A DNA stretch of 64,000 nt from Podarcis bocagei (lineage: Eukaryota): the NCBI GenBank assembly GCA_964188305.1, contig OZ076893.1; one strand, 5' to 3'. This document shows, piece by piece, positions 1 through 64,000 of the stretch (positions are counted from its first letter, which is position 1; each line of letters begins with the position of its first letter). The position numbers were made by a program, and so were the translations under genes. The notes under the pieces are model-generated. The model searched no databases and was not told where the DNA came from. It saw only the letters and a program-made list of their open reading frames with translations.

Positions 1-2317
1 GTAAAGGATAGACAGCAGATAAGTTGCAAACTGTCCTATTTCCAAGCAGAGAGATTCAGGATGAATTCCTGAAGATCGCTAACCTGGGATAGATGGTTTC
101 TTGAGATTAATTTGGCAACATAAAAGGATGGGATAAAAGGTAGATGTTGGGTTGTTCTCCCCATGCACAGGAGAGATTCACAGTACCCAGCACTGTGCTT
201 TAGGAATGTGAGTTGAGAAGCCCATTGCTTTTAGGGTATAATAATTAATGTGACAGAATGCTTGGGGTGTTCTAAAGTGGGGGGTCATTAAGCCTTCTGA
301 GCCAGTGGACACATTTGCAAACCAGAGGCACTTTCCATGACACCACACACAGATCACAACCAAGCACACCCCACAACTTACTGTATTGGCTACAACAAAA
401 TACTTTTCTTATGCCTAATTAAGTGAGGAAGAGGATCCTGTGAGCACTATGGAAGATCTCTGCAGATACATATGCACCCACATGCACCACGGTGATGACC
501 CCTGTTCTAAAGCAATATACAAGAAACACATAAAAGCAAATCTGAGTGTACAAGAAATTGCCAACTGGGGAAAGCAGCGGAGTTAAAAGCTCTGATTTCA
601 AGGTGGTTTCCAACAGCAGGTGCCATGGCTGCCAATGAGCATCTGAACACTGACAGGATGGGGATGGGGCAGTAGGAAATTGTTGCTGCCTGGCATGTTT
701 GATGCACCAAAACCTAGTAGGATATCAACCAACCAACCAACCAATTATATGTAGCCTGCTCTTCATTAAAATAATATCTCCCCCAAACCATTATAGATGT
801 ACCATCATCATCCTCGTTTTATTTCCTCTCTTAAGAGTCCAGGGTGACTAACAATAAAAATACAACAGGTTTTGTACAAATTTCACAAAGTGACGGTCCT
901 CAATTTATGCTCCGAAGCCTTGCTGGAAGAAGTCTGAAATTGACTCCATAATACAAATTTTGTGTTTGTGTGTGTGTGTTGTGGTGGGAAGTTCAATTCT
1001 GTTAGAAAATGTATAAACTACTTTATCAAAAAGTTCTCTAAGCAGTGTACAAATAACTTGGGTGCCACCACAGAAAATGGCCTACTCAGTGAGATCACCC
1101 CATCATATTCTGTTTGCTAGGAGGCACCTGGGGAATAAATGAAGAAAGAAACAGAAGAACACTGTACAACTTAGATTTAAAAAGGTGCCTTAGATCCAGA
1201 TTTGTAGGGCAAGCAAGGATCAGCAGTAAGGAATCACCACACTTGGGGTGGGGCAGGGTTCCTGAATTCTCTTACTGTAACATCAGACTGCAATATGGAG
1301 TTACATCTGAACTGCCCCTGTGTGCAAGGAGAGATTTGAACAGCTGTGACTAACTTGTGTGGAAGTGAGAAATTCCATTATTGAACAATTAGGCACTGGG
1401 GAGGGCATTCTAACAACTCCATCCTATGCATGTTCTTTTGGGAGTACACCCTGCTGTGTTCAATGAGGTTTGTAGGTAAACATATGATTGCAGCTTTAAC
1501 ATTATACAACAGCCTGGTGGGATTCAGACATCTTATTCTCCTGCTATTATCAAGAATGCAGTGCTAGTATATTTATAAGTACCTAGGGGTCCTTTACCTT
1601 TACTTTTTTAAATCACGGATGGGATATTTGAAGGCAGCATACAATGTTGCTTATCAATGGATCCATGCATGCTTTTGAAATGAATTTTCTTTCTAATTGG
1701 ACACAAATCATTTGCACCATTATAGGTGGATTAAATGTCATTAAGTTATTTTATTGTAAGTGTTGGGTGCACCAGGAATTGTCTTCTAACCAAGATCCAA
1801 TGTAGATGAATACTAAGTAATATTAATTTTAAATATTTATATTTATATTAACATGGCATCATAATATGGACGTTCTAAATTAATACAACAGCATTCTAAA
1901 TTAATACAGCAACCCTGTTATCCCAAATGCAGTTCACATATTGAGAATCTGTCAGTTTCTACTATGCAATGTGATGAAGTAGGGCATTTTCTAAATATAA
2001 TTAAACAGTCAGATTTATCAACTTCAAAATAAGTTTAAAAAATAGGCTGCTAATCTTCATGTGTGTAATATATTGTTGACAGCTCTGTGGGAAGGCATAT
2101 GCTTTTTGGGGGTTAAACATTAATGTAAATATTTCCTATGGTTACCTTGCATACAGTTATAGACCACATCCATGCATATGTCAAACTGCCTGACTCACTT
2201 CCACTCCTAAGCAGATGGCAAACTAGGTTCATGGTGATTGAAACCATTTGAAGACTTAGGGCAGGTATGGGGAACCTGAAGCCTTCCAAAGATCTTCATC
2301 TGGCCTTGGGACTCTTC

Positions 2318-2841
2318 TGTCATGGCGCTGTCAGGCCACAAATGTCCAGAGTGAGGAATTAGCTATTTATTGTCAAAGGTACACTTACAAGTTAGGAAAA
2401 GGCATGTCTACCAGTCTTACATCTCTCAGCTACTCCTAGGTGGACACCCAATGCAGCAACAGTAGCCTCCAACATCACTTTATGTTTCTCTGCCATCTCA
2501 GCTACATGCAAGCAGGCAAAGACTATGCCTGTGTGTAACCTGCTCCCTGCTCCTCTCGCTTCAATCCTCTCCTGGTCCTTTGAGAAAGTGGAGAAAGAGA
2601 GGTGGGAGGAGGAGGAGGAGGTGTGGAAGCCCTTGGCTCTGCGCCAGCTTGACCTGTCACTCCTTCCTGCACCTGTTCATGACTCTCCAGTCCTGCAGCT
2701 TCTCCTGCCTCTGACTCTCTTCTCCTGGCTGTTACAGCCTCCCCCAGATCTCTGATTCCTTCTTCCAAGTCAGTCTGCACCCCCCCCTTCTCCCAGTACC
2801 CACTCATTTGTATCCAGCCACCTCTCAGCCAGTCCTTGACA
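2318..2841 (-). mobile_element. Putative solo LTR (Gypsy/ERV-like)
   Basis: Ends TGTCATGG...CCTTGACA (imperfect inverted termini), flanked by TCTTC/TCTCC. AATAAA on the minus strand near 2367. The minus-strand start TGTCAAGGACTGG resembles the start of the 35662 element. Confidence 0.5.
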
Positions 2842-4370
2842 TCTCCCCGCATCACACACTCTCTGCTTGCACCCTCTTTGGATGTTTTGTCCTCCCCTGG
2901 TTGGAATCCACCCTTGAACTCTTGATTCTGCTTCTTAGTTGGGAAGTGGGGATACAAAGGGAGCTGTTCCATTTTATCTAGTGCTGTGCTCTTACAGGAA
3001 ATGTGGAACTGACAGCTGAGGAGAGAGTTTCTGTTCTCCTCTGTTCTTTTCTAGCCATTTCCTCTCTCTCTCACACACACACCCAAAAAACCTATGTCCC
3101 CATTGTGAGCAGTGGGCAGGGCATAAAAGGGATGGATTTATACTAGTTTCCAGATTCTGGGGGGCTGGCGGTGCTGAGGTTGTTTTGGGAAAGGAATAGA
3201 TCCTATGGAGCCAATGCCCTCCCCTGCTTCTCCCTCAGTGTGTCTTCAGCATGTTAAGTGCAAAGAAATGATATATAAGAATTAAATTAAAAATTGCCCA
3301 AAGTTGTACTGGAAAAGGAATTTAATTAGCTGGTCTAAATTAGTTCATTCCAAGCGGTAGTGGTGACTTTGGCAGCAATATTTGCCAACACTGTCCTGGA
3401 AGCAAGAACTGGGGTTTTAATCTATTACTGCTCTTTCTTAAAGAACAGCAAAGCTAGCTTCCAACCAGATAACTGGTGCATAGGCAGAGTGACAAAGCCA
3501 GAATTCAAAGCAAGAGGGACAGAGTTCTAAAAATGTGTCCCGTGTCCTGAAAGCAGGAGAAAGAGAGATGAAGAGCAGGTTTTTACAGGAATGTTTTGAT
3601 CGTACACTGCAGCAAAGCGTTAAAAGCTTTGGTTTTTAATTATCAACTTGCTTGATCACCTCTCCACAAACGTTTTATCACCCTTCTTGCTCATTCTACA
3701 TAAAAGCTCTTCTAGTTCTTGTAATTATATATAATTGCTCCCATGCATCAACCCTGTGTTGAGAATGTTTCCGTTTATGTACATGTTTATAGTGTAGGAA
3801 ATAAATTATGTCTCAGGGAAAGAAAACTCATACACCCAGCCTGAACTTCAAAACAATCTAGAATGAAGCATGCCTTTGGTTTTCTTTCTTATCTACAAGG
3901 TCAACATCAGCCTAGTGGTCCATGACGGAAAGGTAGATGGCAGGATGCATGCTAAACGATGCTGCTGTATTTGATACGAAAATAATTGACAACAGCAGAG
4001 GCTTGCATTATATGCCCCATAATTAATGCTGGAGACAGAATCATATAGTACAACTCTTTTACAATCATTAGTCCTGGTTATTTCACCCATTCGCTCTCAT
4101 TCGTAATGTGAAACAATGCTTCGATCTACATGTTTATGCAAAGCAGGGGAGTTTGGGGAAGGTGTTGCCATATTGTAAACAGCACATCTAAATATGGTTC
4201 CAAGGGCTGTTTCACCACATTAAATGGTTGCAGAGCTGGGTTTGCCATGAGGTATAGCACCTAACAAGTGAGTAGCCATCCTCCCCACCCCAGTGTTTAG
4301 ATAAGCATACATATATGATTTGCCAATACATTTCCCAATACATGCTTGTTACATTATATATTATATACCT

Positions 4371-4720
4371 AAAAGTAAAGGTAAAAGGGACCCCTGACCA
4401 TTAGGTCCAGTTGTGACCGACTCTGGGGTTGCGGCACTCATCTCGCTTTATTGGCCGAGGGAGCCGGTGTACAGCTTCCGGGTCATGTGGCCAGCATGAC
4501 TAAGCTGCTTCTGGCGAACCAGAGCAGTGCACGGAAATGCTGTTTACCTTCCCGCTGGAGCGGTACCTATTTATCTACTTGCACTTTGACATGCTTTCGA
4601 ACTGCTAGGTTGGCAGGAGCAGGGACCGAGCAACAGGAGCTCACCCCGTTGCGGGGATTCGAACCGCTGACCTTCTGATCGGCAAGTCCTAGGCTCTGTG
4701 GTTTAACCCACAGCGCCACC
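4371..4720 (-). mobile_element. Sauria SINE, near full length
   Basis: The minus strand has a tRNA-like head (GGTGGCGCTGTGGGTTAA...GGTTCGAATCCC B box) and an (ACCTTT)n-type tail. Body matches the copies at 22486 and 52819. Confidence 0.9.
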
Positions 4721-5724
4721 TGCTGTCGCATAAAAGTAGGACATCAGTATTGTACAGTCATGGATAGGTGCTTCTCAAGGGAACATATGGTGGGATGAAA
4801 CCAGCCTGCCAACACTGTCACCATTGCTCTTACCTGGATGGGGCTGCAGCAGGGAGTTTGGGACCACATGGTTCCAACTGCAGGATGGCCATTGCCAATC
4901 CAGCAGTCTCACCAGTGAAACAACACAGACCTGACTTCACACCAACCCTGCCCCAGTCCCATCCAGGTTAGCATACATACATGTCAGGCTTCGGGGACTT
5001 GGCTTCTCCCTCTGCCCCCTTTGGTCGTAGATAAGCAGGACAAAGCGGAAAGAGTCTCTTACCATTTAAAGAGTCTTAAATTATCACAGCAAAAGAACCA
5101 AGCGTCCATTCTCGGAATAAAGGTGTTCCCAGTTAAGGATTCCACCCACTTCCCCTCTACTCACTTCTGTTTTGCAACCACCCTGCTTTTTGTGTCACCA
5201 CCTTATCTGCCCTACGTGCCCTTGAACTGATAGGCTGAATACTTTCTAGCAAGAGAAAGAGTCTGTTGGCTCTCTCTTTTCCTGTTCTTCTTCAGTTTGC
5301 TATTCACCCCCACAGTTCTCCCCAACTTTTGTCTTCAGACCTATGTCCCTCTACAAACCACTGTTCCAAATCTATACTGCTCCACTGCTCCTGGGCAGCT
5401 TCAGGATCCTGGTCAGGGGGAGGGGGAGGCTCCCACCATTCCTTATCAGAGCAGTACCTCTCAGCCTGGTCTCTGACAATACATCATTTTATTTGTATGT
5501 TGCCTTTCTGTAGTTAAAACCATTTTCAAGGTTGCTTACAACGGGCTATATGTGAGTTATGGGGTACCTTAATGAAAAGCACAAATAGCACCCTGAATGC
5601 CTTCCCACAGGACAGTAGCTATGGGGTTCCATCACAGAAAGTAAGGCACCAGACCCACTTTCTCCCTCTGTTATTCAAGTAGGGGCTATGCTAGAGCCCA
5701 CAGACCTCTCTAAGAGATATTATA

Positions 5725-5939
5725 CAGTGGTACCTTGGGTTACATACGCTTCAGGTTACAGACTCCACTAACCCAGAAATAGTACCTCGGGTTAAGAACT
5801 TTGCTTCAGGATGAGAACAGAAATCACGTGGCGGCAGCGGGAGGCCCCATTAGCTAAAGTGGTGCTTCAGGTTAAGAACAGTTTCAGGTTAAGAAAGGAC
5901 CTCCGGAACGAATTAAGTTCTTAACCCAAGGTACTACTG
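5725..5939. mobile_element. pogo/Tigger-type MITE (Tc1/mariner superfamily)
   Basis: TA|CAGTGGTACCTTGGGTTA...TTAACCCAAGGTACTACTG|TA. A reverse-orientation sister copy lies at 52020-52236. Confidence 0.85.
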
Positions 5940-7114
5940 TATATTCATTCTATGTCATTTGCAGGCAATTTTAGTTAAGAGGCTCTTGGGACACCAGACA
6001 CTGCTTCAGACAGGAAAGGAAAAAAAGGTGGTGTGGCATACACCTGAATATCATTTGGCCTTGAAAGTTTTCTGCGAATGGTTTTTGGTCAGACTCTTAG
6101 TCTGATCTGTTGGAAGTTCTCCTAGCTGTCTGGGTAGTGCCTCTAGGGTCTTTCATTGTGTTTTGCCTTCAGCATGCGGTTTGAGACATCTGCCTTTGCT
6201 CCGCAGGCACCTAACTACAGAACTCTGACTCTGTGCTGGTGGCTCACTGTGGTTTTGATAGTGTGGGTTGATCTGTTCAGGGCTGCTGTGTCTGTGTGTG
6301 GTCTCCCTGCCCCCAGATGCATTGGTTGGGCTTGGGAGATGTGGAGGACCTTTCATACTTTGTCATGCCATGAGGAGGAGGTCTCAGATGGGAATGCAGC
6401 AAATATGTGGTTTAAATTAAATGCACATCAAATAAGGGCCATAAAATGGACAAAACAGGCAACTCGGTAAATGTTACTATGGGGATACATGTTTAAAAAA
6501 GTAATTGGACAGGGTCAAATGGTTGACAACCATTGAATATTGACTTGGAGTTAATAACTTTTGATAATAATTTTTAAAACTTGATCTGATTTCTTTTTTA
6601 AAAAAATAAAAATCCAGACATAGTCATTTTATATCTTTTCAGATGTCATTATAATACCCAAACAGACCAGCTGTAACATCTCTTCAGTACAGGAGATAGT
6701 ATTGTACATTAATATGGCACTATGATGAAATATTAACTCTGCCTGCATTCCAGTATGACTTCATTTGGTTTTCCTTCTCAACTGATTTTGATTTGAAACC
6801 AAAATCCAAAGGTTTGATTTAACTCAAGTCAAACTTCTCCCCCCACTCCTCCTGCTGCTTGCTCCATCTGTTCTCTCCCTATTCTTTTATAGTAAACCAT
6901 TTGGTTATGTCTTTCCACTTCTTTCCAGTACTTTTTTTTAAAAAAAAATACGCTACAATATGCCAGAATAAACAAAGTCCCTTTATTTCAAAGAGGGCTT
7001 TGGGGAAAGTGACCATTCTTTCTAGCCTGTTCAAATTCTAGCTGAAGAAGAGGCTGCTGGGTGGTCAGGGTCTCCAAAGCATGGGTCCACCCCAAATCAT
7101 GATGCCCTCTAGTC

Positions 7115-7444
7115 CAGGGGTCTGCAACCTTTATGACAAAAAGAGCCACTTGGACCCGTTTCCGAAGAAAAAAAAACGGGAGCCGCAAAACCATTGCAGC
7201 ATTTAAAACAAATATATCTCCGGAGCCGCAATCTGACAGCGGGCGGGAAGGTGATGTCGGGATGGTGCGTGACTAATGCATTCACTGCCCCCATGCGACG
7301 TCACAGCCAGTACAGCGCCCGCCACAGTGGGGAGTGTCAGGGCACACAATGCGCCTCCTCCCCTCGCTAGTATCTGCCCCAGAGCCGCGGCAAAGGTGTA
7401 AAAGAGCCACATGCGGCTCCGGAGCCGCGGGTTGCAGACCCCTG
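7115..7444. mobile_element. Non-autonomous hAT (Charlie-like) element
   Basis: 15-bp TIR CAGGGGTCTGCAACC and perfect 8-bp TSD CTCTAGTC (7107-7114, 7445-7452). The first ~100 bp are shared with the 39956 element. Confidence 0.9.
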
Positions 7445-7796
7445 CTCTAGTCATATGTGGGCAGGATAAGAAGAAGGCTTAGTGTAAATTAACACAACTG
7501 GTTTTTTTAAAACTATGGAATAACTGCAGTTAGCTTGGATTTGGTGAAACAGCTACTGAATTACTTTAACTGTGTTCATGGATAGGCTTTATTATCCAGT
7601 GGAGACTAGGTGAGAATGGGGCACTGCCCCGTCAACTTCATTCTTCCTTCAGCCAGCCTTCACCTCTTTGCCTTCTTCCCTACAACTAGCCCAGGGGCTG
7701 GTTCTAGTTGTCAGCTTCCTCCTCCTTAATCTCAATTTTGCCCTCAACAGGGAAGAGGGTAAGAACAAAACAAAGCCTATCTTCACCTGATATAGG

Positions 7797-8181
7797 TAGG
7801 TAGCCGTGTTGGTCTGCCATAGTCAAAATAAAAAAATTCCTTCCAGTAGCACCTTAAAGACCAACTAAGTTAGTTCTTGGTATGAGCTTTCGTGTGCATG
7901 CACACTTCTTCAGATACACTGAAACAGAAGTTGCCAGATCCTTCTATATAGTGAGAAGGTGGGGAGGGGTATTACTCAGAAGGGTGGTGGGAATGGGAGA
8001 TTGGCAGATAGCTGAGATGAGCCTGTTGACGACTCTTAACGACTGCAATAGGTCTTCCAGGAAAAGGCAAGGGGTGAGAAGGTGAAAAATGGCTTAGTCA
8101 TGTATAATGAGATAAGAATCCAATGTCTTTGTTCAAACCAGGTCTCTCCATGGTTTTGAGTTTGGTAATAAGTTGCAATTC
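7797..8181 (-). mobile_element. Penelope-like element 3' fragment (Neptune-type), 5'-truncated
   Basis: 8181-8098 translates ELQLITKLKTMERPGLNKDIGFLSHYT*, the PxGLN-type C-terminus of a PLE GIY-YIG endonuclease. A 3' region with a hammerhead motif follows. The left boundary is approximate. Confidence 0.75.
7880..7917 (-). ncRNA. Minimal type I hammerhead ribozyme motif (PLE-associated)
   Basis: Minus strand reads GTAT-CTGAAGA-A-GTGTG-CATG-CACAC-GAAA-GC-TC-ATAC. This gives the CUGANGA/GAAA core, a 5-bp helix II, a 4-bp helix I (GUAU/AUAC) and a palindromic AGCU helix III. Confidence 0.8.
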
Positions 8182-8936
8182 AAGAGAAAGAGAAGCTGCT
8201 GAATTATCTATATCTATATAGGATACCACGCAATTGTTCCACTTAAAGCAGGATATCCCAGATTTACAGAAGCTGCCCTGGCTTCTGATCCCAATCCAGG
8301 AGGGCCCGTTTTGGCTCCCATGCGCTGGCTGTGCCAGAATGCAGGACCCAAAGACACGTGTTCTTTGTTCTCATGCTGTGACATGAGTCAAGTTAGCTCA
8401 CATCAAAGTGTGGGACCAAAAAATGGAACCAAAAGATGTGCCAACTTAACATGTTCCCGCACATCGCCCACTCTTCTTCTGCCAATGCTTTTCAGCTGAT
8501 GGACTTCTGGAAGCCAGTACCACACTTCCAGAAGCAATGGTGGCCACAGCAGAAGCAGTGGTGGTAGCGGAGGAGGCAGAGGTGGCAAGTGATAGTGGGA
8601 GGGAGCTGAGAGAAGGGGCAGGGTTGAAGTGAAAGGTGTGTAGCCTACGTTGAGGTCATGTTTTGATTATCCTCACTCTGGTGTTGGAGGGTATACATAT
8701 AGGCTCAGTCTTCAAAGTGGTGCGCAACGCATGTTCATTATTAAATCATGATACTGTTTTCATAGGTACCACAGAGCAAGGCCCTGTTTCATCATGTGAC
8801 ACCTTTGGGCATCTTCTTGTCCTGCAGTGTCCATTGCTGACATCTTTTAAAAATGTTTTCCAGGCAACTGGGTCTGGGAAGCACCATTTTAATTCCGCTG
8901 TATTGTTTTGAGGCATTGTGGGAGATCTGAGTAATG

Positions 8937-9260
8937 CAGAGCCGGATTTAGGTTTGATGAGGCCCTAAGCTACTGAATGTAGTGGGGCCCTTTATATGTC
9001 CAGCTGTCCTTTGTCAACAACAAATTGCCGCTGTTTTTTGTGTTGAATATATGCTGTATGGTAATTTATGGACCTAATAGGTCCATACACAACACAAAAC
9101 ACTGTTGCTGTATGTAGGTTTTATTTTATTTGTTTTTTAGCTTATATTTTGGAAATGTACATCCAGGGGTTTTTTCCCTTTATTTTTTTTTTGGGGGGGG
9201 GGCCAAGAGAGTGGGGCACTAAGCTATAGCTTGTTTAGCTTATATGTAAATCCGGCACTG
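8937..9260. mobile_element. hAT-type MITE
   Basis: TIR CAG(A/T)GCCGGATTTA. 8-bp TSD GAGTAATG/AAGTAATG. Confidence 0.8.
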
Positions 9261-9557
9261 AAGTAATGGCTCCCAGCCATTCAACCTTTGGCTGCTCTTT
9301 GCTGCTCCACCATTAGGCAAACCCAGAGGGGATCCCCCATACTGGCAGGACCCCACTCAAGGGCATTTTGCTGCAGACCCCCTTCAATCCTGGAGTGTGC
9401 CCTGTACAAATCAGTATTAACTATGGTAAGGATAGCAAAGGCTGCAATGACTTCAGTAACTGAAGTCATTGTGTCTGGCATTTCATCACATCAGGGTCTC
9501 AAGGTGGCTTCCAAAAATAAAATAAAAACATACCATATACAAAAACTGGGATATACA

Positions 9558-10004
9558 TCCCAGTAGTGATGTATGGAAGTGAGAGCTGGACCATAAAGAA
9601 GGCTGATCGCCGAAGAATTAATGCTTTTGAATTATGGTGCTGGAGGAGACTGTTGAGAGTCCCATGGACTGCAAGAAGATCAAACCTCTCCATTCTGGAG
9701 GAAATCATCCCTGAGTGCTCACTGGAAGGACAGATCGTGAAGCTGAGGCTCCAATACTTTGGCCACCTCATGAGAAGAGAAGACTCCCTGGAAAAGACCC
9801 TGATGCTGGGAAAGATGGAGGGCACAAGGAGAAGGGGACGACAGAGGACGAGATGGTTGGACAGTGTTCTTGAAGCTACGAACATGAGTCTGACCAGACT
9901 GCTGGAGGCAGTGGAAGACAGGAATGCCTGGCGTGCTCTGGTCCATCAGTTCACGAAGAGTTGGACACAACTAAACGACAAAACAACAACAACAACAACA
10001 ACAA
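9558..10004 (+). mobile_element. BovB (RTE LINE) 3' fragment, 5'-truncated
   Basis: Translates MYGSESWTIKKADRRRINAFELWCWRRLLRVPWTARRSN...LEKTLMLGKMEGTRRRGRQRTRWLD, the RTE/BovB ORF C-terminus. Ends in a (CAA)n tail. Confidence 0.95.
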
Positions 10005-11713
10005 CCATATAAAAAAACATCAAAACATCAGAGCATATGCTAATCATACCCTCAGTCGGTTACCAAAACAGTGGGAGAAGAATTGCGACTGATCATTCCT
10101 TGTGTTGCTGCTTCCACGACTAATGCAAAGGGAGAAGCACATTTGCCTAGGACATGGAACATGCATCTCCATGTGGAGAATATGCCAATTTCTCCACTTT
10201 GCACATCAATAATTGGACACCATAATATGGAAAGACAGGTTGATGATGTTTCCTCCCTTGTCACTTCAGTTAGAATAACAGAAGTCACTTTTAGGGCTTC
10301 CAAGTGAATGCGTTTCAAGATCAGTATGGACACTATAATCAAAAACGTATACGAATTAGTAAGACTCAAATCAGCTCCAGGAACGTCAAGATAACCGAGC
10401 AGAGGCACTTTGGGGAATGAGTCATTTTTCACCATAGTGCTGTCTGAGAGGAGAGAATCTGATCCATTACTCATAGAGAATTTGATAACCCCCATAGGGC
10501 TGCAATCTTTCTGACTGACTGTGGCATTAAGGAACAAAAAAATATTGCAGTGCAGTTAAGCAATCAAATCTGCAATTATGTTCAGCATCACAGGTAACAT
10601 TTCCAGACTAAATTATATTTAGGGATATTTATACTAATAACAAGTATGTTTAATTTTCAATTTCACAGATTATTTTGCCTATCTCAATACTCCCCTTCAT
10701 CCTGGCAATTTGCATGCAAATTAGAGCTCTTTAAGTGTATTTTAATTGCCATGCTATTTTCACAAATACAGAGAGAATGTAAAATATATATTTATTGCTG
10801 TGTATAGGGGGAAAATGTTAATATTCACCAAATAATTACCTAATTTGCATAGTGATTAGGCGCAATTGGAATAAAATCCCTTATAAACATAAGAAACTGA
10901 AAACTGAGATAGTTGACAAGCAAAATAATAGAGTAAAATGTCATAAAGAAAAGGTACACTTGCAGGTGAAAGACTTTCAGTACATTATTTTTAACCCCAT
11001 CTACCAGGATTGCTAGAGTAATAAGTCAGGCCTATAAAATATTCAGTATGTGCCTTGTTTGCCAAGAAAGATGAAATAAAAGCATAGAGTCAAATACCTG
11101 CAAAACACACAAACCTGGTGATTTCCTCGGGGATCTTGTGCAATTACATAATTTAGAATAGTCTCTGAACCAATTTTTTTATATTCATCAAAACATTGCT
11201 TCTTGTATGTGACCTTGAATGTTAAGTTTCAGCCCAGGGGGAATATTTACAACTTGCAGGTATGGAAAGATAATGGAAAAGCTGACATGAATTTCACACT
11301 TGCAATGCCATTCCCTGTTATCTTGCTGCTCTGACTCTCTCCCCCCCCCCAAATGAAAGCTAAGGATCTGAATAGACTTAAAATTCTTGTCCGATCGCAT
11401 TGACAGAATATCTGTAAACAATGGTGAACAGAATATTTCACTCCTATAACTATGCCCAAGATGTATAAAATGGCCTTAAAATTATTTCTTTCAGCTGCAC
11501 ATTTAAACACATTTAAAGCACATCAAAGAATCCTGTGAGCCATAGTTTACACCTCTCAGAGCTACAATTCCCAGAACCCTTTACAAACCAGAGTTCTCAG
11601 GATTCTTGGGGCAGAGAATGGGATTTAAAATTATGGTATGTACGCAACCTTAACACGAACATTCATTCATTCATTTGTTCAGTGAGAGAGAAGACTTTGA
11701 ATTGCAACACATA

Positions 11714-11953
11714 CAGTGGTACCTCTGTTTAAGAACAGTCCTGTTTATGAACGATTTGGTTTACGAATGCCACAAAACCAGAAGTAGTGTCCCTGTTATG
11801 AACTTTACCTCAGTCTAAGAACAGAATCCGAATGGTAGAAGGGCACCGGCAGCGGGAGGCCTCATTAGGGAATGCACGCCTCGGTTTAAGAATGGTTTCG
11901 GTTTAAGAACGGACTTCCGGAACGGACTAAGTTCGTAAACTGAGGTACCACTG
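11714..11953. mobile_element. pogo/Tigger-type MITE
   Basis: TA|CAGTGGTACCTC...GAGGTACCACTG|TA. Confidence 0.85.
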
Positions 11954-13042
11954 TATTGTATTTTTGTATTGTAAGTTTGGCAAATTTGCCTGAGAATTCT
12001 CACCTACCCCCACCTCAACTCTGGCTGAAGTGAACCTGAATTAAGAATGGGGGTGGGGGAGAGAAACTGAATTGCAATGAATAAATATATAAGTTGTGGG
12101 TCGGCCATTCATATAAAAATATGTAGGATGTGGAAATGGAACAAGCTGCAGCCAGACTTATGGAACAGCACATAAGTTTTTCCATAGCCCTAAGGAAGAA
12201 CTTGATGCAAAGGAAATTTCCAAAGGTGTCAGAGTAGCCATACAGACATTAAAAAGCAGATAATTAGAAGGGTTTATTTGGGTGACTTTTTCTTTCGGTG
12301 GGGGGAAGGTTTACCAGATGGTTATACAGTTATAATTCAGCAACACTGTGTAAAGAGGGAGTGCATTTTGTGTGCAAAAGCAATTCAGCTGTGTTTTTGG
12401 ATCATATTGTTAATTGTGCAGTTGTTAGTGACACTGTTGATCACAGTTACACCACTGTAAGTGCTTTAAGTATGGATAAAATTCTCACTTACGCCAGGGG
12501 GGTAAGCAGTGTCCAGCAGTTATACTACATTTAGCCAGGGCCAACCCAAGACACTTTGGCACCTGAGACAAAATGGCGCCTCCTTCCTACCAGTGAAGAA
12601 GAGGTGGGTGAAGATCTGCATTGGGAACAAGGCGGGGAATCAAATGGTTGAAGTGGGAATCAGTATGCGGAAGAGAGCCTAGGTCATTTGACCTTTCAAT
12701 TAGTTCCCTTTCCCCTCCTTTAAAAACTGAGCAAGACATTCTCTTGTAAAGTTTAAATAGCAAATAACTTTCCTTCAGTTTTACTTGCACTTGCAGATTA
12801 GAATGTGCAATGCAGGTAGGTGTTCCTTATGTTGCCAATACGTTTTATGTAGATTTGTATAAATACTGTTACAGACTGACTAACTCTGAGGCAGACAACA
12901 GCATAACAGAACAGACCTGCTGCTTTGTTAAGATGGTTCATAACTGCGATAACTGTACCAGCTGACATAACTGCCTTAGGCATATGACACAACAGAGTTC
13001 TATAGCCCTTGTGAGCATTAACCATTTATTTAGCATCAGTAT

Positions 13043-13059
13043 ATTATTATTATTATTAT

Positions 13060-13091
<32 letters not shown>

Positions 13092-13230
13092 TCATTATTA
13101 TTATTATAATTCCTACCTCGCCCATCTGACTAGTTTGCCCCAGTCACTCTGGGTGGCTTGCAACATATATAAAAACATAATAAAACATTACACGTTAAAA
13201 AGCTTCCCTATAGAGGGCTGCCTTCAGATG
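13043..13230 (-). mobile_element. L2-like LINE 3' end with (AAT/ACT)n tail
   Basis: The reverse complement matches 56830-56985 (CATCTGAAGGCA...CAGAGTGACTGGG...AGTCAGATGGGC) and ends in a trinucleotide tail. Confidence 0.6.
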
Positions 13231-13291
13231 TTGGATGCTTTCATTCCACATCAAGCACATACCTCCATCTACATTTCTGTTCTGTTCTCTG

Positions 13292-13292
<1 letters not shown>

Positions 13293-13352
<60 letters not shown>
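13293..13352. repeat. Compound microsatellite (CT)n(CA)n
   Basis: Read directly from the sequence. Confidence 0.95.
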
Positions 13353-13355
<3 letters not shown>

Positions 13356-16190
13356 ATCTACCAACCTGTTAACTGATAAGGGCCAAACTAAAAGGGGCAT
13401 TAAATGCATGATTGCTTTTTAACATGGCAAGTGTCCCCCCCATAAATAACAGTGTGTGTGTGTGTGTGTTTAGGAGAGAGAAATCAGGATTGAAACCATA
13501 GTGTGTGGGAAGGGAAGTAAACCTTTTCCTACCACCTGTGGTCCTGATGAAAGCCGTCACCCCCGCCAAGCTGCTGTCAGCACCAGATTGGAAAATTCCC
13601 TTTAATGCAATGGAAATGTGCATGTGTAGGTCAGGCATAAGCAGGAGCCCCTTATATATACACAATGTTATTCCACTTAACAAAAAGAAGCCCGAGAGAA
13701 AGGTGGAAAAGCCCCAACCAAGGGCCAATCAAACTGAGAGAAGAAAATCCTTTCTAACTCCATCAACTGGTGACTCCGATGCTCAGTGGAGGCTCTATAC
13801 TGTGGGAAGCCTAGGAAGCAAAATTCTGGAGCATAGCTGTCAATGTTTTCCTTTTTTTAAGGGAGATTTCCTTATTCCGAATAGGATTCCTTGCAAGAAA
13901 AGGGAAAAGTTGACAGCTATGTTCTGGAGGGGGAAGCCTCCTAAAGGCTTCTCTCCCCTCCTTCTCCCATGAGGGCCCACAGGAGAATTCTGTCTTTTGG
14001 GTCCCCACAGAAACAAGGCAAGAGTAAAACTTGCTCCATTTGCTGCTTCACTGTGCTTGTGCAATCAGTCAAAGCCAATCCCCAATCTCCACCATCCTTA
14101 ATTTATTCAGCGTAATTCCACACAGATCCACAGACACACTAATACGTACAAAGGCAATTGCAATATCTCTTCTCCTTGGCTTTTCCATAGCTGGTGTCAA
14201 TCTTCATCCAGGATGATGATCACTATTCCAGAGGAGAGAAGTAAACATCTGCCCTCCTTCTCATCATGCTCATGTACCACATTCATTGCTAGATGATATA
14301 TTTTAGCCTCATTCCATCTGCATGGCAATGCAGCAACCAGAATCCGTGCAAACATTTTGAGAACTGGTGCACTAAGAAAGGTCAGCCGTACAAAATTAAA
14401 AAGATTAATTGACCTACAGGAAGGAGATGGATTATCATTGATTATCAAGTGCATGTATTTCAGATGATGGATGAACGCGCACAGAATATTGATCTTTGCA
14501 AATTAGCTTGACTTTGGTCCTATACGATTTGCCTTTGGCCTTACCGCCACTAGGAAAATGATAAGAACCACATGGGCATGTTACAGGGAAGTTTATCGTG
14601 ATACAAGGTTGACTCCAATTGCAAAGCAGGAAAGAAAGGTTCTTCAGTTATCAGAAGCCTGAGAAACACAAATGTAAGGTCTCAAGGCAAACTAAAGATC
14701 CACTGGATATGGACAAGACCGTGAGTGTCTATATACCGTGCCTTTAGTGTTTATCAGATATTATTTGACTTGGGGAGGATGAAAGTCTCTGTGTGTTCAT
14801 TATGAGGTCCAAAAGAGCCCGGGGAGGGGGGTGCCAGCCCAGCCCTCACCACCGACACAACCCCATCCCCGCTGGAGCAAAACAGGTCTGCACTGAGCCA
14901 CCTGCCAGCCATGCAGGGGGCAGCCTGGCTGGCCAACGCAGCCCTTGGTGGGCCAGGCCATGCTGTAGTCACCTGCATGGGGGTGCTTGGTTTGCGCCTC
15001 CTCAAAAATTGTGCACCCCTGGCACCCCCACACAACACCCCTGCACAAAAGTAGAGAGGGCATAGTCTCCCAATTTCAGGTTGCTTGTTGGATAGGCTGG
15101 CACCTTACTGCAATTCCTTTCTACTGTAGCCCTGAAAATATACTAGGAAGATACGACTTTTTGTTGTATGGAGGGGTAGCTAGCCTGTGGCTCTCCAGAT
15201 GCTGTTGGAATACAACCCCCATCGCCCCAAGCCATTGGTCAGGCTTGCTCAGGCTGATGGGAGAAGGAGTCCAGCAACAGATTAGTCAGCCCCTGCTTTA
15301 TAGAATGGAATGGAATGGAATTAAGGAGGATGCTTTTAAAGAGGAACCTTAGAGACAGCTAAAATGTGACAGCTAAAACACCTGAAAGTACAAGCCTTTT
15401 TTAAAAAAATAATAATGGTGAGTTTCTCTGGTCATTTTTAATATATGTTTTATAAGGAGCTAAATGGTTAAGACCAACTCTTTCTCCTTTCATTGCACCT
15501 GAAAAATCGCAAGCAGAGTAGAATGGAGCTTGATTGTACAAAGTGCTGTGCAATCACAAAAGAAAATACAGGTCCTCATTGAAGTCTAATGTAATTTCTT
15601 CTAATGTCAACATTAAAACACCTGGCTTTAAATTAATGTAGAGTTTCCTGTGCGGCTAAATGGTTTGCTAATGTTAGTTTTCTAGCAGTCACTAAGGGAA
15701 TTTCCTTCCCATCAACCCCTGCAGTCAAGGCTGAATTTTAACAAATGTACAATCTATGACCCATGCACAGCATTTAAGAGCCTCTGAAGTGGCCATGGTT
15801 ATAAGTTAATGAGACCTGAGTGGAGGAAATGCCACCATTTATAAATGGAGAATGGAACCACATGGGTCGGCACCCTGATCTTAGGCATCACTGCTAAGTG
15901 GCTTGTGATAATAGTTGCAGTGGCATCTTTTGCAAAGCGAAGGAGGAATAATTAAGGCTTCCGTGAAGCTTGTCGGTGGCAATTAAATTATATTCATCTG
16001 AACGTGGAGCCTTGTATTGCACCCAAGTTGCTGCCTCAATGGCTTATTGGTTTTAAATGCCCTTAGGGGGAGGACTCTCTCAAGGCAGCTTACAAGAAAA
16101 CACTGGCTGTGTACACATTCAAGTTTACTCTGCAACCAGTGTACATCCCCATCCTTGGTTTGGGAAGTGGTATACACATGTGGTATACAC

Positions 16191-16450
16191 ATCGTGAAGC
16201 TGAGGCTCCAATACTTTGGCCACCTCATGAGAAGAGAAGACTCCCTGGAAAAGACCCTGATGTTGGGAAAGATGGAGGGCACAAGGAGAAGGGGACGACA
16301 GAGGACGAGATGGTTGGACAGTGTTGTTGAAGCTACCAGCATGAGTTTGACCAAACTGCGGGAGGCAGAGGAAGACAGGAGTGCCTGGCGTGCTCTGGTC
16401 CATGGGGTCACGAAGAGTTGGACACGACTAAATGATTAAACAACAACAAC
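16191..16450 (+). mobile_element. BovB 3' fragment
   Basis: Translates IVKLRLQYFGHLMRREDSLEKTLMLGKMEG...WTRLND*, with a (CAA)n tail. Probable TSD ATACAC(A/G)TGT at 16172-16181 and 16451-16460. Confidence 0.95.
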
Positions 16451-19400
16451 ATACACGTGTTAGCCACAATCCATGGCTATCCTTTTTTTTATGAACTGCT
16501 GCCTTTTAATGCATTTTCCCCCGAAACCAGCTTCAGTCCAAAGTGAGAAAAAACACAACCAAACTGCATTTTGAGCTGGTAATGTGTACGCATTGGCATT
16601 TAAAGCTATAAAACGATGAAACAACAGTCAGTCCCCAAAATTAAAAAGCTAATAGCAAGATGCAACTACAGGCATCCATCCAACAAGGACACCTCAAGAG
16701 AAAGTCCAGAAGAAGAGATGATGGCTGAGATGCATTTTGGGCACCATAACAGCTCTAGCTCTATGCAACAAAGCAGTGTTACCCAATGCCATTGCAGTTT
16801 TCTGCACAGTTCTGTGCTCTGAAGAGTTTCCCTCCACCTCTTTTGCTCTTCCAGCATTACTAGCCAAAATACTTAATACACAAGATGAATGCACTGTCAA
16901 ATGTACAGCTGAGACAGGAATGGCAGCAAGAAGACAAACATTTGTTTATGGAGAAATAAAAATAACATGGAAAGAGGTGGTGGCTAGCCATTGCCCTAAC
17001 CTGCATTTGGAAGCATGAAATATTTATCCTTGTCCTATAGTCTCATGTGACCCTCCGCTGTGGTTAATTGGGAGCATTTAGTCCTTTGGCTGGCTGCTCA
17101 TATGATGAATATTTAATCACAAAGGAAAGTTCTCCTTTGCAAGAGGAGACATCAGAGATGGGCTCCTGAAAATGAAACAAAGAGCTCCGTTACCTGGAAG
17201 GAGGCTTTCACACACCGTTCCAGAAGTCAAGAAAGGTCCAGCTAATTATCTCTGTGGTGAAGCAGCAAGCAAGTTTACCCTCTTGGTGACTTTGACATTT
17301 ATCCCTTCCTGTCGGAATAAAAAAATAAACTGAACAACAAAAGGCATTAGAGCCTTCTGCTCCAATTGGTCTGGATTAAGCTTAAGTGACTGGTGACATG
17401 GTAGCTCATGTAGAAGGTTGAACTCTCTTTGGTTCCCTCTGGCTTCCCCAGCAAGTCACAATGACAGTAAAGAAGCGGAGATAATCACAAAAGCTGTATA
17501 CCTTTCATGCTGTTTTAAAAACCCGTGCTAGGAGAATAATACAGGGTGAAGCAACATTTCCTGTAAATCCAAAAGTCGTAACAGCACAGTCCCATTCAGA
17601 TCTACTTATATGGAAGTTCCATTGAGTTCAGTGGGCTTCATCCGTAAAGGTGGGTATAGGACACAACAGAAGTTTTCCAGATTGGAATTTTGACAATTAA
17701 AAAAATAAATGCTGGAAATTGAGCACTGAAAAGAGGTTACCTTAAGGAAAGTGTGTCTTACTATTAAAGAGTTGTGTCATAATCAGTGTAGACTCACTGA
17801 AATCAAGTTAGTCCAGCTAATTAAGTGGGTCTATTTCAAATATGATTTAGGAGGCAATCCTATGCCAAGGTCAGGTGAGATGAGCAGTTTAGGATGCAAG
17901 CAGATCTCTTGTTCAGCCGGCTGATTCCCAGCTCATCTGGCATTGCGTTCTCAACCAAGGCTCTGCTGAAGAAAAACTCATCCTGTCTCAGCTGGGTCTC
18001 ATTCAGCTGAACTGAAGCTGGCTGAGCCAAGGCTGGTGAAAGTCCGAACAAGGGGTTGTTCTGGGGGCATGGTAAATTGAAATTCGCCTTAAGGTTTCTT
18101 AACCTTCAACATAACAATAAAGATAAAGTGAAAAAGTTTCGAATGGAAATAAATTTTCTGCCTCTTTCATGCTGAGTGAAAGCACATTGACATGGATATG
18201 TTTGGTTTAGGAATGTGGGGGGGGGGGTGCCAATGCACAGAGCCCTCAGCATATACTAATAGAAAGACAGAGCTAATACTTAGCACCTCATGTGGTTTTG
18301 TGTATCCCAGGAACGCTGCTACAGTCTATGATTCAAACCTCCATCTGGCCACTCAAATTAGAGCCCAATGTGGCAACTGTTTCACTCACAAAGCACAAAG
18401 GATTCAATTGTGATGTCTCTCAACAAGCCGATTTGATTATGGTGAAATATCTTTCTCTCCCCCTTCCCGCTTTCCATTTTATGGCTTGTTTATTTTGTTG
18501 TTTTCTAGTTTGCTACTAGAAGTATATGGATTGACAGTTGCTGCTGCCAAGAGGAAGCTGTGCCATGTTGGTCTCTGAAAGGCTGTTGTCTGTTTCGCTA
18601 ATATTACTGCCAAGACCCAGCCATTTTACTCACTGCTCAGAAACTTGTTTTGCAGTCTCTCTGCTGCCTGCATTTCCAATACTGCTTGAACATCAGCCCT
18701 CAAAACAGAAAGTTAGCCTGGCACTCGGTCTTCTTTTCTGTCCATACCAAAGCGTTCTGTGGGCACTTCACACGTCACCAAAAATTAGGAGAAAAGAGGG
18801 AACACTTGGGGGGCACCATGTTTCAATTATTTATCTGGAATATTTCTAATCCAACTTTCAATGCAACTGATCCTATGGGATGGTGGTGACAACACAATGG
18901 AAACTTCCAAGTTAAGCTATCACAATTAAAAACCACTTATTCACAAAGCAAGTGAGACAAATATGGTTAAAACCCAAAGCCTTAAAATACAAATCTTTAA
19001 AACACAGAGCAAACTACAACCTCTAGCAATAACTAACTAAAACTAATATCCTGCAAATGCCTGGGCAAGTAGGTTTTCACTTGACACCTATATGGGAAAA
19101 GGAGGCAGCAAGCATAGCTTCCTACAACCAGGGCAGCAACACCAAGAAAATCATTTCCTGTGTTGCCAGAAAGTATATAGCTCCCAATGGCAAGACAGCA
19201 AGAAGGTCCTCCTCTGAATGGTGGGGTGGGGAGCAGGAGTTCCTCAAGGTTGGTCAGATAAGCTCAATACATTGCACAGCTCTTTCGTTTCCAGATTTGG
19301 GATTTTCCTTGAGCAGGAACCCTAATCTGGGGCAGTGCCTAGTTTCTTGAAGTCTTAAAAGCCAACCTTTCCATTTGCACATTTCCTTATAGAATGCTAT

Positions 19401-19484
19401 AATTTCCATGGATAAAAAGGAAAATGACAGAATTTTAAGGAAGCACAGTGAAAAGCACAGCGAATGACCGCTCCTCACATCAAA

Positions 19485-20230
19485 TGGGGGGGTGCCTTTT
19501 GTGTGGTCGTGCACAGACCCCCAGATCCCATGCAGCTCCAAGCAGTATGGGCTGGCTTCGCCCTCCCCAGGCTGGATACCTGGAGGTCTCCGCCAACCTC
19601 AGTCAATTGCCCAATCCCGCCTGGGGACACATTGCCAGGGGGAGAGACCACCCTGCCCACACAACAGAGGGTGGATCTTACCTGGGAATCATCAGTTGGC
19701 TCCAGAGCTTCTCCCACCCTACCCACCCACAGTTAAGCCTTCTTTTGCAGGTTAACTTCTTCTCCACAGGTACGCTGGCGCTGCTACATCATGGTCACTG
19801 CTGAAGGGCCGGAAAGGAATTTTCCTGCATTGGCAGGTTTTGCTTTAGTCTATCTTCCCTAAATGGGGGAGGGGCGTGAAGCAGTGATCCACACCCCCCT
19901 CATGGCGGCGATCCCAGGGTTCCCTGTTAAAGGGGTCTTGAGCAAAGGCATTGGCCATACTCCGAGAGGTTGTCATTGCTCTCGCCTGCGACGGCGGCAA
20001 AACGGGGGGCGGCTCTCTGCTTGAGCATATGTTCTCCAGAGCCAGCCCAATCCCCACACATTCTGGATAACCCTGATGTCCCCCAGATCTCCGGCTGGGG
20101 ACTGGGAAGTATAAATGCCCAATGCCTGAGCCAAGGTCTCCGTACATCTGAAACTTAATAAAGTTGTGGCCAATTTTAATCTCATAGCATTATTCCACTC
20201 GGGAGTTACCTGGGGTTGGGGGGACTCCCC
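19485..20230 (+). mobile_element. GC-rich retroelement terminal-repeat-like segment (LTR or DIRS/Ngaro-like)
   Basis: GC/CpG-rich block with TATAAAT (~20110) followed by AATAAAGTTGTGGCC (~20157). No clean TSD found, and boundaries are approximate. Confidence 0.3.
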
Positions 20231-20248
20231 TGCCCATGCAATATGCTC

Positions 20249-20456
20249 CAGAAGTCCGTTTTACTTCCAAAACATTCAGAAACTAAGGTATGGCTTCCAA
20301 TTGGCTGCAGGAGCGTCCTGCAGCCGATCAGAAGCCGTGCTGGACGTTCAGCTTCTGAGGCAAAGTTCGCAAACCAGAACACATACTTCCAGGTTTGCGA
20401 TGTTCGAGTTCCAAGTTGTTCATGAACTAAGCTGTTCGAAAACCAAGGTACGACTG
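20249..20456. mobile_element. pogo/Tigger-type MITE, one end missing
   Basis: Right terminus GGTACGACTG|TA. Reverse-complement similarity to 31477-31736. Confidence 0.65.
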
Positions 20457-22485
20457 TATATAGATTGGATTTGGAGAGAAAAATAGCTTGGCTTTTCAAA
20501 TGATGTTTGCAGGTTGTAAAAATGCTAGTATGGGATTAGAATAATCAGTTCTACAGGCCTCATATTGCATCCCTACAATAGATAGTATTCATTTGTACGT
20601 ATGAAAAGTGTATTGTCCATTTTGAATTGTCTTTGATAGCTGAGAGTATGCAAGAGAGGATCCATAACTGGGAATGCAGAAACAAAAACAAGAAAAGCAC
20701 TATGCGAATGTTTGTCATCTAATTCAGGTGAGGACAAATTTCAGAAATGGGGAGCATGCTGACATTTGCCTATATGTGTTAAGATGTGAAAAAAGGCCAG
20801 AGAAAAATACCACCGGCAACTGAGTGCCTTTGGTAAATGTTCCCGTTGTTTCACATCACTTACAGGTAAAGGACATTTACTAGTCCACCAGTGTAAAGGG
20901 GGGAAAGCAGGTTCATGATGCAAACATAGCTGCTATTTCCCATGGGGGTCTCATAAATTTAAAACATTGATGTATTTGTCAGCCTTTATTAAGTTCCTGA
21001 CACTTACGGTAACACATTTTTACACACTCTCATACGTTCACTATTCATCAACACAATTTTATACATATTTGACACAAAAGCAGGTACGTTCTTCTTGCAC
21101 ACATTTGCAACGCTATTGTTCAGATTTGGAGGCATTTTATCTGCTACTATGAGGTTCTGTTATAGTTTTAGCCATCTTTTAATTAGAGAATCAGTAGCTG
21201 GTGTTGCTTTATTGCAATTTTATTTTTAATTAGCTGTGGAGGGTTTTTTTGTTATTGATTGCTCTTTTGTAAGCCATCCCACTCGGCCATGTGGTGGGAT
21301 TTAAATACAAAACATTTCTCCTTAATTTCAGCAATTTAATAAAGATGTACTTTTTGGCACTCACAGGAAAAATCCTTGAAGGAAAAAAAACAATGCCTTC
21401 TTCTGTCTTGTTTCCTTTTATAGAAAGGCCATTCCCTGCCCACAGTGTATCACTTTCCTACCTCAGACTTGGCACTTCCATGGTTCTTGAAGAGATTTGG
21501 CCTACAGTTCAGGCTGCACTTGAACCTTAGTCTCTGCTGATAAGTCTAATGAATTTTTCAACTCGTCATGTTTTGGCTCCAATACAAAACTGTAAAGCAA
21601 AATCCATATTTGGGTCACAGTTCATCATGAAAGCAGTACTTAGAAGCACTCTTGCTCTGTTCCAACTAGTTCATGTTTCTGTATTTTCCTCCCTTCGCTT
21701 TTATCTACTAAGAGCACAAATTTAATTACTCAGAATACTTCAGTTTTGCTCCCACGCACCAGCTCTACTGTGCTCATAGTGTTGTAACAAGCAGAGGTGG
21801 AAAATCTATGTCTATCTTCATTTCAGCCAGATTAAGTCCCTCAGAATCAATCCTTCCTCCTCAGAATGTCTCGTAAACAACACCCTGTCAGCTTCCCCTC
21901 CTTTTTCTTTTCCTTGTTGTTTGTTTTGTTTTTCATGAGCAATTTTAGGGTGGGTGGTTTCTAAATTTCTTCCGAGAACTCATTGTACGTCTTGATGCTG
22001 AATTCACTTAAACATATACTAAATGTTTGTTTATTTTCTTGCACAATGTATTTCTCCTTAAATTGAGGGATTTAAATGTAAATGAGTTTTGAAGAACACA
22101 ATTGAGCCTTATCAAAACATGGTTTAGTCTAATTTATTTTAGGTTCTTAATTCCCCCCCAAAACACACACACACACACACACACACACAATGATATTCTT
22201 CATGGAGTTGTAGCCTAAAACATCTAAGGGTACCAGGTTGGCAAAGGGAATTGTAGGGTCTTTGAGTTAGCCTACGGGCCACAGGTCAGGGCCAATTTTA
22301 AGCCTTGAGAGCACCATAAGAATGCAAAAAGAGCCCTGCAGGATAAGGCCAGAATTTCAGTTAGCACAGCATCCTTTTTCCAATCTGATGTCTGTGTGAA
22401 GTGCACAAGCAGGACGTGGGAGCAATAGCTCTCTCCCATTGCTTCCAAGCAACTACTACTCAGGGGGATAGTGCATCTAAACATA

Positions 22486-22848
22486 AAAGGTAAAAGGTAA
22501 AGGTACCCCTGCCCGTACGGGCCAGTCTTGCCAGACTCTAGGGTTGTGCGCTCATCTCACTCTATAGGCCGGGAGCCAGCGCTGTCCGCAGACACTTCCG
22601 GGTCACATGGCCAGCGTGACAAGCTGCATCTGGCGAGCCAGCGCAGCACACGGAATGCCGTTTGCCTTCCCGCTGGTAAGCGGTCCCTATTTATCTATTT
22701 GCACCCGGAGGTGCTTTCGAACTGCTAGGTTGGCAGGCGCTGGGACCGAACGATGGGAGCGCACCCCGCCGCGGGGATTCGAACTGCTTACCATGCGATC
22801 GGCAAGTCCTAGACACTGAGGTTTTACCCACAGCGCCACCCGCGTCCC
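22486..22848 (-). mobile_element. Sauria SINE, full length, young
   Basis: Perfect 11-bp TSD ATCTAAACATA (22475-22485, 22850-22860), tRNA-like head, (ACCTTT)n tail and many intact CpGs. Confidence 0.95.
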
Positions 22849-23425
22849 TATCTAAACATAGAAGTTGGAAATAGCTATTGTGGCTAGCAAAAGTTCTGAA
22901 TCTCTGAGCTTGCTTTCCAAAGTCAAGTCATGACCTGACTAAATGAAATGTCCATAGAGTCCCAACTCTCTCTGCAAATCCATCCCGAAGCCCACATGAC
23001 TGGTAACAGACCTGTCTAGCTGTGCCTCCACTCATTGGAACTGGGAAGAGAAGGCTTGCAAGCAGTATTCAATGACACTCGGACTTGGTCTGTGTTTGGT
23101 TAGACAAGCTCAGAGATCTCTTGCAACCAAGACTTGGAATTCTCCCTAGACCCTGTGGTAGTCTGCAGGGGCTAGCCATAAGGGGCTCCACACTTTCTGT
23201 AAAAGTCAGAGACATTGGATTATTTCAATGTGTTCTATGTGGGGCTGCCCTTATGTTTGGTCTGGGAGCTGCATCTAGTATAGAATGGGGTGGCACAGCT
23301 TGTGGCAGGGGTGGCCACAGGGGTGCTGAGGAAACTGCACTGGCTACCAGTATGCTGCCAGACTCAACTCCAAAATTCACCTGTTGGGATATAAAGTCCT
23401 AACTTTGGACCAGAATATCAGAGTG

Positions 23426-23426
<1 letters not shown>

Positions 23427-23456
<30 letters not shown>

Positions 23457-23473
23457 TGTATGTATGTATGTAT
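23427..23473. repeat. (TATG)n microsatellite
   Basis: Read directly from the sequence. Confidence 0.95.
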
Positions 23474-26107
23474 CAGAGCGATAGACCTTGTATGTATGGG
23501 GCCCCTGCCTGTGGTATCACATACACTGGAGGTTCATTCCATGGTTTCAGGCTAGGCCCCTTAGCCTGACTTGTAGAGCAATTGGCTTGTTGCGCTTAAA
23601 TTAGCATTGGCCCCACTGCTTCATCAGATATTAAAATCCTCTCCCCCCCCCTACCCCTTTCTCTTGGCTTTCCTAGAAGAAAGAGCTTACTTGTGGGCAC
23701 TGCTTGATGTTTTGCTGATAACTTTCCTATCCGTTTTTATCTTGCATTTTTGCTGTTGTATCCCCACTATGGTATTACTTTAAAGTTTACAAATAACTCA
23801 AATAAATAAATCAGCTTTTGGGGCTTTTGCCTAGTTCCCTGTGATTTTGAGCCAAAATGAAAGGTACTGTTCTGATGTGATTTTATTAGCTGTCCCATGA
23901 AAGATTTCCCCTTGGTGGAAAATCCAAATATACAGATATAAACATGAAGATTTGGCTGATCTGTAGACCTGATCTGTTCCACACTGCGACCCTACACATT
24001 TTGACTCACCGAGTCTAGGATGTGTGTTTAGCATTAGGGCTGTGGCCTGAATTGCCTGTTTCATATGCCATATGTGCATGGGGAAATTAGCATGGGTCAA
24101 CTCTTCAGTTCATGCAAAATTGACATTCCGAACACATCGTGCAGCCCTTTTTGATACATGGGCGGTGGCTTGTTCTGGAGGAAGAAGTGATATAACCTCC
24201 AGTATCTATAAAAGGAATGTGTTATAGCAGCTGGCAACTGTTCAATTTGTTTAGCTCTGAGCTCAGAGAAGAGCAGACCTCAAGTTGTGTGACTGAAAGT
24301 GGTTATTACAAGATTATATATGACGGCAGTAAACACAAGCAGGGCTCTTTAATGAACAGCTTGGGCAGAATACTGCCTTCCTTAGTTCTTAGGATTTTAC
24401 CAGGTGCTCATTTGAATAAAGTAGGAGAAAACAAATGGATTAATATGACATGTTTACTTCCTGGAGCAGATCTACTAATTGCAGCTGTGAACACTTAGAA
24501 AAACCTACCATCAGTTTGTATATATTCTTGTTACCAATTGGCATATATTAAAGAGGAGACTCAGATTAATATCTATGCATTTTATATGTTGCACAGATGC
24601 TGCTTCCATGTTCCATTGTCACCCATAACATGCAGGAACATTTACCACACCATGGCATGACAATATCACGCTGAACTGCTGTAGTCTTATCACATGTGTC
24701 TTCAGGCATCTTGATATCAACCAAGAACTCTAGTCAGCAAGTCCACCACTCGGAGGACTTGCTGACTAGAGTTATATACCATATATATACCATATATATG
24801 GTATATATATGGTATATATACCATATAATTAAGCGTAATATACCATAAAATTAAGCGTAATATTCCTTGTGTTGGTCTCATCTGGAGGTCTTTTTCAGAC
24901 ATCTAAAATACTCTTTTTGGTATCAGAGAGAATCCTTTAACTTGTTCTTTTGTCTAAGAAGAGACTGAGTCAATCTGACCACTCTTGCTTTTGTATCATG
25001 CTGGGGCAAGGCCCTGCGGAAACCAAACTTTCCTGACTGTTCAACTTCATACCATATTCTCTTTCACAGAAGATCTATCACCCTTCCTCTATTCTCTGAA
25101 ACTTTCAGTTTTGTTTGGGAGCCTTTCAACGTGAGCCGACGCTGTCAAAGGGAAGAGAGAGCCACCTTTGATTCATGTCAAATGAATCACGTGATTCCTT
25201 GATTCACATCAAATGAATTAATGCCTTCCCCTTCCGCTTCTTGCAAGTATGTTTGGTATTAACTGTTTAAGGAATTCATCGCAAAGAGCTATATTTAGCC
25301 TTCGCCATTTGGGAATCAGACAGTTCGTACTGTGGCACCAGCAAATGAATTAATAATCTCCTTATAATAAAGTAACCCATGCAGGCTCCATATATCACTG
25401 GTTGATCCCATCATCCCCTTCCACTTCACAACACATCCTCACCCATTGTGTGATAAATATTTTATACGGCCTCTATCCGACCAGATCTTTTCCCCGCCCT
25501 TCTAGACAGAGTGTATTAAACAACAAATAAAATCCCAGATGAAATATATGCTATGAAAACCCAGGGCAGAAACAGATTTATGTAGCGAGAATAAATCTTA
25601 AACAAACAAGAGTTTGAGGATCACGGCAAACACCTACAACTCTTGCAAGAGGTTATTCTCCCTTGGTTGATTTCACCCAGTGCCTCTCCCATCTCCTCAC
25701 TGCTGTGGGCAGACTCAAGTGAGCTGGCTTTGGAACCCCATAAACTAAAATGCAACCTGTATTAAAGCACCCTTGGCAATCACATCTTGTGTGTTATGTG
25801 AACGCTCAGCAAAGTTGCATCTCACAGGCAGAAGATTTAGATGTCCCTGGAGAACAATGTGGGAGCCTACACAAAGGAAAGTGTCAGCCACACATTGTTC
25901 CAAATATACATAAAGTTCTACTTTCTACATTAACTAGAGTTGCGTTCAGATTTGAGGATTCTTGTTTTCCTGATTATAGGGGCTAGCACTTCTATCCCAG
26001 ATTCCAGTGTTGTGTTTATACTGCATTTTCCTGTTTCCATTGCGGTGTTGTGGCTTTTTTGATCGACGTGCCACCAGGTTGCACAAAATTTTAAATGGTG
26101 GGAAAGT

Positions 26108-26313
26108 TTGTTGTTGTTGTTTAGTCATTTAGTCGTGTCCGACAGGGTCTTTTCCAGGGAGTCTTCTCTTCTCATGAGGTGGCCTAAGTATTGGAGCCTC
26201 AGCTTCAGGATCTGTCCTTCCAGTGAGCACTCAGGGCTGATTTCCTTCAGAATGGATAGGTTTGATCTTCTTGCAGTCCATGGGACTCTCAAGAGTCTCT
26301 TCCAGCACCATAA
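26108..26313 (-). mobile_element. BovB 3' fragment with internal deletion
   Basis: Translates LWCWKRLLRVPWTARRSNLSILKEISPECSLEGQ.... Lacks ~158 bp relative to the 30743 copy, with the junction at 26143/26144. Confidence 0.9.
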
Positions 26314-26745
26314 AGTACTGTATGCCAAAAAACAGTCCCAAGTTACAATGCACAATTCCTGGGATTTTTCAGGTTATTTGGAAGCAAATAACATGGAAAT
26401 GAACACTAAACTTCCACTAAATTCTGCTACTTTTCCAGAAGTGGTTTTCATGATGTGAAAGATCACATAAAATGTGGAAATTATCAGGTAAGGAAACACT
26501 GGGGAAATTGGACAAAGTGCTGTCTGAATGCAGCCTCTCTGCATTTTAAATGGGAGCTGCTTTTCTAGCTCTCCTGGGACCTTTAAAGGCCCACAATCAC
26601 ATTGGCTTGGTAAATTGCATTGGAGGGGAATCAGCACACTGTCAAGAGAAGCGATGGGTGTCAATTCTATGAAAAGGGCTGATGCACAGAATTATGAGGA
26701 GAGATGTTAAGGTGCTGGGAAAAGAAAAGAACAGAAAATGGATAA

Positions 26746-26748
<3 letters not shown>

Positions 26749-26793
<45 letters not shown>
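26749..26793. repeat. (TG)n microsatellite
   Basis: Read directly from the sequence. Confidence 0.95.
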
Positions 26794-26800
<7 letters not shown>

Positions 26801-28029
26801 TGTGCCCTGCTGCCTAAAATGGAAAAACAAAAAATTGGGAAAGACGGGAGAGAGAGAGAGAGAGACCGTAATGGTGAAATATTTTCTCTTTCATAATGAG
26901 GAATGAAATGCTTTTTCATGTCATGCCTTAAAATAATATTGTTGCAGCCAAGTGACACAGTTGCAAATCTCTCAGATCAAAGCTTGAAATTTGGTGACGA
27001 GAGCATTGCTAATGCCTTTGAATGGATTGCAAAACAAGCATCTCCCTTTGGACTAGATATTGCAAGAAGTACTTTCAACAAACGTTGCCTGTCAACAATT
27101 TATTATCATGAGAAAGTATTGACAAACTTACTGTCGTTTATAGCACATGCAGCGAAGGTTGCAATTCCATAGATCTTTAAATTTGCAATTCTGTACCCAC
27201 TATGCTCTGGTAGCTTTTTAATAACTACGTATGGGATTCCAACACTATTAGTCGCTGGAAGCACAATCCCAGGCATGGCTAGGATTCAGTGCAATCAGAT
27301 TCGGTGTGACTTACTCCTAGGAAAGTTGATATAGGTTAGCAGCCTGATTCTGATTAGGAAAATGATATGATAGTATTCTGTAGGATATATTATATGTATA
27401 CTAGTGTATAAATAATACAAATATGGCTTGAGGGAACTAGTTTTGTCTTTTATCTCCTCCCACATGGTGGAATATAGTAGGAGTGGATGGATCAATATCT
27501 GTTTTGCATCTGGTTATTCATAAGTCTATTCCATCCAGTTGCTGCATTAATCTGCATATTTTTTGCAAAAAAGAAAAAGAAAGAAAAGTATTTAAATACA
27601 GAATTACATTTTCAAATGCATTTTTTATCACAAAACATGTATTTGAATTTATATTCCCAGCATATGCATTTTGAAATATGCTTTTTTCTGAAATATATCA
27701 TTTTTTTACACATTTTGCCACATTATTTGAGCCAAGAATTTTGCTGAAAATTCAGGAAAGCATGAAATCTGATCAGATTCCAATCTATGCATTAGTCCTG
27801 GAGGCATGAATTAGATCACTTCACTTAAAAATGCAGAGCAAACTCAGTTCCCCTCCATCTCTCAAATATGGTCACACTCATCTTTTGAATGAGCTCTGGA
27901 GAGTAGCCTCCAAAGACTTGTTGCCCCAACGAAAGGATTCTTACAACACGCCTCATAATTGTGAATGTGATGTGCTACTGCGAGCCATTATCCCTCTATT
28001 GAACTGCATACCACACACTCCGGCTAAGG

Positions 28030-28165
28030 CAGGCATAGGCAAACTTGGCCCCCCAGATTTTTGGGACTACAACTCCCATCATCCTGAGCTAACAGGACCA
28101 GTGGTCAGGGATGATGGGAGTTGTAGTCCCAAAAACATCTGGAGGGCTGAGTTTGCCTATGGCTG
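28030..28165. mobile_element. Palindromic hAT MITE
   Basis: TIR CAG(G/C)CATAGGCAAACT and TSD GGCTAAGG/AGCTAAGG. Internal arms GGGACTACAACTCCCATCATCC and GGATGATGGGAGTTGTAGTCCC. Older relatives near 15170-15295, 44020-44160 and 47185-47400. Confidence 0.85.
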
Positions 28166-28259
28166 AGCTAAGGCTTCCTACAGATCAGTACTTGTTACTG
28201 TATCAGGATACCATGCCTCCCTGACTGTGGCCTTCATTTTCCACCCAGCTGCCTGACAT

Positions 28260-28294
<35 letters not shown>

Positions 28295-28738
28295 GGAGAG
28301 GCCATTTCTTTTTACTCATAGCTGACCGCCTATCCTTCATTCTAGGTAGCTCTCCCGCTTTGCCCATGCTTGGCAGGAGAACAGGAAGACCAAAGTGGAA
28401 GGACAAAAGTCACCGTGCACTTAACCAGGCAAGACTAGGCTATTTGCTAAGTGTCACTTCAGATGAATGGCGTGTTGTCATACCTTACATAGCTGGGTGA
28501 GAGCCGCAGCCCAAGAAAATGATGGAAAGAAGCCATCAGCTCCCCAATGAAATATAACTTGTCCTCTTTTTTCCCCCTCACAGAAAATATTAAGTCTAGT
28601 AGCTCTGTTGCATTTGGTCTTAGAAGAGAATCATGCTTTAGATGGTGCCTTAACTATGTTGTATTTTTACATAAGTATTAATGATCAGTTATCACCCAAA
28701 CTACAGCTTGGGTTGTTTATGCAGCCAGGCCAGCAATG

Positions 28739-28887
28739 CAGTGCTTTTTTTTCTGGGGAGAAGCAGAGGTACACATACCCCTAAAAATTTTGTGAATCTA
28801 AGTTTGGCCTCATTGAGGGACATTCTTTCAATATGAGAAGGAAAATGAGAGTACTCCTAAACATTTTTTTTAGGAAAAAAAGCACTG
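28739..28887. mobile_element. hAT-type MITE
   Basis: TIR CAGTGCTTTTTTT and perfect 8-bp TSD CAGCAATG. Confidence 0.85.
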
Positions 28888-29776
28888 CAGCAATGTATGT
28901 AAGATGAAGGTAGTTGCAGTTTCCAACACAGGCAATCATTCATGGCTCTTGACAATTTAACTACATGCATCAGAATTTAAATAAAATGAAATATTTTGCT
29001 GTTCTGTAGACAATTGAGCAATGGACAGCCACTATGCGAAAATTGCAGTGCATGGAGCTTAGAATGGAAACAATACATTTTAATAAATGTATTTGTTTAT
29101 TCTTGCACATTTTTAAAGCATAGTTGCTTCTGTGTTGACAGCAGGTATCAATGCTATTTCTTTTCTTTTCTTTGCGGGTTAAAAGTCAATATGTTTACAT
29201 GAAGGAGGTTTCCCAGCTCAGTCAATTTGATTGAAACCTAAAATGCTGACCTATTTGAGAATTTCAGGACTCAAAATCAGCCTGACAGCTAATCAGGAGA
29301 GCCACATCAGTAAAGACAATGATCATATGTTCTATGAACTGCCCTGATATCTTTTGATGAAGGGTAGTATATTAATTTAATAAATAATAGTAATAATAAA
29401 TAATATGTTGGCTTTCCAGTTAAATAAGTCAAACCAAAGTCCCATCTGCATTATACATTTAAAATGGTATCATACCACTGTAAGTAGTCCTGCGCTCCCC
29501 CAAAGAATCCTGGGAACTGCAGTTTGTTAAGGGTGCTGAAAGTTGTTAGGAGACCCCTATTTCATCTCACAGAGCTGCAATTCCCAGAATTCCCTCCTTC
29601 AGAATGAGTATGAGGAACATTTCCACACACACCTTGGTTTTGCATGGATCCAGTATCATGTCTGAAATAATGAAATGATGATCCGGTTTATTATTTATTT
29701 ACTAAATTTATACCCAACCCTTCCTCCTAGAGGAGCCCAGTGTGGAAAACACATAAGCAACAGAACACTGAAATGT

Positions 29777-29778
29777 CA

Positions 29779-29840
<62 letters not shown>
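29777..29840. repeat. Compound microsatellite (CA)n(GA)n
   Basis: Read directly from the sequence. It sits within a decayed L2-like segment (~29690-30070). Confidence 0.95.
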
Positions 29841-29844
<4 letters not shown>

Positions 29845-30742
29845 ATATATCTAATATTTAACAGGAGGGAATTCCAAAAGAAAGTGCCACCACACTATTC
29901 CAAGCATTGTGTGGAATAGACCTCCTGATAAGATGATATCTGCAGGAAGCCCTCTTCTCCAAAATGCAGTGTTCAATCAGCTATATAAGGGATGAAATTA
30001 TCTTTTTGGCATCCTGGTCAAAGTTGTTCAGGACTGCATACACCAGAACCAAAACCTCGAACTTAGCCTCATAGCTCAAAAGTTTGTTTGGGTAAAGCAG
30101 CAAGGGATGGTTTAGGGCAACCAAGATGTTAATTTCTCACTGATATACTTTTATGTTTTCTATGATTTAGTATTTGAAAAATCATTATTGGAGGTAGGTT
30201 AGGGGTGGAATGTATCATTGTGAGTCAAGTTTCTGTTCTTATTTTACTGGGCTCTAAAAACACAATCCTTATCCAAAGCGACAAATGAAATATATTACAT
30301 ATTGCATTTTATTGTTGAAAAGGCTGAAGTGGAAGCATTTTACAATATCTCATAGTGAATTTTGTCTGTCAGTACATTTCTCCATGTAGTATATAAATTA
30401 TGTATAATATGACTGTGTTTTATAAATATTTATAATACATTCACTTAACCTCAATCCATCAAAGAAATTCGGTTATATGTGTAGAACTTGCAGAGGAAAG
30501 AAATGGCTTTGACACAATTGATAAAACTTCTAAATTCATTGAAACCATCATACATCTTTTTTTTTTAAAGTATATTTTCTTCATGAATACATTGTTACAC
30601 TCACCCTACTTTTCTGAGTGGTGAAAAGTTTCAGGGGCACAGAACTTACCCAGCTCTGGTTTCCTCTGGAAGGCCACTTCAGACTTATTTGCATGCCCCA
30701 GTATTTGTATTGGGAGTTTCTGGGGCAATCCAGACAGATGGG

Positions 30743-31156
30743 TGTTGTTGTTGTTGTTTAGTCATTTAGTCGTGTCCGACTCCTCGTGAGCCCATGGACC
30801 AGAGCATGCCAGGCACTTCTGTCTTCCACTGCCTCCCACACTTTGGTCAAACTCATGCTGGTAGCTTTGAGAACACTGTCCAACCATCTCGTCCTCTGTC
30901 ATCCCCTTCTCCTTGTGCCCTCCATCTTTCCCAAGATTAGGGTCTTTTCCAGGGAGTCTTCTCTTCTCGTGTGGTGGCCAAAGTATTGGAGCCTCAGCTT
31001 CATGATCTGTCCTTCCAGTGAGCACTCAGGGCTGATTTCCTTCAGAATGGATAGGTTTGATCTTCTTGCAGTCTGTGGGACTCTCAAGAGTCTCCTCCAG
31101 CACCATAATTCAAAAGCATCAATTCTTCAGCGATCAGCCTTCTTTATGGTCCAGCT

Positions 31157-31158
<2 letters not shown>
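30743..31158 (-). mobile_element. BovB 3' fragment
   Basis: Reverse complement is similar to the 9558 copy (RVPQTARRSNLSILKEISPECSLEGQ...). The (CAA)n tail is at the left end. Confidence 0.95.

Positions 31159-31204
<46 letters not shown>
31157..31204. repeat. (CTTA)n microsatellite joining BovB and a Sauria SINE
   Basis: Read directly from the sequence. Confidence 0.95.
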
Positions 31205-31325
31205 AAGGTAAAGGGACCCCTGACCATTGGTCTAGTTGCGGATGACTGGGGTTGTGGCGCTCATCTCGCTTTATTGGCCGAGGGAGCTGGCGTACAGCTT
31301 CCGGGTCATGTGGCCAGCATGACTA
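31204..31325 (-). mobile_element. Sauria SINE 3' part (5'-truncated)
   Basis: Matches 4378-4502. Confidence 0.9.
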
Positions 31326-31476
31326 GGAGGAAGCATAGCTTAAACACTCTCCAGCACCACCAGCATACAAATAACTCAGCAAGCCTGGCAGCCTTGTGGT
31401 TTAAGGACACCTTCCATGCTGCAGTACCAATGGTCAACTGACCGCATGGACCAATCCTTGTTCACTAAGCCCTATG

Positions 31477-31736
31477 CAGTCGTACCTCGGCTCCTGAATG
31501 CCTTGGGAGTCAAACATTCTGGCTCCCGAACGATCGAAAACCAGAAGTGAGTGTTCCGGTTTTTGAAATTTGTTTTCTTTTTTTGGAAGTCGAACATCTG
31601 GCACAGCTTCTGGTATTGTTTCCAGCACGCCTGTGCAATTGGGAACCAATTGGAAGCCGCGCCTTGGTTTCCGAACTTTTCGGAAGTCAAACCGACTTAT
31701 GGAATGGATTCTGTTTGACTTCTGATGTCCATCTGT
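31477..31736. mobile_element. pogo/Tigger-type MITE, degraded right end
   Basis: Left terminus CAGTCGTACCTCGG. Related to 20249-20456. Confidence 0.65.
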
Positions 31737-33379
31737 ACAGTATATCCTGGCTTCAGAGTAGGGGTGGGTGAATCTGTCAGTGTCCATTACTCTCGGTTTC
31801 TTATTTTTTCCCCAGCCTTAATTTCAATTCTCCACATTTCCACAACAGCCTGTACAGGTTGCATGTCTGGTGAATGGCATTGCAAAATTTCAAGAAGTAC
31901 ACATTTTGAAGGATGGCTGGGTTCAGTGGCATAGCATGGGTTGCCAGTGCCTGGGGCTGCGTGGAAAGGGTAGGTGGAAGGGAAGGAAGCGGATGGAGTA
32001 TGCATGTGCATTCAACTGCCTAACGGTGTCCATGTCACCCAGCAGACTACAGGTGCAGAGATAAGAAAAGGTGAGTCATTCCATTGTCTGGAGAGGTCCC
32101 TTCCTTGTTCACATGGAGAAGCCATTTTCAACAGAGTCCAGTAATGGAAGCCTACAGCTGTATTGAGGTATACATCAGGTGTTGAAATTTTACACCCCCT
32201 AACAAATTTGCGCCCAGGGCAACCATCCCTGTGCCCCCCCCCAACTGGCTGTGTCTCAGATATGCATAGTTTTCGAAGGTGTGAATTAAGTAGGTTCACC
32301 TTTAAATGTGAACTGAACCAAATTCTCCTCCATCCATACCTCAGAGCTTTCTCCTTATGCTAAGAAATTTGCCTTGCAAATGGAGATTCTGTTTACACAC
32401 CTGTTCCCTTTATCCTGACTGCTGCCTGATGCTGCTCCTGCCTCTGACCCCTGCTCAGAAATGAAACCTTCCCTCTGGTTCTGATCACATATGTCCCTGC
32501 GGGCTGTGAGATACTTTTTTGGAACGCAGCATTTCCTGATTAAAGCCAGGAACCCTTTTATGGACCCACACACCTAGAACAGACCCTTCTGGTATCTGGT
32601 AGTCCTTTTACCAGGTTCAGGTATTTTCTAATGGCAATTGGGAAATTGTGGCAGGGCTCAGTGTTGTTTCAATCATGGCTTCATTTCAAAGTCATTCATT
32701 TCAAAGTGGGCAGGGTGGGAAATGAGAGCTGTCCAGACCAAACTGACAAATAATTAAAAGTTGAAAAACAAACTGGAAGGTGATCAGGGATTGTTTTGTT
32801 AACAAGAAATACGTTGTTTGTGTACCTGTATACAATTAGCTGCTCCTTCTGCTGAATCAGAGGCAGTGTAGTTTTAGCATAGTTTTCCAAGTTTCCCCTA
32901 GCTGACTTCTCTGCACCAATAATTCCTTAACTGGGATCCATTTTCCTTGTTTTAATTCTGCCTTTGGTTCTATCCTTCTGGAGCCCAGATTTCCACGATG
33001 AAACCACTCCTAAACAATTCATTGCTGTTAGATTTTGGTTAAGAAGTACAACCCTGTTTATTCAATGAAAGTAATATGGAGGTTTGCTTTTCCAGCATTT
33101 AAGCAAGGGCTTAGGAGAAAGAAATCTGGGAGAGCTCCCTACATGCATTTCGAATCAATGCTGATTGAGAGATTAGGTTCACAACATTTATAGGAGAAAT
33201 GTTCCCCAGCATTCTGCAACTTGACAATCTCTTGTGTGTGTATATATATACTATATATATTTGCTTTCGTAGATTTTCACGGGTACAGGAATGCAGGTTT
33301 TGGTGTCTTCGGGTGTCTTCCCGTGTAAGAGTTGGGGTGTCTAGGCGACGTTTCGACGAGGTCTCACTCGTCATCTTCA

Positions 33380-34780
33380 AAACTAGATAGCTTCCTCACA
33401 CATCTCAACAGCCTACACCCCAAAATACAATTCACTATGGAAATAGAAGCCAACAACCAACTTCCCTTCCTTGACGTCCTAATCTACAAAAAACCTGATG
33501 GCTCCCTAGGACACACTATCTACCGGAAAAAAACACACACCAACCGCTACTTACATGCACAATCACACCACCACCCTGCACAAATAAACTCCGTAGCCAA
33601 GACTCTCATCTCCAGAACCAAACGCCTGGCTGACAAAGACCACTTGACAACTGAGTTACAGAATCTTTCAAATGTGTTAATCGCCAACGGATACCAGCAA
33701 AACAGGGTTACGAAGCTAATCCAAAAAGAAACACCCCCCAAAAAGCAAGACACAGAAGAAAACAATGGCATGGCCCTCCTTCCTTATATCAAGGGCACTA
33801 CAGATAAAATTAGCAAAATCCTCCATAAACACAATATCAAAACAGCCTTTTGCACCAACCAAAAAATAGCCAATATCCTCAGAAACCCCAAAGATAAAAT
33901 CCAGTTAGAAAACCAAGGGGTCTATGAAATACCCTGCAAAGTCTGCCCAGCCACGTACATTGGACAAACAAACAGACGAATAAATGCACGTATCGCAGAA
34001 CACAAGAATGCCGTCAAAAAAGAAGAAAAAACTTCCTCTCTTTACCAACACATGAAAGAAACAGGACACGAAATTAATTTTTCAGATTCCAAATTGCTCT
34101 TTAACATGGAACACCACCACAAGAGAATAATCATGGAAGCCATCGAGATAGAGAAACACCCTCACAACATGAACAAGCGTGACGATACGTCCCGCCTGCC
34201 AGACATCTGGAAAATAGCCCTCCCCACAAAAACCGACACCAGAACCAGAGGCACACAGAACGCCATCTCCAATCAACCACACCAGACCCAAACCCAGACC
34301 CTCTCCACAGATAAATTACAGACACCATCCAGTAGCCAAACCATAGTGGCACCTCCGGATGCTGCACCCCCCTGCAATCCCTACACAGATCTGGCTGGCA
34401 CAGGGCACAAAACCACAGCTCGCCCCTATACACGAAGCCAAGCCAGAGCACAACTAAGTGCAGTACAGCCATCTTCTCAGAAAAAACTCTTCACAAGGTC
34501 AAGAGGTCAAGACACGAAAGCTTTAGCAACTAATCCACACCTAATGACCCTCCTAAGTGGTACTCAGAATATCACTCAAGAAATCACTCAAGATATCCCT
34601 CAAGTAATTAATGAACAAAAGAAGAAAAGACACACTAACCTGGGAACTTCCTCTCTGCCCAGAACGTTGGAGGCTATACACCACACCCCCTCAACAGTAT
34701 TTATAGGAACTCAAACACTGAGATCCTGCTCTGTTCCAGTAACAAGAAGCCGAAAGCACCAGCCTGAAGATGACGAGTGA
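33380..34780 (+). CDS. PLE polyprotein, partial: C-terminal RT/thumb, GIY-YIG endonuclease, low-complexity C-terminal extension
   Basis: LNSLHPKIQFTMEIE...LPFLDV (RT end), YRKKTHTNRYL...SHHHP (thumb), GVYEIPCKVCPATYIGQT...RIAEH...EAIEI...NMNKRDD (GIY-YIG). The RT catalytic YxDD is lost to truncation. The first 16 codons of the listed ORF come from the inverted repeat. Confidence 0.92.
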   Translation, partial: KLDSFLTHLNSLHPKIQFTMEIEANNQLPFLDVLIYKKPDGSLGHTIYRKKTHTNRYLHAQSHHHPAQINSVAKTLISRTKRLADKDHLTTELQNLSNVLIANGYQQNRVTKLIQKETPPKKQDTEENNGMALLPYIKGTTDKISKILHKHNIKTAFCTNQKIANILRNPKDKIQLENQGVYEIPCKVCPATYIGQTNRRINARIAEHKNAVKKEEKTSSLYQHMKETGHEINFSDSKLLFNMEHHHKRIIMEAIEIEKHPHNMNKRDDTSRLPDIWKIALPTKTDTRTRGTQNAISNQPHQTQTQTLSTDKLQTPSSSQTIVAPPDAAPPCNPYTDLAGTGHKTTARPYTRSQARAQLSAVQPSSQKKLFTRSRGQDTKALATNPHLMTLLSGTQNITQEITQDIPQVINEQKKKRHTNLGTSSLPRTLEAIHHTPSTVFIGTQTLRSCSVPVTRSRKHQPEDDE

Positions 34781-34800
34781 GACCTCGTCGAAACGTCGCC
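34761..34800 (+). ncRNA. Minimal type I hammerhead ribozyme motif, copy 1
   Basis: GC-CTGAAGA-T-GACGAG-TGAGAC-CTCGTC-GAAA-CG-TC-GC. Core intact, 6-bp helix II, palindromic ACGU helix III, and a helix I of only ~2 bp. Predicted cut after C34797. Confidence 0.72.
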
Positions 34801-34922
34801 TAGACACCCCAACTCTTACACGGGAAGACACCCGAAGACACCAAAACCTGCATACTATATATATATAGGAACTCAAACACTGAGATCCTGCTCTGTTCTA
34901 GTAACAAGAAGCCGAAAGCACC

Positions 34923-34962
34923 AGCCTGAAGATGACGAGTGAGACCTCGTCGAAACGTCGCC
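34923..34962 (+). ncRNA. Minimal type I hammerhead ribozyme motif, copy 2
   Basis: Identical to copy 1 and 162 bp downstream. Predicted cut after C34959. Confidence 0.72.
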
Positions 34963-35010
34963 TAGACACCCCAACTCTTACACGGGAAGACACCCGAAGA
35001 CACCAAAACC

Positions 35011-35013
<3 letters not shown>

Positions 35014-35058
<45 letters not shown>
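35014..35058. repeat. (TA)n microsatellite abutting the PLE 3' end
   Basis: Read directly from the sequence. Confidence 0.95.
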
Positions 35059-35061
<3 letters not shown>

Positions 35062-35661
35062 AACTGATGCTGTGTAATCCTGATCTCCGTGTTATTTTAC
35101 AGTCTCTGAACAGCAGAATTGCATGACATTTTGAAAATGACACCTGGCAGGTGTCAGCTGCTGCTCAAGCCCGGTCAAGGGTGTTTTGTAATCCCAGGGG
35201 ATTCATGGTAGCTGTTGCTTCAGAATTATGCAGAGGAGAAAGGAGAGCATCAGTGGCAAAGACAGCTTGAACAGATGGAAAGATGCTCTCTCACCAAGGT
35301 TGCATTAGAAGACACAGGCACCCATGTGCCGAACTCTATTCTCTCTGGGCTCCACTGTTCCAAGCCTTCAGGCATGGCTTTCTTATCTGCCACAACTCAC
35401 AGGCAAAGGTAAACACAGAGGATTGCAAACAGGCATTTTCATCACACTCTCCTAATCTCAGGCTTCTCTCAGGAAATATGGTTGGCAACAGACCAGCAAA
35501 ATGATTGGGCAGGCTCCTTTAACTAGGGCTGTGCATCAGATTTGGTGGAAACCAAAACTAAATTGGACTGATTCAGGAGACTCTGGGCATCAGTCCAGAT
35601 GGGCTGAAATAGCCCTGGATGACTATGGGTTGAATTGCATGGTCCAGAGCAATTCAGGGGA

Positions 35662-36176
35662 AGTCAAGGGACTGGACAGAAGTGGATGAGATGGAGGAGG
35701 AATGGTGGAGATTCACCCCCTTCTCCTGACGCTTCCAGAAAAGAGGGAAGCAGTATTGATTTACAGCAGGGGTTTGAGGAAGGTCGCAGCGCAAGGACAG
35801 GCAAACAGAAGAGTTGGGAGGTGTTAGGAAAAGGGGGACAGGAGGCAGCGACAGAGGAGCAGAGACAGAGCAGCCAGCTGACATGTTGTCAGTGGAGAGT
35901 ATTTCTGGCCCCCCTTCTCCCAGAACTCAGCATTCATTAAGAGTGCAGGAACAGAGGACTCAGAGACAGTGGGCCACAGGCGGCCACCGTAAGGGGAAAT
36001 GCTGTTGCTAGGAAAGGGAGGGAGGAGCTCAGTTGGAGCAACACCATTATTGGAGCAGACTGCATTCTTTTGTCTCTCACTATTATGAATGAATAAACTC
36101 ATTAGAAAGGACTCTACCTTGTTTTTCTCTGTTTCTCGCTGCCACCGGGGGAGGAATAGAATTCCCGAGCCTGGCA
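35662..36176 (+). mobile_element. Putative solo LTR
   Basis: GGGA direct repeat on both sides, termini (A)GTCAAGG...CCTGGCA, AATAAA near 36092, purine-rich body. The start is similar to the 2318-2841 element. Confidence 0.5.
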
Positions 36177-37149
36177 GGGATGGAGCATCAGAAGGAGAGA
36201 CAGGCATGGATGGAAAGAAGGAGAAACTGCAAAAAGGAGGACTCTAACAGGTAGCTGCATCTTTGTGGGAGAAGTTAGGGGATGCCTTTGCTACCCAACT
36301 TCACCTTCTTCCTAACAGCCTCTCCTTTTTCTCAGCCCCCTGAAGCAACACTGCACAAGGTTCAGTCCTCCCACTTACCAGCTGGTAAGCAAAGGGTTTG
36401 ATCCTGTGCGGTACTGGTTGCTGCTCCTTCACAAGCAGCCACAATCTTCACAATTCTTAACGCAGTACTAATCACTAATTATCCACCCACTAAAACATTA
36501 CAAAATGTTTTCTGCTGAAACACCAGCATTGTGACTAGACTGATTCAGAGGCGAGACCGATACCTCTTCTCCAAAGAGGACATGCCATGAAGACTGCTGT
36601 ATGAAAGGGAATTAAATTGGTATTAACCTTGACAGGAACAAATGTTGCTTTAGAAAAGTAAGTGTACTTTTCTGACATGTACAAAAATGAAATGATAAAC
36701 TGAAGCTCAAAAGACTAGAATGCGGACGGGGGCTTTCTAATGAGCAATTACCTGTGCGCAGCAATATTGATTAAGTTTTCAGACTGCCAAATGACCCAGG
36801 AGTGGATGGATTTAGTAAAATCAATCTTCTGACAAGCCAGATCTCACCCTACTGCTGAAACACACACTGGAAACAAACTGCACCAGGTCCACATCAATTC
36901 AAGAATGTATCTATAGACCTAAGTCAGAAAATGTTGCCTGCAGACACAAAGATTATACTCATCATTGGCTATGGAAGGAATAGGATGGAAGGAATTTCTA
37001 TGGATGGAAATGGTTTGCATCGTTCTCTGTTCTGACTGTTACCCCAAGTCCAGTAAGAAACTTTTTTGTATCATAGATCACCGTACCTCTTTATTCTTTT
37101 CAGTGACATGTAGCAGTACCCATTTGTTTATGTAATTATCATTACACTG

Positions 37150-37340
37150 AAACTCCACCTTTCCTCCAAGGTACTCAAAATGGTCACACAACTCTCCCCC
37201 TCCCTATTTTATCCTCACAACAACCCTGAAGTAGGCTAGGCTGGGAATGGCCCAAGGTCACCCTGTGAACTTCATGGCTGAATGGGGATTTGAACCCTGC
37301 TCTCTCAGGTCCTAGTCCAACACCCTAACAACTAAACTAC
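37150..37340 (-). mobile_element. Old tRNA-derived SINE (MIR/CORE-like or Squam3-like)
   Basis: Minus-strand head TGTAGT...GGGTTCAAATCCCC. Body ATCCTCACAACAACCCTG and CCCAAGGTCACC on the plus strand. Confidence 0.6.
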
Positions 37341-40189
37341 AAGAATCTGCTTTGAAGGTGCTTTAAAGGTATATTGTGTTTGCAGCCTAAGTATATGCAT
37401 TGGGAGTGGGCAGGCAGTCAGGTTCAGAGCATGAACTGAACCTTACTGCAATAAACATGGTTTGAAAGGAATACAGTTCCAATGCTAGATAAGCTTTGGT
37501 ACATGTCCTGAGGCTATCTCTGTGTGTGCGCACACGCAAAAACACACAGAAAGAATTGGATCTAGCTCTGCGAAGAAATCATGGCATGATGCTGCATTGG
37601 CCTCCTGCCTGAAGCTCTTGTATTTGTCTAATCTGACCTTTCTGTTCACTTTGACAACCAAATCTCCTTAAGGCCTCATCTGTGGTCTCCAAGTCCAGCA
37701 GCTAAAGTGGGTTGGGAAGAGGAAAAACCTTACATTGCGCATACACTACAATCTCTTCCAGACAACTGACTGGGGTTTTTAGTCATTTTGACTAACCATT
37801 AACTGTGCTTGCTGTTTTTATTTTTGCGAACCATGAGCTTCAGAGAGCAGATGTTTGACACATCTGTGGCAATTGTCAGATAAGACTGAAAAGGGGAAGG
37901 AAGTGAAGAAGCACCAGACGTAATAGTAGGGCATCAAAGAGCTTTCCGTTTTAAAAACAGAAACAGAAACAGAATGGCCAGCAGCATTTTCAGGAATTTC
38001 ATTTGGCTTGATCCAATGCATTCAGCAAGAAATGACTAGACATTCTCTCTCTCCCTCCATCCCCAATACTGATAGGAGTTGTCAAGACCCCTCACTGTGT
38101 TTCCTTTCCAGTACCTTTTTCAATCCAGTTGTTTTGTGACCAAGAAAACTTATACGTAATTTAAGCTCTAGCTATATTCACTGTGGGTATTTTTTATTCT
38201 CTTCACACCTGATACTCATTTCACCACCGACCTCTGGCCTCAGTGACCATTTGCAGAGATTTGCTGTTTTCAGAAGGTAATGAGTTCCCCTCCTTTTTCC
38301 TCCTCCTAAGCTCTCCTTCCTCCCAAACATTTCCCAGAAGCATCTTCAGTTCTTCATAACAGACAACTACATAATTAAGAACCGTAAAACCAACAAGCAA
38401 ATATAATTGAACCTTCTAGATGAAGAAAAGGGGAAGAAAGCTTGATAAGTATGGGACATATTCTTTCGAATAATGGAGCTGGGATTTCTCTCCCTCTATC
38501 TTTCACACTTAATTTTTGCTTATGAACAAAAGATTTTCTCAGCGCTGGAAAACGGTGATGAGCTCTATCAAATTTGCATTTTCTGTTCATTAATGGGTTG
38601 CGTTTTCTTGAACATAAAAAGATCGCCTGACTTTCAAATGGGGGAAAAAAAACTTGGGGGGAAATTCAAGCTTTTAAAAGTAAATTTAATTAATTTCCTG
38701 AAGCCTGACTGTGATATCCAGGGGTTAGTGGGAAAAATGCTAAGTCCTCATTTAAAGGTGTTCTTTCCAATCTATGAAGCCTACTTTTAAGCTATGGGCA
38801 AGAAAACACATTGAAGTATTTCCATTTGAAATAAAAACATTTTGGATCTGCCTCCCTTTTTTGTAGATTACAGAAGCTTTCTAGCTGTCTCAGTGTGTCT
38901 CTTCATGTGACAATCTTACTTGTCTTGGGTATATCAATGTTTCCTGCAGTGCATAGATGTAAAGAAAAAGTGAATGAAAAGATATATACACCCTTAAATA
39001 CTCAGGCACAGGTGTCAGGGAGCCACCAGGGGTGCACTTAGATAATTATAGATTTTGGGCTTTACTTTATTGAAACCTTTCTATCCCACCCTTCTGGTAG
39101 GAGCAGGGAAAGGAAATTCAGAGTGTGGTGATGACATTGTGTCCTACATTTTAGAGCTCTGCTCACAGGGACTCTGGATCCAAGTCGGTGTGCTTCGACA
39201 TGAGAAGGAGTTTACGTTGGTAGCTTTAGTTCAAAATTGGTTTTTAAGTGGCCGTTCCAATTTCTCCTCTCCTCCCCACTTTAATTACTAGAAGTGGTTT
39301 CTAAGTATCTGGAAGAACTTTTGATACAACCTGATTTTGAATGCATTCCAAGTCCCAGATAGACACCTATTTTAAAAGGCACAGCATGCTTGGTGCGGCA
39401 TCTTGCCAGTCAAACAGTTGCCATTTACCAGACAGCTCTAAACTATGTCTGCTACCTTCCTTTTGCTGTCAATTTGACTGATGGGACTAGCTGGGCTGTT
39501 TTTTCTTAATTCCACTGCCCAGCACCACCATGGCCAAAAAGACAAGAGAAAATTTAGCAATGGATGCTAAGACGATGCTAGAATAACAGGAATTGAATGA
39601 AGCCACTCAAGATGGATTAGAGTAGATTAGATAGCATAATACCTAGAATCGTCTGCTTTACATTCCTAAAGACAGAGAAAGCCTCTTTTGTGTGCTCTGT
39701 TTTACTGCAAGCAGGTCGAAAGATGCACGCAATTGCCAAAATAGAAATATGGTTCGGATCTCTGCTACTGTGGAGTTTGTACAAAATAATGCAGTCTGCC
39801 GGGGTAATATTACTTGGATAATATGGCACTCTGAGTGAGGACAAAATCTGCCCACTGCCACCAGTATTTCTTATTTGCTTAGTAATTCCATTTGGTATAG
39901 GACAACAAATAGCTGGTCCAAGCAGTCTGACTCAGATCAGAAGCATGGCCTAGGACAGGGGTCTGCAACCTTTAAGACAAAAAGAGCCACTTGGACCCGT
40001 TTCTGAAAAAACAACAACAACTGGGAGCCGCAAAAACATTGCAACATTTAAAACAAATATAACACTGCATATATTGTTTCTGGCCTTAATGCTATATATA
40101 CAGGATCGTGCAGTCAGCTGTCAATCTCAAGAAAAAAAGGACAAATTAATAGCTAATTAAAATATTTAATTTACAACCAGGTAACCAGG

Positions 40190-40360
40190 TTAATGGGACT
40201 TTTGCTCCTGAACCTCAGTGCTCAGTGTCTGCACATCAGGGCTGTAAGACGTCACCTTCATTTTCACACAGGCTTGCAAGCTGTCATCTGTGAGGCGTGA
40301 TCGGTGTTTGTTTTTAATATAGTTCATGTTGGAGAAGACCTGCTCACATACATATGTGGA
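40190..40360 (-). pseudogene. hAT transposase C-terminal dimerisation-domain remnant
   Basis: STYVCEQVFSNMNYIKNKHRSRLTDDSLQACV...PDVQTL...QKSH* fits the STYxCExxFS...RSRL...QxSH end of Charlie/SPIN-type transposases. Confidence 0.88.
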
Positions 40361-40493
40361 AGAGACCACAAGGGCCATCGAGTCCAACCCCCTGCCAAGC
40401 AGGAAACACCATCAGAGCACTCCTGACATATGGTTGTCAAGCCTCTGCTTAAAGACCTCCAAAGAAGGAGACTCCACCACACTCCTTGGCAGC
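40357..40493 (-). mobile_element. CR1 LINE 3'-end fragment inside the hAT element
   Basis: TGGAAGAGACCACAAGGGCCATCGAGTCCAACCCCCTGCC...CCTCTGCTTAAAGACCTCCAAAGAAGGAGACTCCACCAC is the typical antisense CR1 3' end. Confidence 0.7.
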
Positions 40494-40943
40494 AATTCAC
40501 CAAACTTTCACCTGCTTAAGTTTAAAAAGGGGCTTCAAGCAACTAAAAAGGGGCTTCAGGCAACTAACTCCACGTGGAATTCCACGCGACCGCGACTGCA
40601 TAATCAATGCCACAAAATGCCAAAGAAAATTAACCAGGGCCCCAGTGAACCATAAATCATAATCAGTGCCTGATGTAAATAATAATTAATAATGAGGGCC
40701 CAATGTCATCCTCGTCATTATAAAAATAATCCCTCTCTTCGTGCCGCCCAGCCTCCCAAGAAAAAAACCCCACTTCAAACGGTCACAAAGCACAAATTCC
40801 ACGCGACCGCGACTTGCTATGCCCAATAATCAATGCCCCAAATTGCCATAGAAAATGAATCAGGGCCCCAGTGTACCATAAATCATAATCAGTGCCTGAT
40901 GTAAATAATAATTAATAATGAGGCATTCGTCATTATAAAAATA

Positions 40944-41110
40944 CCATATTTTTCGCCCCATAGGACGCTCCGTCCCATAGGACGCACCTAGTTTTTTGGG
41001 GGGGAAATAAAGGGAAAAAATTTTCCCTTTATTTCCCCCCCAAAAGCAGGTCGGGAAAACCGAACCAGGTCGAGGAACAGCGGGATGGCGGCGCTGCGCC
41101 TCCCTGCTGT
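40944..41110. mobile_element. One end of a Tc1/mariner-superfamily element (CCGTATTTTTC-type TIR)
   Basis: TA|CCATATTTTTCGCCCCATAGGACGC... matches the reverse complement of the right end of 56265-56794. Confidence 0.7.
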
Positions 41111-41130
41111 CCCCCGAGCTTGTGGGGCTG

Positions 41131-41673
41131 GCCGATGTCTGCCCTGCGCGAGGGGCGCTCTGCATCAGGGCGCCCCCCTGCGGGGCGGCAGGCTGCTATC
41201 CGCAGCATGGGGAGCCTTGCCGGGAAGTCCGGCAAGGCTCCCCACGCTGCGGATGTCTGCCTGGCGAGGGGGGCGCTCTGCTTTAGGGCGCCCCGCCCGC
41301 CGGGCGGCAGGCTGCTATCCGCAGCGTCGGGAGCCTTGCTGGGAAGTCCGGCAAGGCTCCCCACGCTGCGGATGTCTGCCTGGCGAGGGGGGCGCTCTGC
41401 TTTAGGGCGCCCCGCCTGCTGGGCGGCAGGCTGCTATCCGCAGCGTGGGGAGCCTTGCCGGGAAGTCCGGCAAGGCTCCCCACGCTGCGGATGTCTGCCT
41501 GGCGAGGGGGGCGCTCTGCTTTAGGGCGCCCCGCCCGCCGGGCGGCAGGCTGCTATCCGCAGCGTCGGGAGCCTTGCCGGGAAGTCCGGTGAGGCTCCCC
41601 ATGCTGCGGATGTCTGCCTGGCGAGGGGGGCGCTCTGCTTTAGGGCGCCCCGCCCGCCGGGCGGCAGGCTGCT
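41131..41673. repeat. 119-bp GC/CpG-rich minisatellite, ~4.6 units, each with internal hairpins
   Basis: GGCTGCT recurs at 41191, 41310, 41429, 41548 and 41667. Confidence 0.95.
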
Positions 41674-43539
41674 CACCTCCGCCCCTCGCCTCCACCCCTC
41701 GCCTCCTCCCCTCGCCACCGCCCCGGAGCCGCAGCAAAGGCTTTAAAGAGCCGCATGCGGCTCTGGAGCCGCAGATTGCCGACCCCCGGCCTAGGAGGAG
41801 GAGCATTTGTTGTTTTGCCTCCACCATAGTCCCAATCCAAATCCAGGTCTCCCCACACCTGCTCTCTGCAATAGGGGGAAGCACCCATTGGTCCTGGGTT
41901 CAGCTCTGGGTTGTGCTGGGGGCAGGGGGTTAAAATTCTGCCCTCAGCACCATGGCCCAGATCCAGTTCAGAAGCCCAGTGCTAGTTAACTGTTTTTAAA
42001 AATTCACACAAGGCCAAACAATAAGAACCATGGGTTGTAGCCATGGCAGTCTTACTCACAGTTGACCCATTAAAGCTAATAAACAGGACTACCCACTTCT
42101 ATGCTGAGTAGGACTAGCACTGCATGCAAAACCTTATCTTTTCTGGTTTGGCCCTAAGCTGAAACAAGCACCGTGAACTAATAACCAAACTTAGATACCA
42201 AAAAACTTTCAACTCAAATTTGGGAGGCAGGTAAAAATCACCAAACTGTGTGGTGGATTTTTAATGAGGAACCTGTTGGTCTCTCCATTAAAAGAAGCAG
42301 AGCTGATTGTTCCTTTATTTTGTAAAGCCTATTTTCCCCTGAAGGCGGCGGCAAAGCAGCACCTGCCATTAACCCTGTAGGCTTTTTCTCTCCTGGACAT
42401 GGTGTTGTTCCAGAACATTATGAGGAATGAAAATGGCAGCCAACACAAAAAAGGCTCCCTCAAGTGAGGTGGCAAATGTGAGGTGGATTTCCCAGCAGCT
42501 CTAAATAACGTTATTTGGGGGAGCAAAAGTATTGTCATACTGAGTCCTATCAAAGGTCTTTCAAGATCACCATTCCAGATAGGCAGGTAGTTCAGAGCTT
42601 AACATTTAACTATTTGGAACATTTCCCATTTAACTGAAATGCATGAGTGATGACTACTTTAGATGAATGAGAACATAATAACATTAATAAAGAAATAAAG
42701 AAAAGCTTTACTAAAGAGGCAGATGGCTTAATTACTTGCAGTTTTCAGTAATACTTCCTATTGGCATTCTTAAGAACCCAGCACAAGGGAATTGTATCTA
42801 AATTCTATCATCATAATGTTTCCCCTCTGAATAAAGCAAGAACGAACTACAGAGGAGCGGTCGTTACATTGCTATGAAGTAAACTTGTTTCCCATTCAAT
42901 TGCCTGGTCAACATCTCAATGGCTCAGTTCAGAGGAAACTGGAAACCATGGTTTTAACCTTACAAGAACATGTCACTGGCAGAGTCTCTTAATCCTACAT
43001 GCATGCAGTGGCAGTAGCTGTTAGAAAAACTACAACTCCCAAGAGCTTACTAGAGAGGAAGGGGACCAAGAGATCCAATCTGTTTTCATCTCTTATCATG
43101 GCTAGAATAGTTGCTGCTATTCCCACTACACTGCCCAGTAACAATGATTTAAAAAGAAGTCAAAGAGTTTTGAGGGGAATAGGGTGTTTCTGTTAGTATT
43201 CTTCTCCAGCACAATTTTAATCTGAATTTGAGAAGAATTTGAGGGTATCATAAAGCTCATCTCTCATTTGAGAGGTTCATAAAGCTTTCCCCCTCCCTTA
43301 TATCCCAGCTGAAGATCAGAGATCTTCACCAGGATCTGCAATCGAAAATGTTATTAACACCCTGTCTTTCACAACGCTTTTTGAGATATATGTGTATTTT
43401 CATAACTTCCATAACCACCCCTCCTTGAAATTCATTTCTTGGGGTTATTTACACATGTTTTTCCAAGGAACTTGGTTGTAGCAGAGCCAAAACATTTGCC
43501 TGTAGTTCTTTAAATCCCTCCTCACAAGTAAAGCACTTC

Positions 43540-43655
43540 AAAAACTCTTGATAATTCTTTGTCATTTCTCTGAACTCCCTCCAGCCATTCAATATCTTTC
43601 TGGTAATGAGGTGTTTAGAAAGAAATGAAATATACCAAGTCTGGACTTATCGCAG
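43540..43655 (-). mobile_element. Ancient CR1-like RT 3' remnant
   Basis: CTTGATAATT...TCTCTGAACTCCCTCCAG...CAATATCTTTCTGGTAATGAGGTG resembles antisense CR1 ORF2 sequence. Heavily decayed. Confidence 0.45.
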
Positions 43656-46600
43656 TCTTTGAAAAGAATTTTGAGCATTTCATATCGAGTAGTAATGTGT
43701 TTGCGCAGTGATAAGATACAATATGACTTGCCGCACAAAGTCGTTTTTGGAAGTGGGTGGTGGCGATGGTGGAATTGCTATTTCAAAGTAATCAAGAAGC
43801 TCATATAAAATTGTTATTTTCCAATTCCAGGATTAGTGGTGCTTTGGGATAAGACTAATCTCCTGACCCCTTGGTTTATATGGCAAAGCAAGTTAAAGTG
43901 GGAGGTAAGGGCCATGTCACCAACGCACAGCAATGAGTCAAGATATCACTCTGGTTTGGCCATGTGGGATGGTGCACAGCAGCAGGGATCTCTTGAACAT
44001 CTCATGAAGCAAGAAGCTAGGGCAGTTTTATTCATCCTTGGGTCCCCAGGTGTTGCTGAACTACAACTCCCATCCTCCCTGACCATCAGCTAGGCTGCTT
44101 GGGGATGCTGGGCATTGTGGTCCAGCAACATCTGGGAGCTCAAGGGTGAAAAACATCAGAGTACTAGAATCCCATTAATATGCTGATGACACCCAGATCT
44201 TTTTTCACTTTAACACAGAATGAAGGTGAAAATGTGGACAGTCCAAACAGAAGTCTGGAGTCCATCACAGGCTGGAAACGGAGCAATAATCTCAGTATCA
44301 TTTCAAATAAGACAAAGGCACTATCCAACTGGTTATAGGATTGATTGGGACAGTGTTCTTCAACATTTGTTGCTCTGCTTCTTGCCCTGCCCACCACTGC
44401 CACCACCCAATAGAAGATTGCAAAGAAGGGAATGCGGCCCTTGGCATTCCCCACCTCAGTCTGAAGTGTCAGTGGCAATGGAATAGATTTTTATTAAAAG
44501 CTCGCTACAGCCCACAGAGCTACCACGGAGCACAGAGGCCATGTTGTGAGGAAGCAGCCCCCACATAGCAAACTGACTTAAGGAGATGCTGCCAGAAGCA
44601 TGTATATAAAAGGAAACAAATACAAGGACAGCAAATGGGTTGAAATGAAAGACTCACACAGCCAACATATGCTGCTCCTGATCAATGGCACCCTCAGCTT
44701 CTGCACACATTGCCACTGTGTTAGAGCACTAGCTCCCCTGAGTAAATGGTTTGCCCATTATAGGCATAACAGTTCTCACCCATGACATTTATGCACCTTT
44801 GAACCTAGTTATGCATACATGTGAATGTTGTAGAGTAGAATGCAAGAGGGGGCAACTACTACATCCCAAGTAGATTTCTGTTAGGGTTGATTTTACATTC
44901 CAATTTCATAAATGTGAAATGCAAAGCAAATTCAGTTTCATGTATGAAAACTGCACATCATATTTTGCGTATGGGAGAGGTTGCTCAGATCTCTCAAAGT
45001 CAACCTTAGTTCAGACAGTGGCGTGTTTTCCTTAATCCTGGTAAAGATTAAGCTTTCTGCCCTAGTTTGACTACCTGTACACAAACCTTCCTTTTGGATG
45101 ACTGATCAGTGCCCAGTAATGTCCAGACATATTCTAACCCCTATGCAGTGGTGGCACCAGAACAAAATTTCAAAAGGGAATGTGCAGAAAGAGCAAAGTA
45201 TATTTCCAGGTGGGTGAGTTGTAAGATATTGAAGGGGGGGGGAATAACAGTGTACGTTAATGGCAGGAGTCCAGCAATGGGGGACAGGCAATCAGAAATC
45301 CCTTGTGGAGGAGCAACAGTTAGTTGCCTCCTCTTTCACCCCCAAAATCTGAAGGTGCACAGAACAAGTCAACATCCAGAAAAGAAAGTGATGAATGCTC
45401 ATGTGTTTATCTTGGTGGGGTTTTTTGTGTGTTTTCAGACCCTCCTTTTAGAAAAAAAGCCACACAAAGCACAACACACAGGATCCAGAAGCCAGCATCA
45501 ACTTGAACTGAGCAAGGAAGGGAAAGAAGCCAAACATTTACTACTAAACATTCTGGTGCCAGGAGCCATGGGCATCAAGATGTCTGTCTGCTTCAATCAC
45601 AGTTTACAATTCACTGTCATCCACACCAGCCTAAGAAAAAGGAGCGGAGCTTTGGGAGTGTAAGTGCTGGAAAATATCACAGGAGGAGGGGTTGGTGGGG
45701 GCGACAAGTGGGGAGGAATCATGGCCTCAGGAAGAAAGAATGCCTGAGATTGCATGTGAAACGTCCATCACGCACATTGGCTTGGCTGAGTTGCAGGACT
45801 GATGCAGGGAGAAAGAGAGATAGGAGCTTACACCAACCCCAGCACTGCGGCTGGCCGTAATTAATGAGCTGCGATTGGGGTAGCAGACATGAGCAGATCC
45901 ATGGCAAACAGATTTTCGTTGTTCATTAAAAGTTTGAAAAGGCTCTGCTTAGAAACCGGCTAGTTGTGTCCAAGAAACTGTCAGCTGGCCTTATCAGTAT
46001 TGCCTCTCAAGTCTTGACCCGTTGCCCAGAAGTCCACAGGGTGACCTTGATCTCAGTGGCTTGCACTGGTGCAATAATATCTATAAATAATGCATTAAAA
46101 ATGGCTTTAATATGCTGGCACAATCCCATTTGACAAACTGTTTCCAGTCTCCTAAATTATTTTATTTTATTTTGCAGTCTCCGCCTGGTTTGGTGCACTT
46201 TTTAAAATTCGAAACGTCTTTGACAAAGGTTCCCTTCTTCCACTAAACATATTCGATTTTTACTATTAGATGTTATTTCAGTCATTTAATTGGTAAAAAC
46301 AGCTGAGGATTGAAATCCCAAACATGGTGAAGATTATTGCTCACCAACACAAGCATCTTTAGCTACATTTGCTTTAAACATTGTTTACTGCATATTGTGT
46401 CTTAATGGTACTTTTAATGTAACCCAGTGTTCAAAGTACTTTACAAAGCATTTAATTACATACACAAGAATACAGTTGTATACAATTATGTGCAAGGGGT
46501 GTGATGTCTAGCTGGTAAACCAAGCAACCATTATATTTTTAGATTGTTTTTCCTCATTCCACTTCAAGATTAATGTTACTTTAGGTGCATTCCTCATTTT

Positions 46601-47212
46601 GCTTTTATTCCAAAGTCTGAGTTGCCACTTCTGTACATGAGAACGCATTCCCTATATTAATCAACCAGTCTAGTCAATGATAGCATTTTTTTCAACAATA
46701 GCACTCACTAATTTAAAGTGCCTTGACTTACGATATATTAGAGCTCAGCTGATTTGTGTGTGAGAGTATGTGAATTTTGATTTTCGTGTCAAAATTTACA
46801 TGTTCAGTGAGGGAGAACATTTCATCCGACAGCTCAGCAAATCTCAAGAAATTGAATGTGTTGAAGCCCTGAACAGAAATCACATCTCAGACAGAACTGT
46901 GCAAACACTCCCAAAGGCTGCTTATAGGGCAGAACCCAGAAAAATCCCCAAACCTTGAAGAAAAGGGAGTTGTGAAAACTCAGCTTGTCTTGCCAAGCTT
47001 GCAGAAACATCCTGTTTCAAATGACCTAAAGCTTAGGAGATGCCCTTTATAAACTCTTTGAAAGCATATCTCAGTCCATGTGACTCTACTTAGGGGGTAT
47101 AGCTAGTGTGGGGCTCTTACCAGTCAGATAGGGGGAGGCATACTAACAGTATATAAAAGGGACTCTGCATAAGTTTTGGTTCAGATGTGGGGAACCTTCA
47201 GCCCTTCAGGTG

Positions 47213-47358
47213 TTAGAATCATAGAACTGGAAGTGTCCCTGAGGATCATCTAGCCCAACCCTCAGCAATGCAAGAATATGCAGCTGTCTCTTATGGGGAT
47301 CGAACCTGCAACCTTGGCATTATCAGCACCACACTCTAATCAGCTGGGCTATCCAGGT
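47213..47358 (-). mobile_element. tRNA-derived SINE with CR1-type tail
   Basis: Minus strand: ATAGCCCAGCTG...GGTTCGATCCCC...TAGATGATCCTCAGGG...TTCTATGATTCT. Relatives at 53387 and 54659. Confidence 0.75.
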
Positions 47359-47404
47359 CTCTAACTCCCATCAGCCCCAACAAGAATGGCCAGTGGTCAG
47401 CAAT

Positions 47405-47533
47405 GAACTGCTAGGTTGGCAGGAGCTGGGACCGAGCAATGGGAGTTCACCCCGCCGCAGGGATTCAAACCTCCGACCTTCTGATCAGCAAGCCCTAGGC
47501 TCTGTGGTTTAACCCACAGCGCCACCCGCCTCC
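47405..47533 (-). mobile_element. Sauria SINE 5' part only
   Basis: Matches 4599-4720. The 3' two-thirds are absent. Confidence 0.85.
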
Positions 47534-48434
47534 GCGTCTATTAGTATACTGTTAGTATGCTAGTCTACTAATGTGCTAATGTGGTCACAAGCAATATGCT
47601 TTCAAATACCAGATGCTGGAGGCAGTGCTCTTGCACCTGGGTCATACTTGTGGACTTCCCACAAGCATCTGGTTGGCCACTGCGAGAACAGGATGGCAGA
47701 CTGCATGGGCCATTGGCCTGTTCCAGCAGTGCTCTTGTTATGTTCCCTCCTCTAGAGAAAATGGACTTTGTAAAGGCTGCCAGGAAGTTCCTATCAGTTC
47801 AGTTCAAATTTATTAAAATTCCACAGACCTTCCACCATTCCTATCATTTGAAGAAGAGGAGCGGAAAACAAAATATAACAATTTAATTGTTTACCATTGT
47901 TTTATTCTCCTTTATTTGTCCTTATTCTGTTCGTTTGGGTATTAAAGTTGGCAAATTCAGATTATTATGTTCATGCTTTTACAAATGTCCAAAAGAGATT
48001 AAGCAGTCTGCCCAAGGTCAACCAGAACTACTCCTGCAGAGGTCGTAGATATCCAGAGGAGAGCCTGAATTGTACAGTAGAAAAATACGCCCCTTCTGCC
48101 AATGTTTTTCAAAAGAAACTGCCAAACTCTGATGGCAGCTCTTCATGCCACAGTAAATTTGGCTGGGCAGTCCACAATCTCATTTATCCTAATGACCTGG
48201 GAGACCTGCAAAACAGTGCATCTATCAATTTGAATAAATTGACTAGCTATTTCCATCAGGTTGCATTGACCCAGCAACCCGCTTTGAAGTTGAACCGCAG
48301 AATTTGGGAAACTGACACTGGAGGCAGGCAATGGCTCTTAAGAGAGTATGATAAGAGGCATTTTCTCCCCAAGGTTATTTCCCCACTTATTTCATTTCAA
48401 ATGAATCCCTAAAGGCCAAGGAAGGCTTTTTGGA

Positions 48435-48454
48435 CATCATCATCATCATCATCA

Positions 48455-48509
<55 letters not shown>

Positions 48510-48521
48510 CATCATCATTAT
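48435..48521. repeat. (CAT)n(TAT)n(CAT)n microsatellite
   Basis: Read directly from the sequence. Confidence 0.95.
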
Positions 48522-51329
48522 TTAAATTTGTATACTACCCTTCATCTAAAGATCACAACAGAAAAAAACGCAACTCGTCTAAGCTGAAGTAAAATCTCTC
48601 TGAATCGTGCACTGGGTTATTTGAATGCTTAAAAAATTAAGCAGTGTTTCTGCAAAAAAGTAAAATACAGTATTTCCTAAAATTCAGGTGGAAAGAGCCA
48701 CACACTTCTATGAGCAAATGTGGGACTTCTCTAACTTTTTAAGAAAATAAGATTCTCTCAAAGAAAAACCCTGCAATTGCCTCATTCAGCTAAAAAAGGT
48801 AAATTGCTGAGCTAAATGGACAAATGTGACCCCCTTCAGCTGGTTCCTTTTAAATTGAATTTTCTAACTGAGAAATTTCGCCCACAACTTGCCCTTTCTG
48901 AGGAGATCTTCACTTCTCTCCAGCTCCATATGTCCAGCACTCCCTCAAATGGCTGAAAAAAATGTTGTGCAAAAGTGTGGCACAGTGAGGGGTTTTTTGG
49001 GGGGAAGGGGTTAGCAAGTAGAAGAAAGTGAGAAGAGGAGGTGTTATTGCTTTTACCAGATATAACTGCACAGCTCGACACTCACAGATGATCTATCAAA
49101 CTGATATTTGCCATCAGGTAAGTTTTCAGAAGTCTTCTGAGCAATTTCATCATATGGGTGGGTTTCCCTTCCAATTCCTTGCCATTTGCCTCTTCTGCCA
49201 AACAAGAAGCTGGTAAGAGACATGTCACCCAGATGACGTCAACACAAAGTAGCATCAATAGGCCCCACTCCATTTCTGTGCTGAGCCTTCCCTTGACAGA
49301 GCAACCAACCAATTGGCTTATTAGGGAAAATAAAAACCTAGTTGGCATTGGTCAGTCAGAGAATCCCCACTTGTGCACACACCACATGAAGCCTGTAAAA
49401 ATCTGCAATGGTGCATATAGGGGTTTGTGACTCAGTTTGCAGAGAAGGACATATGGAACTACATTGCTGACCTTCCATAAAGATCCTCAAGCATGGCACT
49501 GCATCTTAATCTTTTTAGATATATAAAAAAATCCTTCATAAAAGGAAGAATATTTGGCTTTAAAAAAATATCATTTGCAAAATGAAGCAGCTTATTCAGC
49601 TTTTCTGAATAAGCCACATGCAGCAACATACAAAGCCATTTATATTTCCTCCGTGTGTTTATAGCAAAGGAAATTGGGGGAAGGGAGGCCGCTGAACAAG
49701 CAGGCTCACAAGCTGAGCTGTTACTGCCATCTAGTGAAGCATTTATTGGCCAGAAGACATGGATCTGTACATGTGTTCCAGGAAATCAGATCCAGAGCTG
49801 GCGGGGGTGGGGGGAATATCCAGCTTCAGAATACCAGAGGGAAGCTAGGACTTTTGGGGAGCATGCATCTGCTGTCTGGGATGTAAATACTGTATTTAAT
49901 GAACATGATTATCAAGCACACAATTCCAGGATAAAGAAGTACAGATGTAAGGGACCAATGTGAAGAAAATATTGCTGTGGTGGCCACTCCAAAGTCTCAG
50001 GTGTGGGCCCAGAAATCTCAAGGAATGGCTGTTCCTAACCTGGCAACCTCCTTCTGAATTTCCTTCAGAGAAGAGCCTCAGGTGAAGACTGGATTAAGGT
50101 CTGGATAGGCTCGTATGCACAGGACTGTGTGGCGAATGTGAGAATAGTGCATAATTCTATGCACATTTACCTGGCAGTCAATATGCCCATTTGATTTCAT
50201 GGAACTTAACTTCTAAATAAATATGCAGAGGCTTCAGCTCCACAGTTATTTTGGTTGGAAAGAAAGAACAAAAGCAGAACGCTCTGTCCTTATCTCTCTC
50301 CCCTACACGTGTACACTGAATTCCTCCATGTCACCACTAAAAGTATAGCACAACATACAGAGCCAGTGTAGAAAACAGTATTTTCCACATATAGAGCTAA
50401 TGTAGAATAGCAGCTAGACACCTTTTCAAATCTTGTCTGCCAATGAACTCAGTTTATAACCCTAACTGAGCAAATATCTATCATCCCACCTAATTCGACT
50501 TGCAGGGAATTCAAAAGGTTTACCAAGATAGAAATATATAGATATTTAGAAATGTGGCTACTCTGGTAAGGAATAATGGTTGGCAAATGAAATAAGTAGT
50601 CTTGGGACTAAGATTGTGTTGGCCTTTAGGGGTGCCTTCAGATGGTCACTGTTTTGCAGAAGGGATTCAAAGTGCATACCAAAGACTTAGGTTTGCACCA
50701 TTAAAGTGCTCTGTTACTCTAGTGCAACAAATCTACTGTAAAAAAAAACCCTGGACTATCTGCAGTTAGGAAAGTGACAGTGGAATGCACAGAAATGTGT
50801 AGGATGAAAGAATGATTAATGAGAGAGAAATGTCTGCAAGCAAATCAGGATAAATGCTCATTATTCTATAACCACCCCACAAACAACTCCAAACAAACTT
50901 TCAGTAAAGACCAAACAAGTTTTCGATGTAAGTTTTGTTCATGTAAATCAGGATGAATGCTCAAGAAGTAGTACTTGGTTTGAAGAATGCAATCTTAACC
51001 TGTAAAAGTTTATAAGAAGTGGAGACATTCAAGTAGCAGGCTTAATATGTGAGGAGAATTTATTTATATTCCAGGAACACTATCCTTGCAGCTTAGCTAT
51101 TGCCGTCACCCCTGTGGGGATCCTTTGCAAGATCAATATTTTTTAGGTTTCTTTTGCTTCCTAGGAAGAAATATGAAAATCTATATCACAGAAAAGCACA
51201 AGGGCTAACTGTGGAAGGCAGGAAATTGAGAATAATAAACACTAGTAGAAGAAACGAAAGCTTCCTGCTGCTATTAAAAGACAATTTGTATCCTACCTAT
51301 TTCAGTTTTCTTTTATGTGCAACTCTGAA

Positions 51330-51368
<39 letters not shown>

Positions 51369-52019
51369 CCGGGGCTATTTATTACCTTGGGTGCTGTGAA
51401 TATTGGATTCCTCAGACCTCAAATTATCATCCTGTGGAAAGTGGAAATATATCTGTTCCTCCAAATACAACAAAAAATCATCTCCATGTCCCACTCACTC
51501 CTGGGTTCTTTCTGAGGGAAATCTCTTTCTGGCCCAGAGTGACTGAGGAGAGCTGATCTTCCCCACACGGCTGCCAGTTTGATACTTTTTGACATTTCCA
51601 AACAACTCATCCCCTCTCTGCCAACTCCCTGCTGTTTCTTTAAAGCTTTTTAAATCTAGGAGTAGGCAAACCAATCTACAGAGAGCGGGTGGGTGGGGGA
51701 CAAGGCACGGCCTGTCAGCCAAGCTGGAAATGTCACAGCAGTGGAAATGATAAATATATGTGCTGCAGAGAAGGATGAGTTGAGGAAGAAAAAAGGGACA
51801 CACACACACAAGCAAATATGCCTTCAACAGAAGGAGGGGCTGTGAAAAGAAAGCCAAGCACTGTCACTCATTAAGGTTATCTGTTGTACAGACAGATTCA
51901 GCATATCGGCCGGGAGCATTATGTAATGTCTACAGAGGGGAGGAGGGGCTTGATGGCAGTCACTGTGGAGATGGTTTCCTATGCAATGCAAAGCTTACAG
52001 TGTTTGGGGATTATATATA

Positions 52020-52232
52020 CAGTGGTACCTCTGGTTACGTACTTAATCGTTCCGGAGGTCCATTCTTAACCTGAAACTGTTCTTAACCTGAAGCACCACT
52101 TTAGCTAATGGGGCCTCCTGCTGCCGCCACCACGCAATATCTGTTCTCATCCTGCAGCAAAGTTCTTAACCCGAGGTACTATTTCTGGGTTAGCGGAGTC
52201 TGTAACCTGAAGCGTATGTAACCCAAGGTATC

Positions 52233-52236
<4 letters not shown>
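52020..52236. mobile_element. pogo/Tigger-type MITE, sister of 5725-5939
   Basis: TA|CAGTGGTACC...GGTATCACTG followed by (TG)n. Confidence 0.85.
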
Positions 52237-52279
<43 letters not shown>

Positions 52280-52818
52280 TCTAATAGTTGTTTTGAGTAG
52301 CTTACCGAAGACTAGGTTGTACCCAAATAAGGCCCCATCTGCACTTTACATTCAAAGCAGTATCATACCACTTTCATTAGCCATGGTTTTTCAACAAAGA
52401 ATCATGGGAACTGTAGTTTGTTAAGAGTGCTGCAAGTTTTGAGGAGAGCACCAATTCCCCACAGGGCAGCTACCGTTCTCAGAGAAGTTTAACAACTGAT
52501 CCATTTTCCGAGGCAGTTCTGTGAGGGAAACAGGTGCACATGCGTTACTGAGCAACAGGCAGGGGTTCAAATGTGTGTCTTTATTATTGCTCCTTCATCT
52601 GTACCACAGCTGAGCTGAAAAATTAAGTGCTGTGCCTATCCCAGTACTTAAGATGTAAACATTCTTGATTAAGCAGAATTTTTTAACCCAATTCCTCATA
52701 TTACGAATTGGATGAACTCTCGGGAAGGTCAAGCTATCAACCATTTATATAAGAGCCCAGTCGTGGTAATTCTCATTCAGCTTCTCTTTCATTAGTCCTT
52801 GATGATGCTTGTATACGT

Positions 52819-53203
52819 AAAAGGTAAAGGTAAAGGACACCTGGATGGTTAAGTCTAGTCAAAGGCAACTATGGGGTTGCGGCGCTCATCTCGCTTTCAG
52901 GCTGAGGGAGCCAGCGTTTGTCCACAGACAGCTTTCCATGTCATGTGGCCAGCAGGACTAAACTGCTTCTGGTGCAATGGAACACTGTGACGGAAACCAG
53001 AGTGCACAGAAACACTGTTTACCTTCCCAGTGCAGTGGTACCTATTTATCTACTTGCACTGGCATGCTTTCAAACTGCTATGTTGGCAGGAGCAGGGACA
53101 GAGCAATGGGAGCTCACCCTGTCACGGGGATTTGAACCGCAGACCTTCTGATTGGCAGGCCCAAGAGGCTCAGTGATTTAAACCACAGCGCCACCAGTGT
53201 CAC
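52819..53203 (-). mobile_element. Sauria SINE, older subfamily
   Basis: Same head and tail as 22486, with more CpG decay. Confidence 0.88.
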
Positions 53204-53386
53204 ATGCTTTGGGCTAGTGAACTGCTGTCCCACTGTCTCTTCTGTTAAATGCTTGAACAAATAGTTGTGTACCCCAATGCATGCCACATACTCTGAGGAA
53301 GTGAGCAAAAAGGAGCTGCAAAACCTGAGGACATGTATGAAATGGATTCATGCAAGATCAGAAACAGCCTCCCTCCAGACAAGAAC

Positions 53387-53498
53387 ATAACTCAGTTGGT
53401 TAGAGCATGGTGTGGATAACACCAAGGTTGCAGGTTTGATCCCCATATGGGACAGCTGCATATTCCTGCGTCGCCAGGGGTTGGATAGATGATCCTCA
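53387..53498 (+). mobile_element. tRNA-derived SINE with CR1-type tail, partial
   Basis: TAACTCAGTTGGTTAGAGC...GGTTTGATCCCC...TAGATGATCCTCA. Confidence 0.7.
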
Positions 53499-54045
53499 CA
53501 GTGATGTGAGTGTCAAACACCTGGCATCATTATGTCCCACCCACCTTAAACTTGGTCCATGGTGGTGGTGGGGAGATAAGGGTCTGGTCCACCAGGTAGA
53601 CTCAGTTCCTCACCCTTCTGCTAAATGTTCATCATTCACATCTCTTCACCATTAACTCCATCACGGTATGGATGATCAATCTGAATTTTCCCACATCTTA
53701 TTTGTTTAACAACCAGATGGCTGATAAATTGAAAAGCTGCCAAGAAATACAAATGTTATATTGTTAATTCAGTTGGATAACATCCTAGACTACACTCTTG
53801 AAAACTGTTTCATGCTTATCTTCGAGAACCAGACAGGACAATTTCTCGCAAAGCAAAAATTTCCTGGCTTGCATGGTTTCTATAAATGAGCAGGGATGTC
53901 TCCAAGCCTAGGAGAAAATTAATAAAGGAACAAGGAACAAGGAAATCATTACGAGCATCATGTTTTCCTTTCAAATAAAGCCCCTAACTTCCATTATGCT
54001 TTTCTATTGGAGGGAGGGGGTAAATCACAATTTTATTGCAAGCTT

Positions 54046-54245
54046 NNNNNNNNNNNNNNNNNNNNNNNNNNNNNNNNNNNNNNNNNNNNNNNNNNNNNNN
54101 NNNNNNNNNNNNNNNNNNNNNNNNNNNNNNNNNNNNNNNNNNNNNNNNNNNNNNNNNNNNNNNNNNNNNNNNNNNNNNNNNNNNNNNNNNNNNNNNNNNN
54201 NNNNNNNNNNNNNNNNNNNNNNNNNNNNNNNNNNNNNNNNNNNNN
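54046..54245. other. Assembly gap (200 N)
   Basis: A run of exactly 200 N, which looks like a scaffolding placeholder. Confidence 1.
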
Positions 54246-54322
54246 CTGAGAATCATAGGAATCTCTATTTTTCCAAAATGGAGGTCTCATTTGTTTAATT
54301 GTTGCTACAATATTTGCATATA

Positions 54323-54550
54323 CAGTGGTACCTCAGTTTTCGAACGTCTCTGTTGATGAACAGTTTTCGAATGCCATAAACCCGGAAGGAAACACTTCGG
54401 TTTTCGAACGTGTCTCGGAAGTCGAAAATGCCACGCTGAGTGCAAGATCCTGAGGCCTAGCTGGCGGCTATTGAGTTTTCGGTTTTCAAACGTTTCAGAA
54501 TTCGAACGGTCTTCCAGAATGGATTACGTTCGAAAACCGAGGTACCACTG
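54323..54550. mobile_element. pogo/Tigger-type MITE
   Basis: TA|CAGTGGTACCTC(A/G)GTTTTCGAACGT TIR at both ends, with a TA TSD. Confidence 0.88.
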
Positions 54551-54658
54551 TATCTAGCAAGAGACCAAAGTACAAGAAGTTACTGGAGACATTTATCATT
54601 ATTATTAATATGATGCATTGTGCATGTACATTCTGTTTTACTGAATGATGGAAGCAAG

Positions 54659-54796
54659 CCTGTATAGCTCAGTTGGCTAGAGCATGGTGCTGATGATGGC
54701 AAGCTTACAGGTTTGATCCCCGTATGGGACAGTTGCATATTCCTGCATTAGATGGTCCTCAGGGTCCCTTACAATTCTACAATTGTGATCTATGAA
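54659..54796 (+). mobile_element. tRNA-derived SINE with CR1-type tail
   Basis: TAGCTCAGTTGG (A box)...GGTTTGATCCCC (B box)...CTCAGGGTCCCTT. Confidence 0.7.
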
Positions 54797-56264
54797 CCTC
54801 ATAGATCTATGATCTATGAACCTCAAATTCCTGGGACTCTACCCAGACTGCCTATGCAGTGCTGCAACCTCCTTCCCCTTCCAAATCTAGCTTCAAACCA
54901 CATTGGCTTGGGCTTAACACCTCAGTCCTTGTCCCAACTGCAGGATGGAAAAGCTGGTGCAACATTTGTTCACACTGATCCACCGTGGAGTTTTCCTTCT
55001 CCAGACAAAATTGAAATTGTAATCTTCTAAGGTGAGCAGGGATGTCAGAGAATCTGGAGAGGGGAAAAACAGAATTGGGAGCAGAAAATGCTACACAGAT
55101 GGTACTGTATAACCCATAACAATTGCAGCAGAAGCAAAAGAGACGTCCCTGCCCCAAGGAATTTGCACACTACATTCGATAATTGGGGGGGGTTGATAAT
55201 AAAAGGGGGGGAAGCAATGGGGAGAAAGGAAGATGCAAGGATTTTAAGTGAGGACCCGCCTGTTGCTTTACTTATTGTATTGGATCTAACAGACTTGTCA
55301 TCAAACAGAAAATATTTTGTTCGGCAAGATTTGTGAGGAAAGGCAGCAGTGGTGAAAGGCTGCTTCTAGCCTATAGCTGCTGCTATGATAGATTGTCTTT
55401 GGTTGGGAAAGGACGGAGGGGGATATGTGAAACAGAAGATACACTATCAGACACTGGAGGGTGTTAAGCATACAAGGCATGTCAACCGTATCTTGGAAAC
55501 TGTCTAGAGTTATATATCAAATTCTATATAATCTTTAAGACTAACAGCAGTAAACTTTACTACACAGTGTTGAAGGAATGCTCAACTCATGAATTTTTAA
55601 GGTCCTGATTTAAATGCAAGTCGTTCAATAAAAATGCCACCATAAATAAACCTTTGCATTTTTATACTTCTGTCTGAAAAGCAGGGTGTTCCCCAGGCAG
55701 GCCCCGTGGTCTCTGAAGCCCTCAATGGTGCTTTCTCTCCTCATTCCATTTTTGAATCCTGATAAAGAGGGAGAAGAAATTTTGCACCTTTAACAATTAA
55801 AAACAGCATAACCCATGACTTCGTTGGGTCAGGTAGGCCATGGTGACTGATGGGAAGCATCAGCCAATGGCTTCTCCAGGGGATGGGGATGCACTGGCCG
55901 AGGTGGGAAAGGGCACAGTGGTGGTGACGAGGTTGGGGGGTCTTTGGGGGGACCAGTAGTACTGCAAGTGCACTCACCTTGGGAGGTTTTGCCACAACCC
56001 CAGAGCTCTCTTCACCCCATACCTATCCCCACGAACTGTCACAGGGAGGACACCACTCTGCCCCCCCCCACTGACTAATTTAATCCCATTGATTTCCTAG
56101 TCTAACTGCAAGCATCTCTAACAGACCCTCCAAGTGTCCCTATTTTCCAGGGACAGTCCTAGATTTACAGAAGCCGTCCTGGTTTCTGATTTGATCCTGG
56201 AATGTCCCACTTTTCCTTAAGATGGCCCCATTTTTATTGGAAAATTTTGGAGGGTGTGGAGTTA

Positions 56265-56794
56265 CCGTATTTTTCACTCTATAGGACTCATTTCCCCCCC
56301 TCCAAAAATTAAGGGGAAATGTGTGTGCGTCCTATGGAGCGAATGCAGGCTCCTTGGCTTCAGCAATAGCAACACGAAGCTTCCAAAGCGCAGAGGGAAC
56401 GCTCCTTCCACACTCTGGAGGCTTTGCACTGCTTTCGCTGAAGCCTGGAGAGTGAGAGGAGTCTGTGCGCACCGACCCCTCTTGCTCTCCAGGCTTCAGG
56501 GATAGCCACCTGAAGCCTTTGGAGCGCAGCGGGAACTCGCACTGCACTCCGAAGGCTTTGGGTTCCTTTTGCTGAAGCCGGGAGAGCAAGACTCTCCTGG
56601 CTTCAGCAGGCAGGGAGAGCTGTGCAGCGCCCCCTCAGCCAAGCGGGAGGAGAAATGGAAGGGGCTCCGTTTCTCCTGCCGCTTCGCTGAAGGGGCGCTG
56701 AGCAGAGAGGGGGACAATTTCTTTTTCTTGTTCTCCCCTTCTAAAACAAGGTGTGTCCTATGGTCGGGTGCATCCTATAGAGCGAAAAATACAG
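56265..56794. mobile_element. Non-autonomous Tc1/mariner-superfamily element nested in an older repeat
   Basis: TA|CCGTATTTTTCACTCTATAGGA...TCCTATAGAGCGAAAAATACAG|TA. Confidence 0.85.
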
Positions 56795-56829
56795 TATGCA
56801 TCCCCCCGAGCCAAGGAGATATACGAAGA

Positions 56830-56943
56830 CATCTGAAGGCATCCCTGTAACGTTTTTTTAAACCTTAATGTTTTATTCTGTTTTTATATGCATTGGAAGC
56901 CACAGAGTGACTGGGTAACCCAGTCAGATGGGCAGGGTATAAA

Positions 56944-56985
<42 letters not shown>
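56830..56985 (+). mobile_element. L2-like 3' end with (ATT)n tail
   Basis: Same family as 13043-13230. Confidence 0.6.
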
Positions 56986-58369
56986 GAATAGGACATCCCT
57001 ATTTTCATCGGAGAAATATTGCAAGGTATGGTCTAAGGTTGGATCCACCCCAGATTGCTGCTAATCTGCAGCTTAACAGATGCATTGGCCAAAACCTTTC
57101 AGGTACCCTTTCGAATCCAGACCCAAACTTCAAATTGGTGTGCATAAGCATCTGTCTTAGAGCAGGGATGGGGAACCTGTGACTGTCCAGTCAACTCTAC
57201 CCTTGACCTTGCTAACTGGGGTTGACAGAGTTAAATGGCATCGGGAGGGCCACAGATTTTCCCAAACGAGTATCATGCAACTAAGTAACAGCCAGCTGTT
57301 AGAGTGGAGTTCAAATTCAGCACTAATGAGATCATTCCATCAGCACAAGCATTTCGGCTTGCCTGATGGAATGATCTCTCCTTTCCTTCCCGCCCTGCTA
57401 TATACTGTTCTGGGGGATCTCCCAACCCTCCAGAGTGGATTGGGGGCAGCATGGATTGAGGGAGGTGAGAGGGCAAAGTCCTGCTGTGCTAGCAGGAGTC
57501 CTTGCACTGGCTTCTGCTACTGAAACAGGGTATTTGAAGCCAGTCCTTAGTATTTCAAACTTCACATAAACCCACATACACTCTAATACACTGTATATAA
57601 AACAGACCCTGTCTCAGTAAGCACACTTTAAAAGGGGGTTTCTCCACGCAGATCTTAGAGGTGAAATGAAAGGGATGACAAATGAATAACACACACACAA
57701 AAATAATGAACAAATTCTTTTTTCTCAAAGTGACTTAAGTGCAAGCATCTTAAACATTACCAGTAATTACAAACTCAAGAATTATCATTTGTTTTTCACC
57801 ATCATCTAACATGTTTGATTTTTCTACAATAGTATCGCCAAGGAATTATATTCTGTTCATGCCAAGTTTTATCTAGTCAAGTTCCAAGTGCGATCTGTAA
57901 AATTAACCTGTTTTCAATGTAGGTTAATTATTTCTGTCCGTACATGATTAATTACAGAACTCACCCAAATATCTCACCCAAAATCAATTCACTGTGTATT
58001 ATGTGAGTTCAGGTTAAAAAAAAATAAAAAATTCTATACTGTGAGGATACTAAGTCCAAATACATTTTTCCCGAGGAAGAAAATCAATAAGCTAAAGTCT
58101 GCTTTATGTAATTAAGAGGGTACTGCTACCCTCCAATAACTGCTACATGAATGGGGGGTGGGAAGCATGCTTTAGACTGCAATCCTAACATCACTTACCT
58201 GGGAGTAAGCTGCACTGAACTTCACAGGACTTACTTCTGACTTGACATGGTTAGAATACACTGTAAATCTTCTTGTACTGGCACAACTGAAACCAGGGGG
58301 CACAAAAGTGGGAAGCAATGGAGATGTTTCCTTTCCGCCATCCCAGCATCAGAAATGCTCTTGTATGTA

Positions 58370-58877
58370 CAGTGGTACCTTGGTTCTCAAACTTAATCTA
58401 TTCTGGAAGTCCGTTCCAAAACCAAAGCGTTCCAAAACCAAGGCACACTTTCCCATAGAAAGTAATGCAAAATGGATTAATCCATTCCAGACTTTTAAAA
58501 ACAACCCCTAAAACAGCCATTTAGCATGGATTTTACTATCTAACGAGACCATTGATCCATAAAATGAAAGCAATAATCAATGTACTGCAGTCACACAGTC
58601 AATCCATCAGTAGCTGAACTGCGTTCCACACAGTCACAAAAACAAAACAAAAAGAGCTGCAAAAACAGAAACGTAAAATAAATAGCAAAAACAGACAGAC
58701 CTCAGTGTAACACTCAAAATGGAAGTGTGGCACTCAAATTGGAAATGCAACACTCAAAACAGAGCACATTCGGCTTCCGAAAAATATTCGCAAACCGGAA
58801 CACTCACTTCCCGGTTTGCAGTGTTTGGGTTCCAAGTTGTTTGAGTATCAAGGCATTTGAGAACCAAGGTACCACTG
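58370..58877. mobile_element. pogo/Tigger-type non-autonomous element
   Basis: TIR CAGTGGTACCTTGGTTCTCAAA (22 bp, perfect) and TA TSD. Confidence 0.9.
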
Positions 58878-59108
58878 TACACAGTATCATGCATAGAAAA
58901 CATGAATGTTAAGCCAACAGTTATAATGCCTCCACATTTGGAGGCATCGGGGCTTCTGAATACCAGCAGCTGGAAAGCACAAGAGAGGAGGTTGCTCCTG
59001 TTCTCACAGGTTTCCTACAAGCATCTGGTTGGCCACTGTGAGAAAAGAATGCTGGACTAATGAGCCATTTGGCTTTTCTTCTTAATTCAAGGCAAACTGG
59101 GTTTTAGA

Positions 59109-59112
<4 letters not shown>

Positions 59113-59165
<53 letters not shown>
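59113..59165. repeat. (CT)n microsatellite
   Basis: Read directly from the sequence. Confidence 0.95.
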
Positions 59166-59169
<4 letters not shown>

Positions 59170-59519
59170 GCTCACAAAGCTGTTCAGGTTGGGGAAATGG
59201 AATGGTGACTAACTCAGTAGCCAAATAAAACACAGCCACACCGGGCACATACAAACTGTAGCAAGGGAAGACATCTCACACTGGAGTATGGCTGAACTGC
59301 CAAGCAGATGGAAACACACAGTAATAATCCCTAAAGGAAAGCTTGGGAAACTTTCCTGACCCATTTAGCCCTGTTTCTTTAATGTATTGCACAGAAAAAG
59401 TTACGGTAAGAGTGTTTCATGATAGTTTGTTTGGCAGCTTCTCCGGAGAAACATGTATGGTTGGATGCAACCCAAAATGGCTTTCTAAAAAAGAAGAAGT
59501 CACTTGCATTATATTATAC

Positions 59520-59972
59520 TGTTATGAGTTTTCAGGGCCTCCTTCTAATTCCTGGAACAGCCATGCTAGCTTCCTGGTGAGGTGATAGAACATTAAGGGG
59601 AACAAAGGAAGTGGATCTGTGCGAGGTGGCAAATAGGTGGGGGTCGCTCCCCGACTCTCTGATACTTGGAAGGACAAAGCCAGAACTGAGAGCAGAGAGT
59701 CTGGAGTGGTGTGAGCTAAAAGAAAAGTAGCAAACTGGGAACCGAAATAGGCAGAGCGATGCTTGGTTTCTGTTTTAATCCAAATCTGCAGCTATGGGGG
59801 AAGCAAGGCCCTCGTGGGGTGTTAATGCTGTGAACCCCTCCATCATAGGCTCAGGTTGTATATCTGTGTAAATAAACCATAAAAATACCATAGTCTCCGC
59901 TGTTCCTTATTCCAAAGGAAACACAAGCCCTTGGAATCTTGCAGTGCTTGGAGATTGGGTTGGTGTGCAACA
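59520..59972 (+). mobile_element. Putative solo LTR
   Basis: TGTT...AACA termini, 4-bp TSD ATAC (59516-59519, 59973-59976), and AATAAA near 59871. Confidence 0.6.
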
Positions 59973-62900
59973 ATACATTTGGAAACTGATATTCCTTGCA
60001 GGCGTTCCAATTTGAATAAAATATGGGGGGTCCAGGTAGGCCCCGCCCCACATAATCAATCACACAACTTGATGTGCACCCACCATTTGAATGGCAATAC
60101 CCTTCAACTTGGAGGGGGGAATCCCCCTCAAGTATTTTATGGGGGATCACAAAGCTCCCTCAGCCCCTAGGAGTTGGCTCCTATGATTCCTTGTTACACT
60201 TTCCCATATATTTAGTAGCAGAGAAGGGAAGGTGGACTCTGGGGGGTTGTTTTGTATATTAAAACTGTGTATAATCCATTGTGAAAGGATGTGTATTTAT
60301 ATGCTGATAGGGTTAGGGAGGGGAAGGTTCCTGATTTTTTAAAATAAAGGACAAGAGCATGAAGCTTTGACCAGATAATAATTTCTCCTATGTCCACTCT
60401 CATGCCATTAATACTGTTCCACATGGCTATTTTGTGCCAGGGGACTCTAGGAACTGTTATTTTTCCAAGACAACCAAGTCCTTTTTCTGGACATCAGTTG
60501 CCCTGGAAACCGCATGTTCCGGGACTCCTGGCACCAGTTCATGTTAGAGTTCCCAAGATCCCTGCTGTTTGGAACACTGCTGTGGCAGTATTTTAGAAGG
60601 TGCCAGGGAGAAAGGGAGTCTGGAACGCCTCTGCTCAGACCTCCCTGCTACCACTTTACTCATGCTGCCAGTGGCTCCATTCACCAAGCCAAGTAAGCGA
60701 GGAAAGGCTGGCAGGGCAGGATAGAGATTCAGATTTACTTCTAACTAGGACACTATTTTAGGGGACCATTGGCATGTGGGTTTTGTCAGCATCCAAACTT
60801 CAGATGCTCCACAGCCACAGTGCTGGTCTCTACACACAGGGATATGGGGAGGAGGGGAGAACTAGACTTGGTGCCTGTTTAAAGGCAAATCTACAGAATT
60901 CTCATTTCCTGATACAAAATGCAGTGTAATGCAGTTCTCCAACCAAGCAATGGGTACAAAAATGCATATACTAGGGATGCATATACAGGGATGAGGAAGC
61001 CCATCAGTTTTTCCCATTTGGCCCACAACACCGTTTCCCCCAAACCACAGCCTGGCCCATGGGGTGTGAAGTGGGGAGATAGAGATTTGACTCATCAGGC
61101 CGAAAAAGGTTCCCTAACCTCTGAGATAAAATGTGCATTTAAAATGCACATATGAGTGAAAATAACATACAAAAATTCATTATATTGGGGGGAATGGAAT
61201 ATAGAAAGTATATTGTTAGGATAAATTTGCCTTGAAATTCTGACAGATTTTCAGGAGAACTTTTTTTTAAAAAAAGGATTCACAAACTGATGTGGAAATG
61301 TGAAGAATTAAACTTAAGACTGGGAAAATGAGAAACTGGAGAGGAGCAAAATTAACAGATTTGCCCATCCCTATCTCCAATTCCTACTAGCCCATAACAT
61401 AGACTGGGCTGTTGCATGTGTGATGCAGAAATGTTGCACAGTTAAGAACTGCAGGAGGAAATTTCCCACAGGGCATTACTCAAGTATCTGTTTCCCCTGT
61501 TCCAAGGAAACAAAACAAAACAAAAAACAGGTACAGGTTTTTTTGGGGGGGGAGCCAAACTGCTGCCGACTGCGGTATTCCAGATATGTATGGGAAATCC
61601 CGGACATATGGCAACCCTAGGTATGACCACATGCTTAGTTGAAGCCAGCATATAAAAGTTCATGCTTTTAAATCACTGCTCAAGTTCTATTTTGCCCTTA
61701 GCAAAGTCAATGGTGGTAATATAATCTTCAGCAACAGGGGGAAGGCTAATTCCTTGAATCAGAAGGCTTGTTCATCCATAACAGGAGTTGTTATTAAATG
61801 GACTGTATGCACCCAGCTGAAAAATCTCTGCATATATTGTTTAAACTCTTAATGCCCGAATTCTTTTTAAATCTAACTATGTTGCCCATCTCCTCCTCCC
61901 TGGACAGTTGCAGATTTGGTCAGACCCATCACTCGACTAAGTACACGGAAAAGCTTTCTTTGCTTGGCAGTCGGAAAGCTGGAAAGCTGGTTTTGAAGTG
62001 CAAAGCTTGTGTACCTCCTTAAGTGTTGACGCCTGAAGGGGTGGGCTGGAGGAAACTGTGCAAGACATGATAATTAGAAAGTACTTAGCATAGTAAGCAC
62101 AACAACATTGTAATCGTCCAAGGGTTTCAACAATTTGGACTGATTTTCTATAGTATATAATTTACAGCAAAGACTGAATGGGGGGAATGTGCTTTCCTTG
62201 CCTTGTGATCTCTTTTATCCTCGTAGCTGCGGATCACCAAGCTAAAAAGACAAGTATTCAGATTCTAATTTGATCTAATGGAAGGGCAGCATCTGCAAAA
62301 AAGAAAAAGAAAAAATTTTAGAGACATTTTCACATTGTTGTCTGGATATGGTTTTGCTCTTTGGAATAGTTAATGCAGTATAAACACAACAGGAGCTTCA
62401 TGGGATCAGTCGGGTGAAGCAAAAGCATACAAGATATTTATGATGGGGAGAGTGGCAGTGGGATCTGCAGTCAGAGTGGCTCGCCACTGTTCAGTCTGCT
62501 CTATCTGGCAGGAGGGTGAGAGATGACCGAAAATGGGCATCATCTGCCATTGTCTCTCGCTTGTGGACCACCCACAAGGGAACACAAGAGATGCAGCTGT
62601 GAAGGCAGGTCTTGTGCAACATCTGCCCTATATAAAGGGTGGGCCTTGGGAGATGGATACACAGTTAGCTCAGAGTGCTACATATCGCAGGTGAGCCAGA
62701 GAAAACTAAGAAAAGGTGAAGAATATTTGGGCACCAGGGAAAGGGGGGGAGGCAACAGATAACCGATTCTGAAATTTCACTGATGCAACCCAGACATTAT
62801 ACTTTCTCTCAACAGCTTCAGGGATTCAAAAAATGCTCTCTTTTTTTAAGTATAAGAGAAGGCGACATTCTCACATTACTGCCTGCCCAATTATGGTGCT

Positions 62901-64000
62901 CCATATATAGTCCCTGCCTGGAATCCTGGAGAGAGATGCTGCCATTCAGAATAGATGGACCAATGGCCTGTCCTGGTGCAAGGCGTGTCCCTATCATGTG
63001 ATCAAATTCTTCTTCCCCTGTCCAACACTGTGATTGCCGGAACTAGTCTCTAGGCCAGTTCTGCTCTTTGAGTGCTACAAGAGAGTCCTGTTCAGAAGAA
63101 AAAACCCAAAACAAAAGAAGTGGTAAGTGGCCGAATGCAGCGAGAACTCGAGAAATGCTCTGTGCAATTTTAACCAGAAAATAATAATAATTAAAATGAA
63201 TTCTTTCTACAAACACATATGAGAAATAGCTCCGTGATGAAGGCTAAGTACAAAAGGTCTCGGCAGTTGCTGCTCCTAATAGGTTCTCATTTCCAATGGC
63301 CATTAAAAGCAACCATTACAGATACAAGTGCTCCTAGCTTAGTTAGGAAGGCTTTCATTTCAAAGATCTATTGTACATTGTATTATTCACTGGAGTGTTG
63401 GGAAAGAGGAAGGCCACAATGCAATGCAGTGTCAGCACAATTGACCTGAAAGCAATAAAAAGCTCAATCTTTCCTTTTAAGCTTTTGTTCCACTGCTACC
63501 ACCTTGCTGTTGGAAATGATTGATCAAAAATAAATCAAAAGGCCAAGCAGGTTGGGCGCTGAAGCTAACAAACACCGGTTCACAGCTTGGCGCCACACTA
63601 AATGGAGATCATGATTTGCATGCATATTTATATTTGTCACCGGGAGTTGTCGTGACTATAGATCAGTGGTGCCACAGCAAGCTCAGATTGCTCTGAATTT
63701 CTAGAGTGAATAGCAGAGCAATGCATTTTGCACGCATTTGCCCTGCATTGCTCACAGCGCACTCCGATTCATGTCTAGCAGCCAGCGGTAAGCCGCACTG
63801 AGTTCAATCAGACCTGCTCCCAGATAGTCTCAGTAGGAGTGGCAGAGAAAATGTGACTGCTCCACTGAAAACTCAAAAAAAAAAGGGGGGGTTCATGACA
63901 ACTGCCAAGGCATCATCTCCAGCAAGGTCTAAGGCATGGATTCAAGTCATGCATATTCAAAGCAAATACCCAATTCTAAATCAGGCAGGTAGTTCTCCCA

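Follow-up and report, generated by a model that had tools for sequence, protein, structure and literature searches.

Tandem Minimal Hammerhead Ribozymes in a Composite Penelope-Like Element Locus of the Lizard Podarcis bocagei: A Probable Outcome of Repeated Insertion

Introduction

The minimal hammerhead ribozymes (min-HHRs) of metazoan Penelope-like elements (PLEs) lie in the terminal repeats of these elements, and they often have a neighboring copy on the opposite strand (Cervera & de la Pena 2014, PMC4209133). They are defined by a long helix II and a short helix I, the latter generally 4–5 bp and 2 bp in Drosophila virilis. A conserved G10.1–C11.1 pair and either palindromic positions 15.x–16.x or a small palindromic insert complete the definition; an unpaired nucleotide between A9 and G10.1 has been described, as have opposite-strand motif pairs 100–700 bp apart. 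Metazoan PLE hammerheads cleave poorly even as dimers (PMC4209133).

The closest tested relative of the element described here is PAc, the Poseidon element of Anolis carolinensis (Frangieh et al. 2024, PMC11167929), which belongs to the same PLE clade and also has a lizard host. PAc has two adjacent reverse-transcription start sites in a stem-loop that is AC-rich, 111–118 bp into the ORF, and an optional “tail” of 30–40 bp. Its protein prefers AT-rich DNA for cutting and cuts both strands. The PAc hammerhead is cleaved only when this protein is present, the compensatory C3G/G8C mutant restores activity, and no in vivo RNA-seq reads end at the cut site (PMC11167929).

A further group of related systems is formed by the non-LTR retrozymes and newt satellite 2 (Cervera & de la Pena 2020, PMC7229834; Li et al. 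2026 preprint). These consist of tandem type I hammerheads with a weak palindromic helix III, presumed to act as dimers, in units of ~170–400 nt, and they are thought to derive from PLE terminal repeats (pLTRs). To count as an active non-LTR retrozyme under one operational definition, a locus must hold two or more units in tandem, all of them with a type I hammerhead of the canonical or minimal kind (Li et al. 2026 preprint).

The window analyzed here, a 64-kb stretch of Podarcis bocagei DNA, contains two identical hammerhead motifs in tandem. An earlier note took them to be minimal ribozymes in the two pLTRs of one Penelope element, arranged for dimeric self-cleavage. The present analysis favors a different reading, in which the motifs are genuine Poseidon-clade min-HHRs in a dead composite locus, probably brought into tandem by repeated insertion and with an activity that is predicted only.

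The window motif shares with PAc the layout CUGANGA-U-G10.1...C11.1-GAAA-CG-UC, a start codon formed by A9-U-G10.1, and a cut 25–26 nt after the ATG. The same layout is found in the PAc consensus across the unit junction, CTGAGGA-T-G...C-GAAACGTC (PMC11167929 supplement). Helix I is short in both, with 3 bp as read from the PAc consensus and 2 bp in the window, and both elements have AT-rich targets and two alternative 3′ ends ~30 nt apart. The two differ in the sequence of helix II and loop II, and a 126-nt untranslated stretch precedes the motif in PAc, whereas the ORF extends into loop II here. PAc is the one of the two tested at the bench. The D. virilis Penelope hammerhead resembles the window motif in its terminal-repeat location and opposite-strand neighbors, but its helix II contains a bulge and an intron boundary falls at its helix I, features that the window motif does not have. 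The tandem of type I hammerheads with a weak palindromic helix III is held in common with the retrozymes, and the unit size of 162 nt is similar. Unlike the retrozymes, the locus has two units only, its hammerhead is minimal and without loop–loop tertiary contacts, and its unit is coding sequence of the parent element that is not highly self-paired.

Results

The 64-kb window holds exactly two copies of the motif CTGAAGA-T-GACGAG-TGAGAC-CTCGTC-GAAA-CG-TC, at 34764–34797 and 34926–34959, both on the plus strand. The 34 nt of the motif have no match across 100 dinucleotide-preserving shuffles. The repeat that holds the motif has a period of 162 and 2.0 copies with 98% matches (34698–35028, Tandem Repeats Finder), with a single difference between the two units over 157 positions. 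Repeat and motif searches agree exactly on the two identical motifs, 162 apart at 34764 and 34926, that the earlier note had reported. Elsewhere in the window, and unrelated to the PLE, positions 41131–41767 hold a GC-rich tandem array with a period of 119 nt, 4–5 copies, and internal inverted symmetry.

In hammerhead 1 (34764–34797), the core CUGAAGA (34764–34770) is followed by an extra U (34771) between A9 and G10.1, a 6-bp helix II closed by a G–C pair (34772–34777 with 34784–34789), GAA (34790–34792), the palindrome ACGU of helix III (34793–34796), and C17 (34797). Hammerhead 2 (34926–34959), recovered by both motif search and covariance model, is identical and has C17 at 34959. Direct reading finds the core intact in both motifs: C3, U4, G5, A6, A7, G8, and A9; G12, A13, and A14; A15.1–U16.1; and C17. 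Cleavage is predicted after 34797 and 34959, and the cut sites had been placed correctly. The palindromic ACGU is also able to form a 4-bp helix III between copies, as had been claimed and as in the published dimer model (PMC4209133).

Helix I at both motifs consists of 2 bp (G–C and C–G) followed by an A·C mismatch. The weak helix I that had been noted is seen here, at 2 bp; alternative registers with bulges, inspected by eye, gave nothing stable. With helix I open, the motif has no loop 1. A third copy of the motif, missed in the earlier note, lies on the minus strand at 33347–33379, where it is truncated at U4 and is without C3.

The class of the motif was assessed against a related set of 83 PLE loci (380 kb). 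A simple descriptor scan of the 380 kb found 31 hammerhead matches; reversed sequence gave 1 and shuffled sequence 0.2. A covariance-model search found 43 matches in the 83 loci. The core is common to all 27 distinct motifs, whose helix sequences are completely different. Nearly all of them (26/27) carry the extra nucleotide, 23/27 have G–C at G10.1–C11.1, and 16/27 have ACGU, with ACAUGU, ACGCGU, AGCU, or AUGCAU in the remainder. The motif of these relatives is located 30–740 nt downstream of the endonuclease match, and the window motif likewise lies downstream of a reverse transcriptase (RT)/GIY-YIG ORF on the same strand.

Covariation of helices I and II is seen in 24 related elements, and the core is invariant in relatives. 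Pairing in helix II amounts to 91%, compared with 55% for shuffled sequences and 24–44% with partners slid; the figure is inflated because the scan demanded at least 4 bp in this helix. For helix I, which played no role in sequence selection, pairing reaches 78% against 44%; 0 of 500 shuffles came that high, and sliding the partners gave 25–44%. Its first pair is kept in 15, its second in 16, and its third in 14 of 17 sequences. Helix I of the window is one pair shorter than the usual 3 bp of the family because its third pair is A·C.

Covariance model R1 was built from 15 distant relatives and includes none of the window's own family. It matches both sites at 34.9 bits (E = 6.8e-7) and the truncated inverted copy at E = 2e-4. 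The Rfam hammerhead models (Hammerhead_1 and its clan) gave no match at the gathering threshold in the whole window and none at E ≤ 10 within 34500–35200. This blank probably reflects a limit of the curated models, which presumably require a true helix III and more base pairs in helix I, and is not taken as evidence against the motif. Model R1 also matches an unrelated PLE-type hammerhead in the window (7876–7921, minus strand, E = 1.5e-3), which has CTGAAGA-A, a 5-bp helix II, GAAA-GC-TC, and a 4-bp helix I.

The two motifs display the core, unpaired nucleotide, G10.1–C11.1 pair, long helix II, palindromic helix III, terminal-repeat location, and profile match of PLE min-HHRs. Given the covariance-model matches and the covariation of helices across relatives, membership in this class is established by sequence and structure, whereas catalysis itself is predicted. 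The earlier assignment to PLE-type minimal type I hammerheads is thus sound. The features presented there as special, namely the extra nucleotide, 6-bp helix II, 2-nt palindromic helix III insert, and 2-bp helix I, are not, since all have been described for PLE hammerheads and recur in relatives.

The ORF directly upstream of hammerhead 1 has 482 codons (33332–34780). Its part at 33380–34780 (plus strand) encodes a C-terminal portion of RT, a linker, a GIY-YIG endonuclease, and a long C-terminal extension, while the N-terminal portion of RT is absent by 5′ truncation. The GIY-YIG match (E = 4e-4) falls below the Pfam cut-off. The ORF protein has 93% identity to a Podarcis muralis protein and hundreds of homologues with RVT_1 and PF26215, and is collinear with the Poseidon_Ac protein as judged by eye. 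The host element is a 5′-truncated Poseidon-clade PLE whose family is found in lacertid lizards. It has the Penelope/Poseidon features of RT followed by GIY-YIG in one ORF (5′-truncated here), a 3′ “tail” with alternative ends, and an AT-rich target. Close PLE homologues are also present under bacterial or metagenome labels (P0050, P0115, and many JGI/ENA matches), including an E. coli “hypothetical protein” and an alphaproteobacterial MAG; such entries most likely stem from eukaryotic DNA that contaminates those assemblies.

The ribozyme of this lacertid PLE family spans the junction of successive ORF units. The upstream stop, TGA, is in loop II of hammerhead 1, as it is in P. muralis and Logan copies, and the next ORF starts at the ATG formed by A9-U-G10.1 (34770), with a frame that begins MTSETSSKRR. 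Because A9-U-G10.1 is the ATG that opens this ORF, the extra U is the middle base of a start codon. In the inverted copy the ATG frame is open for ~38 codons, up to the TA tract. With the upstream ORF open into loop II of the hammerhead, the lacertid-family unit has almost no non-coding “pLTR”. Six same-family copies were compared and their hammerhead is invariant, but this invariance carries no weight because the copies are very similar overall.

The start of the next ORF unit (34770–34853, plus strand) comprises the ATG, an AC-rich hairpin, and the 3′ end of the short tail, CTGCAT, which is the presumed reverse-transcription start site. This assignment draws on the translation, on other copies that end at the same base beside (TA)n, and on the layout of PAc (PMC11167929). 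Tails of the family end either 84 nt (short) or ~115 nt (long) after the ATG, every copy ending beside (TA)n at one or the other, and these ends match the two start sites and optional tail of PAc.

The lacertid family ORF (window 33380–34780; L001 6864–8975; L083 232–1338) has ~190 low-complexity codons open past the endonuclease and ends with the TGA in loop II, 11 nt after the ATG of the next ORF. In relative L002, the UGA within the CUGA box itself serves as the stop codon. At about codons 8–9 of the PLE ORF, the core GAAACGU imposes Lys-Arg, as in SKRR, PKRR, SKRW, and SKRL, and Lys-Arg is kept in relatives with a different helix II and hence different neighboring residues.

The locus is bounded on the left by ATACTATATATAT (33248–33260), which lies in a TA-rich tract and is the longest string common to the left flank and the inter-unit spacer. 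Next to it, on the minus strand, is an inverted tail fragment of the same PLE (33261–33379) with the U4-truncated hammerhead (33347–33379), the first ~38 ORF codons, and the optional 30-nt “tail” extension. The fragment was identified by complementarity, its translation (MTSETSSKRR), the R1 match, and alignment to a minus-strand copy of P. muralis; 89 nt of it (33291–33379) are 100% complementary to 34765–34853. It meets the truncated ORF head-to-head at 33379/33380. The 5′ edge of unit 1 is internal element sequence, as other family copies read on continuously through ...TATTTATAGGAACTC....

The 14-nt spacer between the units contains the second copy of the 13-mer (34852–34864), the first 2 nt of which overlap the tail end. 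The 10-nt core of the 13-mer, ATACTATATA, occurs at only these two places in the 64-kb window, in low-complexity TA sequence where the duplication is distinctive by a single C interruption only. From sequence, the pair is read as a target-site duplication of 11–13 nt around a composite insertion at 33261–34851.

The second unit (34868–35015, plus strand), recognized from the repeat and by alignment, is a severely 5′-truncated PLE 3′ end of 148 nt. It starts at GGAACTC (34868), right after TA repeats, and meets the TA tract at a TATA microhomology; upstream of GGAACTC, other copies have element sequence where (TA)n is present here. On its other side, tandem-repeat search finds a (TA)22 microsatellite (35014–35058), the AT-rich target beside the 3′ tail, and P. 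muralis and Logan family copies likewise adjoin (TA)n. Since the second unit lies outside the duplication of the first insertion, it is most likely a separate 148-nt insertion. The idea of two pLTRs of one element arranged for cleavage is not supported, given that the 13-nt duplication puts the second unit beyond the first insertion.

The 83 related loci yielded no other short same-strand tandem, and neither did the P. muralis copies. Opposite-strand motif pairs in the descriptor scan have the minus copy on the left and the plus copy on the right in 7 of 8 cases, and several were recovered by the covariance search. Head-to-head pairs with 3′ tails pointing outward are seen at L001, L004, L019, L039, L049, L066, and window 33261–34853, with L042 as the exception. 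Such pairs suggest that reverse transcription is primed from both ends of the cut target, and their orientation fits this priming because PAc cuts both DNA strands.

Folding gives the double hammerhead −18.1 kcal/mol and two separate monomers −23.2 kcal/mol, so that the dimer is ~5 kcal/mol worse in a nearest-neighbor model that takes no account of tertiary contacts or protein. Helix II forms in every fold of the monomer, the two-strand dimer, and the 319-nt two-unit RNA, and the inter-copy helix III forms in none, as expected for a long-range helix of 4 bp. The 162-nt RNA between the cut sites is not unusually structured (z = −1.28). Logan contigs L083 and L002 of the same family, whose source may be DNA or RNA, served as a proxy for in vivo cleavage; both are continuous through the motif, with no end at the predicted cut site, and are thus uninformative. 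The 2-bp helix I makes it probable that any cleavage would be slow or would depend on the PLE protein. Dimeric self-cleavage through ACGU at this dead locus is possible in principle, and it is unlikely to be efficient in view of the unfavorable modeled energy, 2-bp helix I, poorly cleaving relatives, protein dependence of PAc, and a 162-nt RNA that is not unusually structured.

Discussion

The order and number of insertion events can be inferred from the duplication and the anatomy of the copies. In the first insertion (33261–34851), an inverted tail fragment would have been joined head-to-head to a 5′-truncated copy, with priming from both cut DNA ends. A second event would have added the 148-nt 5′-truncated copy to the same (TA)n microsatellite, just outside the duplication. 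The tandem hammerhead pair would then have been left behind by insertions that recurred at an AT-rich hot spot, without selection for the arrangement, which is probably incidental. If a read-through transcript of both copies were made, the ACGU palindromes could pair and give a composite double hammerhead of the class.

Competing explanations concern both the identity of the motif and the origin of the tandem. Chance resemblance to a loose hammerhead consensus, with no RNA function, would agree with the lack of any match in Rfam, but has a negligible probability: the motif is an exact repeat with 0 shuffle matches, descriptor matches are enriched, model R1 finds it at E = 6.8e-7, and 43 matches occur in 83 loci. 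The covariance-model matches, together with the covariation of a helix I that was not selected for, effectively refute it. The tandem might also have come from a single event, through template switching by the RT or the copying of an RNA with two tails, in which case spacer and duplication would be coincidental TA-rich sequence. PLEs typically occur as partial tandems, and the near identity of the three copies at the locus fits one origin. Such an event is unlikely, if still credible, as the spacer repeats the unique C-interrupted 13-mer of the left flank, as would be expected if it were target DNA but not if it came from the template, and the 5′ end of unit 2 is at a TATA microhomology with the microsatellite. 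Repeated insertion is therefore preferred as the origin of the pair.

The remaining alternatives bear on what the motifs do. They may be kept mainly as a protein binding or positioning site near the reverse-transcription start, or by the overlapping start and stop codons, with a hammerhead shape that is catalytically marginal. PAc hammerhead mutants left in vitro insertion unchanged, its cleavage is protein-dependent with no in vivo cut-site reads (PMC11167929), and the window motif overlaps both an ORF stop and an ORF start. A role of this kind is nevertheless rather improbable given that all catalytic-core positions are invariant in relatives whose helix sequences differ completely; their peptides differ as well, so that coding constraint does not by itself account for this invariance. 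The C3/G8 compensatory mutants restore cleavage of PAc (PMC11167929), and its fold is therefore catalytically competent. The pair could also be functional, in that a read-through RNA folds into a double hammerhead, is cut after 34797 and 34959, and yields a 162-nt RNA that circularizes as a retrozyme-like, non-autonomous unit from a PLE tail. The locus does have two complete and identical hammerheads in tandem, an ACGU that allows a 4-bp helix III between copies, and a unit that includes the presumed reverse-transcription start site; as both of its consecutive units contain a complete type I hammerhead, it falls within the operational definition of the 2026 preprint. It does not have a canonical hammerhead with loop 1–loop 2 contacts or a highly self-paired unit of ~170–400 nt, as its 162-nt RNA has z = −1.28 whereas retrozyme circular RNAs are highly self-paired. 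Also against it are the duplication, which indicates two separate insertions, the absence of a short same-strand tandem in the 83 related loci or P. muralis copies, the 2-bp helix I, the unfavorable dimer energy, and PAc, in which cleavage needed protein and no RNA-seq reads end at the cut site (PMC11167929). Function of the pair as a whole is accordingly very improbable. Because the 162-nt unit carries both a hammerhead and the PLE reverse-transcription start site, it could in principle be excised, circularized, and mobilized in trans. There is a slim chance at best that the locus represents the birth of a retrozyme-like unit, with serial 5′-truncated PLE tails in one (TA)n tract leading to a direct dimer.

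Conclusions

The two hammerheads are unremarkable representatives of a ribozyme class that was already on record for PLEs, and as such they add a lacertid-lizard PLE family to the catalogue of minimal hammerheads. One small locus displays the published hallmarks of PLE insertion: its target is AT-rich, reverse transcription has two alternative start sites, and copies stand head-to-head. No new question is raised by the locus, and its wider value depends on whether short tail dimers prove to be seeds of animal retrozymes. If they do, serial insertion of PLE tails into one (TA)n tract would offer a concrete route from PLE pLTRs to non-LTR retrozymes.
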